A stretch of 64,000 bases of DNA from Geosiphon pyriformis uo1 (Eukaryota; Fungi; Glomeromycota). Position 1 is the first letter of the stretch. The number at the start of each line of letters is the position of its first letter. The stretch is taken from assembly GCA_016748015.1 (NCBI GenBank), contig JAAOMT010000226.1:850604-914603 (forward strand). Direction: 5' to 3'. The notes beneath the pieces are model-generated. The model worked only from the letters and a program-made list of their open reading frames with translations. It was not told where the DNA came from and did not search any database. Positions 1 through 64,000 of this stretch are shown here, piece after piece. The position numbers and the translations under genes are program-made.

Positions 1-1510
1 CTTAAGTGGTTATCAAAGTGTTTAAGGATAACAAAGAATTTGAAAAAGATATGTTTAAAATACATTTTGTTTTTGGTACATGAATATTTGTACTCTTTTG
101 CAGATTTAATCAGATGCTTTATTTAAAGATCGAAATTCAGGCTCATAGACAAAACAAAGAAAATTCTTTTTTATTTTCGTTAAAAATTAACTTTTCCATG
201 TTTTGAATGTTATTTTGTTTTAAGAAAATTCCAATCTTGAGGAAAATTAGTTAATAAAGAATAAACAATTAATTTACTCCTTTCTAAAAAATTAGTAGCT
301 TTTAAACAAAGAAAATTAGTTGGTTAAAACTCTTGTTCCCCTCCTTAGAGTTTTCAATGATTATTATGCAAGGCCCTTAAAATTTTATTTTTGGGATAAA
401 TTGTGACAGGTGAGACGACTATGATTCTTTATATTGATGCTTGGTATTACAGATTTTATATGAGAGATATCGGAAATGGCATGAATGATTTATAGAGGCA
501 ATTATTTTTTCCGAAAGCAGCATATAAATAAATAAGACTTTTCACTTTATAAAATATTTTTTATTAAATATATTGACCTCTTTTTTTAATAAAAAGATGA
601 AATGGGTAATTTTCTTCCGAACCATTTTCTTGAAATGAAATGTCATCTTTACTATTTTCCCTTTTCCCTTTTTCCAGTTTCTCCGTTATCTTGTTATCGG
701 GATCAACTAAATATTTTACTTTTTTGCTTATTAAAAAAGTTAAATGTATAAATTTTATTTTATAATAGCCCTAATTTCGTAATGTAAACCAAAAGTTTGC
801 AACTAGGAATTGTAATATCTTTAAATTTTATTTGATGATGCAATTCTTGTAATAGTTGTTAGCTATTGCATTTCATAAGATTGAAATAACCATTTTAATT
901 GCTAAATCTTATAGAATAACCTTATTTTCTTCAATTATAAAAAGATATCTCGGTAAAAAAACAATATCAATAATTGGAATCTAAATCGGTTATAATGTTG
1001 ACGAAGGAATAATGTCCAGCCAACCCAATCCAAAAGAATTTCCTCTCATTCACGAAAAATTTCCCAATAATTCGAAAAAATTGTACAATTCAAAATACCT
1101 TTTTAAAAGAATCAATAAACAGTTGTCAAAAGACTTTCACAATGAATAATCCTTTAATTCTTTTCATAAAATCCATTATTTTCTCGTAAAAAATCTTTAC
1201 GCTGAGTTCTGAAGCTTAATCAAGAAAAAGAGAAAAGATCAAAGTAATCTTAAAATAGAATGTCTTATCCTTGCCCAAAATGTATTTCTTAATAATCAAC
1301 TTTAAAAAATCACTTATTTCATTTGGTAGGTCAATAATTAGCACAATATAAACTTTTAAGATAAACCTTTTTATCGATACTAATGTCCAAATTTATTGAT
1401 AACAAAAGATGAGGTCTTTATTTACATAATAATGATCAGTGCTTATCTTTTAAGTGAAATTAGAAAGAACCTTTATAGCCATAGGTTAAAATTGTATTTA
1501 TTCTTTTAAG

Positions 1511-2939
1511 ATGAGGAATATTAAAAATTTTAACGTCCTTTTGTTCATTTTGATATTAGCTTGCATTTGCCAATCTTTTTCAAAACGGGAAATTTTTTCG
1601 GATATTGGAGATGTAAAATTATACTGCTTGGATTTGATCAAAATTCAAATCAAAAATCGTCTAAACTTTTAATTTTCAAAAATATCCCATAACTTACAGG
1701 TCAAAAGCCCAAAGTTTTTCAAAAATATCTCAAACAAGTCTAGGATAAACCAATTTTTACTTCCAAAGGGAAAATCATTCCTAAGTCGTATGACCAAATT
1801 TGTAATTTTCCTTATTGTTTTCCGCAAAATGAGATTGGAAAGATCGTAATGGAAAAAGATACTATCGGTAATTTCATTTTTACAGTAAATAGTTGATTTG
1901 GTTTAAAAAAAAAAACAGAATTTATTTTTTCACTGAGCATATGACACCATTTTTTGCACAATCACATCTTCATTTTGTAGCCGATATTATAGAAGAGGAA
2001 AATTTTCACAAATTATTACCTATTTTCGAGGGCCGATACTCAGCAGGGAACAATGGCTAGCGAGACCAGTTTCTTTAGCTCCGATTTATTGGGATAATTT
2101 CACACCCGAAAAAACTCTAGTTTATGCAACTTGGCTGGGAAATGTGGAAAAAATGATGCCTCTCTTATATGATAAAGTAGAAATAATGACTAAAAAAGAT
2201 ATAAGCATAGATTTTTCAATAGTTTTTGTTGGACATGGTATTGGAGGAGGTAAATTTTATCTTATAATAATTTAAAAGTTTTATTAGATTAAATGTGTAT
2301 AAAAAATTCTTTTACTCTCCTCAAGCCTATGCAGCTCTAGCGGCATTATCTTTTAACCATCTTTTATATCAAGAAAGAAGGCAAGTAGGCTTTCATACAA
2401 ATATTCGTTCAATAGGCGTGGTAACATTTGGTGCTCCTCGAATTGGGAATTTCCATTTTGTGAACTTGGTTTCGGGAGCATTTAAGAGCAGAAATGTCTA
2501 TCGAGTGACTCATTCAAATGATTGGGTTTCAAGAGAATTTCTGCCAAAAGGTAAATTTGTGCATTATAAACCGGAATATTGGTTAGCAAAGGGTGAGTGT
2601 GATTGTTCAAAATATTCTTCAGACAGGTTTTATGTGCATAAATGCGATTCCAAAGGAAATGAAAGTCAGGTAAGAATGAAATCAATCCTTGCAAAAAAAT
2701 ATTCATCATTCTTTTTAAAAAAATTTCATTCTCTCATGGTTCAAATTTTCTATTTCACTCAGATTCTAGTCTTTATAATTTTTAAACTAATATTATTTTA
2801 CTTTCTTTTTTAGGAATGTAATCTTGGCACGGTTGATTCAGAAAGCGAAAATAATCTCAATCCGAACATGGGTCCATTTCTCGGTATTATTTTCGCAAAC
2901 TGTACTGGAATAAAAAACTTATTTTTCAACCATGAATGA
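1511..2939 (+). pseudogene. Class-3 lipase-fold gene (nucleophile GHG variant), apparently frameshifted in its 5' exons
   Basis: Signal-peptide-like start (MRNIKNFNVLLFILILACIC). Lipase_3 motifs across introns (1868-1980, 2250-2325, 2670-2813): IITYFRG, VFVGHGIGG|AYAALAAL, VTFGAPRIGN, YRVTHSNDWV, HYKPEYW, ECNLG..NMGPFLG; stop at 2937-2939. The 5' part needs several frame changes, e.g. near homopolymers at ~1800 and ~2003, so it is either a pseudogene or has assembly errors. Confidence 0.7.
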
Positions 2940-3904
2940 GCTCGTTTTAAATGTACATACGACAATTTCTCTCAAGGTTCGGTATTTAAAGATGTAAAAT
3001 ATATGAGTTTGCTAAAAACTCCAAGGGTATGTGGAATCTTATGATAAAATCTCTCCAGATTCTGTTTTGTGGGCTTTCCTTTTTAAATATATTATAGCGT
3101 AGATTTTTTTGATGTTTTTAGGTTATAAAGTAAAAAGGAGGTATTTTAGCGAATGAAGGTATAGTGGCAAAGTTAGTAATTTTTTATGGGTTGTGATAAA
3201 GACCATAAAAAATAACATTTTTTCAAGTGAGAAAATGGCATACTTTTAGGCGAATTTATTTTGCCAACTTTGCTATAATATATTTTTTTGTTAAATACTC
3301 AAACAAACTAATTTTTTTACTTTTAAAAAAACATATGGGCCATACAATATTACAAAAAAAGTCAAAATAATAATAATAATAATAATAAATTATATAAAAT
3401 AAAAATTATATAAAAACCAAATTGTATTAAAAAATTAATTTTATGTTTTTATTTGTCAAATTGAAATATTTAAATTATAAAAACAATGAAAATTTTAAAA
3501 TAATTAAAAAACTTTTTTTCATTAATTTAATAGACCAATAAAACAAATATAATTCCAATTAATGAAAAATATAATAATTCATTGTATTTATATGATTTAA
3601 AATTACAAATATGTAACAATTAAATATTATATTAAAATTTATATAATATTTATTTGTCATATTCACAATTTTCATTTTTAATTATTATCAATAAAATAAT
3701 TTTAATAAAAAAAATTAATATGAACAAATAGATATTCATAAATTTAATTATAAAGATTTTTTTCAAAACATTAATAAAAAATAATTTTTGAATTCAACTT
3801 TAAAAAGTATTTTATTTTAATAATAAAATATTATTAAAAAAAAGCTTATTGATAATTCAATGAAATCAATAATTGTTAACTGGTTTTATAAGAGTAAAAA
3901 ATGA

Positions 3905-3942
3905 AACTTGAGTTTAATAAAAATTTTTATTAAACTCAAGTT
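3905..3942. repeat. Perfect 38-bp palindrome
   Basis: aacttgagtttaataaaaa|tttttattaaactcaagtt, no spacer. Confidence 0.85.
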
Positions 3943-5489
3943 ATTTTGCACAGTAAATGTTTTGATGTATAAGATTTTATGATTTGTATCATATCACATT
4001 AATTATTAATTATTGGTAGATATTCTCACACTTCGTGTTCTTTTTGTTGTTACGTACAAATACTAATTTTAGTTTTATGCCACAAAAAATGTCGGTTTTA
4101 AATGCAACGGTAATCATATGTAAACTGTTCAAAGGAATAAAATATTGCATGTTGATAAGATAAAGAAGGACAGTGGGGATGGACAGTTTTCAAAGGTCAT
4201 TGTGAAACAGAAAAATAGGTTTAAGATATGGTTAGTGGATGAATTAGAACAAGCAAGATCTGCTCATTTTTGTCAATCCGACATATGTCTGCCAAATATT
4301 TCTTTATAATTGAAAAATATATTTTAATTTCACGCATTTTTGAATTCTTTTTTCATAAATTCTGTCAGAAACTTTTTATATATCAATTCTGCTGCTCATA
4401 TGTTTAGGAGAGAACTTGCAATTATTTTATGACTTCATTGGTATATAAGCTATATTCGTGAAAAAAGCGGAAAATTTTTCTATTATAATGATGTGGCCAT
4501 TAATATAGTCATACGTTGATTAACCATAAAATCTTTAGGTCCATATTGACTCGAGAAACAGGTTAAAAATGTGTGCGTTAAATTTACTTTTTCGGATGAA
4601 ATGTGATTTATTGATGCTTTAATCAAAGATTTGATAATCAAAGTGAGCAGATAAGAATTCATCATTTGGATTCTGATGAGATCATAGCTCTTTGATTTAG
4701 TCCTTTGGCTACAACTCTTTTAGTCATAGAATTTTTTATGGAACATTCTATTTAATCACGGTTTCTCTGGAATTCCCATCATGTTGCCATTCTCGAAGAA
4801 TATGGCATTTTCAAAAATGAGTGAACTGGTCAAATGAAATAGGTTTACCATTTTTTACCGTCTTCCCCTCCTCCTCATCGATTGTTTTTATACGTATATA
4901 CCCTAGAATTGGTGAATTATTTTAGGATGGTCCCATTCATTAAAATAATTTACACAATTGGCTATGCTGTTTCAAAAGTTACACTTACCTCAATATTTTT
5001 TAATAGAAAGGAAATTTCCAAAGTCGTTAGCAGGATGATTATTTTGATACCCGATTTTCCTTATAACACTTCTTGTTTCGGAAAGATTTTCCCTCAAACC
5101 AACAATCACAATGATAAATTTCGCAATTCGAAGCATATCGCACGTGCTCATTCTCTTATTTAAAAAAATTGATGCAATAGTCTAGACAATTATGCAATTT
5201 TTTATTCACAATATTAAATTTAGCACCATAGTGGTTGATAGTTGGACACTTTCAAGACACGTGGTCCCTGCTACCTGCATCTTGCAGCCTTGTGAAATGG
5301 AGGATTTTCAGTTACATAAATATGGCAATGGGTTCTTTAAAAGCCTTGTTAAGCCAACTGAACACTCAACTAAATTTCGTATCTTGGTTTCGAAAATTCT
5401 TTTTTGTAAATTCACAAACTTTAGACACAATTTTACAATATTCAAGTGTAAAGAACAAAATTTTAATTGAAAAATTCTAGTTTGAAAAG

Positions 5490-6714
5490 ATGGAAAAACT
5501 TCAAGAAACCACAAAATTGATTAAACGCGAACGAATCTCAGGGACAAATACAAATTTAATATTTCAGTATGGGACTGAAATTAATTTTGAAGAGAAAGAT
5601 GATGGCGGTGATGAAGAACTCGTTTGGTATTTAGGTAAATCTTGGCAAAATAACTCAAAAGTTTTCTAAAGCTGATATTTCCAAAAACTTATTCACTATT
5701 TATTTTTCCTGCTATCCAAAGGATATGGCAGCAACATGAGTTCGAATACATTTACAGGTCGTCGAAAAGTTTATCCCTCACTTTCTTTCCCATGCTTCGT
5801 ACCTTCATACTTTCTTTCATTCGATATTGGTGGACAAAAGTATATGGAACCTTGTTTCGCAAATATAATGCGGTTTGAACCTCCTCCAACAGGCATAACC
5901 CGTGAATATGCGGAAAAAGTTCATAGTCACTGTGCAACAGGAACGCCGTTTATATGGAACGAAAAGAATCCTCAAGCAAGCTTACCACCCACACTACAAG
6001 GTGTAATACATCGAATAAAGCTATCAGAATATCGTCAAATTTTATTCACGGAGCCCCCCTTTGGTTGGGCTGATATCAAGACAGGTTATAAAGAAATTGA
6101 GGTCGAATGTGTGACTTATGATAACGAGGTCATATTGGCGAAAACTCTAATATCATTTCCGGGGCAGGAGAGACCTGGATCTCAAGCGTCAGAGAGGTAA
6201 TTATAAAAAATGATCATTTATTTGGGAGTCGAAAATTTTTTTGGACTATCTCTTACAAGTAATCTAATCCTTGTTATAATTTGTTGATTTCAAAAGATAT
6301 CTCAACATACTCCGAGATGGGGCAAAAGAACATCACATGGATCCAGAATACCGTTTATACTTATCACGATTGCAACCCTTCTTCCCACGAACGCTACGAA
6401 AGCGAATTGGCAAAACACTTTTTATGTTGTTATTTTTCCCTGTGTTGTACTTTTTATATTCAATCAGTATGTCCTGGATGAATAAGAGAAAACAGATTCC
6501 AAGATGGGTAGCTCTATCATTCTCAAATGTGAGAAAATTTTCGACACACGTACATGATTCTTTTTTTAAACCTGTTTTTGGGAGTGGTGAGTCAAATCTA
6601 GATGAACAAGGTGAAGATGAGGAACAGACATTAGATTATGAGGTGTTTGACAAAATAGATAATGTTAATTACATTATAGAAGAAAAGGCAGAGGGTAGAA
6701 GGGTTTTTTCTTGA
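5490..6714 (+). CDS. Gamma-glutamylcyclotransferase-like (GliK/AIG2-like) protein with C-terminal hydrophobic helix
   Basis: Spliced LVWYL|GYGSNM motif typical of the GGCT fold, then MEPCFANI, LQGVIHRI, SER|YLNILRDGAKE. Three exons; hydrophobic LFMLLFFPVLYFLYSISM near the C-terminus. Confidence 0.75.
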
Positions 6715-8271
6715 ATTTGGAATAGAAGCAGAATTACAATATTTCGAATATAATTTCATTTAAAAGTTTAATGTACATTTCATACCTAGTTGATCTATGT
6801 GTTGAGTTGGAAAGAGAGATTTTTTAATGGGAAATTTTTTTGTTTTAAATGTAAAGCTCAACTCTCAATATAAACAGAATTGAGAGTTTATCAATAACAA
6901 AGTAAAATAGCTTTCAATCTAGAAATCATTAGTTGTGCAGGCGTTACTAATTGAGCCTCTTAATAAAATTTTAATTTTTAAATATGGGAAAAAGAAAAAG
7001 AAAAAGAAAAAGAAAACCTCCTGAAAGTATAAATCTTTAAGTTCGCCCCCCCCCCAAACTTAATTGCTTATAGCATGTAAACTAACGCTAAATTGAGAGT
7101 TTATTATTCTTGTATTTGGCAAAAAACTTCGCGGTATAATTTTCGCTTTTGCATGCATACAGATTCTGTAATCGTTTGAAATTCATACGGGTAAGCTATT
7201 TTTGGCTCTTTGGGAGGTATGATCAATTAAAAATAGATTTTTTAATAAAAGCATGCATACAAAGACATCAAACTTGGCAATTACTTAATATAATTTGAAA
7301 AATGTTGAAAGAGAAGAAGAAATTTCAGCATTATAAACTTTAGAGGAATATTTAATTCACCTAGTCAATCAATTTGAGGTATTTACAAAAAAAAAATTGT
7401 ATTTCTCCCTCATTTAAATATTAAACGAGGAAAACGATATCATGCTTGATATAGAACAATGGACAATATTAACGATTAAAATAAATAGTTCAAACACTTT
7501 AATACATTATACATCTATCGATGACACTAATTCAAAGTGGCTGGGATCTCTCATCAACACAGTATTTTTAATTATTTAATTAATTAATGTATAAATGTAT
7601 CAGGTGGTTAGTTCTTTGTTTTTGGTAAATGCCAATTTTCACTGGTTAATAGTATAAAAATCTATGCACAATTCATTATGGAAAACTTTCTAAGGATTGC
7701 TTTGCAGAGTTATATACAAGTATGCAAGAAATCATAACTAGAAATAGCACAATCTTTAACTGGGGGGTTGGTCGCAGCAACTCTTGGCACTGCACAATAG
7801 CAATCCCTATCGTACGAAGTAAATAAAGTTGAAGCAAACTTTATTCATCTAACAGTAAAATGATAATTCCGTTCTATATCAAAAGTCAAATCTAGAGGAA
7901 TTCAATTTCTTAGATATTAAAAAAAATTTATCTCAAATGAGAATTTAATTAATCTGCATAAGGATGACTAAATTCTATTGTCAAGATTTCAATTATCCGA
8001 TAATTTGACCCTTCACGCAAGAAATGCCTGATTCTGTAAACCTTTTCCCCCCTTCATATCTTTATGAAACAATAAAAAAAATGCCAGTCCAATTAAAACG
8101 GGAAACCAGGTGTCACATTCTAGTTAAAGTTTCGTTTTTGTAGGGATTGAAAACCTTTTTATAACATTGACATAAGTTTTTCGCTAAAATATCTTTTTAT
8201 TTAATTTATGTCCTTTTGATACTTAGTCATAATTATTTGTTAAAGAAATTTCTCTTGTCATAGCTAAAAAG

Positions 8272-10173
8272 ATGAAAGCCGTATTTAGACTACTTCGAAA
8301 ATTCTTCATAGATCTTGTACCTGACCGTGAGACAGAACCAGGATTTCTGCGTGGTGTTAAATTTTTTTTCATGTATTCCATTTATATTGGGTGTTTGGGA
8401 TACATCATTTACCTTTCACGCGAAATTGTCACTGAAAACCCACATATCGAGATAACCTCTGAAACTAAACTTGAAGTACCTAGTCCATGTGAGTGGATGG
8501 AATTGCCAAATTTTTCTTTGAGCAAGTGAAATAAATTTTATGCTGAAAAGTTTACTCTCAATTTTCTTGCATCAATCTAGTTTTTCGGGTTGAATCACCG
8601 TTCTTTTTTACTATAAAATGCAATTTTTTGGATTCAAGTAAGCAACATCTCAGTTTAATATCATCCTAGTTTTTATAAAAATGTACAAACCTAAACAATT
8701 CGTGATATGAGATTAAAAATTTTATAATTTCAATCAGGCAACAAAATAATTGAAACTGTTGATTGTGACAAATATTTCGAACAACCAGAGAGTGCCTCGC
8801 CTTTTGCGAGATATTGGTCAACGTTGGATGAGAAAAATAAGCCACAAATTTATTTTTCGCCAGAAAAATATTTTGGAATGTATGTGGAAATTTTCGCTAA
8901 TGCTACGCCTAATGCCAATGCTGATTCTGGGGCGTTGGACAAATCATCAATAATAGTAACGTTTGCTGACGCTGGTAAGTGTTGATTTTGTGAGGTGATA
9001 TTTAACATGATTCGAGTTTTTTCAAACGAGAAATTACTCCTTCCTAGCATCAGAAGAGGTCGATTTTTCGAATGCCAAACCAGATACAGCTGTAGCCCGA
9101 ACGGAACAGATTATTTCGGAAAACAAATATGTCTTGTCACCTAAGCAGGTAAAAGATTAGGTTTTAATTAAGAAGTTTTCCATTGCCTTCATGTCTTTTT
9201 TACGATTGATAATATATTTTTAAATTCACTCTAATATCAGAGGCACATGTTTTGGTTCCGACGTATCCAGAAACAAGACCTAGATGGTCATAAGTGGAGA
9301 AATCGAGCTGGAGTTCAAAAGAAAACTAATGACTATTTTCAGATAACTTCCAGACTACGTTAGAGAATAATTTAATAATTTTGTCTATTCTTTAATACTT
9401 AAAAACGAGATCAAATGAAATTTCAATTTAGAAACGGTGAATCCTCAAAAGCCGGATGAATTTGCTCCTTATGCAACCATTGATATTCATTATCAGAGCC
9501 GTATTTTAGAAACGAACGAACAAAAAAAGTAGGTATTGAAATAATTGGAGCTGTTAATTGAATGAGCTTGAATAAACTAATTTTTTGAACTCCTTTCCAC
9601 TCATTTATTGAAAAAAAGGGATAAAACAGTAAGCCGTTATTGTCCAAGTTTTGAATTCTCGTTATCTTGGATTTTAATATATAAAATGACCTTTCCTTTC
9701 TCATTGTAGGTTTTGGCTTTATTAAGTACCCTTGGTGGTGCGTATGGTCTTGGTATTGCGGTTTACTGTTTCTGTTTCGGTAAGTTTTATTCTCTAGACT
9801 ATGCCTTTTCTAATTCCTAAGATTTCAAAACAATCATCTTGTTTCTCAACCTATTCTATCAAATCCAAAAAACTTTTTAGGCGCCTCACCATTAGGACCA
9901 TGGGGCTGGGCCCAAGAACTTCCGGGTATTCGACGAGCTTTGAAACGAAAACTTCGTCAATATTTTACTGATCACATCCCACTCGTCCATACAGCCAAAA
10001 CGGGGTCCGAGGATCCGGAGACCTTGAGACATGTCGAGCTTGTGGAACGTGTTTACGGGCTAGAAAGGAGAAGTGCATTATTGGAATTGTTACTGAAAGA
10101 ATATGTGGTTGATATTGGGGATTTAGAAGATTTGGCGAAGTCTAAGAATGATATAGATTTGGAGAAATCGTAG
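8272..10173 (+). CDS. Two-TM membrane protein, DEG/ENaC/PAC-like topology (paralog A)
   Basis: About nine GT-AG exons join in frame. TM1 (FFFMYSIYIGCLGYIIYL), ~220-230 aa loop with 2 Cys, then TM2 region ETNEQKKDKTVLALLSTLGGAYGLGIAVYCFCFG, a PWG motif, and a C-terminal coiled coil ending LLKEYVVD. Confidence 0.75.
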
Positions 10174-13100
10174 ATTTAAGTCTATATTTTAGCTATGCAT
10201 TCACAAAAACAAATTTACCCGTCCGAGGAATCATGAAAGGAAAAATTGGGGCTAGAAGCATTATTATGAATTTGAATATTTAGAGGTATTCACCAAAATG
10301 TATGAGCGATCGTCTCGTTCATTTTCTATTTAAATTTTTGATTATTTTAAATTGAGATAAAAGCAGTTTAACCTAAAAAGGTTGACATCTTGTAAGTGAG
10401 ACAAAGTCTTTTAATTGGTCGATTGGATTCAAAATTTAGACTAGTTCAATTTAAAAAGGGAACTCAATTTTCAAAGAACTTGAGGATTTGCATGAATAGA
10501 GGATAGGGAGAATTTTATTTCAGCCCCCTTGATTTATTTGAAATTGACAATTTTATCGTTATGTAAGAGTTCGGGACTTTAAGGCTTTCATGTAAATAGT
10601 CGGCTTTTTCTTTTAATTAAATCTTTTGGTTCGACAATTTTTCTTTAACATGAATAATTGAATACATGCGCATCTTTAAATAGGTAGTGTAATGCAAAAA
10701 TTTAATAGCCGTTTTCAATGAGAAAGATATCGTCATCGCAATACTGAAAATTTCACCTTTTTATAAAGAAATTTAAAAATTTTAAAAATTAAAAGCCTGA
10801 AGAACGTGCAAGTCTACCAATTATATAAAATGGTGCTTGCTTTTCGAGATGTTTTATTATTATTTGTGAATTGGATTATGCTACTAAATAATCTTTGTAC
10901 TTTTCTATTGAGTGAAAAAATTAAATGTTTCATAGGAATGCGCAGAAATTAGGATTAATTTCGAGAGCTTAGTTTTTATAAAGAAAATCAAATAATGATA
11001 CATTCTGTGATCAAAGCTGCCACAAATTTATTAATTTGTGGAAGAAATGAAACCAATCATTTTTAAAACTCTTGACATCCATTTTAATTCTGGGAAAAAC
11101 ACCAATAAAGTAAAATAATCCGATCCACATTAGCATGATCGCGAAAGAAGAAAATGTCAGGTTTAGTGGAACCAATTAAACTCCATGAAATTTCATGCAT
11201 GTGAGTTTATTGAAGTTAAACATATTGTGATCAATAAATTAGTTGACTAATCACGCGCTTGAAATCGTGAGTCAAATAAATATAAAGTTAGAGATTCAAA
11301 GGGTAAAATAATTGAATCATTTTAACTTGAAACTTCGAGCCATATTTTCTTTATAAATACACTCTTTTAAACCATCACATATTCAAAACCCGGAAGAACT
11401 TCTAAAAAAAAACTTTGAACGCAATAAAACTCAAAGATTTGCAAGCGAAATATGGCACTACAACTTATCATTTTTTTCATAATGTTATTCTCGACTATTA
11501 TTTCTCTGGATAAATTTTTTGAACAAGAGAGGCTCAAAAAAAAGGCTGCTAAAAATCGACAACGACGGACTTTAAGTAGAGATTATAATGACCAAAGAAT
11601 AGCAATAACTAAAATTTCTGAGAAGGCGAAATAAAAGTTTTTGGTAAGTTATTTGGCTGTAAAGAAGATTTTTAAATGATGTTGAGTCTCTCAAAAAGGT
11701 TTTATTTCCATAGCCAATTTAATTTTAACTCCTTGGATTCACGGTAATAATGGAAATAGGTCCTCTAAAACAGTTAAATTAATTGTGTGAGTGTGCCTTT
11801 GATAGCTCTATTACCAGCATAGTATAATTAACGTTTTAAATAATGCTTCGAATTTCTTTATCAAGAGTCTAGAATTTGAATTAATTGATTTCATTTTAAA
11901 AACAAGATTGGCCAGCAAACTTTAGTCAATATGAAAATTTTTAATTCATAAATTGAGGATGAACAATTTATCTTTTCGTAAAAACGGAATGAATTATTCC
12001 AAGAAAAACACTTGTGCTTAAAGCGTTATTTTCCATAGTTTAAACTTTGTATTTTAGCTATAAATTATGGTTTGGTACGATTTGCGAAAAGTTAAAAAAT
12101 CGAATACAGACCTACCTATTTTATAAATTCGTGCTGATAAAATTTAAGGTGTATCAAAAATCTTGATCATTATTATGTTTACAGACTCCCAGATTATTTC
12201 GTAGCGAAGAAAGAAGTTGACTTTCCATCATGTCTGAACGAGAATTAAGATGATCTGTGCGCTGTCTCAAAACGGACAAAAGAGATGGTACTACCATTTC
12301 AAGAAATCGTTAGAATTTGTGGACTTCCACAAGCAGATGACACAGAATGATCTGCGATCTCTTGTTAAAACTTCGTGAAGTCAGCAACTGGTATTTGCAA
12401 AAACATGGTGAGCGCATTCTTTTCTTGTGAGCTTTTAAAGAAGTTAGGTTAGAACATCTCTTTATCCAGAGGGGCTGATGGATTGCTGTCTTGAGCGTAA
12501 ACTGCTTGCACAGTTGGTATTATAGTAATTGTCATTCCCTATGGAACTAAATTTGTTCTCTTTTATAATATTTTTCATTCAAAGAGAAAAGTTCTAAAGG
12601 AAGGTGGACCCTTGGTGCAGTGCGGAGAGAACATCAATATCTCAAAGCACAAGAGACATTGAATATGGCAAAGGACTCATCAACGCAAGTAATATGGATT
12701 GTGATATAAAATTGAGCAGTAGTTCGTAACGAAAAAACCGGAAGAGGGAAATAGACGGAGCTCAACTCCAAAGTGGCAATCCCACCAACATGTTAAATAA
12801 AAACCACCTCGAGGATTTGTACGATATTAATGTATTGAAACATAGTAGGGATAGAATTGGTAAGGTACGTGGCTCCTGTGACTACCATAATTGCGTCTGT
12901 GTATACTTTGGCGTTCATCTTTTTACAATCCTTTTTGCTTTACACAGAAAGGAATCAACGGCAATGGTAACAATAATAGTGACGACAACAAGGAAAAACT
13001 GTAAGAGAACAATAATGGGGAATCGTTTATATAGCATATTCCGAACAGATGTTGAAGATGTCAAATGCATTACGGCAACAAAGTGGGCTCACCGACGCTC

Positions 13101-15565
13101 ACAAACTGATGAAGACGTTCAAGGATATACTTGACCGGCTATGTCAGTTCGTTCATTTTGAAGAGGGAAGATGAAGTAACTGCAAGTAGTTGGGTTGCTA
13201 CATGCTACGAATTCTGACCCATAAAGGCTTATTGCCGGGATTAAATTTGAATTGCAGGGCTGAAGTTAGGAATCAGCTGCCCGAAAGGATACGTATCAAT
13301 CCTGAAATTGGAAGCTCTGAATTCTTGTGAGTGTATGGCAAACGAAGAATGGTTTTTGACTTATCACATGGTGCAATGATGTATGCCTTGTCTGTGTACT
13401 CATTGCCTTCATTTTCAAAATTAGAAAATGATTCGGATTACGTAGCGATAATGAATAACTCGTTAAAAGGAATTTTTCGAAGAATTCAAGAATGTGAGGT
13501 TTAAGAAATATGTTAATATTTAATTAATTTAATAGTATAATAATAGCTTAGAAAAACAGTTTAAATCAAATTGAAATATCTTTCTTTGAAATTTTTGAAA
13601 TTTTTTAGCAAATTTTAATTTAATTTATTATATCATATGATTAAAATTCAAATTTAAAAAAAAACAAAATGCTATAATATATTATTTTTAGTTATATTTA
13701 TCAAAAAAAAAAGTCATTATAATTTTCTAAATATATTATTAACTTTATTCAGTTATTTTATTATTTTCACTTTATAAAATAAGAAAAAAAATTTATTTTC
13801 AAGTTTCAAATATTAATTTGAATAAAAAAATGTATTACTGTTATTTTGGAATAATTGATAAAATAATAAAACTAATAAGTCAATTTTTAAAAAATATGTA
13901 AAGAAATTACTTATTGATATTTTAAGTAAAAATACAAATAATAAATATTAATCTTTATCTTTATAAGTGATTATATGTCACATTTCTTAACCAAATCTCA
14001 TGTCTTTAATCTTTTATCTATTTTACCAAACTATGAAAATTTATCGAGTGCTTCAAAATTAAATTTTTTTTTCAAAATTATAAAAGACTTTGACCTCATG
14101 TATCTTTTTCTTAGGACAAACAAATCATTTCGTAATTAAAATGGTAAGCTTCTTTAGTTTGCAAGAGATTATGGAACTAATTCATTAGATATATTTTGGT
14201 CTTTTCATAAGACCATATATGGAAGTCTGTTTCTTCAAAAAAATTTTACAAATATGGTTGAATGCGCCTAAAACTGATCACAGAAAAGCAGGTTTCTAGC
14301 TTTGTATGGGCGAGATCACAAATTGGGTTATGCAACATTCATAAAATACTTATCATGCATAACTTTCATGCAAATATTTTGAATTTTTATCATAAATTTT
14401 TGAATTTTCAAAGTTATTTCTCTGCATTTGTTGAGTTGTTATCAAAATATTGCTTTATTGTTAAAAGAAGTCTAGAAATAATTTTTTCTATTAAAATTTT
14501 TTTGGAAAACCCGACTCCTGAAAAGGAACTTTTAAATGCACTTCAATGTACATATTCGAGACATCAAAAACTTTCTCGTATCAAAACATTGTTATGCACT
14601 GAATGAGTAATTGATGTAACTATTTTATTTTTCAGAATTTAAGATTAAATACTCCTTTGGTTTAATAAATTTCTTTTTTGAGAACTTCGAAAAAAGAATA
14701 CTTTTTAAATGCGGAGGCCCCTATTCATTTAATTAAATAGAATTTTTTTACATCACATTCCATATCGGTATAAATTATTAGTTCTAATATCCAAAGAGAA
14801 CTTTTACTTTAATGTGAGTCATTTTGAAAATATATGCCAATGAGCATTTCTCGACTGTAAAATCGAATGATTTTTCGTACTTATCAATCCTTATTTTAGT
14901 GCGAAAATTTTAAATCTTTAGAAAAAATTATGTGATACTGGAAATTCACCAGGTTCTGACTTTCAAATAGAGAAATTTCAAAAACAAAATATTGAATCAT
15001 TCAAGAAGAATAAAAAAAGCTTTCTCTTGTTAAAATGAATCTGGATCTTGAAAGATAACTAATCAAATGCGAATTGGTTAAGCAGAGTTCAAATCAAAAT
15101 TTAAAAAATTTAAATTTCTAAAAATAACAAATTTGTAGTCACCAATAGAAGTTTTAAAATTAAATATGTATATCAAATCAAAGAACCCTTCTCAAGCGGC
15201 AGTGTAATGTCTTTAGATTTTCGTTCTACCTACGATCGCTGATGATCTCTAAAGTTGATCATGGCAAAGCAGTTTAGGAAATTTACAATTATTGCGACGT
15301 ATCATGGATATCTACTAAACTTATTTCCATCACGTTCGTTTAGAAATCAAAGTAAATTTATCATTTACTACCAAACATTATAAGATTTCCTTTAAATAAG
15401 ACCCTTAAAACTTTCACCAAATATTTTCAAAATAAATTGACATTCATAAAACTCTTTGAATTAAAAGCGTATTAAACTGTTAATTGAATTCTACAAAATT
15501 AAAAAATAATTTTTACAAAGATTTTAACAAAGATTTCACAAACATTTTAAAAATACTTGATAATT

Positions 15566-16210
15566 ATGTTAAATATTTTTTCAAATTTTGGTCAACGAAA
15601 ACAAACCCGCCTTACACGTCTCGATTACTTGGCATCAGACTTTCAAAAAATTGCTCAGAGGTTTCAATTAACCCTTCCTTCCGCGAAAATTATTGCGATC
15701 TTTGAACTTGAACTACCTAAAAAAATCTCAAAAAAATTCAATAAACTTCAAGAAAGTCTGGCAAGAGGCTCTGATATTTCAGCGATCACGCAAAGAATGT
15801 TTCTTGATACAATGACTACATGTGATGCGTCTGATTTACTTGAAATTGGTCGCCCATGCAAATTAAATTCATGTGAAATGTGTAAAATTATCAAACGAGG
15901 GAATAAATGTATTAAAACACCACGTCCAAAGAACAATGAGCTCTTGGGAATTTGGTCTGCTAAAAATGCAAATTTGGCTGATTCGTTTTGTGAAGATGTT
16001 GGGACTTTGAGAAAAATGTTTGTATTGGATATTTTATCCCCAGTTTCTGCTGAAACATTGGTCGTTTATAGTAATTCTGTAAGTGATTTTTTATTAAAAT
16101 TGGTTGTTAAAAGATTTCAAAGTAATTACTGATTTACTTTTTTTTTTTATGCAACATAGGCTGCAATTCCACGATTTTTAATTCTTTACGAAGTACCAAA
16201 TTTAAAATGA
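15566..16210 (+). CDS. Small PARP-type ADP-ribosyltransferase-fold protein with Cys cluster and degenerate NAD-binding motif
   Basis: Motif order RMFLDT (HGT position), C..C....C..C.IIKRG, GIWSA, ADSFC, MFVLDIL, LVVYSNS|AAIPRFLILY matches fungal PARP-catalytic-like proteins. Intron 16079-16159. Confidence 0.65.
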
Positions 16211-16792
16211 AAAATTAGAGCTTGGATTTGCAAAATTGGCTATCAAAGACTCAAATTTTTCTTATGACTAGCTCCTTGCAACCACAAACAATGACTAAAT
16301 ACCCTTTTTGAAATTCCTTTTAAAAAATAGATTCCCTCTAAAGTTATTCCAACTTGCTTGAAAAATTTTTTTATCAAAAATAAATTTATCTCATCTATTC
16401 AAATTATAAAATGTTTAACATATCAAGTCTGAGGACATATCTGTGACATTCAAAAGGCTTTTAGAATAGCTTTTTTCTAACATAAATTGAGTTTTGAAAT
16501 TAAGGTTTTCCAATTCCCAATAAAAAGTTTTTTTTTTAAGAGATGCTTTTTAATTTAGCAAGTAATCATATCAAATTAATTAATTAATTAATTAATAGCA
16601 AATTTATTACTTTGCATAATATAAAAATATCAATTAGAAAATTTTTTTTAAAGTCGTGCATTTTTTATATGAAATTTTAAGATTAATTCAATTAGTATTA
16701 ATTCTAATAGTTTAAAATATTGTTAAAAAATTTCAGTTTTAATTTAAATGATTAATATTTTTCAAAAATTCATTTCTGTTTTTATTTGTTAC

Positions 16793-16830
<38 letters not shown>
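16793..16830. repeat. (AAT)n microsatellite
   Basis: Direct tandem repeat. Confidence 0.9.
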
Positions 16831-16831
<1 letters not shown>

Positions 16832-19800
16832 TAAAAAAATTATTATGTTTTGATTTAATCAAACAAATAAATTCAATATATTCATTTTCTTAAATAATTT
16901 ATGAAATTTTAAGAAAAATGAAAACATTAATATATTATTTTTCCAATTTAAAATTTTTTTATTTAATAATTCAATTAATATTATCAATGTAAAACAATAT
17001 TCAAATATAACTAAACCTAAAAAAAACCCTAAAACTGTAAAATTTATAGCAAAAAAATGTGTGTGAATAAGATAGTTATATTAATTTTGGTTACTTTTAT
17101 ATAATGTTTGTGGATCGAAACATGAAATATTTCTTAACAAAAAAAGCAAGAGACAAAGATAATTAGAAGGAATCGTGTTATTAAATTTTTATAATCTGTC
17201 AATAAAACTGTTATAATTCTTTTGAGATATATTCTCACATTTTTCACAAATATTTTAAAAGAACAAATTAGCTGCTTCCATTCCTTGGATTGAATCAAAT
17301 ATTTACTGAGTACAATTTGATAACTTGGCAACAACAAAGGGAAAAACAAAAACTAAAACTTCAGGCTATTATTGTGATAAAACGTGTTTTTTGAAATTGT
17401 TTTCCCTAGACTTTAAAAAATTACAACATAAAAAAATCCTCAAAATTACCTTCCAATAACTTAGCCGAAGACAAAGAACATTTAAAAACATGGCTTCTTT
17501 GGTCAAATTATTAAAAAATAAGATTTACAGTCAATGCTTTGATTATATTTTCTTTGTGTTTTTTACAGGCTCATTATGCTATTTTTGAACAATCGCTGCA
17601 AGATGACCTCGCCTATAATTTTAAAATCTTTTTGGAATACCACTGACAAAGTTACTTTATTTTTCTCACTAATTTAATTGAATCATTTCAAATCTAAATA
17701 AATAATATGAAATAGAGTTTTTACCTTAAATATGTTCTTTCTACAATATTTTTGGATTGAAGTAAAGAAACAACACGATCTTTCTTGGAAACACTAGCTA
17801 CATAAAATTAGAATATCACATTTGTCAGCAATACTTTCACAAAATGTTTCAATAAATATTATTATAAAAATTCTCTTGATTTAATTCACAAGTTTGCTTA
17901 CATTTACTTCCTTTAATCTTTCACAAAAATTTAAAGGGCTCAAAGGGAAATTCAAGAAAAAAACGCGCGAAGCAACAAGTAACACCAAAAAATGAATTAG
18001 ATTTTACAGGCATTAACGATAACAAAGAAGTAGATTTAGTCGAACTTGAAGAGTATTGTACAGAATAATATTGCTGGTGAACCATAATGATGAATGAAAT
18101 GTTTAGGTTGTACAGTAGGATGAAATAAAAATGCATTCGGTATTTTAATTGGGTATTTAATTAATTGCTTTGTTTGATAAAAAACGCGTTTTTGGCGATT
18201 TCAAAATCACCTTTTTTTGCGATTACCACATTTTGCTACACATTATGGTCGTTGAAAAAGAAATTGTCCCTTAGCAAAAAGGTATTATTGTTTACAGAAA
18301 GTAGGTGTCTAGTTCTTATTATTCTCTTCACATGCTCAGTTACAAATATCATCTATTATGAGTTTTTGATCACTCATTTTATACCAATTCTCAAGATTTA
18401 TGCAAAAAAAAAGATATTTTTTGAAAAAAAATAATTCATTGACACATTCAACAAAAGTCACATACAAGTTTCTCGTTTCACAAAAATGGAACTTTTTTCT
18501 ATAGTCATCATAAAGTCCCGAGCTCAATTCTATTAAAAGTTTGAGATAAGACCTTAAAGCTGCAAACCTAAACTATTCAACATTTCAGAACTAAAAAAAG
18601 CTGTTGCTGAATAGTGAGCTGCAGTCTTAAAAAAGTATACCAAAAATTGATTATTTCTATATATCACCAAATTAAGACTATTATTTCTATTAAAAAAATG
18701 CAAATAAAGTATCAAAAACTTGTAAAATAATTTTATTTTATTGAATCTTTACTTGATGTTTATCACTCTTTTTGAAATTTGTAAAATTAAATTTGAATAA
18801 ACTAGTAAAATATATTTTTTTTAAAAATTTGGATAATAGGAAATGAATTTTATCTAAATTAATTGAGAAATTTTATTTTACATTATTTTATGTTTTTTTA
18901 TATTATTCTTAAAACATCTGAACTTTGCTAATAGATTAAAAGCAATAAATAATAAAAATTGCTAACATATATTTTTCTAAAAAATTCTTCGCCCTTTGTT
19001 TGTTATCTATATTTAAAAAATTTTGTGTAACAGTAACTTTACCAACAAGGAATTTACATGTATTATTGGATTGAGTTGAAAGAATATAACACAAGATGCA
19101 AAGGTTTTATTTATTGATAATTTGCAGATTTTTTTATTAAATGTTATTGGTTACTACATTTATATATTTTGCTCTCACTAATGAATGTTGTGTACTAGTA
19201 ATCAATTCAAAAAAAGATTTGCATTGATAATTGTATACATATACTAAGATATTTAGTCAACCTTCTAAATTACTCTGAAAAATCTCGAGGAATTAATTAC
19301 TAAATTCTTTATTGACTTTGCATTTTAAATAAGATAATCCCAAATCTCTCTTAGCTTACTAGTTTTTTTTTGCTAAACGTCAATATCTAGTTTAAAACTT
19401 GAAAATTTTAAATCAATTATTTAAAATATCTTTTTTGCAGCCTCATCAAAATTAAAATTAAAATCTTTGTTTTGCTTCACATTCCAAATGATCAAGAATG
19501 ATAGGCTAATATCAAGAACATTTCTTGGTTTATTTTAAAAAAATTTCATCTAAAAATCTGATATATTTCAAATTCCAGGATTTCGAAATTGATCCTTGTC
19601 TTGTTTATGATAATGAAATTCTCATCTAAACAAAGTTCGCAAAAAAAAAAATCATAAAAATTTTTATCACAATACTTTTCCTTGACGTTAAATGCATCAG
19701 TTATTTGTAAAACAATAAAGTTTACAAATCTCAAATTTTTATTCCTACAAATCCCTTAATCATTAATTACACACCTGCATCTTGTACAGTCAATAATTGA

Positions 19801-20473
19801 TTATTTTGGAATGAAAGTATGTTCTATTTTTAGATAATTTCGACCGGTTTTTAATACATTTACAGGCAGAAAGGAAAATTTTTACGAGTATGGATGATCA
19901 CAACCGAAATAATTCTCGCGTGGCATATTTTTAATCCCCGACAGATACCCGCTTATACATTTCAAAAAGACTCGACCGTTGAGAAATTTATTAAAAATGA
20001 AATTTAATCAATGAAAAGTTGTAGCATCATTAAGACCAATACCTAATACTAATTCTTGTCTTACTGATTCGCCAATTAGTAATTCACAGATTATAAAGCT
20101 GTCAAACAAGAAAGCTCATCAATTTAGTTGTACATGAAATCTCCCGGCAACTAGTGGTACAAATTGAAAATGTGGTCAGTCACAAAAGCAAAACAAATGA
20201 ATATCTGCACCAGTCTCGTAGACCGTATACGGGCACGATACAACCCATCAATAGTCCATAAAATGGTCGCCCTCTTGCTTCCAGCAAAACACTCCATTCC
20301 ACCCAACCGCATTTTCTCGTCTAAAATTCACCTTCCTTTAATTACTTTCTTTTGAGAGTAAAAAAAAGCTTGTTTATCCCCCAAGCAATTAATCCTTCAA
20401 ATTCTAATCTCACCACTCCTTCAACATCACAATCTACCTCCTAAACTTTCTCAAGTTTTAATATTATACAAAA

Positions 20474-21546
20474 ATGAAGACTGGTCTTGTTCTTTCTCTT
20501 TTCTCTGTACTCATTGGTAGTATTGCGGCCACAGATTTTAACGTGAGAAAAACGGCTATCAATTTAACTTGACTGGCAGTCACATTTATATTTTCGCTAA
20601 TAACATTTATTTATTTATTTATTTTAATCAGTTGATTTCACCATGGGGAGAGACAGTTTGGAAAGCTGGCGATGATTGCACTATCATTTGGGGCGTTTTG
20701 AAGAAAGGCGGTGAAGCTGCCGCACCAGAGGTCACTAAAGTCAATCTTGGTAATATATAATTTATGATTGGCTATCAAGGGTGATATGAACTATATATAT
20801 TAACAATTGATTTATTTCATAGATCTCATGCAAGGAGACTTTAATAACGCAAATTTGGTCGCAAATATTGGTAGCAATCTTGATGTAAACATGGGTAAAT
20901 ACTTATTGAAAAACGTTCCTGATTACCCAGCTGGCTCAGATTACTTTGTTCGTGTCGGTACAGATGCCTGGTGGAGGTAATAGCTTCTATAAATTCTTGG
21001 GCTGTTATATTCACATCTTTTAGATTCTAATGATATTTGCTAATTTATTAAATCAGGTATGGACATGCTTTCACTTTCAAAGGCAAGGGCTCTGTGAAGT
21101 CATTGGCTAAACCAGGTTTGTCTTTGATAATAAATTTTCTATTAATAAATAATTTTGAATCATTATCTCAAGCAATTATTCAAAATCCCAATTAAATTGT
21201 GTCTATTATAATACTTCTTTTAGCCTATGACAAAAAAGCTGTAGCTCTTGGCCCTGACGCCACCAATGTTACCTCATCAGATGCCGTGAACAATTCCAGC
21301 TCACCAAGTACAAACTCAACATCTTCAAGCACTAGCAAAGACGCCAAGGATAGCAAAGACGCCAAACCCAGTAGCGACTCTTCTGACTCCAAGAGCACCA
21401 ATGTGACCTCCTCCTCCTCCTCCTCCTCCTCTCCGTCTTCAACAACATCAGCCACAAAAACACCCGCAAGTGCAGCTTCATTCACACAAGCCAGCTCAGC
21501 TTTATTGGTCTTCAGCTTAGTTTTTTTGACTATTTTCAATCTCTAG
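20474..21546 (+). CDS. Secreted, probably GPI-anchored Ser/Thr-rich cell-surface protein with Kre9/Knh1-like N-terminal domain
   Basis: Signal peptide MKTGLVLSLFSVLIGSIAA; ISPWGETVWKAG..I.W, DLMQGD, VPDYPAGSDYFVRVG, FTF; Ser/Thr-rich stalk; SAAS followed by a hydrophobic C-terminus. Five exons. Confidence 0.8.
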
Positions 21547-23144
21547 AAACATTAAACTTGACACCTAGTTATTTAGTTAGTTGATAGTGACGCTTAAAGA
21601 AATTTAATATCTTAATTTAATTTTTCAAAACCTGGGGGATACAAAGACTTTGACTCATTGTCTATTTATTCCCGGAACATTGTTTTTAGAATTATTTTCC
21701 TTGTTAATTTCATTTAGAATTTTGTGTTAATCAGGCTCGATAAAAGGCCATCTTAAAGATATACATGGGCGGCCCACCTCAAGCTTTGATAACAAAAAAG
21801 GATTTTCAAAAATGCTTCAAAAATTTTTTAGAGTAGTGCAAAGTGTTTTTGACAAAGTTGAATAACCGAAGGTCAAATAAAAGCACATACAAAATGAATA
21901 AACATACGGAATTCTAGAAAATAACCACCCCCAAGGATTAAGAAATATTTACTAATGTTTTCTAAAAAATAATTGTCATAATTTATATAGCAAGAATACA
22001 ATTAATGCAAGATTATTCTGAAAGTTTCTAGCCATTCAACTAGGTACATGCACTTTAGTTTCTGCATGCAGACTTCGGCTGTATACATGATTAAACATTT
22101 GGTATATAAGATAGATTCCTATCAAAGGTTTTTGACGAAATGAAAATAAGTTGCCTTATTAAAACAATTAAATAGACACGCGGCCTAACCATTCAATAAG
22201 AAGCGTGCGAGACCCTTATTAACCGTGATTCATTTTTAAGAGAATTTTCCATATATAATATTTCTGATATTTCTCCTATTACTTATTATTAAAAATATTT
22301 TATATTCGTTTTACAGTATGATTTGAATATCTCAAATATTTTGGCACATTCACTGAACCTTTAAAAAAAATATTACTGGAGATTTTCTAAAATTAAAATC
22401 TTGTAGCTGAATCTGCTATACGAGGGAGTTTTTGTAAATTACAATATTATATTTAAAATATCATTATGATAATTTAAAGAGGATTCCTGATTTTTGGTGA
22501 TGGATTTTAACAAAAGATATTACTAATTTTATTGCTACTCATTGTTAATTTAGGAGCTTAAAGAACATGAGGATACGCAATTTGCTTTTTCATAGGATTA
22601 GAAGATTTCTTTGTTTTCGGAGATTAACGTCTTTTTTGGATTGGACCTTCTAACTTACTTCAATTATAACATACCCCAATTACTAATGATGGTCCAAAAT
22701 TTTCGTTTCTAAAATTGAAGGCCGAGTCATGCGTATAAAAGGGTAAAAAAAGGCAAACACGAAAATTAAAACTATCATTTCGTAGAACCAATCAATTACC
22801 ACCATTTTTCACAACATATACTTATGGAACACAAATTGCAAATTTCGCATTACTCAAAAATGCATGAGGAAATTTTGCACCAAGAAAATCTTTCCAAATA
22901 TGTAGTTTGATTTTTTGCCCGACTGCAAAAAATATCAAAGTACATTTGTTTTCACAATTTGGACTAAAAATTTAATAATTATTCAAAGTCTCAAATTATC
23001 ACATTCATTTTATCAGTATTTTGTTTCGAGGACTCTTCCTTCAACTCTTCATTCCTTCCTTTGATTTGTGGTTCCCATCCTTTATTACCCTCACTTCGTT
23101 TTTACAAGGGAATACCACGGTCAGACAAAAAAAAAATCAAAACA

Positions 23145-25423
23145 ATGAAGTTTTGTGAAAAACCTCAATCTTCATCTCTATTCATTATATTCATTTCCCT
23201 CCTATCCATAAATTTCATCTCAACAAAAGTAAACGCAGCTCCAAGCAACGACACTACTTCTGTCAACACAACAAATTCTACCGACCCTAATACAGTCTTA
23301 GTTTCTGCTTCACAAAATACCTCAGTTTCTACAAATGTGCCTTCCATTACAAGTTCAAGTATTGCCATTCCAACTTCAACTCCTATAAGTACTTCAAAAT
23401 TTGCAAATAATGTTATTGTGGGCTATTATCCGGATTGGAGGATGACTCAATTAGCGGTGAATAACCTGTATTGGTCAAAGATTACGCATATAAATTATGG
23501 TATATCGCTGAATTCTAATATTTTTTAGTCTGAATTCTACGTGCCAAACTCATTTTTTTGAAATTATTTGATTTAGCTTACGCTGTGTTGGATGATCAAT
23601 TTGCACCTACAATTTCTTTCAACTCTGCTGCCACCTTGAGTACATTAATTTGGTACGCTCATAATTACAAAGTTCAGGTAGGAGTTCAGAAAAATAATAA
23701 ATAATTGTGTATATATGAATAATTGTTATATAAAAATTTTATACGTTTGTGACATTTGATTTTAGGTTTTGTTGACAATAGGTGGTTGGAATGGGAGTCA
23801 AAAATTTAGCACTTTAGTTTCAAATCCTGCTAATCGTGCTGCCTTCATTTCGGCCACCATCGCGATAATCAAAAAATATGACTTGGATGGGGTAAATGTT
23901 CTTTTCTGCCCATTATTCCTTTAAAAAAATAAACTTTATTTATCCTTCAATGTATTCTTGTAGGTTGATATTGCCTGGGAATATCCTGGTCGTAAAAGTC
24001 TAAAATGTAATATTATAAATAATGCAACAGATACCAGCGATTTCTTGATACTATTACAAGAATTAAGAGCAGCACTAGGCACAGGAAAATTGATCACTAC
24101 AGCAGTAAGACCAGAGCCCTTTGATGGTCCAAATGGGCCTATCCCTAATGTCAGTGATTTTGCCAAAGTTGTTGACTGGATCAATATTATGGTATAATTT
24201 TAAAATTTGAAATGGATTCTTTGAAAATTTTCAAGATATGGTGACTAAAAGTATTAATAACATTTCACTATTTAAGGCATATGATATGAGTGTGGATGAC
24301 AATTCAGGCCAAGAATGGATAAAAATTACAGGACCAAATGCACCATTTCAAAATGTACCCGGCAAAGGACATCAACTTTCATTCACACAAGCTGCGACAG
24401 CTTGGTTAAAAGCCGGGATGCCAGCTTCCAAAATAGTTATGGGGGTTGAGTTCATTGGTCATAGTCAAACAGCTTTAGAACCGATGACTGATAATCAGTT
24501 TGTACAGCGTGACCTCGAAGTCAAAAAAGGTGATAGTGATGATGCATTGTTTACTGATCCATGCCCAAATTCAACCCCAGTATTTTCTGGAATTTGGAAA
24601 TGGCAAAATCTTCGGCAGCAAGGTTTACTTAAATGCTCTATGACGGCTGGTGAGGGATGGATTCGTAATTTTGATAATGTTACTCAAACACCTTGGCTTT
24701 ATAACCCTGCAACAAAAATGTATATTTCTTATGATGACCCACAATCCTTGTTTGTGAAAATCAATTATACGAAGAAACAAGAATTTCGTGGTATCATGAT
24801 ATGGGAATTAACTAGCGATAATGGTCAGGAGTTGTTGGATTTTGTTCAAGCTATTCGACAAGACACTTCAATACCACCAACTAATGATTGCAGTTCCTCG
24901 GGATCATTGGCTACAAGTGGTAATGATGGTAGTGGGTCCAATCGAAGCGGCGACAGTTCATCTGATCTTGACGGAAATCACAAATCTGGCAACTTTAAGA
25001 GAGGTCTCATTGGGATAATCGTTGCCTCACTAATTGCCCTTTCCAGTATTGGAATTTTGTTTTGGTGTCGAAGACACCGTCTCGCTGTCACAGCACAGAA
25101 AGCAAAAAATGTTGAATTTGAGACCTCAATCCCTCCAATGACGGAAACTGTTATACCAATGCATAAACATTATGTGATTGCTATTTATAATTACGAAGCT
25201 AAAGAAAAGGGTGATATATCATTCAAGAAAGGAGACATAATTGAAGTTATTGAGCGAGGAAAAGACACTAATGATTGGTGGCTTGGGAGGATTAATGGGG
25301 AAATTGGTGAATTTCCTGGTAAGTTTTCAAAATTTTGTCAAGATTTATAACCTCAAAGGTAAAACTAACCTTGTTACAATTTCTCGATTTTTTTTAGGTA
25401 ATTATGTTAAGGATGAATTTTAA
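23145..25423 (+). CDS. GH18 chitinase-like ectodomain + single TM + cytoplasmic SH3 protein
   Basis: Signal peptide, S/T-rich segment, IVGYYPDW, ITHINY|AYA, LTIGGW, DLDG|VDIAWEYPG, WINIM|AYD, ISYDDPQSL..K, GIMIWEL. Then TM GLIGIIVASLIALSSIGILFW-CRRHR and SH3 AIYNYEAKEKGDISFKKGDIIEV..DWWLG..GEFP|GNYV. Confidence 0.9.
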
Positions 25424-25864
25424 AATTCATAATTACCAGTTAATAAATTAAATATCAGCTTCAAATAATTTTGACCTACCATTCGAAAAGAAATGAATTG
25501 TTTCAAAGTTTTATTCAAAATATTCATTGATGATATCTTTCCTGATATTTTTTTGTTATTGTGCTCATTTTTCTTGCATTTGACCTATAATTTAACCCAC
25601 AGGTTTTTCTCCTGCGTCTAATCAGTTTCAAGCTGTCTTGCATAAAATGCTGCATTAATAAGAATAGTTACACAAAAGCAAAATGTAAATATTGTAACCG
25701 TGCGGCTAACACCACATTGGAAGACTGTCCTTGATACTTTCGAAGAAAAAATTAATAAATAACCTGGGAACTTTGAATCAGTTTTTTGTCTCTACCTATT
25801 TAAAAGTTTTCAACGTTGTAGGATAAAAATTAGATATTTATTCAAATTCAAAAAGACACCAATC

Positions 25865-27760
25865 ATGTTAGGACTTTTCAAAAACCGTCGAAAGTCAGAG
25901 CCTATGAGTTTGCACTATTCTAAAGTGTTTCTTTTTATTTTTATTTATTTTGCTATTGGTGGTTATTTTTCAATTTTACTCTGGCAATCTGCAACTGAGC
26001 ATCCCACATTGACTCAGAAAAGAGACTATCCGCAATTGATTCAGGCGCCAAGTATGCGAATAATTTTTAGCAAGAACTCAATTAAAAGATTGGTTTAAAA
26101 ATTGTTCGATTTGAATCTACCCAATAATTTTAACACGTTTTCTTTGATTTATCGTTACGTTAGGTTCACAATTTCAATTCGATTACAATTTTCGTCTAGC
26201 TTGTAAAATTTACAACTTTAATTCTCGTAAGTTTTGACTTTAATCTCAAATCAACATTGATTTTTGCACTTTGACCAATTCTCTGTTTGCTTTTCTTCAG
26301 AGAGCACTCCAATATTAGAAGACCAGTGCTCACAATATCTAATACAGCCAAAATTGTATCGCGGCATAGGATGGGTAGGGTTCTTTTTTGCGAAAAGAAA
26401 TTTACAATTTGCCGGTGCGAGTCATGATGGGGTCTATAAGATTGAAATTAACGTCTTTTTGGATGATGGCAATTATAATAAGACTAATGATCGTTTGATG
26501 GTATGTAAAAACAGTAGTGATTTTTTTTAAAAATTCTCATGTGCTTATTTTTTACTCTTTCATGCAGGCAATCAGATTGTTTGATTCAGGAATGTAATTT
26601 ATTTAGGATAGAGAACATTGCTGTTTTAAAACTCTATTGACATTTCGATTTTAAATTTTAGATCCAGAATATGAAGATATTGAGCCAGAGGTTGATGGAC
26701 AACCATCGGAGGTCGATAATCTGAATCTTTATGTTCTTGGTCCTGCACAGGTAATTAAGTGAATTTCTTACCTTCCATTTTACAATCATTAATTTTTCCC
26801 ATTGTTCTTGATTTTCCTTTCAGGCTCACTATATAAACTATAGAAGATTCCTAAACGAAACTTTAGTCAGTAGTTGGCTCAACACTTTTGGCATTCCACC
26901 GATACAAATGAATAGAGAATATTTTGTGACATCAAATTTTAGTGAGTTTAATGAAAATTAATTGCTTATCAGAAGATAAAATTAAGCTTTTTTTTTTGAT
27001 ATTTTAGACAGCGTACCAATTATAGGCAATACTGTAGAAAATAAATATGCTTTTATATCTATAAAGCTACAGTCTACTGAAATAGATACATTTACCGAAA
27101 GAAGGTAAGGAGACTCGGCAGGTCAATTTTTCAATGCTTTTACTAATAAATTATTTTGTAAAATCTTTATTGGTATATTTGAAGGAATCAAACGGTACGC
27201 TTTGTCTTTTTTTTTTGGCATTTCAATTGCGATATAGTCAACCAATTTTCCCATTTCAATTTTTTAGATTTTAGTAATATTCAGCTCTCTCGGTGGCGCA
27301 TTTACATTTGGATTAGGGATATATACTCTTCTATTCGGTAAAATATTCGAGTTTTTATAATTCTACAAGAATCTGCCTTTTGACGAAAAATTCAAATCTT
27401 TTTGCTTTCACATCGTCATTTTTAGGCGCATTTCCATTCAAACCATGGGGTCTAGCCCAAAAATTGCCTAGAGTTCGAGGAAAAGTACAATCAAAATTGC
27501 GCAAGATGTACGGCTCTCATGGTCCTCTCCCCCGAATCCCAGTTAAATCAGACCTAACCAATATTCGCGACCCCACCAACCATGTTATATCAACTGACTT
27601 TGAAGGTAGCATCCAGGATTCTCTAAACTCCCTAGCACGACGTCAGTATAATATAGAAATGTTTTTGAGTGAGTATGTAGTTGACACAGACTTTGTGGAT
27701 GCTATGGACAGTGATAATGCTAAAGGATGGGATAATAAAGAAATAGTTGAGAATGTCTAG
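25865..27760 (+). CDS. Two-TM membrane protein, DEG/ENaC/PAC-like topology (paralog B)
   Basis: Same architecture and mostly shared intron positions as 8272-10173. TM1 VFLFIFIYFAIGGYFSILLW; TM2 region DTFTERRNQTILVIFSSLGGAFTFGLGIYTLLFG; KPWG; C-terminal FLSEYVVD. One intron needs a GA donor. Confidence 0.72.
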
Positions 27761-28668
27761 ACCGTTAAAAAACTCATCACTCTGATGAAAATTTATATGA
27801 TAATACATAAATTTTATTAAGCAGTTGGGATTGGGAAAATTAAAATTCTGTAGAAGAGTTCCAACATAATTTGAATCATGAATAATTACTTGACATTTCT
27901 AATCTAACTTATTGAGACCAAAAAAGCAAGACACTGTGTTATTTTTTTATTTAGCTAATACATGTATATGCAAATCGATCATCAGACTGTTCATTAAATT
28001 CAACTATTTGTTGTTCAATTGACACTTTTAATTAAAAGTCCTGGAAGTGATGGAAACTGATTATCAAAATCATTTTCTAAGGTCTTGAAAAATATTCCGA
28101 GTTTTTAATGTTTGAACAATTTTCCGTCCTCCACATGATGTAAAACAATAAGGTTTTTAAATTAATTTGAACAAGATTTATTGAATCTTTGGTCACGTTT
28201 AAAATGAATATCAAAACCTGTATATTCGTGCTTTTTGAAAACTTGTTCTGAAATCTTTTTTTTTTTTTTGCCATTCTTCGGATTATCCTCAATACTTTGG
28301 AATAATTAATGATATCATCACAAAAGCTACTTGTGACAGAAATGCCAGCATGTCATGAAGAATATTTTCAAAAAAAAAAAAAATCAATTAGCTCCCTTTT
28401 AAGTTACGAATTAAAAAATCAAAGGCAATTTATGAGGATGAAATATTGAGAAAATATTTAATTGTTAAATTTTTTTTAATTCAAAATTTTTTAAAATTTT
28501 CTTCTAAAATAAAAATTAAAAGGGACTTGAATAAATTATCAAAAATAAAATTCAAAAATATTCTTTGTCTTATATCATGACTTAATTAAAATATTTGTAT
28601 TATTCATTGTACTTTGTACGTCATTTATTCTTAAATTCCATCAAATAATCAAACTTGATTTATGTTTT

Positions 28669-28708
28669 TTTGTTTGTTTGTTTGTTTGTTTGTTTGTTTG
28701 TTTGTTTG
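28669..28708. repeat. (TTTG)n microsatellite
   Basis: Direct tandem repeat. Confidence 0.9.
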
Positions 28709-30003
28709 GGAAAATCAAATATTATAAGTTTAAGCAATTTGATTTCAGGTGATTTAAAGAATGATCAATATTTACATTCAGATTAGTATTTTGTTTATTT
28801 TCTGGCTCATTGAATTTACCGAATTTTTTTTAAAGATCTTTGGGAAAAATAACTTTTGAAGACAGTTTTGGTAACTTATTTCGATTGTGGAAAATAAAAT
28901 AGGACTTTTCTAATTACCAAAATTTTGACAAGTTTTATAATTCTCTTTTAATAAAGAGAAAAAAAGGAAATAAATGTTAATCAGGGTATGTTTTAATCTT
29001 ATCTAGCCTATTATTTTTAGTGGAAAAGTCCACAATATTTAAAAATAATAGATTTCAGTTTTTCCTTTCATCACAAGTCTGTTCGTCTTCAACTTGCTTT
29101 TTATGAGAATCCGGGTGGTCAAAGCTTCATAGATTGATGGACAAACAATTCTGGAATCACTTTCATCAAAATTTTGACCAAGATCTTCTTGAAACTGTGC
29201 AAATTCGAAATTTCTTTGGTATATTTGTTTGAATAAACCGAAATGCTCCGACTTCTAGAAAGATAATATTATAAAAGAATTTAAGTTTCGATTCTAATTT
29301 GGAGGAATAATCATCATTTGCTCAAGATATTCGATAACTGATAATTTGGGAAATTAAAAACGCAAAGAATAAACTGACATTAACCGAGACCAGATCTGTC
29401 ATTGTTAGCGAATCATGCTATAACAAGTAAGGGGCGATTTCGCCCGACATTATTCACTTGCTTGTGTCATCAAATGTGACGATAATCTTGTTGATTAATA
29501 AATAGAAAGTGACACAAGGAATAGAATTTGAAGGCGGGAATCTTAGTTCGAGCTTTCAAAATATTATTTGGAGTTTGTTTCAAAAAATTAGTGTTTTAAT
29601 TGAGACCGAGTAAAGAAAAAAAATTGGGAAATTTTCAAAGAGATAATCAAAGATCTCTATGAATTAAATTCATCAGTCTGGTTTTTGATAATGAACCCGT
29701 TCATCTTTTTTTTAATACATCATCTTTTAACCAGATACCTGTGATTCCCACGTTCAATGTAAAATCTTGAAAAACCAATTGCTAAACGATGGGCTTAAGA
29801 AATTTTTTTTGGTATGTCTAATTTGGTAGTTGGTTATTTAAACTTCATCATGATCTAAATAATTAGAAAATTGGATCGTGACGTGTGTTCAAAATTAAAG
29901 AGAGTTTCAAAAGTATATAAAATAAAAAGAAAGACAGAATTCTGATTTTTTTATAAAATCTCAAGCTTCGTACACTCTCAAAAAAAAATAAACCTTAAAA
30001 ATA

Positions 30004-31615
30004 ATGAAGTCTTTCCCTTTGCTTGGAACGATTCAAGAAAAAGAGAATTTTTTGACAATATTGAAAGAAAAACGTCTTTTATTTGATTCATCTAATGAAT
30101 CGACAAAATTTCTTGGACAGAAACAAAATAAATGGAGATGGATATTCTTTTGGAACATTATTGCTTTTGTTTCTTTCCTATTTTTATTTTTCCCTATTTT
30201 ATTAAAAAAAATTTCATTACGAAAATTATTAAATTCTGTATTATCTATCGATGATAATGAACTTTATTCAAGTTCGAAATTTGTTTCTTTTTCACAAAAA
30301 AATATTTCAATATTTGAAACAAAACGCGAAAATTCAGATCTTCACCGACAAACAGGTCTAGATTTTCTTTCGCTAATAGAAACAAGAAATAATAAAAAAG
30401 TTATCTTACAAAGGAAAACCCTTAAAGAAAATAGAAAAAGAAATCTTTATCAAAAACAAATAACGATACCAAATTCAAGTAGCTCTCACTTGAGAAAAAT
30501 ATTTCCAAGAAAAATGCAAACTTTTCAAAAAAAAATTTTAATTGATAAAGATGACCCATTATTAAAAGAACTGCAATATTTTGCTTCTTATGCTCAAAAA
30601 GCATATTGTCTTTATTCAGAAGATGATAAGTTAATGGACAAAATTTCTGGTGAGCCTTTGTTAGACATAAAAATTTTTGATTAAAAACTATTGAATAAGC
30701 TAAAATTTGAATGGATAATTCCTTAGCTAGAGCCGAAATAAATCAAAATCAAATTGTGATGTATTTTAAGGGAAATGATTTAAGTCATAATGAAAGGAAA
30801 AATTTCTTACCAAGGCTGACCCAGTATCGTACTCTCAGATATTCATTTTCCAGCATAAAAGTTGATTCCAAAATTCAGAAATCCTTTGAAAAGGCACAAG
30901 AAAAGTTATATTTAAATCTAAGTCGTTTAATCCTCGAATATCCTCGTCATACGTTTTGTCTCGTTGGCCATGGTATAGCAGGGAGTAAGTTTGTCCAAAA
31001 TTAATATTCTTCTCACAAAAGTATTTAAAATTTAAATCAATCCTTAATTTCCCCTGATTATTTCCATTTTTAAGGCTACGCAGTTCTTACAGGACTTTTT
31101 CTTAAGCATGAATTCGGAAGAACTGACATAAATATTTATACATATGGACAACCAAGAATGGGAAATCAGGAAATGGCTCATCACATAAATCTTGGGTTTA
31201 CATACAGACATCACGGAATTTATCGTGTGACAAATGGATACGAGTATGCCCCCCAATATCCCGAAATATTTGATGGTTACTTTCATCCCGGTACCGAGTA
31301 TTGGATATCCCCAAACAATTGTGATTGTGAAACAAAATCTAAAATTTATCAATGTACTGGAGGTTTCAATGAATCAGGATATTTTGATGAGAATCAAGTT
31401 CGTAAAAAAAAAATTAAAATTGAATTCTGAAATATTGAGACGGATTTTGAATTCACCAATCGAACTTTTTTTGTTTTCAAAATTAGGGATGCAACAATGG
31501 CTATAATCAAGAATTCACTTCAACATCATCATATCTTTCTCATTATGGCCCGTATTTCGGATATTGGATGTTTTGTTCCAATGAAGAACCAGTCCCTCTT
31601 GTGTTTGTAGATTAA
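30004..31615 (+). CDS. Type II membrane-anchored class-3 lipase-fold protein (nucleophile GHG variant)
   Basis: N-terminal TM (WIFFWNIIAFVSFLFLFFPILL); YFASYAQKAYC, IVMYFKG, LVGHGIAG|SYAVL, IYTYGQPRMGN, YRVTNGYEYAPQYP, YFHPGTEYWI, SHYGPYFG. Four exons, frame intact. Confidence 0.82.
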
Positions 31616-31647
<32 letters not shown>

Positions 31648-32958
31648 ATTACATTATTTCCGAAAAGTTTATATTATCCCTCCTTATTTCAAATTTAAAC
31701 TTGTGTATATATCATAACATTTAACATAAAATGATTAAATTAAACTATATCAAATTTTGAAATTGTTCTTCAGGCCAGCTATCTTTTATAATGTACATAG
31801 AAATTTAAAAAATTTCCCATTTAAATAAAAATTGTTTCTATGAATCTCTTGCTAGATTTATATAATTGTAATTTCTGTTCTAGCTAAAGAAGTCATTATA
31901 TATAATCAGAAAGATCTTGAGTTTTTTCAAAGCTGGCTAATAGTCGATCAAAGGCAATTGACCATTTTTTTTTGACATATTTCAGTTAAGAATTAGAAAA
32001 CAAACCAAACCTTTTGATTAGTTTTAAATAACGCAGTACTTCATTTTCGCCTCCAAGTTTTAATATTGTAAATCAACTTGAAAAATATTATTTGGGACAT
32101 TAAGGAAAATATTTTTTTGTCCCAGAAATTCTTGAAAATCAAAGTTTACCTTGAAAATCGAATTTGGTGATTAATTTTTCAGATACCACTGAAAAGTAAA
32201 AGGGCAAATAATCAACAGTGGGATTGAAAAGTTGCCTGCACCAACCTTTTGGAATTATTTTTATATTGAATATTTATTTTTGAATTTCAAACGTTTCAAT
32301 ATTTGTCACGCTTTGAAGAGTGGAACATAACTTTTTTCAGTCCCTTATGATCTCAGTAAGTCCTGAAATTAAAAGTGAATAATAACAATGGTACAGAATT
32401 TTTCTTGGAATTTTAGAAGGTAAAAGATAAGTTTATCAAACCGTATTTTTAGGAATGTAATTTCGAGAATGTATATTGGCCATTTAAAGTTCTTTGAATC
32501 TTTTATCACATATCATAATATCCTCCAATTTATTATCAAGATATCAATAAACAAACATTAAAATAAAAATTCTTTACTCAACAAACCATTCATATTAATT
32601 TTTGGAAGTAACTCATGAATTGCTTCTATGAAAATTCTAGAGCTAAATTTAATTGGTTTTTTCAAACTCCTGAAATTTAATTTTTTTTCTTTTACAATCA
32701 AACTTTCATAATTATGCCTTGCAGAAATTCTTAATTTTTCTATAAAATTGCTGAAACTATGAAATAGCACTTTAATATTTCAAAATCTTGAATTAATCAG
32801 AGAATCAGTAAAGGTATTCAGGGTAAAATGATTAAGTTGGATCGGAGATTCATGATGTATAATTCCAATCTGTTAATATGATTGATCAATAAACTATAAA
32901 TAACTTGATAAAATTATAGAAACTTTTTCTTCTTCCTAAACTTAAGATTGGCTACAAG

Positions 32959-33944
32959 ATGGGAACGAGTCAATTTTTACCATCAAACAAAACAGAACAG
33001 GCTTTTGAATATATTGATGATGTGGATAAGCCTTCTTTTTATAGAAAATAGTTTATCAAGTACAAGAATTTAATTTTTTGATGTTGATTCTTTTTAGGAC
33101 GAAATTTCTGCTCTCACATCATCCTTGAACAATTTATCTATCAACCGAAATGTTATAAATTCCCTCGCTGCGTCACTACAAAAATCCATCAAAGAGAAAG
33201 AAACTGTCCAACAAACTGATGAAAGGACTGTTTCCTTGCGGAAACAAATTGTAGAAGCGCTTTGTCTATGTGAATCAATTAGCAGTCGAATTAAATCTAA
33301 TATCAATTCCTTGACTTCTAAACTTGAGGAGGTAATTTTCTCTGAATCTCTGAATGAAACTTATAATAAACTGAATAAGAGATTTCAGTCGATTTCTCAC
33401 TTTACTTAGCTTAAAAAAAGATACATAGAGAATCAAGAGGAAAAGTAAGTTACCACATCTCTCAGAAAAGAGAAAAAATAATTATGTGTATGAGTTTCAC
33501 GAGATGGTTCTAATTTTCACATTTTTATTGATAGGAACCGATGCATAGAAGCCGGTTTTCCCGAAGAAGCCCACAAATTGGACGAGGTTATATTTAAAAC
33601 ATCAGCTGAAATGACCAAAACCAGAGCATGGATCTTTGAGCTCTCCGATCTGCTTTTACCTTTGGTAAACAAGAATTCTTTTGCTCTGTAATTTAGTCCC
33701 ACTCTTTTAAGCTAAACTTTTCAAATTTTTATAGATTGATGATCTGATAAATAGCATGTAAGCTATATGTTATTATTTTTTAAAATATAAAATTTCAATA
33801 ATCCCCATTTTTTCATCCACAACTCCCTATATTTGTTCTTATTTTATAAAAAAAAAAGCTTTCTATGACATCCATCATTTCTTCATTTCTTCCAGAGATA
33901 TTACGGCTAAAGAAGTTACTGAACAGCCAGAAACGACAAATTGA
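32959..33944 (+). CDS. Uncharacterised small coiled-coil protein
   Basis: About six short exons with GT-AG boundaries join into a helical, heptad-like ORF (DEISALTSSLNNL..LTSKLEE|LKKRYIENQEE..). No family recognised. Confidence 0.5.
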
Positions 33945-34792
33945 CAGTCAAGTTTGCTGAATCAGTGACCTGAATCGAGGATTTCCTGGGGCCATTCTTG
34001 TGCAAAAGTTTGTTTGAAATGTTAGCAGCATACATATGTTACGAATAATTCATTATGGAACTGAATCTGCCTGCAAATAAATTCAAAGATCAACACCTTT
34101 TATAAAAATCTCATCTCACAGAAAATCTCTTAAATACTTTCTCGCTTCTTTTACTATAACGATCGGCAAAGGAAGAATTTGTTTTTATACGCGTATAAAA
34201 TAGAGTTCTCTGCCCACAAATAACAATATATCTTTTTTACTGTAAAAGTCAATTTTTGATTCCGTTCGTGTAATAGAGTATTCGATTTTTTAATCACTTT
34301 GAGAGCATTTTGTAAATTGAGTGGGCATTTCGTTTTCTTTGAATTATTAAATGAACTGGGAGAATAAGGGAGATGATTTATTCTTTTTAGCATTGAGAAT
34401 TGAGGGAAAATTTTATTTTTTGAATTATTAAAAAGAAAGTCGAAAAACAACCAACTTTTGAAGAGGGGTGATCTTAAGCTGCCAATCTATTCGAGATTTT
34501 ACTAGACTTTACGCTTTTGGACGTCCACAATTTATGAAATTTATTTTTGTGAATTAAATAGATTTCGAAATGAGAATTTGGGAAGAGAAAAAAAATAGAG
34601 CTTTGAAGATAACAGCATATGATTAATAAATACAAAGTTGACTTTTTTAAAAGATTTTAATCATTTGTTTTAGTAAACATTAAACATTTATAAACCATTT
34701 AATTTTAAGTAAAGATTAAAATATTTGAATAAAAAAGATACAAAAAAAAATTTTTATTTGTTTGTTTTAAAATTTTTGCTTTTATTTATATA

Positions 34793-35013
34793 TGTCATGA
34801 GTTGGAACAGGATTTGAGTTGATTCGGAATCAACTTAAGTTGATTTGGGATTCTAATTTAACTTGAGTTAATTCGGAATCCTTAATTCAACACTGTGTTG
34901 ATTCCGAATCAACTCAACCAATCACATTATTTGGTTAATTGGCCAGTAAAAAGTTTCCCTATCATTAGCCAATCAAAAAAATCAAAGTTTTGATATTTGA
35001 CGCGTTTTTTTAT
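34793..35013 (+). repeat. Left TIR
   Basis: tgtcatgagttggaacaggatttgagttgattcggaatc... is the reverse complement of 37334-37532, with one extra ~22-bp subrepeat. Confidence 0.92.
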
Positions 35014-37312
35014 GGCTTCCCAACACCATTTATCATCGATAAATTATGAATGGCTTACTCAAGAAATATTTTCTGACCTTCTTGAAAGCTATTTATTAGC
35101 TAGAAGTGAAAAAAGACAAGCCAAAACTTTGCTTTCTCAAGATTACATAAACCAATGCATTGAGATATTAAAAAATACCCCTGAAGGAGAAAACTTCAAT
35201 TTAGAATTAAAGTATTGGGTATGCACTACCTTTTATATTACACAAGTTGGAAGACAAGATATACTTTATCTTAAAAAAAACAAAAAAACCAGTCTGTTCG
35301 AAAGAAAAATTATATGAAAAACTATGTTAATTTCATTTAGAAATAGGACATGGAGGAATGAGCAAAACTTATGATACGGTATATAATATTAATTTAATTT
35401 TTTATATAAATAGATACTAATAATTTTTTATTTATAAATTAAAGATAAATACACTTGAATGCTTGAGGATTTAGTAAAACAGTTTTGTTCTCACTGTACT
35501 AGATGCATTACGCGACAATCCTTAGCTCAACCAATAGCTGCAAATCCAATTTTTGCAAAAGGCTTTATGTGTTGTTTACAAGTAGACTTGGTTAATATGC
35601 ACAATCGACCAGATGATTCTTACAAATATATCTGTCATGCTCGGGATCATTTTACGAAATTTTTTTGGACTATGGCCTTTTTTTCTAAAGAAGCAAAAGA
35701 AGTAGCAAGCTTCTTTTTTCAACTTTTTACCACATTTGGACTTCCAACTATCCTTCAAACCAATAATGGAAAAGAGTTCATGGCTAATATAATCAGAAAA
35801 TTAACAGAAATGTGGCCAACTATTCATATTATAAATGGATGCCCAAGATATCCTTAATCCTAAGGATTAATTAAATGAGCAAATGATGTACTTCAACAAA
35901 AACTTTCAAAATGGATGGAGGATAAAGGAACTAATAATTGGTCACATGGTTTATATTGAATGACATGTAAAAAACATTATTTTTATATTGGTTGAATTAT
36001 TTAAACAATGACTAATTTATTTTTATGTTTAGATGCAATGAACATGGAAGTCTCTGTGGTTACTGGCTTTCCAACTTATCAAATAGTGTTTGGAAAAAAA
36101 CCTCACATGAATTATTTTCTTCTCGAGTCCCTTTTCAAACAATCAAGTATGCAAGAAGAAGATCTTCCTAACAACTTGGATGCAAAGCCAGCTGATGAAG
36201 AGCCAATCCAACAGGAAATCAAAAGTAATAGTGACCAGCAGCAAGACAGATTGCAGCAACAAGATGACCAGCAATGGCAGCAAAATGACCAGCAACAAGA
36301 TGACCAACAGCAGCAACAAGATAACGGGCGACAAGATAAACAGCAGTGGCAATAAGATAATATGTGACAAGATGACCAGCAGCGGCAACAAGATAATATG
36401 TAATAAGATAATCAGCAGCAGCAACAAGATAATAGGCAACAGAATAACCAGCAGCGGCAACAAGATAACCAGTGACAAGATAACTGGGAGCAGTGGCAAG
36501 ATAACAGGTGACAAGATGACCAGCAGCAGCAGCAAGATATCCAGTGGTCGCAGCAAAATAACTGGGAGCAGTGGCAATAACTACTAAACCAGCAGCAATG
36601 ACGTAACATAGTAAATAATATTGAAAAAAAATTAAGAGGAATCGAGCCACGAGTGGAAAAACCAAGCAATCTCTTAAAAAAATACTAGTACTCACTCTAA
36701 TAACTCTCATGTTTCTTCCATTATAATTTAAAGAGATGAGGTAATGTTTTTTTATTATTTGCACTTTTTAATATTATTCTGTATTAATTTCATATTTTTT
36801 AATAAGATAATGATAATCAGAACAATGTGCTACATAATATTATTAACTTACCCACTGGTCATCATAAAATATGCTAAATTGTTTGCGACCGATATGTTAA
36901 TAATGCCAAAGTAATGCTGCGTAAAAATGCAGATTTTGTGTGAATTGGAATTCCAAAGATCGATTGTTTAGGTACTAATAGAAAGCTTCTTATCTGCAAA
37001 ATGATTGGAACTGTTAATAAAAGATTATATAAACTGGGATACAAGTCAGGAATATTAAAAAATTCTTACTACACAACAGAGTTAATGCCTACTAAGGCTA
37101 CTCATTTTCCAGAATTACGAGAAATATCAAACACTTTTATTTCTTTACGTGAAGCAGTCTTATGCCAAAGTCGGGGGGAAATGACAGGTTATCAATGCAA
37201 TTGTAAAGGGAGCTGTAGAACTAATCATTGTAATTGCAGAAAAGCCGGGGTTTTATGTAGTGCACGATGTCATGGTGGCAGTAGCAATGCTTGTGAGAAT
37301 CGAAATAAATAA
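35012..37312 (+). pseudogene. Intron-containing integrase-like transposase with C-terminal CXC domain
   Basis: HLEIGHGG..C..C zinc motif; LQVDLVNM, RDHFTKF, LQTNNGKEF, GLIK*AN; CNCKGSCRTNHCNCRKAGVLCSARCH. Multiple stops and a frameshift. Confidence 0.85.
36232..36600 (+). repeat. Minisatellite (~15-21 bp units, caagat[ga]accagcagc[ag]gcaa) encoding a Q/D-rich linker
   Basis: Tandem degenerate units; accounts for the overlapping spurious ORFs here. Confidence 0.85.
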
Positions 37313-37333
37313 TTAGAATTATTAGAGATGATA

Positions 37334-37532
37334 ATAAAAAAACGCGTCAAATATCAAAACTTTGATTTTTTTGATTGGCTAATCATAGGGAAACTTTTTA
37401 CTGGCCAATTAACCAAATAATGTAATTGGTTGAGTTGATTCGGAATCAACACAGTGTTGAATTAAGGATTCCGAATTAACTCAAGGTAAATTAGATTCCG
37501 AATCAACTCAAATCCTGTTCCAACTCATAACA
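37334..37532 (-). repeat. Right TIR
   Basis: ...gattccgaatcaactcaaatcctgttccaactcataaca. Confidence 0.92.
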
Positions 37533-38204
37533 TATATAGATAATTACTTTTTATTCAACTTGAAAAATTTATATTTAATTAATTAATTAATTAAATTTTA
37601 AGGTCAGAATATTTTGAACAAGATTTATATATATATATATATATATATATTAATTTTGAATATATAAACATATAAAAATATTAGTAAAGTTTTTTTTTGA
37701 TTTTTCGTAAGTTTCTTGCAAAAAAAATAAAAAATTTCTTTATTACCAAAATCCATTATTTTTGATACATAGGCATTTTGTTACCCCTTTTTTTTTAATT
37801 AATTAATAAAACACTGTTGTCTATTTTTTTTTTTTCATATAAATTTATCATTAGTATTTGTAACACCATAATTCCAAGCATAATAAAAATTTTCCGGAAT
37901 TGTGTTCATTTTTAGAAGCCAACTAGATGATTACGCATATAAATGATTTTAAAAAAAATTCTTGTAGAAGCCCAATTTAATTTCAATAAATTTAATTTGA
38001 TCAATAACGTTTTTGAGTTTCTCCAAGTACATTTCAAATCTCTATTTGTACGGAAATAAACCAGATTAATTTACTATGATAAATATCATTTGAATTTAAT
38101 GGGGAATAAAAGTCATTTTTTTACAACCCTTTTTTTTAATCAATTAGAGTACTTTGGCATCCAAAGATTATTGAATTTTTCTCTCTATCTCAAATACCTT
38201 CATT

Positions 38205-40113
38205 TTAAATTGTACAATGGCTGGCAATATTGATATTTGATATGACTTCCGGTTCATTTCTACCAGGAAGCACGAAACTAACACTTTGTTGTCTACTAAT
38301 TGTACTAATTCTAGAAAAATAATAGCTAAAATCAAAGATCTCATTCTCTGGGTAAAAATATGAATTTAAAATTGAACTTGATCGTGATGAAATGGCAGTA
38401 AGTTTTAAATGAGCCGGAAACGGCGCTTGCGGTTGTTTTTGAAAGTTTATATACGGGTTTCGATGTTCGTAATTCCTTGTTGGTGGCAAATGCTCATCAT
38501 GATGCATTGTGGCCCTGGAATTAGGTGCTGATACAAGCGTCGTGTCTGGTGGAAGTTGATCGATATAGACTGTTGTCTGTTCTATTTTGGTGGTGATATC
38601 ATTCGGTTTTGATCTTACGGACGAGAAGAATGAAGAATCGAGAACATTGCCACGTTGGTTATGTATACTAGGGGCGATAAATCAAAATTTAGTGCATTCA
38701 TTGAAATTTAAATTAAGTTTTTCTGAAATGTAATAATTTCTTCGAGATGACAGTCATTTAGTGATTTAGCTACAATTTTACACCTACTTATAAAGTATAA
38801 CCATTTGTTCCAGTTGAATCAAAACCATGGGTAAGAACATATCAGCCAATTCAAATATTAAACTGGACTGGGTTTCTGATCGAAAAAGATTCTTAAACAA
38901 GTTGAAGATAGTTTTAGAGCCATAAAGAATGGTCATTATGATGACAACTATTCTCATCTTAAAAAAAAGAATATTCTTAGGTAAAAAGTGAAATTTCATT
39001 TTTAATGCTTATAATTCAAATCTAGGAATCTCCTAAACTCACATGAAATGAAACTTGCAGAATTTTCCTCAGCCTGGTCAAATCCCCCAACGCTGAGCGC
39101 CGTCTCAATTTTGCAATATAAGGACTTAACACAGAATTCATCTTGTACCAAAAGAAAATCATCATGATTAAATATAAAATTGTCCATAATATCCATAGAC
39201 CAGTATTCCAAAATGCCATTTGTCTGGCTAATTTTAAATCTTCTTTCATTAAATAGGAACCTTTCAGCCATCTAAATGGAAGTATAGTTGCACCAGGTCC
39301 GAGCAGGAAAACACCTGCTACGACATCAATCCAATGTTTGTTTAGCAGATAAGAGTTTTCGAATCGGGATATTGAGTTGGCACTTGATAAAGCGTAGACT
39401 AAATTTAAAAGTTTGAGAGATTAGTAAAGAATTCTATTTTAATACATATCAAAAATTGGATTTTGTTTGCCTACCTAGTCCGATAGGATATAATGTACCC
39501 AAGGAAAAAGCTGTCACGTAAGGTATATGAGATCCGACTTTTGAGGAAATAATTATTCAAGTTTAATATTTTTAAAGAAAATTATGAAAATCACAAAAAA
39601 ATGATATAAATAGCCCCTTCTCTTACCTAATGCCCACCTCGTATCTGGGTAAATTTGATATAATAAACATATTGCATTTTCAATGGTTACTGTTAAATAG
39701 GGTAAAAATATGAATTATATTCTTTTCTGAATTAAAAAAAAAAGATCAAATCATCATTATTTAAAGCCAAAACACAAATTATTACAAAAGGAATACGCCA
39801 CAACGCATAATTGAAACGCCTCAAGTGGTCGAGGCCGTATAATTCCTTTTCCCCTAGATGATGGAAAATATAGCGACTGTCCTTTCAATATAATTCGATA
39901 CCACAGAAATCCAATGGAGGTCAGTAATATTAGACCTGAATAAGCGATTGCTGCCAGATATAAAACCTTTTTGGCAGAATCTTGTTGACAACCATGATAT
40001 TTCTCATTTGTTGGAAACACACATTCGTTTGTAACCCATCGGGAAACATTCGGAAGAAGAGATTTGTGATTAATGTTAGATGTAATGGTGGGATCTGATC
40101 TAACTAAGCTCAT
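38205..40113 (-). CDS. Seven-TM receptor-like membrane protein
   Basis: Six exons join in frame. Short N-terminus with 2 Cys, seven hydrophobic segments, basic loop between TM5 and TM6 (KLRRRS..RLRK), long S/T/P-rich tail. Confidence 0.7.
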
Positions 40114-40847
40114 TTTTGAAGAGATTTGAAAAATACTAGATAAATGAATGTCTTTTTTTTAGATGAAAGGGTTGTTTGGCGACTAGCACCAAGTCTAAAT
40201 GAAAAAATAAAGATATTTAATTTATTTTAATTAAAGGAAACATATTAGGATAATTTATATGATGGGATTTTTTTTTTTGACAGTTTCTGCAAACATCAAG
40301 TTCGCGAAAAGGTGGAAACTAAAATTTCCGTCGACTACTATTTTTAAAGCGAATATTTTTTTTTGGTGACGATCAAATATGACATTAAATGTATTAACAA
40401 TTATTATAGGGATGAGGTTATATTCGTCAAATCAACTGATCCCCTATGCAGGAATGAAGAATCCTGTTTTCGTTTCAGAGCATTTCAATATAAAACTTGA
40501 ACAATGAAAATCTTGATTGTTAAGGGTTCAATATATTGTATGGGTATAAATTATTCTTTGTTAAGATGTTACGCATGCTGGGTGGCTATAGAGGAATATA
40601 AAAGATTTTCGAAACTGATGAAAGGTTTTTGAACTAACAAAGGATGTCAAAAATTTCGCGGGTCAACAATTTGAATCAAAGTGGTATTTTTACAATATTT
40701 TTTAAATTAAAATTTATTAAATAATATTAGAAAATCTTTATATTTAAAATAAAATGAATAATAATTTCTTTATGAAATTAAAGTAACAAAAGTATATTTA
40801 TATTAAAAAACGGAAATAAAGTTTGATTGTTGTTATTTTTGTTATTT

Positions 40848-40899
<52 letters not shown>
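40848..40899. repeat. (TTG)n microsatellite
   Basis: Direct tandem repeat. Confidence 0.9.
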
Positions 40900-41174
40900 G
40901 TTTATTACAAAATTTTCAAATTGAAAAAAAAAGAATGAATTTTTATTAAATAATTTATGAAATCATATTTTAGAGTTTTATGATACAAAGAAAGATTAGA
41001 TGATATATTGTTTTTTTATTATATTTTTGCTTTCATCATAGGAATTATTTTGATAAAACAGGTATTATAATAACACGAAAAATGAAATAGAAATTACGAA
41101 AAACATTCAAGATAGTATTCACAAAAGTTCCTTAAATAAAGATACTCATCTTTTATTTGAAAAAAAGCAAATAA

Positions 41175-41175
<1 letters not shown>

Positions 41176-41241
<66 letters not shown>
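41176..41241. repeat. (AAT)n microsatellite
   Basis: Direct tandem repeat. Confidence 0.9.
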
Positions 41242-41422
41242 GATTTTATTACTATTTAATTGAACAAAAAAGAATATACGATACTTGATACTTGAACAAA
41301 TTTCCTAATTCGAAAACTCTGCCAAAATAAGTAATATAGTGAAAAAAAAAAAAAAAAAAGGGGCAAATGAGTTTAAAACTGAAATAGGGAATTTTTCAAG
41401 TTTGAAATTCATAATTCAAGCC

Positions 41423-42494
41423 CTAACAATAATTCAATACTCCGATAGGAACATATGGTTGAATATTGCATCGATGGTCACTTTTAGTATCTTCAACTTT
41501 TAAAACCGTCAACTTCTTGAAATTTTGTAAAAAGGACCAATCAGGTTTTGGGTGTAGTCGAACATTATTCAATTCCAAATGTTTTAAGGTATCGGATCGA
41601 GTTGATATCGCATCAAATAATTTCGAGGAAGGACCTTGGTAATAGTAAATTTCTAGATGAGTCAGATTGACTTGTTGCGAAAGAAATACGGAAAACTTCA
41701 AAAGCGTTTCTTCCAAATTAAAATTATTAGGAATTTCGAGTCTAATTATTAAATTTTTCTGAAAAGACAGTAATAATATTAGAAATAAAAATATTATTAT
41801 TATCCTTATTATTGTTTACCGAGTATTCATTAACGGATTAAAAAAAGGAAATTTTTCATACCACATTTTTACATATATTTGTCAGCTTACCCAAAATATT
41901 CTTTTTAGGTGTTTGCGCCAATAATTGTAATGTATTAAGGGGTGAAAGTAGCTCAGCAAAGTTTTCATCTGCCCATAAGTCATAATGTTGAGCTCGCATT
42001 GATTGGTCAGCATGTAAAATTTTTAAATGTCCATTATGATCATTGAATAATTTCAAGATCCCTCTAACAACTTCATTCACCATCGGTCTTTTTGAACCAA
42101 TATATAAATCTTTGCAGTATTCTTCTGCCGTTACCACCAAATTTGAATAATTAAGAAACTTTACAAAAGAAGGATAATCATATAAAGGGGGAGGACTTGA
42201 GAATGGACGAGTGGCTGCTAATGTATTGAAATAAGAAGTATCACGAGGAAGAATATGTTCTAGGGTTACATATGGAATCATTGTCAAATATCCATCATTA
42301 GGATTTTCTTTTGCAACCATGGAGAGTAGTAATTTTAAAAGGGGAATTTCTACCACTGAATTAAATGGGTCACTCCAGAGTTGAGAAATCCCTTCTCGGC
42401 ACCATTCTTTATTAATTAAGCATGCCTTAAGAAGGTCTTCTCGATCTAGATGTTTGAGAATTTCTAATAAAACGTCATATATAATAATCGTCAT
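41423..42494 (-). CDS. F-box protein with LRR/RNI-like C-terminus
   Basis: DVLLEILKHL..DLLKACLINKEWC....LWSDPF, PLYDYPSFVKFLNY, LTHLEI/LKHLEL/LTVLKV repeats. One intron ~41759-41861. Confidence 0.85.
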
Positions 42495-43590
42495 TTTTGG
42501 TGAAAATTTATATATATAATAAATGATGAATTTTCTTTCTTTTGTAAGACTCGGGACGGTGGTATAAAAATTCTAATTCTCAATGCCTTTTTATAAACCT
42601 TAAAAAAATCAGGTTATTTAAATCCTACACGAAAACTACGTACTCTAAATATTTGGTGGGTGTGTCATAAAAGCAAACTTAACAAAACTGCGTCCAAATA
42701 CTCATTTGTTATTTTTAGAAATCTTGGTGTAAATGATTTCCCTGATAGTCATCCCAATATATATATATATTGTATCACACATACCCATTTTATTCTACCC
42801 AGGGTAACATTGAAATAAATAAATGAGGTCATCCAGTCCAGTTAATAATAATAATAATCATAATAATCTGCATCAAAGAGGGTTCTTCAATACGAAAGAA
42901 ATTAAAGATCATCAATTATCCACAGTAAATATATTTTATTTATATTTATTTATAACGAGTATGGCCCAGCCGCTACCTAAAATTATACAGTTTAACGAAA
43001 CTCTAAACTAGGCGCAGCTCACTCTCTTGATACATGAGAAATATATATGCTTTCCTCAAATAATTGACAGATGTGCAATTTTGTAAAATCTAAATTCTTA
43101 ATTTTTAAAAAAACATAATATATCAAATTCATGATGGTGAGAGCTAAAGATTCGAACAGATGCTTCAATATTCAAGTTTATTTTTTCAAGTCTTAAATAA
43201 TTTTTCATAAATCTATAAATACTTGAATTGAATTTCAATTCATTTATACCACAATATGTTTGTATCCGCAAATACTAAGAAGGTTGGAAAATTATTTCTA
43301 ATTTTTAAAAAATAACTTGGTAATTCTGACCTTTTTGAAATAATTATGAGATTTTTATTCGAGATAAATCTTCGTTCCTAACTTTAGATATCCTTCTTAA
43401 ATTCTTACTTACCAAACATGTTAGAAACTTGGTTTTCTAAGATCCTTTTGTTGTTTTTGATCAAGTTTTAACATTTATAAAAATTTAAAAATATATTTTT
43501 GAATCAGGATGTAATCTTTTTAAGAAATATCAACATCTACTAGTAACCCAAACTTCCCAGCGATATTATGAAATAATTATAGCCATGCAT

Positions 43591-43593
<3 letters not shown>

Positions 43594-43650
<57 letters not shown>
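43594..43650. repeat. (CT)n microsatellite
   Basis: Direct tandem repeat ~230 bp upstream of the PDI-like gene. Confidence 0.9.
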
Positions 43651-43652
<2 letters not shown>

Positions 43653-43882
43653 ATGAAACCTATAGTAAAGTAGTTAGAACTGAAGATCCTCTTGATTCAC
43701 GATAGTGTAACCCAACTCGATATGGAATATTTTATTCGAATTCACAGTGACCAATTTCATTCTCGAACTACATCTATGAGGTTGGAGGTGATAAACTAGC
43801 TTTTTCGTGTCACCCCAAGAAAAATCAAAAAGGCCTTGCTTCCTTCTAAACTTAACCCTCGCTTCTCAAACTTGTCTCCAAA

Positions 43883-46430
43883 ATGAAGATCTTAATATTG
43901 GCACTTGCTTTTCTCTTAGTTAATCTTTTAAATGTATCCGTTGCTGTCGACCCGATCTTACTGAACCGAGAGAACTTTACCAAAAGCATTTCGAATGGCA
44001 CTTGGTAGGTTTATCATGGAATTTGGCTTAGTTTTCCCAAAGGAAAATGCTTCTTTTTGTTAACAAGACCCTTTTTTTTTTTGAAGGCTTGTTAACTTCA
44101 TGTCACCATACTGTCCTCACTGTGAAAAACTTGGTAAGAAACTCTTTACAATTGGCTCAACGTCAACAGCACTCTTCGACAATTTTACAAGCTAATTCCG
44201 TTTTTTTATCGAAAGCTCCCGCATGGCGTCAATTAGCCGATGATCATGCTCCCCTTCGCGAGTCGAAAGGATTTCACATCGCAGAGGTTGATTGCAGCTT
44301 AGATGGGGGTAATGATTTTCTTCATGTGATTTCTCTTTTATGATTTATTTCATTCAATTCGCGTGATCTTCCCAGATCTTGCTGATGAAAATGAAGTCAC
44401 AGGAACACCAACACTTCTTCTGTAAGTTGTTTTTATATTTTTTTTACTATTTGCGGGTGGAAAGTCATTTCAACTATCTTTGAAGCATCAATAATAAAAA
44501 GTGGAGTATGACCACCCTTTGATTCCCTATGTATTAATTCCATTAAAACATCAAACTTACAGCAATTAGTGGTTTTTTACATAATTAGATACCAGAATGG
44601 AAAGAAAATCGAAAAGTATCGTGGAATCCGGGATCTTGCTCCCATCTCCAGGTATATCGTCGAAAAAGCTGATCAATATTATACCCCTTCTGACGCGGTT
44701 AATGAAAATGATAAACCTAAAACAACTTTAACGGAAGACGAAAGCATAACTAAAAACGATCCAAGTACAACATCAATCCTGAATCAATCCGGAACTGTCA
44801 TCGTTCTGGGAGCAACCAATTTTGATACTTTGACCGCGTCCGGCCCATGGTTCATAAAATTCTTCGCTCCATGGTGTCCCCATTGCAAAGATTTGGCTCC
44901 AATCTGGGAGGAATTGGCAGGAAAGCTGAAAGGAGAAATAAATGTTGGTTCTGTTGACTGTACTCTTGAAGGAGGTACTTTGTCATCTTTAAAACTATCT
45001 TAAATCAATTTTTTACCCTTTATTCATATTGCTTTCTGCTTCTTATCGAAAGACTTATGCAGTAGATATGAAATTCGTGGATACCCAACCTTAAAACTGT
45101 GAGTCTTATATTTGTCTCATGTAATTCTCTTGATTTTTTTTTTATTCATTATCTTGACAATATATTCTTTTTTTTTGTTTATTTCTAAAAGCTTTATGGG
45201 TAAAGATATTATTGAGTATAAAGGTTCCCGAAAGCTACCTGAACTTCTCAATTTCGCCGAAAAGGCTTCAAATGCGGGAATTATCGAGCTTACTGCTGAG
45301 AAATTTGACCAACTCAAGAAGAAAGAAGTTCATTTCATTTACTTATATGATGACAAATCTCCCCCTGAAGCACTCGTGAGTTTTTTGGAAATATTAATTT
45401 GGATGATTTTTCTATCAACTTAAATTTCCTTCGACCTGAAATAATATTTGGAAATTTTTGTTTCAAAGCGCACAATGGATTCTTTGGCTCGTAGCCTCTT
45501 TTCAATAGCCAAAATATACTCGTCAAAAGATAAAGATCTAGCCCTTGCCCTAAAAGTTTCCCAATTTCCGGCTTTTATTGTACTCAAGGACGACATCCAG
45601 AAAGTTTATCCTGAGAACCATTACGAAGCATTCTCAGATGTCGAGTCACTAAGAAATTGGATAGACTTTGAGAAATATCCCATAGTATCTGCGCTTAATT
45701 CTGAGAATTCCGAGGAAATATTGAGTGGTGAACGATTGATTGTTTTAGGAATTTTTGACCCCAAAGGAGGAAAGTCATTCACAAAAGCCAAGGCTTCGTT
45801 GAACGCTGTGGCTAGACATTACTTTTTACAAGTTAAAAGACGTAGTGGTTCAGAAGAAGGAAGGGCGGTCCTTTTTGCATGGCTTGATGGTAACAAGTGG
45901 TCAGATTATATCTATCGAGTATACGGCTTATCTCATCAAGATTTACCCGCTGTCCTGATCAGCGATCCCACGGTTATCTTTTATTTTTTTCTTTTCACTT
46001 TGCTTTGGATATTCACATTTTGAACATAATTGATGACCGCTTTTTCCATCTGACCCTTTTCCCGCTTTCATTAGGCTGAAGAATATTTCGATAAGACAAA
46101 GAACGGTGACAAAATATTATTGGAGAATCAAGATAATTTATTTGAGGCAATTCATGATGTTAAAAAAGGACTTTTGAAAGGAACCAGCACAATGAATTTT
46201 ATTGAAAAGGCAGTCAAGGTATATTTCCTCTCTTTATTTTTTGACTTGATGTTGACATTATTTTGTTCAAAGGTTCACTTTATACTTTATAATTTTAGAA
46301 CTCTTACCAAAAAGCATGGTCCCACCCATATGTCACTTTGAGCTTCTTTGGGGTTTCATTAGTAGGCATATGGCATTTCTTTAAACCTAAAAAAGTTGTT
46401 CCTGTCAAAGGATACCCAAAGTTCGAATGA
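43883..46430 (+). CDS. ER membrane protein disulfide isomerase-like (Eps1/TXNDC5-like)
   Basis: Signal peptide, two thioredoxin active sites (SPYCPHC, APWCPHC), two inactive Trx-like domains, C-terminal TM and Lys-rich tail ending GYPKFE. Confidence 0.88.
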
Positions 46431-46677
46431 TTTACAAGATACAAAAAAAACTCCTTACTCAATGATACTGTTAGGGAAATGTCGAATTTCCCGTTAAAGT
46501 TATGAGTAATTTTATTCGCATTATTTTAGATTAAATAGAATTTATCGAATCATAAAAATTTGAAAAATAATCAATGGTATTGTCTCTATTTCCATGACCT
46601 TAATCTAAAAAGATCTGTGGCGAAGTAACCTGGAATTTAAAAATAAAGCAGATTCTTTGTCTTTGAGTTCTGTCAAA

Positions 46678-47346
46678 ATGTCCTCTTCAAAGACCAAGAA
46701 GCTCTCAGACCAAGGTCTATATTTATAATTCTTAAATTTCTAGTCACTATTTCTTCCCGGTTGTGCTTCAATGGTATTCCTCAGTGTTCACTGCCATCCC
46801 TCTATAAATTATGTCTTGTGAAAAAGATGTTTACGTTCTTTAACTTAACAATTTTTTTGGATGTGACCGTATTTTCCAGAGGTAACCGTTATCTTCAACA
46901 ATATGAAGACTGAATTACAAAGCATTGCCCAAAAGTTGGGAGAGTTAGAAGCAGAGGCCGAAGAACACAAGTGAGTTTGGCCGCATGAAAACACAGTTTG
47001 ATATAGTGACATTTAGCTCACTGATTTTAATCTAGAGCTGTGGTCGAGACACTTTCACCATTAAGTGGCGATCGCAAGTGTTTTCGTCTTGTGGGTGGTG
47101 TACTCGTTGAGCGAACAGTGAAAGATGTATTGCCAGCGTTGACGACAAATCATGCTGGTGTGCGTATTCCCAATTTATTGTAAAAATATCTTTTCAAGTT
47201 AATTTTTTAATTTCTTAACTTGAGCGAGCTCTCATACTTAGATTCGGAATGTGATGGATCAGTTAGTGGGACAATATAAAAAGAAAGAGGAAGAGTTTGT
47301 GGCGTTCCAAAAGGAACATAATATTCGCGTCGTAACGAAAACATAA
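46678..47346 (+). CDS. GIM4: Prefoldin subunit 2
   Basis: Four exons: LQSIAQKLGELEAEAEEHK|AVVETL..DRKCFRLVGGVLVERTVKDVLPAL..HNIRVV. Confidence 0.93.
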
Positions 47347-48301
47347 TTTTCTCTCGATTGTTGTCAGTTGAAATATAATTTCAATTCCAAATTTTTCAGG
47401 TATGGTTAAATAAAGCGATTTACTCTCTTTTTCTTTGTCTATCAAACTTTTTTGTTCTTTTGATGAGTTATTTCCCAAAAATTTCAGTTGGCGTTTTTCA
47501 TAGCTATTTTTATTCAAATTTTTCATCCTTCTCAAATTGTAATCACAGAGATGCTGCAGTGCTTGGGGGACCTCCGGCAAATTAGACCAGTGACAATGGT
47601 ATTTGAAACAAATTATTTTTTATGACAATGTAATTATAGGTTACCTCCATAATTTGATATTTTGTGAACCCATGAAATTTTTTTTTGTGAGCTTTTTTAA
47701 CCTAGAGGCAAGCGTAATGATTTTGTAAATTTAATGGATTTGATTTAAAGCATCAAATCATGCATTTCCACATAAACCTATAAATGGCCAAAAATATCCA
47801 AATTGGGGTCGTGGACTTGATCGGAAATATTAAATCTCATGTTACACAACCTGCTATGCCAAAATTCATGCAGAACCTACATTTCCATGAATCCGTTTCG
47901 TACTATTTTGCGGAGTCTATACAACCAAACAATTCCTATTCAACTCATCATTCTAAATTGACGCCGATTTTTCAATCGAGATTACTCTTTTTGTCCTGGC
48001 TACCATATCTCACTGCCACTGAGGACCCCTTCGAGTTTATATGCAGCATATGATATCCCATATTAAAGAGTGAGATTTAGCATCAGTGGCTCTTGTTATG
48101 GACTCCAGATTCTGATGATAATAGCATTGACTTGTTTATACATAAAGTGACCATGTGTAATTGGTCACTTTCATAAATTATTTTATAAATGGATTTTAAC
48201 TTGAATAAATTATAATTTATCTTTCTGTCGTTTTTATCTGCCGCACCTCACACGCTCACGCTTTACCAGTTTTAAGGGAACGTTCATGCGACTATAGCTG
48301 C

Positions 48302-50053
48302 TCATAAATTCGCCGTATAGCCTAAATCTTTTAGGCTGCTTCGAAGGGCCCCAATCGCATCCTGTAGATGCTTTCGTTCTGGTTCAGTGACACTGATTCC
48401 CATGTGGCTGCAACAAAAGGAGGTTGAATAAGGAAAAAATAAGATTTACTGGATATTCAGCTGAAAATTATTCAACAACACGTACCCAAGTCTGAAGTAT
48501 TGACTGGCTATGGCTTTATGTAGACCACCGGCTACAACGACATTATTTGCTGCTATCTTTGGTAGCAGATCAGGTCCAGTCACAAGATCAGGATAATAGA
48601 TAGCGGTCATGCCATTAGCGGCTTTCTCCCTGGATTTAGGAAGCTAAATTAAACCAGTAATTAGTTTAGATTTTTTTAAATCGCAGAAAGTTAAAAATCC
48701 ATATCCGAATTGATTTCTACCATTTTTAACCCTAATTCATCGATTGAATTTTTTACGTAGTTACTTGCTTTTTTATGTTGCTCGAAACGTTCCTCAAGCG
48801 GTACCGAGGTAATTTGCTTCAAGCTAGTGTTTAAAGCATAAATGAGTTGAACAGGAGGCGTAGCAAAATATGCAGGTTTTCGCGATTCATAAGCCTTCAT
48901 TACTAATGTTGATAGAAAATGTTGGTATAATTTATTACCCATAACATGCACAAACGTAATTTAAGAACCAGAGATAAAAGCAGAATACTTGGAAGCCAGT
49001 GATTCCATGATCCATAATAGCTGTTTACAGCGGCTTTACGATTTTTAAAAGTATTCTAAAAATCATTATAAGCATCTGCTAATCAATAGGGGTTAATTTC
49101 AAAACAAGTATGCACATTCATGAGGTACGTACGATCGCTCTTTCACTTGCAACCACAATCGAGAGGCCTGGAGGAACACCCAACGCTTTTTGGCTGGCAG
49201 TCATTACGATGTCAAGCCCCCATTCGTCCATGCGAATTTCTTCGACCCCCACAGAACATACTCCATCAACAATGACCAGTGTGTCGGGGGATTGCTTGTG
49301 TACCACCTCGGAAATTGCCTTAATATCCGAGAGGACTCCAGTTGAGGTATCCACGTGAGTAATTGTGATAAGTTTAAATGATTTCGCTTTTAGAGCTTCG
49401 GATATTTCGGCCAGAGAAGGTCGGTCTCCAATCGCTGCCCCAACTTGTGTAACTTTGCTACCGTATGTTTCAAAGCTACCAAAAGATAATATAGCCACAA
49501 AAGTGTGAAGATTTATCTGATGATAGACATAGATTACTGGAAATAGGCAATTTTCATCCCAGAAAAACTTACCAAGCGGCAAACGAATCACCAAAATACC
49601 CAGAATTCAAGACCAAAACATCTTGACTTGGCTCAACCAAGTTTGAAGCAATCATGTCCCAACCTAAACTTCCTGAACCAGCAACGATGAATGGCTGACC
49701 TTTAGCAGTAAATAACACTTTACGCAGTAGCTCAATACTCTCGCCAAATACTGGAATGAAAGCTGGTGCGACATGAGAAGTGGAAGGCGTGGCCATTGCA
49801 GATAGAACTTCTTCATGGAACTCCACAGGACCTGAAAAGAATTGCTAATTAGTGAATTACAGGCCCCGCTTGGAGTCAGTACGTTGAAAGACAAATACAT
49901 ACCAGGTACCATGCAGAGTTTGTGGTCTTGTTTTGAAGTCATGGTAGAGAAAAATGCTCTGGCGCTATTGAATTGAATGGGTAAAAGAGAAGTCCGACTT
50001 CGCAACCGCAGTAATAACGTAAGGGCGGTAAGAGACCGTACAGTAACTGGCAT
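48302..50053 (-). CDS. AGX1: Alanine--glyoxylate aminotransferase (class V PLP enzyme)
   Basis: MVPG|P, THVDTSTGV, VDGVCSVG, ASQKALGVPPG (PLP Lys), YFATPPVQL, GGLH..YFRL|GHMG; C-terminus ...YTANL. Confidence 0.93.
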
Positions 50054-50208
50054 ACAGTCGCTCTTTAGATGTTCAAAAGATACTAGTCAGATGAGTCATT
50101 ATATTTTTTTTGGATAAAAAACTGGGTGCACTGCCACAAATTACAGATCAACTATGAAGAGATTTAAATAGATGTAAATGCCATGCATATCCAAATATAA
50201 CTCCTCAA
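50054..50208. promoter_or_regulatory. 155-bp bidirectional promoter with perfect ATGAGTCAT (Gcn4/AP-1-type) site at 50091-50099
   Basis: Head-to-head ATGs at 50053(-) and 50209(+); motif seen directly, function inferred. Confidence 0.5.
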
Positions 50209-52321
50209 ATGGAAGCCACAAATAGTCACCAACTTTCACTTCTTATTGAGACAAATACTAGGCTCCAAAAAGAAAATCAGCAATTAAGACTCCGTATCGA
50301 ACTCTTAGAAAAGGAACTGAGGAAGTTAAATCCTTCGGATAAAAATAGCCTGACGCTCGTGACTCAATCGTCTAATAGTCTATCAACTGGGACTATTTCT
50401 TCACTCAATAATGATAGTCTCTCTCTTACTGAATATTTGCGATATGGACGGCAATTGATCCTCTCAGGTTTTGGAATTGCAGGTATAAATACTTTAAAGT
50501 ATATTGCTGTTTCTGCGACTGTTTTATCTTCTTTTCAAGTTTTCTGTGACCTTTAGGCCAAATAAAACTAAAATCGAGCTCATTTCTCATTGTTGGAGCT
50601 GGTGGTTTGGGTTCACCAGTTGCAATATATCTGGCGGCTAGTGGCGCTGGTAGGAAAACTTTATTTGTAATTTTTCACATAAATTTTATTCCATCACTCA
50701 TCATATTTTGATTTAAGGTCGTTTGGGCATTATAGATTATGATATAGTGGAAATCTCTAATCTTCATCGCCAGATTATTCATAATGAATCAAGGACAGGA
50801 GTATCAAAAGCTCAGTCGGCAAAAATGACAGTCGAAGGGTATTTTAAGGGATCATAACGGTCCACCCTTATTTCTTTTTTTAAATTTATCTTATCATGCC
50901 AAGTTTTATCTTCAAAGCCTAAACACTTCGGTCGAATGCATCGCATATGATGTTCTTTTGGATAGTTCCAATGCATTATCGATAATCGAAAAGTAAGTTT
51001 TTATAATTGATTGATTTTCCGAAATTTGCCATTTTTAAATCAATATATAATATTTTAGGTACGATATAATAATTGACGCATCAGACAATGTGGCTACGCG
51101 TTACCTTGTCAATGATGCCTGTGTAATAGCAGGCAAACCTCTGATATCTGGCAGTGCGCTGCGTACAGAGGGTCAGCTGACAATATATAATTATAGAAAT
51201 GGTCCTTGTTATCGCTGTCTATATCCGCAACCTCCTCCGCTTGAGACTATTACTAATTGTGCAGATGGAGGAATTCTGGGAGTGGGTTAGTCTCTCTTCA
51301 TCATTGTCCAAGAGAAATAATCAGAAATTTTATGTAATTATTTTTGATTTCATCAGTAACTGGAGTAATTGGATGCTTACAAGCTTTAGAGGCTATTAAG
51401 ATAGCCACCAATATGAATGGTGAGGAAAAGACTTACAAAATATCATTGAATTTGCATTATTTGTTAACAATTCGTTGAATTTTCTCACTTATATTAGGAG
51501 AATCATATTCCAACAATCTTCTTCTTTTCTCGGCGACATCCTATCCAGCTTTTCGTAGCATCAAATTGCGTTCCAGAAAATTGGATTGTGCTATTTGTGG
51601 GAATGATCCCTCGGTATTGAAACTGCAAGACTACGTTCAATTCTGTGGAAGTGGTGCATTAGACAAGGTTCTTCATCTTTTTTACTATAATTTCGCCCTT
51701 ATTCGAGACTTATGCAACGATTTTGGAAAAGTCGATCCCAGTGAATCTACTCGAAGATAAAGAGCGGATTAAACCCAAGGTATTAAGAGCTTTGTCCCTT
51801 CATTTTTTTGGTTTTTATTGATTAATATAGGAATTTTTAGGACTACGCGATGATCCGTGATCAAAAAATTCCTCATCTTTTGCTTGATGTCCGTGAGCCA
51901 ATTCAGTTTGAAATTTGTCGATTAAAGGGATCCATAAGTGAGTAGATCATTCTCAAATAAATTTCCTCTTATAATGTGAAACCGAATATCGCAAAGTTCT
52001 CATATATTCTTATTACGCCAAGATATTCCCCTTCGAAATCTACCTTGCAGATTAGATGAAGTGAACGATTTATTGCCCACTAAAGTATCCCCAGGTAATC
52101 TTGCAAAGTTTTATCATGCGATCTTGCTTTTTTAACCCTGTTTGCCTTGAACCAATTACTGATTTCATTCTTTTGAAGTTTATGTAATTTGCCGATTAGG
52201 CAATGACTCTCAGCATGCTGTGTCTCTATTACGAGGAATTACTGGAGGTGATGTAAAAGATGTTATTGGCGGTTATTTTCAATGGACGAAAGAAGTGGAT
52301 CCATATTTTCCTATTTACTAA
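50209..52321 (+). CDS. UBA4: Adenylyltransferase/sulfurtransferase (ThiF + rhodanese), MOCS3 ortholog
   Basis: [87 protein letters not shown]. Confidence 0.95.
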
Positions 52322-52799
52322 AGTAGCCTTGATCAGTCGTGAGGATTTTATATATTCTTTTGAGACTTCCCGAGATTTCCTTCGAGGGCTCTACATAGTC
52401 TCAATGCGTTACGATGCACTAACATCAATTGGGATACACAATTTCTGTTTCTCTCGCATCAAGTTTTGATTAAACTATGAGAAAGTGATAAAAAGGCCTC
52501 GGCACATCAATTGAAAATTGATGCCCATGCTTTTGAAAAACTCGCGTACTATCAGGGAAAGTGAGGGTATCCTTGCTGTGAGCGACATTGAATTCCTAAC
52601 AAGTAGTAAGGAATCAGTTGAAGAAAGTTGACAGGTTTGAACAAGGCATTTGTGAAAAGAATTGGTTGTGTGAAAAAGAGCTTTTTATGGAAGAGTGGTG
52701 CGCTAGTTCTCTTTGTTAAATACATAACTGACAATTAAAAAACTTAAAACAGTAATTTAAATCATAAAGATCTGGCCAATATCATGATCCACTGAAAAA

Positions 52800-54300
52800 G
52801 TTATGAGTCATTCTTATTTTTAAAGTATTTTATTAATTATAATGTATTGATAAAAACCACTTTAACAAAAAAGTATTAATTTTTATTAAAATTTAAATTA
52901 TAACTTTTGTGTAATTAATTACTTATAACAATTTAGATTATTTTTAATACCATTAAAACAAAATCTGTTTAAATTTAAAATTTTTTGCTTAAAAGCCTGA
53001 ATTTTATTCAATAATTTTAATATTGTAAATAATACAATATTTAAAAACAAATAATATTTATTAATTTAAATATTATTATAAAAATCTTGTTTTTTTATTT
53101 TAATATTGTTTTAATTTTAATGTTGAATTTTTTGATAAATATTTTAAATTAATATTTAATTTTGATTTTTAAAAGTTTAATTTTTTAAATAACAAAATTT
53201 CTTATTTTAAAATTTTTAATTTTTAATTATTTTTTTATTATGTTTTAACAAAATATAGCTTTATTATTATTTAAAATAACAAAACAAATTATTGTCTTAA
53301 CTAAATATAATTTGTGTATTTTTTATATATAATTACTTATTTAAGCTGTTTAAGATTAAACTAAATTAAATTTACAAAAAAAAATTTATTTAAAAATATT
53401 ATAAATATAATAATAACTAAATTTTTATTTTTAATAATTAAAATCATTAATTATTTAGCAGTTTTACTTAATATTAAAATTTTTGTAATTTTTAAAAAGT
53501 TAATTAATTTATTAAAATATTTTTTACAAATAAAAAAAACTGTATTTATATTAAATATAATATTATTAAATTTATGATTTATATTGTATTTTATCTTAAA
53601 ACTTATTGTTTTTTTACTTTTTAATAACTTTTTTTAAAATATTAAAGCTTTTTTTAATTCTAAATTCTTTTTTATATTAATATTTACAAAAAATAAAATA
53701 TTAATCAATTTTATAAAAAAACTAAAAACTAATAAACTTAACAATAAATTTAATTAATAAAACCAACTTAGTCAATTTAAATTTAAAAAACCAATTTAAA
53801 ACTAATTACAGAATCAACAATAATAACAACCAAAAAAGCAATGATTTTAACATAAAATTTTGTATTAGTAAATATTAAAGCTAAAATTAAATAAAAATTT
53901 TAAAAAAAAATATCTTAAAAATCAAATAATTTTTAATTTTAATACTTAAAATAATATTAATAAGTAAAAGTTTTTTATTAAATATAATTTTTTTTAATAT
54001 ATTAGTTTTAATAATAATAATATTTAAAATAGTTTTTAATTAAAAATAATAATTACAATTGAATTTAACAGTACAAAAAATATAATAAATTTGATTTTAA
54101 AAATTAAAAAACTGATTTTAAAAATGATATAATCAAAAAACAATTAATTAATTTGGCTTAAAAATATTATATAATATAATAAAAATAAAAAACTTCTTTT
54201 TTTTTTACTTCCAAAAATCCTTAAAAAATATATTTTCTGAAAAAGAAGTTTTTTTATTTTTTTTTGTTAGTTTATATCAATATTTCTTTATCTAATAACC
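52800..54300. other. Extremely AT-rich degenerate tract
   Basis: Very few G/C, no ORFs; abuts the LINE 5' end. Confidence 0.7.
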
Positions 54301-54337
54301 TATTTATCATAAATTTGGAGGCTATTACAATAGCATC

Positions 54338-57300
54338 ATGTCTAAAAAAAGATACCCAAAGATGCTTTTTATGATTCTGTTAGTAGTTTTTTTTCTCAAA
54401 AGAAAAAAGTTGTCCTTGAAAATATCAAACACTCTAATAATAATAAAAATATCTTTTTAAGTAAATCTGAGTTTAATAATAGCATATATTCTGATGTAAA
54501 TAGTCTATTTGGTGATGATAAGGATGTTAGCATATCTGGTGTGAATAATAGATCTCTTTTGAACTTGGCTGCTACTACATCTAAGATAAAGTGTATTAAT
54601 ACTAGTGCTGTCTTTGATTTTCTACTTGGTTTTCCTAATTTTAGTATAAATGATAATGAAGTTGTTCTCTCTCCTTACTTGTTTATCTTTCTAAACAAGA
54701 AGTAGATTAACCCAAAAATTATCAAAACTTTAGTAAAAGTGTTGGTCAAGAAGTTTTTTGCTTTGAATATTAATTTCTTAGCTGTAGAAGAGAAATCAGC
54801 AGCAGCAAAAACTCAGTTTATTAGAAAATTATTTTTATCTATCAATGGTTTTGGGAGGGCCACTACCTCCTCAAAATTTGAAAGGATTATCTAATCTACC
54901 TTTACTTTAGAAAAAAGCATAAAAATGGCTGCTTTATTGACCAGAAAAAAAGAGATCAATGTAAACAGTAATTTTAAAAAACAAAAAATGAGGTCAGATT
55001 GGGCTGTGGTAATCAAAAAAATTCTCATAAACACACCTAAAGATATAATTGTTACTGCAGTATCTAAATTTGGGGAAATTAAGTCAATCAAAATTCAATT
55101 AATTAGAATATGACAAAAAGTTGTAGTGAAATTTGCCAAATTAGATCAAGCTAATTAGTTGGTTTCAAAATAATTATTCCTAATTGAAAAAGATTCTGTG
55201 CATGTAGCCAAGACTGTGAGAGATCATAAGACTTGAATATTTAAGGATTGGTTTAGAGCACTTTTGTTTACTTTACTAGTAGGAACAACTGTACATGATC
55301 TTAGGACTTTTTTAGAAAAAGCTGGTAAAAAAACTTGTGTTATTAATAGATCTATAGAAACTAGTAATAGAATTTGCTGTGCTGTAATTGGTTTTGACTC
55401 TTGGAATCTGTTTTTTGTACAGAGCCAATCTTCAGTGGAGTAAAACTCTCTTGGACTAGGATGAATTTGGTTTGTTGTGAGAAGTGTGGGCATTTTGGAC
55501 ATTCAGCTTTCGAATATGATGTATTAGATGTATTTATGCTACTATTATCAAAGAAATCCTATAAAAGAATTGCTTCTGAAGGAGTTCGCTTTTAGCTTGC
55601 CAGTTGTATGAAAAAAAAAGTATCCCAATCTCTTGTCCTGCTGTCTTTGGTGGCAAATCTTGGGCCCAAATGGTCTTACTTGCTGGTTTTTCTGATGGTT
55701 GTTGCTTTAGTTTTGGTTTTGGTTCTTCTTCTTCTGGTGTTTTAAGCTTGAGTGGTATTCTTTCTCCTATTTCTGTTGATAACTCTTTCTTGTGTGCTTA
55801 TTTGGCCTTCTTGGAATATTTCTTAGAACTTTTAATAGATCAAGTTTCTGGTATTATATACAAGCTCAGCAATTTGAAATTAATGCCTCAGGCTTCTCTT
55901 CTTTTCTTTCTAGTTTTGGCTACTCCAATGGCTGCCAAGTTGGATTTGAGTTCAACAATAATTTTGGATGGCTTTGAGCTGGTGTTTCTGCCTCCTTCTT
56001 TCATTGTCTTTGATGTCTCAGTTCTGAGTCTGAGTAGTTTGAAAGTGCTAATTACTAAAGTGGGCTTTTTAGAATTTAAGTTAGTGGCTCTCAATGCTTC
56101 TATTAGTTTAGTGTTGGTAAAGTTAGATCAGTTGTATGTGGGATTAGATTCTCAAATGTCTTTTTTTTCCCAATGAGTAATTTGATCTGAAAAGTTGCTA
56201 TGTACAATGTTTGTGGTATTAATATACCAGCTAAGTATAAAAATGTTGTGTGTTGACACATGAACTCTGATAATATGATTTTAATAATTACAGAAACAAA
56301 ATTGAGGTTTAGTATTATGTCTTAGATTATGAACAAATTTGATGGTGTGTAGGTGTTTACATCTGGTTTGAATAATGATTTTTTTGGTGTTGGAGTGGTG
56401 ATTATTATAAACAATTCCTTGATTTGATATGTCTTCAAGATTAAAAAGATGCCTGGTCATGTTATTTCAGTTCAGTTTTTTTTTAGAAGCAAGCTTTTGG
56501 TTATGGTTTTAGGCTTGTATACTGGTGTTTCTGCTAAAACTAAGTTTGGTCAGACAGCTGAAATTAATTTTTTTATTGAAAGGGTAGTTAATACCAGTAC
56601 TTTTGTGGTCTTAGATGGGTATTTTAATGAGAATAGTTCTAAGAAAAGTGCAAGCTTTCGATTTTGTTTGGATTTGGATTTGGTCAATTCACTTGAAGAT
56701 CATTATTTGGCCAAAGCTTCTATATGGAGTAATTCAAAAGGAGTTAAGAAGATTATTAACTACATTTTTGTCAGTAAGTATTTATCATCAGCAATTGCTA
56801 ATCATAAAGTTGCTTCTGCTTCTGATTTTTTTGATACTGATTACAAAGTAGTTATAGTGTCAATCAGTTTGAGTAGACTTTTGGATTTTCATTTGAATGA
56901 TTTGTGCAAACAAATTAACAGAGATTGTTGAAAGTTTAAGATTGCTGATGTAAATGCTCTCAAATGGGTGTGTTTTAAAGAGTGTGTTTTTGTCAAGTTT
57001 TTTTCCATAATCAATAAGTTCTCAATTGCAAATACTGGTGGAGATCTTGATACTATGTAGAATTTACTGGTAAAAGTAATGGTAAATTTGGCTGATAATG
57101 TGTTTTCTAAACATTAATTCCATAATGTCAATTGTTCTTTCAACAAACAATCTTCTAAGTTTTTTAAGCTGGAACTGCTGGTTGCCAAATTGGTTAAGTT
57201 TTTTTAATTTGGTGATTTCTCTAAGACTGAATTACTGCTTGGTGCTTGGTTAATTGCTGATAGAGTTAAGGCTTTAAAAATTCAGAACATGTTAAGTAAT

Positions 57301-60300
57301 AGCACTAGCAGTATGGATATTTTTAGTTGCTTGTCCAGAATTTGAAAAAGTTACCATTGTTCTAAGATGCATGAATCTAAAGTTGCTCAGTCTGCTGTTA
57401 TTAAATGTGCCATTGATAAGAGAATAGAAAATTTTTGCTTGGACAAAAGTCATATGATTAAGAGTATATTGGATAAGCCATTTTGTAAAATGGTTCTTAA
57501 CTATTTAATTGTTGATAACAAATTGGTTTTAAATTTCGACAATATTAAATTTAAGATTGATGCTATAATGAAGAGGTAAACCAGAAAGCATTCATTTTCT
57601 GGGTTTTTGTTTGATCTTTGGGCCCACCAATATGCTTCTTTACAGCATGTAGATAACAATGCTTTTTCTGATATCATGGCTGTTGTTAGTTTTAATGATC
57701 TGATTCAAGTTGTTAAACACTTACCATATGAAAAAGCTGCTGGTCTCAGTGGTATTCCTAATGAATTGTGGAAATATTGTAGTGATAATGTTTTCAGAAG
57801 TTTTTTGGATCTTTTGAATTTGTGTTTAAAGTTAAGTGCTGTTTCACTTTTGTGAAAGAGGGCATAGATTTCAATAATACCCAAATCTTATGAATAGAAT
57901 GATATCTTAACGAATACTCATCTTATTGCACTGGTTGAGACTGCTTGTAAAATTTTTTCTAAAATTTTTTCAGATCAGATCTCTTTTGTCTGCAGTAAAT
58001 TCGGTGTTTTCTATGAAAATAACTTCTCAGTCTTGAAGGATATGCACAAAGCATATGATTCAGTTAGGTGGCATCACTTAAGAGCTAGTTTGTAGTGTAT
58101 TAAAATGTGTGAAAGATTTATTAAATTTTTTGGTGGAATTTATAAGAATAGGCTAAACAGAGTTATGACTGATTTTGGCCTTTTAGATAAATATTGGGTT
58201 TTTGATGGTCTTGATTAAGGTAAGGTGTTTTTTCCTCTTTTTTGGTAAATTTTTTATGAACCTCTTCTGTGTAAAGTTAAAAAACAGAAAAGTTTATGTG
58301 GTTACTGGTTTGATATTATGTTTGTGACTAAAACAGAAAAGATTAATAATATAGATGGAATGACTTTTTTTTTTACAGCTGAAGCTTTTGTGAATAATAC
58401 TATCTGGATTGGAAATAGTCAGGCTACTACACAATTTATATTGGACATTGCCAGTAAATTCTTCTCAATTAATAACATTTTAATTAATAATGACAAAATG
58501 ATTGTCATTTTTATTAATAGAAAGGTTAAAGATGCTGTTCTCAAAATTAGTGGGTCCCCTATTTCAATTGCCAAGTGTGGTGTACCTTACAGATACTTGG
58601 ATATCTTTTTGTCTACTGATAGTTTATTCAAGTCTAGTTTGGCTAAAGTTCAGTCTAATGTCAAGTTTTTTTTAATATAATGTTAAGAAAGACAATTTTG
58701 AATAAGCAGTTTTTGTATTTGGTCTTGGCAGTTTTATAGCTTATTGTTGGCTACCACATTCAGTTTAGTTTTATCTTTTTTGCTGTTTGCCAGTATTGGA
58801 ATGCTTTGGTTAGGAAAGATTTTAAGTTAAAAGCTGAATTGTCATGTGATTTTCCAAGTAAAGTACTGTATTATTTTTTTATTTTTTGTTGTATGGTCTG
58901 AAAATGTTTGAGCAGATTCAAGTTGAAGAGAAGTTAGCTTTGGTTGTTGTTTTTGCTAATGCTTCTGGAATTTTTGGTCAGTTTTTTGAACACAGATTTC
59001 TGGATTTACAGATTTTGGACTAGGCTCTTTTGAATCTTTTACAATATCTGGTGCAGTTGCATGTTAGTCCTTTAAACAATTTTTTGGCTGAAATTGTGCA
59101 TGTTTTTTTAGACAATAGTATTTCTATGGCAAACAATTTGCCTTGTGCTTTTTATTATTCTGGCAAATTTTCTGTTTTGAATGTCTTAAAGCAATTATTG
59201 TATTATAATTATGTTAGTTCCTTAAAGAGATTTGGTATGACTTTCTGTAACAGATTTTTAGACAAATGTAACAAAGTTCTATATTGAAAAATATTCCTAT
59301 ATTGGAAGAGATTAAACCCTAGGAAATCTGTGCCTTCTTAATTTGTTTTGGTGTCAAAGTTTTTGCATGATTCTGTGCTCACATTAGCATTTCTCTACAG
59401 AGATTTTATGTTGGATGTTAATAATGTTTTGTTGTCTAATCAGCTTTTTGATATTAAAAATGGCCTGCTTAAAATCTGGTCAAATATTTTTACTGTGTAT
59501 ATGAATAATTCTTTGAAAGAACTTGGTTTTGTTGATGTGGCTGAAGGTGCTGCTGTATTTTTTCCTAAAATTAATTTGGGTATTGGAGTTAGGGTTGTTA
59601 GGCTTTTGTTTTCTATGATGACTGAATTATAAGCTGTTACATTGGCTCTGGAATGCATGCCCTCCTTCTGTTTAGTAGTAGTATATTTGGACAGTTAAGA
59701 TGTATTAGATGCATGTGTCTTGAAATTAAAGTTACCTGGTCATAATTTTCATAATAGTTGTTGAATAGAAAGAAAACATATTGCAAATTTGATTGTTAAT
59801 AAAAACATTTTTGTGGTTTGATCAAAAGTCAAGGGCCACTCAGAAGTTTTGAATAATGTTTGCACAGATGCTCTAATGGGAAGAGCTGCTCACTCTTCTT
59901 TGCTATTGCCAACTAATGCATGTAAATACTTTATTGTGGCTAATAGTCTGCTGGTTTCTGGTAATATTTGTTATTTTGTTCAGAATATTTTTAGGTTAAT
60001 TAATTGGGTGCATTAAGAAATTAGTTCTGGTTTTAGAGTTTTAGGTGGTTTTTCAGTTCATGATGTTAATTGGGTCTATACTGCAACAGTTTGGCATCCT
60101 AATTTACACATGTTATTAAAGTTTATAAACAAAACTTTTGCTAGCTTGTGCACTTATTTTATAAAGGCTGTTTATAAAAAACTGTCTGTTGCTGTTAGAA
60201 AGAGACTTTAGAACAAATGTTATTCTGGTGTTTTATGTTTGCATTGTGGAAAAGTTGAGTTCTTTAATTATGTGTTTACATGTTGTAAAAAGTTTGTTTT

Positions 60301-61700
60301 TTGCAAGACAATTTTGTTTAAGTGTATTTCATGTTGAAGGTTTCTGACTGATTCTTATCTTCTCACCCTTTCTGTGGTTGTGAAATCTCTTTTTTCATGT
60401 TTATCTGATATTAGTTTGTATGCTCTTCTTTGCAAGAACTATGTGCTTGTAAGATGATTTAAAAAAACAGTGCAGATTTTCAATAATCATAAGAAAACTA
60501 CCCAAATTTGGTTGATTTTGCACATGGTTTGGATGTTTAACATTATTCTGCATTGTGGGAATTTAGGTCTAAGTTTAGGATAAATATGGAGAGAGATAAT
60601 TTAGTTGGTGATTCAGAGGTAATGCCTATAGTGTCTGTTGGCTTAATGCTGGTTTTATTAGATGATATAGTTAGATTGATGGTGTTATAGTTTAAGAATT
60701 TAATAAAAATTATAAATAATATAAATTAGTCAATTATGAAATAGCACAGCAACAATTTATAAAAAGAAAAAGAAATGATTTACAAATAACAGCAAGCACT
60801 ATTTTACAATAGCAACAAGCACTATCATGTAAAAGCAGCAAGCACTATTTAGAAATAATAAAAATAGAGTATTACAAGACGTTATTTTGTAAAACAATAA
60901 TTATATATATATACAATAGTTTTTAATGATGAAGAATCTAATAGTTTCAACTAAAAGCAACAAATATCTAAATAAATTCTTATTCAAAAAGAATTGATAA
61001 AAATAATAAATTAAATTAACATCACATTTATAAGATTAACAATAAAATTCACATCTTCTCTAACAAATAAAACTATTATTCTATTTTTGAATTCTTTGAA
61101 AGAATAATTCTTGATTAAGATTATTTACATGGTTACTAATTAAATTAAAAAAGCTTTATTATATACTTAAAGAAATCACAAAAAAACCATTAATATTCCG
61201 TGTTTTTAAATTAGAAAAACACATCAAGCAATTGCAAGGATAGCCTCAAAGAAAACTTTAAACAGCAAGTAAATTTCAGATTAGCCTCTGGAAAGAAGTA
61301 CACAACATACAAAGACAACTAAAATTAAAAAAAAGACTTACATCACAACATCAAGAGAAAATTTTCAGTATATTATCATTAATATCTAACACATAAAATC
61401 AAAGAACTCATAAGAGACTGATTGCAATTAAAATAGAATATCAACAATTAAAATATACCAAGAAAACCCTCCTGTAACAATGGATATTAATAATTTATTT
61501 AAAATTAGTTTTGGTTTCTGCAAATCTTGCTTGTTTTTTTCTGGCTTAGGTAGTAAAATTTCTGTTTATATAGAGGCTTAGTGTTGCTTTAATTAGTCTG
61601 AATAACTGGTTATATATGGTAAATACATAAATTGCATCTAGTTAGAGTTTATAGTTTTGACTTTATATACTAGATAATGATTGAACTATATTCATAAAAC
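54338..61700 (+). mobile_element. Degenerate non-LTR (LINE) retrotransposon: ORF1 + ORF2 (APE endonuclease, RT, RNase H, Cys motif)
   Basis: ORF1 from 54338 with RRM-like segment and CEKCGHFGH knuckle. ORF2 from 56173: NVCGIN, ITETKL, DGYFNE, INYIFVS, DTDY (APE); KAAGLSGIPNE, DMHKAYDSV, AFVNNTIW (YADD position), YRYLDIF (RT); VYMNNSLK, TEL, DS, KVKGHS (RNase H). Many stops. 3' boundary approximate. Confidence 0.88.
60683..61479. mobile_element. ~800-bp TGT..ACA insertion (solo LTR or non-autonomous element) nested in LINE ORF2
   Basis: Ends tgttatag / ctgtaaca; ATGG duplicated at 60679-60682 and 61480-61483; removal restores the LINE reading frame. Confidence 0.78.
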
Positions 61701-64000
61701 ATTAAATAAAAATAATATAATATTTATTTTTTAATTAAACACCAAAAAATTTAATACTATTTTTTCATTAAAATTAATTAAACTAAAACAAATATAACAA
61801 CAATATAAAACTTAAAATAAACAATAATATATTGTTTAATACTAATAAATTTCAACATAATATTAAAAATTTTACTAAAAACATTAAAAATATTTTTAAA
61901 ATTATTAATTAAAATATTTTTAAAAATTATTAAAAACTTAACAATCTTAAAAATAAACAAAAAAAGTAATCTAACCAATTTAATTTGTATAATAACATTT
62001 AAAAAACTTAATATTATCTTTAATTATTAATTATAAATCAAAAAAAAACTATATAAAAACTAAAATATAGTTTTAACATAAATTATTTTAATCTTTGCAA
62101 TTTTATTAAATATTAAAATAAATATTATTAGAAACAGTATTTTTAAAAAACAAAAAAATGCTTTAGTATTCTAATTAATTTAATTTTTAAAATTAGATAA
62201 TTTAATAAATTAATTATTTAAAGTTATATAAAACAACATAATTTGTTTAATTTTTAAAACTAAAAATGATTAACTAAAATTTAATAGATTAAGCAATTCA
62301 ATTATGTATTAATTAAAACTAGTTTTAACAAATATATTATTGCTATTAATATTTAAAAAAAATAACTGTTGTTTATAACGAAATTTAAATTGAATATTAT
62401 AATTGATATAATTATAAAATCGATATAAATATTAAAAAAACCAAGTAAAGTTAATATTTTATTTTTTATAAAAAGAAACAAACTTTAAAATATAAATAAT
62501 ACTCTAAAAATACCAAAAAATAACTTTTTTTAAGTATTTTAAAAAATTAATAATTTTAAAAAAAGAAAAAAAGTTGTTTCTTTACTCTTTTAATTTTTTT
62601 GGTTATTTAAATAAATATAAAAAAAATAATAAAAGAAAGCTTGTTAAAAATTCTAAATTTTTTATAGAAATAACAACTATATAAAAACTAGTTTTAATTA
62701 GCTATTTAAAAAAAATTATAAAAAAAATTTTTAACCAAAAACAAAATTAGTTTATTACTATTTTATTTAAAAATTATTCTTATAGAATATTATTAAACAA
62801 TTTTAACAATTATAAATGCTTTATTAATAAAAATATTATTAAATATTTTAGAAAATAAAAGAATTGCAATTTTTTTACTCTTTGTTTTAAATGTAATTAT
62901 AAAATACAAAAAAAAAAGCTTTTTTTTTAATTATTTTAAAACTTTTATTAATTTTATAAATATTTAAAAAATAATATTAAATTAACAATTATAAGATCAT
63001 ATTTGTTTATAAATTTTTTTTTATGTTTTTATAATTATAAGTAAAACAAAAAATAAAAAAAGGCAAAATTTTTTTTATTGCTGCTTAAATAATTAAAAAA
63101 ACAAAAAAACAAAATCTTTTTTTTTCAAACTTAAAACAAACAACTTTTTTGAATTATTAATAAAAATATTTTTTAATGTTTTTTAAAATAGTATTTTGTT
63201 TTAAAATCTGTCTTTTTTTTTATAAAAAATGAAACATTAACTTTTTTTGCTATTTTTACCAATTTTGTTATAATTACTGTAATTATAATTTCTATTATTA
63301 ATTTGTTTATAAATAATTATTTTTTTAATTTAAATAATATTATTAATAATATATTATTGAAGTTAGTTTTAATTAATATATAATTAAATTGCTTAATATT
63401 TTAAATTTTAGTTAATTATTATTAATTTTAAAGCAAAACAAGATATATTTTTATATATAATTTTTATCAATTAATTTATTAAGTTATTTAATTTCAAAAA
63501 TTAAATTAATTAAATAGAAATAAATTTTTTTTTTGTTTTTTAAAAATATTGCTAGTTTTATTAATATTTAAAAAAAAGTTATTAATTAATAAAAGTTTTA
63601 TTAATAGATAGTTTTTATTTAATATTTAATAAAATTATTAAAATTAAATTAATTTATGTTAAAACTATTATTACAAATAATATAACTTTTAGTGTTTAAT
63701 TATGTAATATTAAACTTTAAAAGTTTTGGTATTTTGAAGATTTTTATAGTATTAAAAAATTTTAAGAATTTTTTCTAAGTAATTTATTTGTAAAAATATT
63801 TTTTATAAAAAATAAAATATTTAAGTTTTTTTTTATGAAATAATATTATTAATAGTTAATAATTAATTGGTTTATTATAATTTTTAATTGAATTTAATTT
63901 ATATTATTCAATTATAATTAATAAAATCTATTTAAAATTAATTCTAAAGTGTATTTTCTCTTTTATTTAACTATTATAATATAAAATTACTTATTAATCA
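61700..64000. other. Extremely AT-rich degenerate tract
   Basis: Very low GC, no credible ORF. Confidence 0.7.

Follow-up and report, generated by a model that had tools for sequence, protein, structure and literature searches.

We analysed a 64,000-nucleotide stretch of DNA (the window; contig JAAOMT010000226.1, positions 850,604 to 914,603) from Geosiphon pyriformis, a member of the Glomeromycota, order Archaeosporales, and a fungus that houses cyanobacteria. Its sequence is eukaryotic with 29% G+C, and positions 8272-10173 of the forward strand hold a nine-exon gene whose 1,200 coding nucleotides specify 399 amino acids and a stop codon. To obtain the gene model, the forward frames of 8200-10250 were read and spliced at GT..AG sites; all eight introns have these ends and are 73 to 101 nt long. 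A preliminary description of the same DNA had spliced by hand a protein of ~400 amino acids from short exons, and the model bears this out. The exons and the parts of the protein that they are predicted to encode are the following.

8272..8488 (+), exon 1: aa 1-73, cytosolic N terminus, first transmembrane helix (TM1, coded by ~8353-8418) and start of the ectodomain; an ATG-initiated ORF whose N terminus can be aligned with Ambispora homologues
8489 (+), exon 1 donor: GTGAGT; the junction 8488/8581 is present in a spliced contig
8581..8637 (+), exon 2: 57 nt, aa 73-92, beta-hairpin that follows TM1 and contains a conserved Cys; present in the contig
8738..8974 (+), exon 3: aa 92-171, outer and variable region of the ectodomain; contains Cys101 and the sole N-glycosylation sequon (N146)
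9048..9148 (+), exon 4: aa 171-204, part of the ectodomain; contained in the spliced contig
9241..9358 (+), exon 5: aa 205-244, ectodomain, long palm-like strands
9432..9528 (+), exon 6: aa 244-276, final long strand (beta12-like), which bears the ASIC-like motif
9619..9628 (+), exon 7: 10-nt microexon, aa 276-279, linker from beta12 to TM2, its residues kept in homologues
9710..9779 (+), exon 8: aa 280-303, second transmembrane helix (TM2) with the family-invariant L-S..G-G and a later G; can be aligned with TM2 of ENaC beta and ASIC1/2
9881..10173 (+), exon 9: aa 303-399 and stop, GPWGW interfacial motif, basic stretch and helical cytosolic tail; the tail is conserved and specific to this subfamily

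When the exons were scanned singly against Pfam, none of them, including exon 9, gave a match, and a search of the genome with exon 3 alone gave no further match.

The splicing was compared with public transcript data. One public run (X1) contains a 1,076-nt contig that matches 8389-10155 at ≥99% identity and omits exactly the eight introns, so that all eight junctions of the hand-made model are reproduced by a single spliced contig. Between 9529 and 9710 the contig has nine additional letters that equal 9620-9628, which shows that the microexon is real. Read depth in the same run was nil in all bins lying wholly in introns or in the flanks. Although the library type of this run is not recorded, a contig made of exons only and joined at GT..AG sites is as expected from cDNA, and the gene is expressed. 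Given that the contig leaves the first 117 nt of the coding sequence uncovered, the start codon was placed by alignment with homologues.

The preliminary description had noted that short exons hide the gene from a list of open reading frames. GenBank, however, already lists it as a G. pyriformis hypothetical protein (KAG9301217.1, 380 amino acids, referred to here as P0001), a 100% match that is identical to the 399-aa model except for 19 missing residues, those of exon 2. We regard the 399-aa form as the better model, since exon 2 is in the contig, is kept in the Ambispora proteins and corresponds to the most confident part of a structural model: its equivalent in the Ambispora homologue P0004 has the top pLDDT (84 to 88) of the whole prediction. 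Because exon 2 counts 57 nt, skipping it leaves the reading frame intact, and the join from exon 1 to exon 3 in KAG9301217.1 could stem from a mistake in annotation or from a minor isoform that really exists; the sole transcript contig at hand contains exon 2.

A basic segment (aa 1-27) opens the protein, and hydropathy locates the two helices at roughly aa 28-49 (TM1) and aa 279-305 (TM2). The loop between them (aa 50-278, ~230 amino acids) has a single N-X-T sequon, N146, and only two cysteines, Cys86 and Cys101. The net charge is positive N terminal of TM1 and right after TM2, and negative after TM1. Hydropathy, charges and the sequon agree in predicting a topology in which both termini are cytosolic, two helices span the membrane and ~230 amino acids lie outside it, the same order of short N terminus, TM1, loop of ~220 to 230 amino acids, TM2 and tail that had been proposed earlier. 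The C-terminal tail (~95 amino acids), proposed earlier to be a coiled coil, is conserved and comprises G-P-W-G-W, then basic residues and a helical segment that is likewise conserved, its helicity being a low-confidence model prediction. Across the family, invariant alignment columns are concentrated in TM2 and directly after it (T, L-S, G-G, G, P-x-G); of the 17 columns that are invariant, five (T, L, S, G and G) lie near one another in the beta12 strand and TM2. The family also retains (I/V)-P-(A/S)-P after TM1, with a Cys ~15 residues further on.

To gain an idea of the distribution of this family, we searched 1.8 billion representative proteins by phmmer with the last exon. This yielded 11 proteins, of which 10 are relatives, including an unnamed fragment of 125 amino acids (P0011), and one is a spurious match to a TPR kinase. 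The other, named relatives come from Geosiphon, Ambispora gerdemannii and A. leptoticha. Word-based protein searches with P0004, with the family profile A1 and with the ORF of a Geosiphon paralog (L018) found no family member outside Geosiphon and Ambispora. Within the 128-Mb Geosiphon genome, a profile search places the family at at least 10 loci, two of which are located as follows.

27422..27718 (+), diverged tail exon of paralog B: ~17 kb downstream in the same window; 36% identity by tblastn
L018:1474-2523 (-), region of G000:C718:907363-907731: intronless paralog of 350 amino acids, 17% identical

The tail exon of paralog B was found in genome searches with E values of 1.3e-5 and 3.3e-11, and homologues match 26827-27724 as well. 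The intronless paralog corresponds to a public model (P0013, hypothetical protein) that counts 209 amino acids against the 350 of the L018 ORF and was therefore probably shortened during annotation. In the ESM Atlas, searches by language-model features and by shape give P0004 and P0001 as neighbours four unnamed clusters (59, 66, 103 and 111 members) and a cluster of 193 members in which 1,002-aa proteins carry a fused Kelch propeller. All of these clusters are labelled Mucoromycota, and it is from these labels that a wider spread of the family is read. The closest named Atlas family by features is PF27811 (Y80K_N).

In the paralog L026 (G000:C718:1420500-1427500; ORFs 2237-2614 and 4172-5983), the tail exon runs into a low-complexity extension of ~550 amino acids that is rich in Ser, Gly and Thr and built of repeated units. 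In P0007 from A. gerdemannii (631 amino acids), a SAM-methyltransferase domain (aa 40-200) is joined to the channel-like module, and TM2 contains a 20-aa insert; this has the look of an error in the gene model, by merging or mis-splicing, and not of a true fusion.

A sequence link to a known family lies in the segment that runs from the last strand of the ectodomain into TM2. Residues 225-290 of P0001, searched by phmmer against all PDB sequences, gave 10 matches at E ≤ 10, all of them ASIC1 or ASIC2 chains (E 0.07 to 1.4), in ungapped alignments with 16 (ASIC1) or 17 (ASIC2) identities in 38 positions. The ungapped ASIC1 alignment that the preliminary description had given, with ~15 identities in 37 positions, is thus real, and the string that it used is present in the protein. 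The shared motif of beta12 and TM2, which is common to DEG/ENaC channels, comprises D-I, E-T, EQKK, LL, GG and GL, and its LL..GG..GL part aligns without gaps with ASIC1/2, ENaC beta, FaNaC1 and BRTNaC1. The equivalent segment of P0007 matched only ENaC beta and FaNaC1 in the PDB. The family profile A1, run against 177,635 PDB sequences, had residues 492-537 of human ENaC beta as its top match (E 0.013, bias 0.1), and for a second profile (A2) ENaC beta, FaNaC1 and BRTNaC1 account for 6 of the 10 matches. The bias term was 0.0 to 0.1 for the matches of both profile A1 and the P0001 segment.

Pfam gave the same picture. PF00858 (ASC) was the sole Pfam match in 7 of 11 family members, always at positions 398-445 of the 455-position model, with scores of 13.0 to 22.4 bits that all lie below the gathering cutoff of 23.6 bits; P0001 scored 15.1 bits (E 0.012) and the best relative, P0007, 22.4 bits (E 7.3e-5). 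A six-frame search of the genome with PF00858 gave no match, as the exons are too short for it. Full-length P0001 had no match among PDB sequences, and the segment after TM1 had only chance matches there, none of them to DEG/ENaC proteins; the earlier suggestion that the proline after TM1 occupies the FPxxTxC position thus finds no support. Taken over all searches, no PDB match reached E < 1e-3, no Pfam match reached the curated cutoff, and the matched stretch spans ~45 residues, so that the sequence evidence lies in the agreement, on one small family at one site, of matches none of which is significant by itself. Judged by sequence, the alignment to ASICs is weak alone, yet specific to one family, and a DEG/ENaC-like motif persists in the beta12 strand and in the outer half of TM2. 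As a side observation, PF00858 matched above the cutoff in Thermotoga maritima, which served as a control genome, suggesting that some prokaryotic sequences are recognised by the ASC model.

We then turned to the predicted fold, for which two relatives stand in for the 399-aa protein of the window: the homologue P0004 and the paralog L018. P0004 (Ambispora, 408 amino acids, full length, 40% identical) was modelled with AlphaFold2 without templates from an alignment of 10 sequences. The model has a pLDDT of 60.4 and a pTM of 0.46, with residues 71-160 at pLDDT 72 to 88, and DSSP assigns 12 strands between the helices H32-62 and H290-312. Confidence in the models is modest, the underlying alignments counting 10 or 11 sequences. 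A Foldseek search of the PDB with the P0004 model placed the proton-activated chloride channel PAC/ASOR/TMEM206 at ranks 1 to 20 (E 3.5e-11 to 9.3e-9) and DEG/ENaC-family chains (ASIC1/2 and PDPNaC1, mostly ASIC1) at ranks 21 to 50, from E 2.3e-8 onward. With VIA-align, an aligner independent of Foldseek, against 48,161 chains, ranks 1 to 11 were likewise all DEG/ENaC or PAC (PDPNaC1, ENaC, PAC, FaNaC, ASIC5, ASIC1 and BRTNaC1; Z 12.3 to 9.4), PDPNaC1 and BRTNaC1 being DEG/ENaC channels of centipedes; below them came Erv41p (Z 8.4, 163 residues aligned) and then helical proteins at Z ≤ 7.0. A further VIA-align search gave 92 chains at Z ≥ 8, the best 50 of which all belong to the PAC or DEG/ENaC families, and the ectodomain alone superimposed on ENaC beta with Z 11.3 and an rmsd of 3.8 Å over 163 residues. 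The ESM Atlas, an independent predictor that has its own model of P0004, related it to a TMEM206 cluster (TM 0.44/0.48) and an ASC cluster (TM 0.52/0.55). The intronless paralog L018 gave a weaker model (pLDDT 54.6), for which the best 20 Foldseek matches were all PAC/ASOR and VIA-align returned nothing over Z 5. Foldseek, VIA-align and the Atlas, applied to P0004, support the preliminary description in its picture of a minimal protein with the DEG/ENaC/ASIC fold, PAC-like in size and lacking the thumb. P2X receptors, which likewise have two transmembrane helices per subunit and form trimeric channels, had been considered as another match; they are not among the matches of the better, P0004 model, and since the weaker L018 model gives them only E 0.03 with a probability of 0.21, we rejected them.

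TMEM206, ASIC and ENaC are known to share a core of 12 strands with two flanking transmembrane helices and no detectable sequence homology (Deng et al., PMC7904269), and the fungal family resembles each of them in a different way. PAC (PACC1; PF15122), a proton-activated chloride channel described as conserved in vertebrates (PMC7904269), is of similar size (~350 to 400 amino acids), places its two helices around a compact 12-stranded beta-domain with neither thumb nor Cys-rich domains, and is the best Foldseek match of both models; with the P0004 model, VIA-align gives it Z 10.2 to 11.0. It has an anion-filter lysine near the inner end of TM2 (PMC7904269), whereas TM2 of the fungal protein (aa 279-305) has no such lysine and no charged residue at all, the first basic residues following ~14 residues beyond. 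A further difference is the cytosolic tail, which is long and conserved in the fungal protein; the extreme C terminus of TMEM206 is described as lacking conservation among orthologs and as probably unstructured (PMC7904269). PF15122 had no match at E ≤ 10 in the 11 members. The one match of the TMEM206 profile in the genome (contig C627, E 0.74) is an unrelated AT-rich spot that is not a family member by its DNA, and it was discarded.

The DEG/ENaC/ASIC family (PF00858) shares the core fold and the topology (VIA-align Z 9.0 to 12.3 against PDPNaC1, ENaC, ASIC1/2/5, FaNaC and BRTNaC1), the structural alignments spanning 160 to 240 residues of DEG/ENaC chains that count 400 to 520. Compared with these channels, the fungal ectodomain is ~140 residues shorter, lacks the thumb and has two loop cysteines instead of Cys-rich domains; its Pfam scores stay under the gathering cutoff. 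An HG motif before TM1 is absent from aa 1-50 of the model and from the aligned N termini of P0004, P0008 and P0012. As the preliminary description had noted, the GAS filter is missing from its aligned place: the residues at the GAS/GxS position are A-V-Y, although a G-A-S tripeptide follows seven residues downstream (aa 303-305), of which the family conserves only G-A. Animals and a few protists are known to have DEG/ENaC channels, and a BLAST search of Fungi found none (Elkhatib et al., PMC10507113); in the literature that we searched, there was no report of fungal relatives of PAC or DEG/ENaC.

Given these likenesses, we consider it fairly probable that the family adds a new fungal branch to the PAC-DEG/ENaC fold and that its members form trimeric channels lined by TM2. 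It is best read as PAC-like in size and simplicity and DEG/ENaC-like where the sequence remains readable, and since it departs from both named families in several of the features that define them, we file it as a member of neither. Two observations lead us to propose a trimeric channel: the proteins of this core that have solved structures are all channels of this kind, and no other part of the family is as constrained as TM2. Three subunits, identical or drawn from paralogs, would surround a central pore lined by TM2, with the invariant small residues (L-S..G-G, then G) serving helix packing and crossing. A stimulus from outside could move the lower beta-domain and open the pore through the connections of beta1 and beta12 to the membrane helices, while the conserved cytosolic tail may bundle or regulate the trimer. 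The sequence gives no indication of ion selectivity: it lacks the HG motif, a GAS in register with the filter and a PAC-type lysine in TM2.

The same fold could also serve a membrane receptor, sensor or scaffold that conducts no ions, whose ectodomain binds a ligand or partner and whose cytosolic tail signals. Such a role would fit the tail, which surpasses all other long stretches in conservation and is confined to the subfamily, as well as the missing canonical selectivity motifs and the Atlas proteins in which the module is fused to Kelch propellers, an architecture more like that of signalling or adaptor proteins. On the other hand, the clustering of 5 of 17 invariant columns in TM2 and the preceding strand, together with the DEG/ENaC outer-pore motif found there, would not be expected of a mere membrane anchor, and this core has been solved only in channels, so that we hold this alternative to be rather improbable, if still to be reckoned with.

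We give much less weight to a relationship with the two-helix cargo receptors of the early secretory pathway (Erv41/Erv46/ERGIC type; PF07970 and PF13850), which also place two transmembrane helices around a beta-rich domain, here a lumenal beta-sandwich. Their topology is alike, Erv41p is the first match beyond the channel families in VIA-align, and the shape search of the Atlas returns ERGIC and COPIIcoated_ERV clusters with TM 0.38 to 0.48. Nevertheless, 11 channel representatives outrank Erv41p, no Erv or ERGIC chain is among the best 50 Foldseek matches, no member matches ERGIC_N or COPIIcoated_ERV in Pfam at E ≤ 10, and these receptors are without the DEG/ENaC-like TM2 motif, the sequence thus favouring DEG/ENaC; this origin seems very unlikely. 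A somewhat larger, still small chance is left for a lineage-specific protein with two transmembrane helices that is unrelated to channels, its motif being due to chance and its fold an artefact of shallow alignments. Every sequence match is indeed below threshold, pLDDT values are only 55 to 60, and the L018 model fails in VIA-align. However, different members and profiles, two structure predictors and two structural aligners agree on two related families and almost nothing else, and the HMMER bias terms are close to zero, all of which argues for the channel fold.

If the fungal family does belong to the PAC-DEG/ENaC fold, as we favour, a further reading concerns its history. The usual view takes DEG/ENaC channels to have arisen in animals, with a few outliers among protists, and the likeness of PAC to ASIC and ENaC has been called structural convergence (PMC10507113, PMC7904269). 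Given that the fungal proteins combine a minimal, PAC-like ectodomain of 12 strands with DEG/ENaC-type sequence from beta12 to TM2, we tentatively raise the possibility that they are a living intermediate, that PAC/TMEM206 and DEG/ENaC are divergent homologues and not convergent, and that the channel core existed at or before the split of animals and fungi. If so, the Glomeromycotina would hold a diversified set of channels with gating and selectivity of their own, some fused to Kelch propellers or equipped with a dedicated cytosolic tail. An expressed and sizeable fungal family with this core and a remnant of the motif would push the origin of the architecture to the opisthokont ancestor or beyond, and with it one could test whether convergence or common descent accounts for the likeness. 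The small, thumbless subunits would offer a means to study what a bare beta-domain and TM2 are able to do. For mycorrhizal biology, in which the symbiotic interfaces of these fungi are acidic and transport intensive, the family represents a candidate pathway for ions that has not yet been studied.

Some other features of the window were observed along the way. Upstream of the gene, an ORF at 2295-2813 (+) carries a class 3 lipase domain (Pfam Lipase_3, E 4.8e-9) and is probably one exon of a larger upstream gene. At the far end of the window, short AT-rich tandem repeats (61859-61936) lie just upstream of a 2-kb tract (62001-64000) that has ~10% G+C and contains no N.
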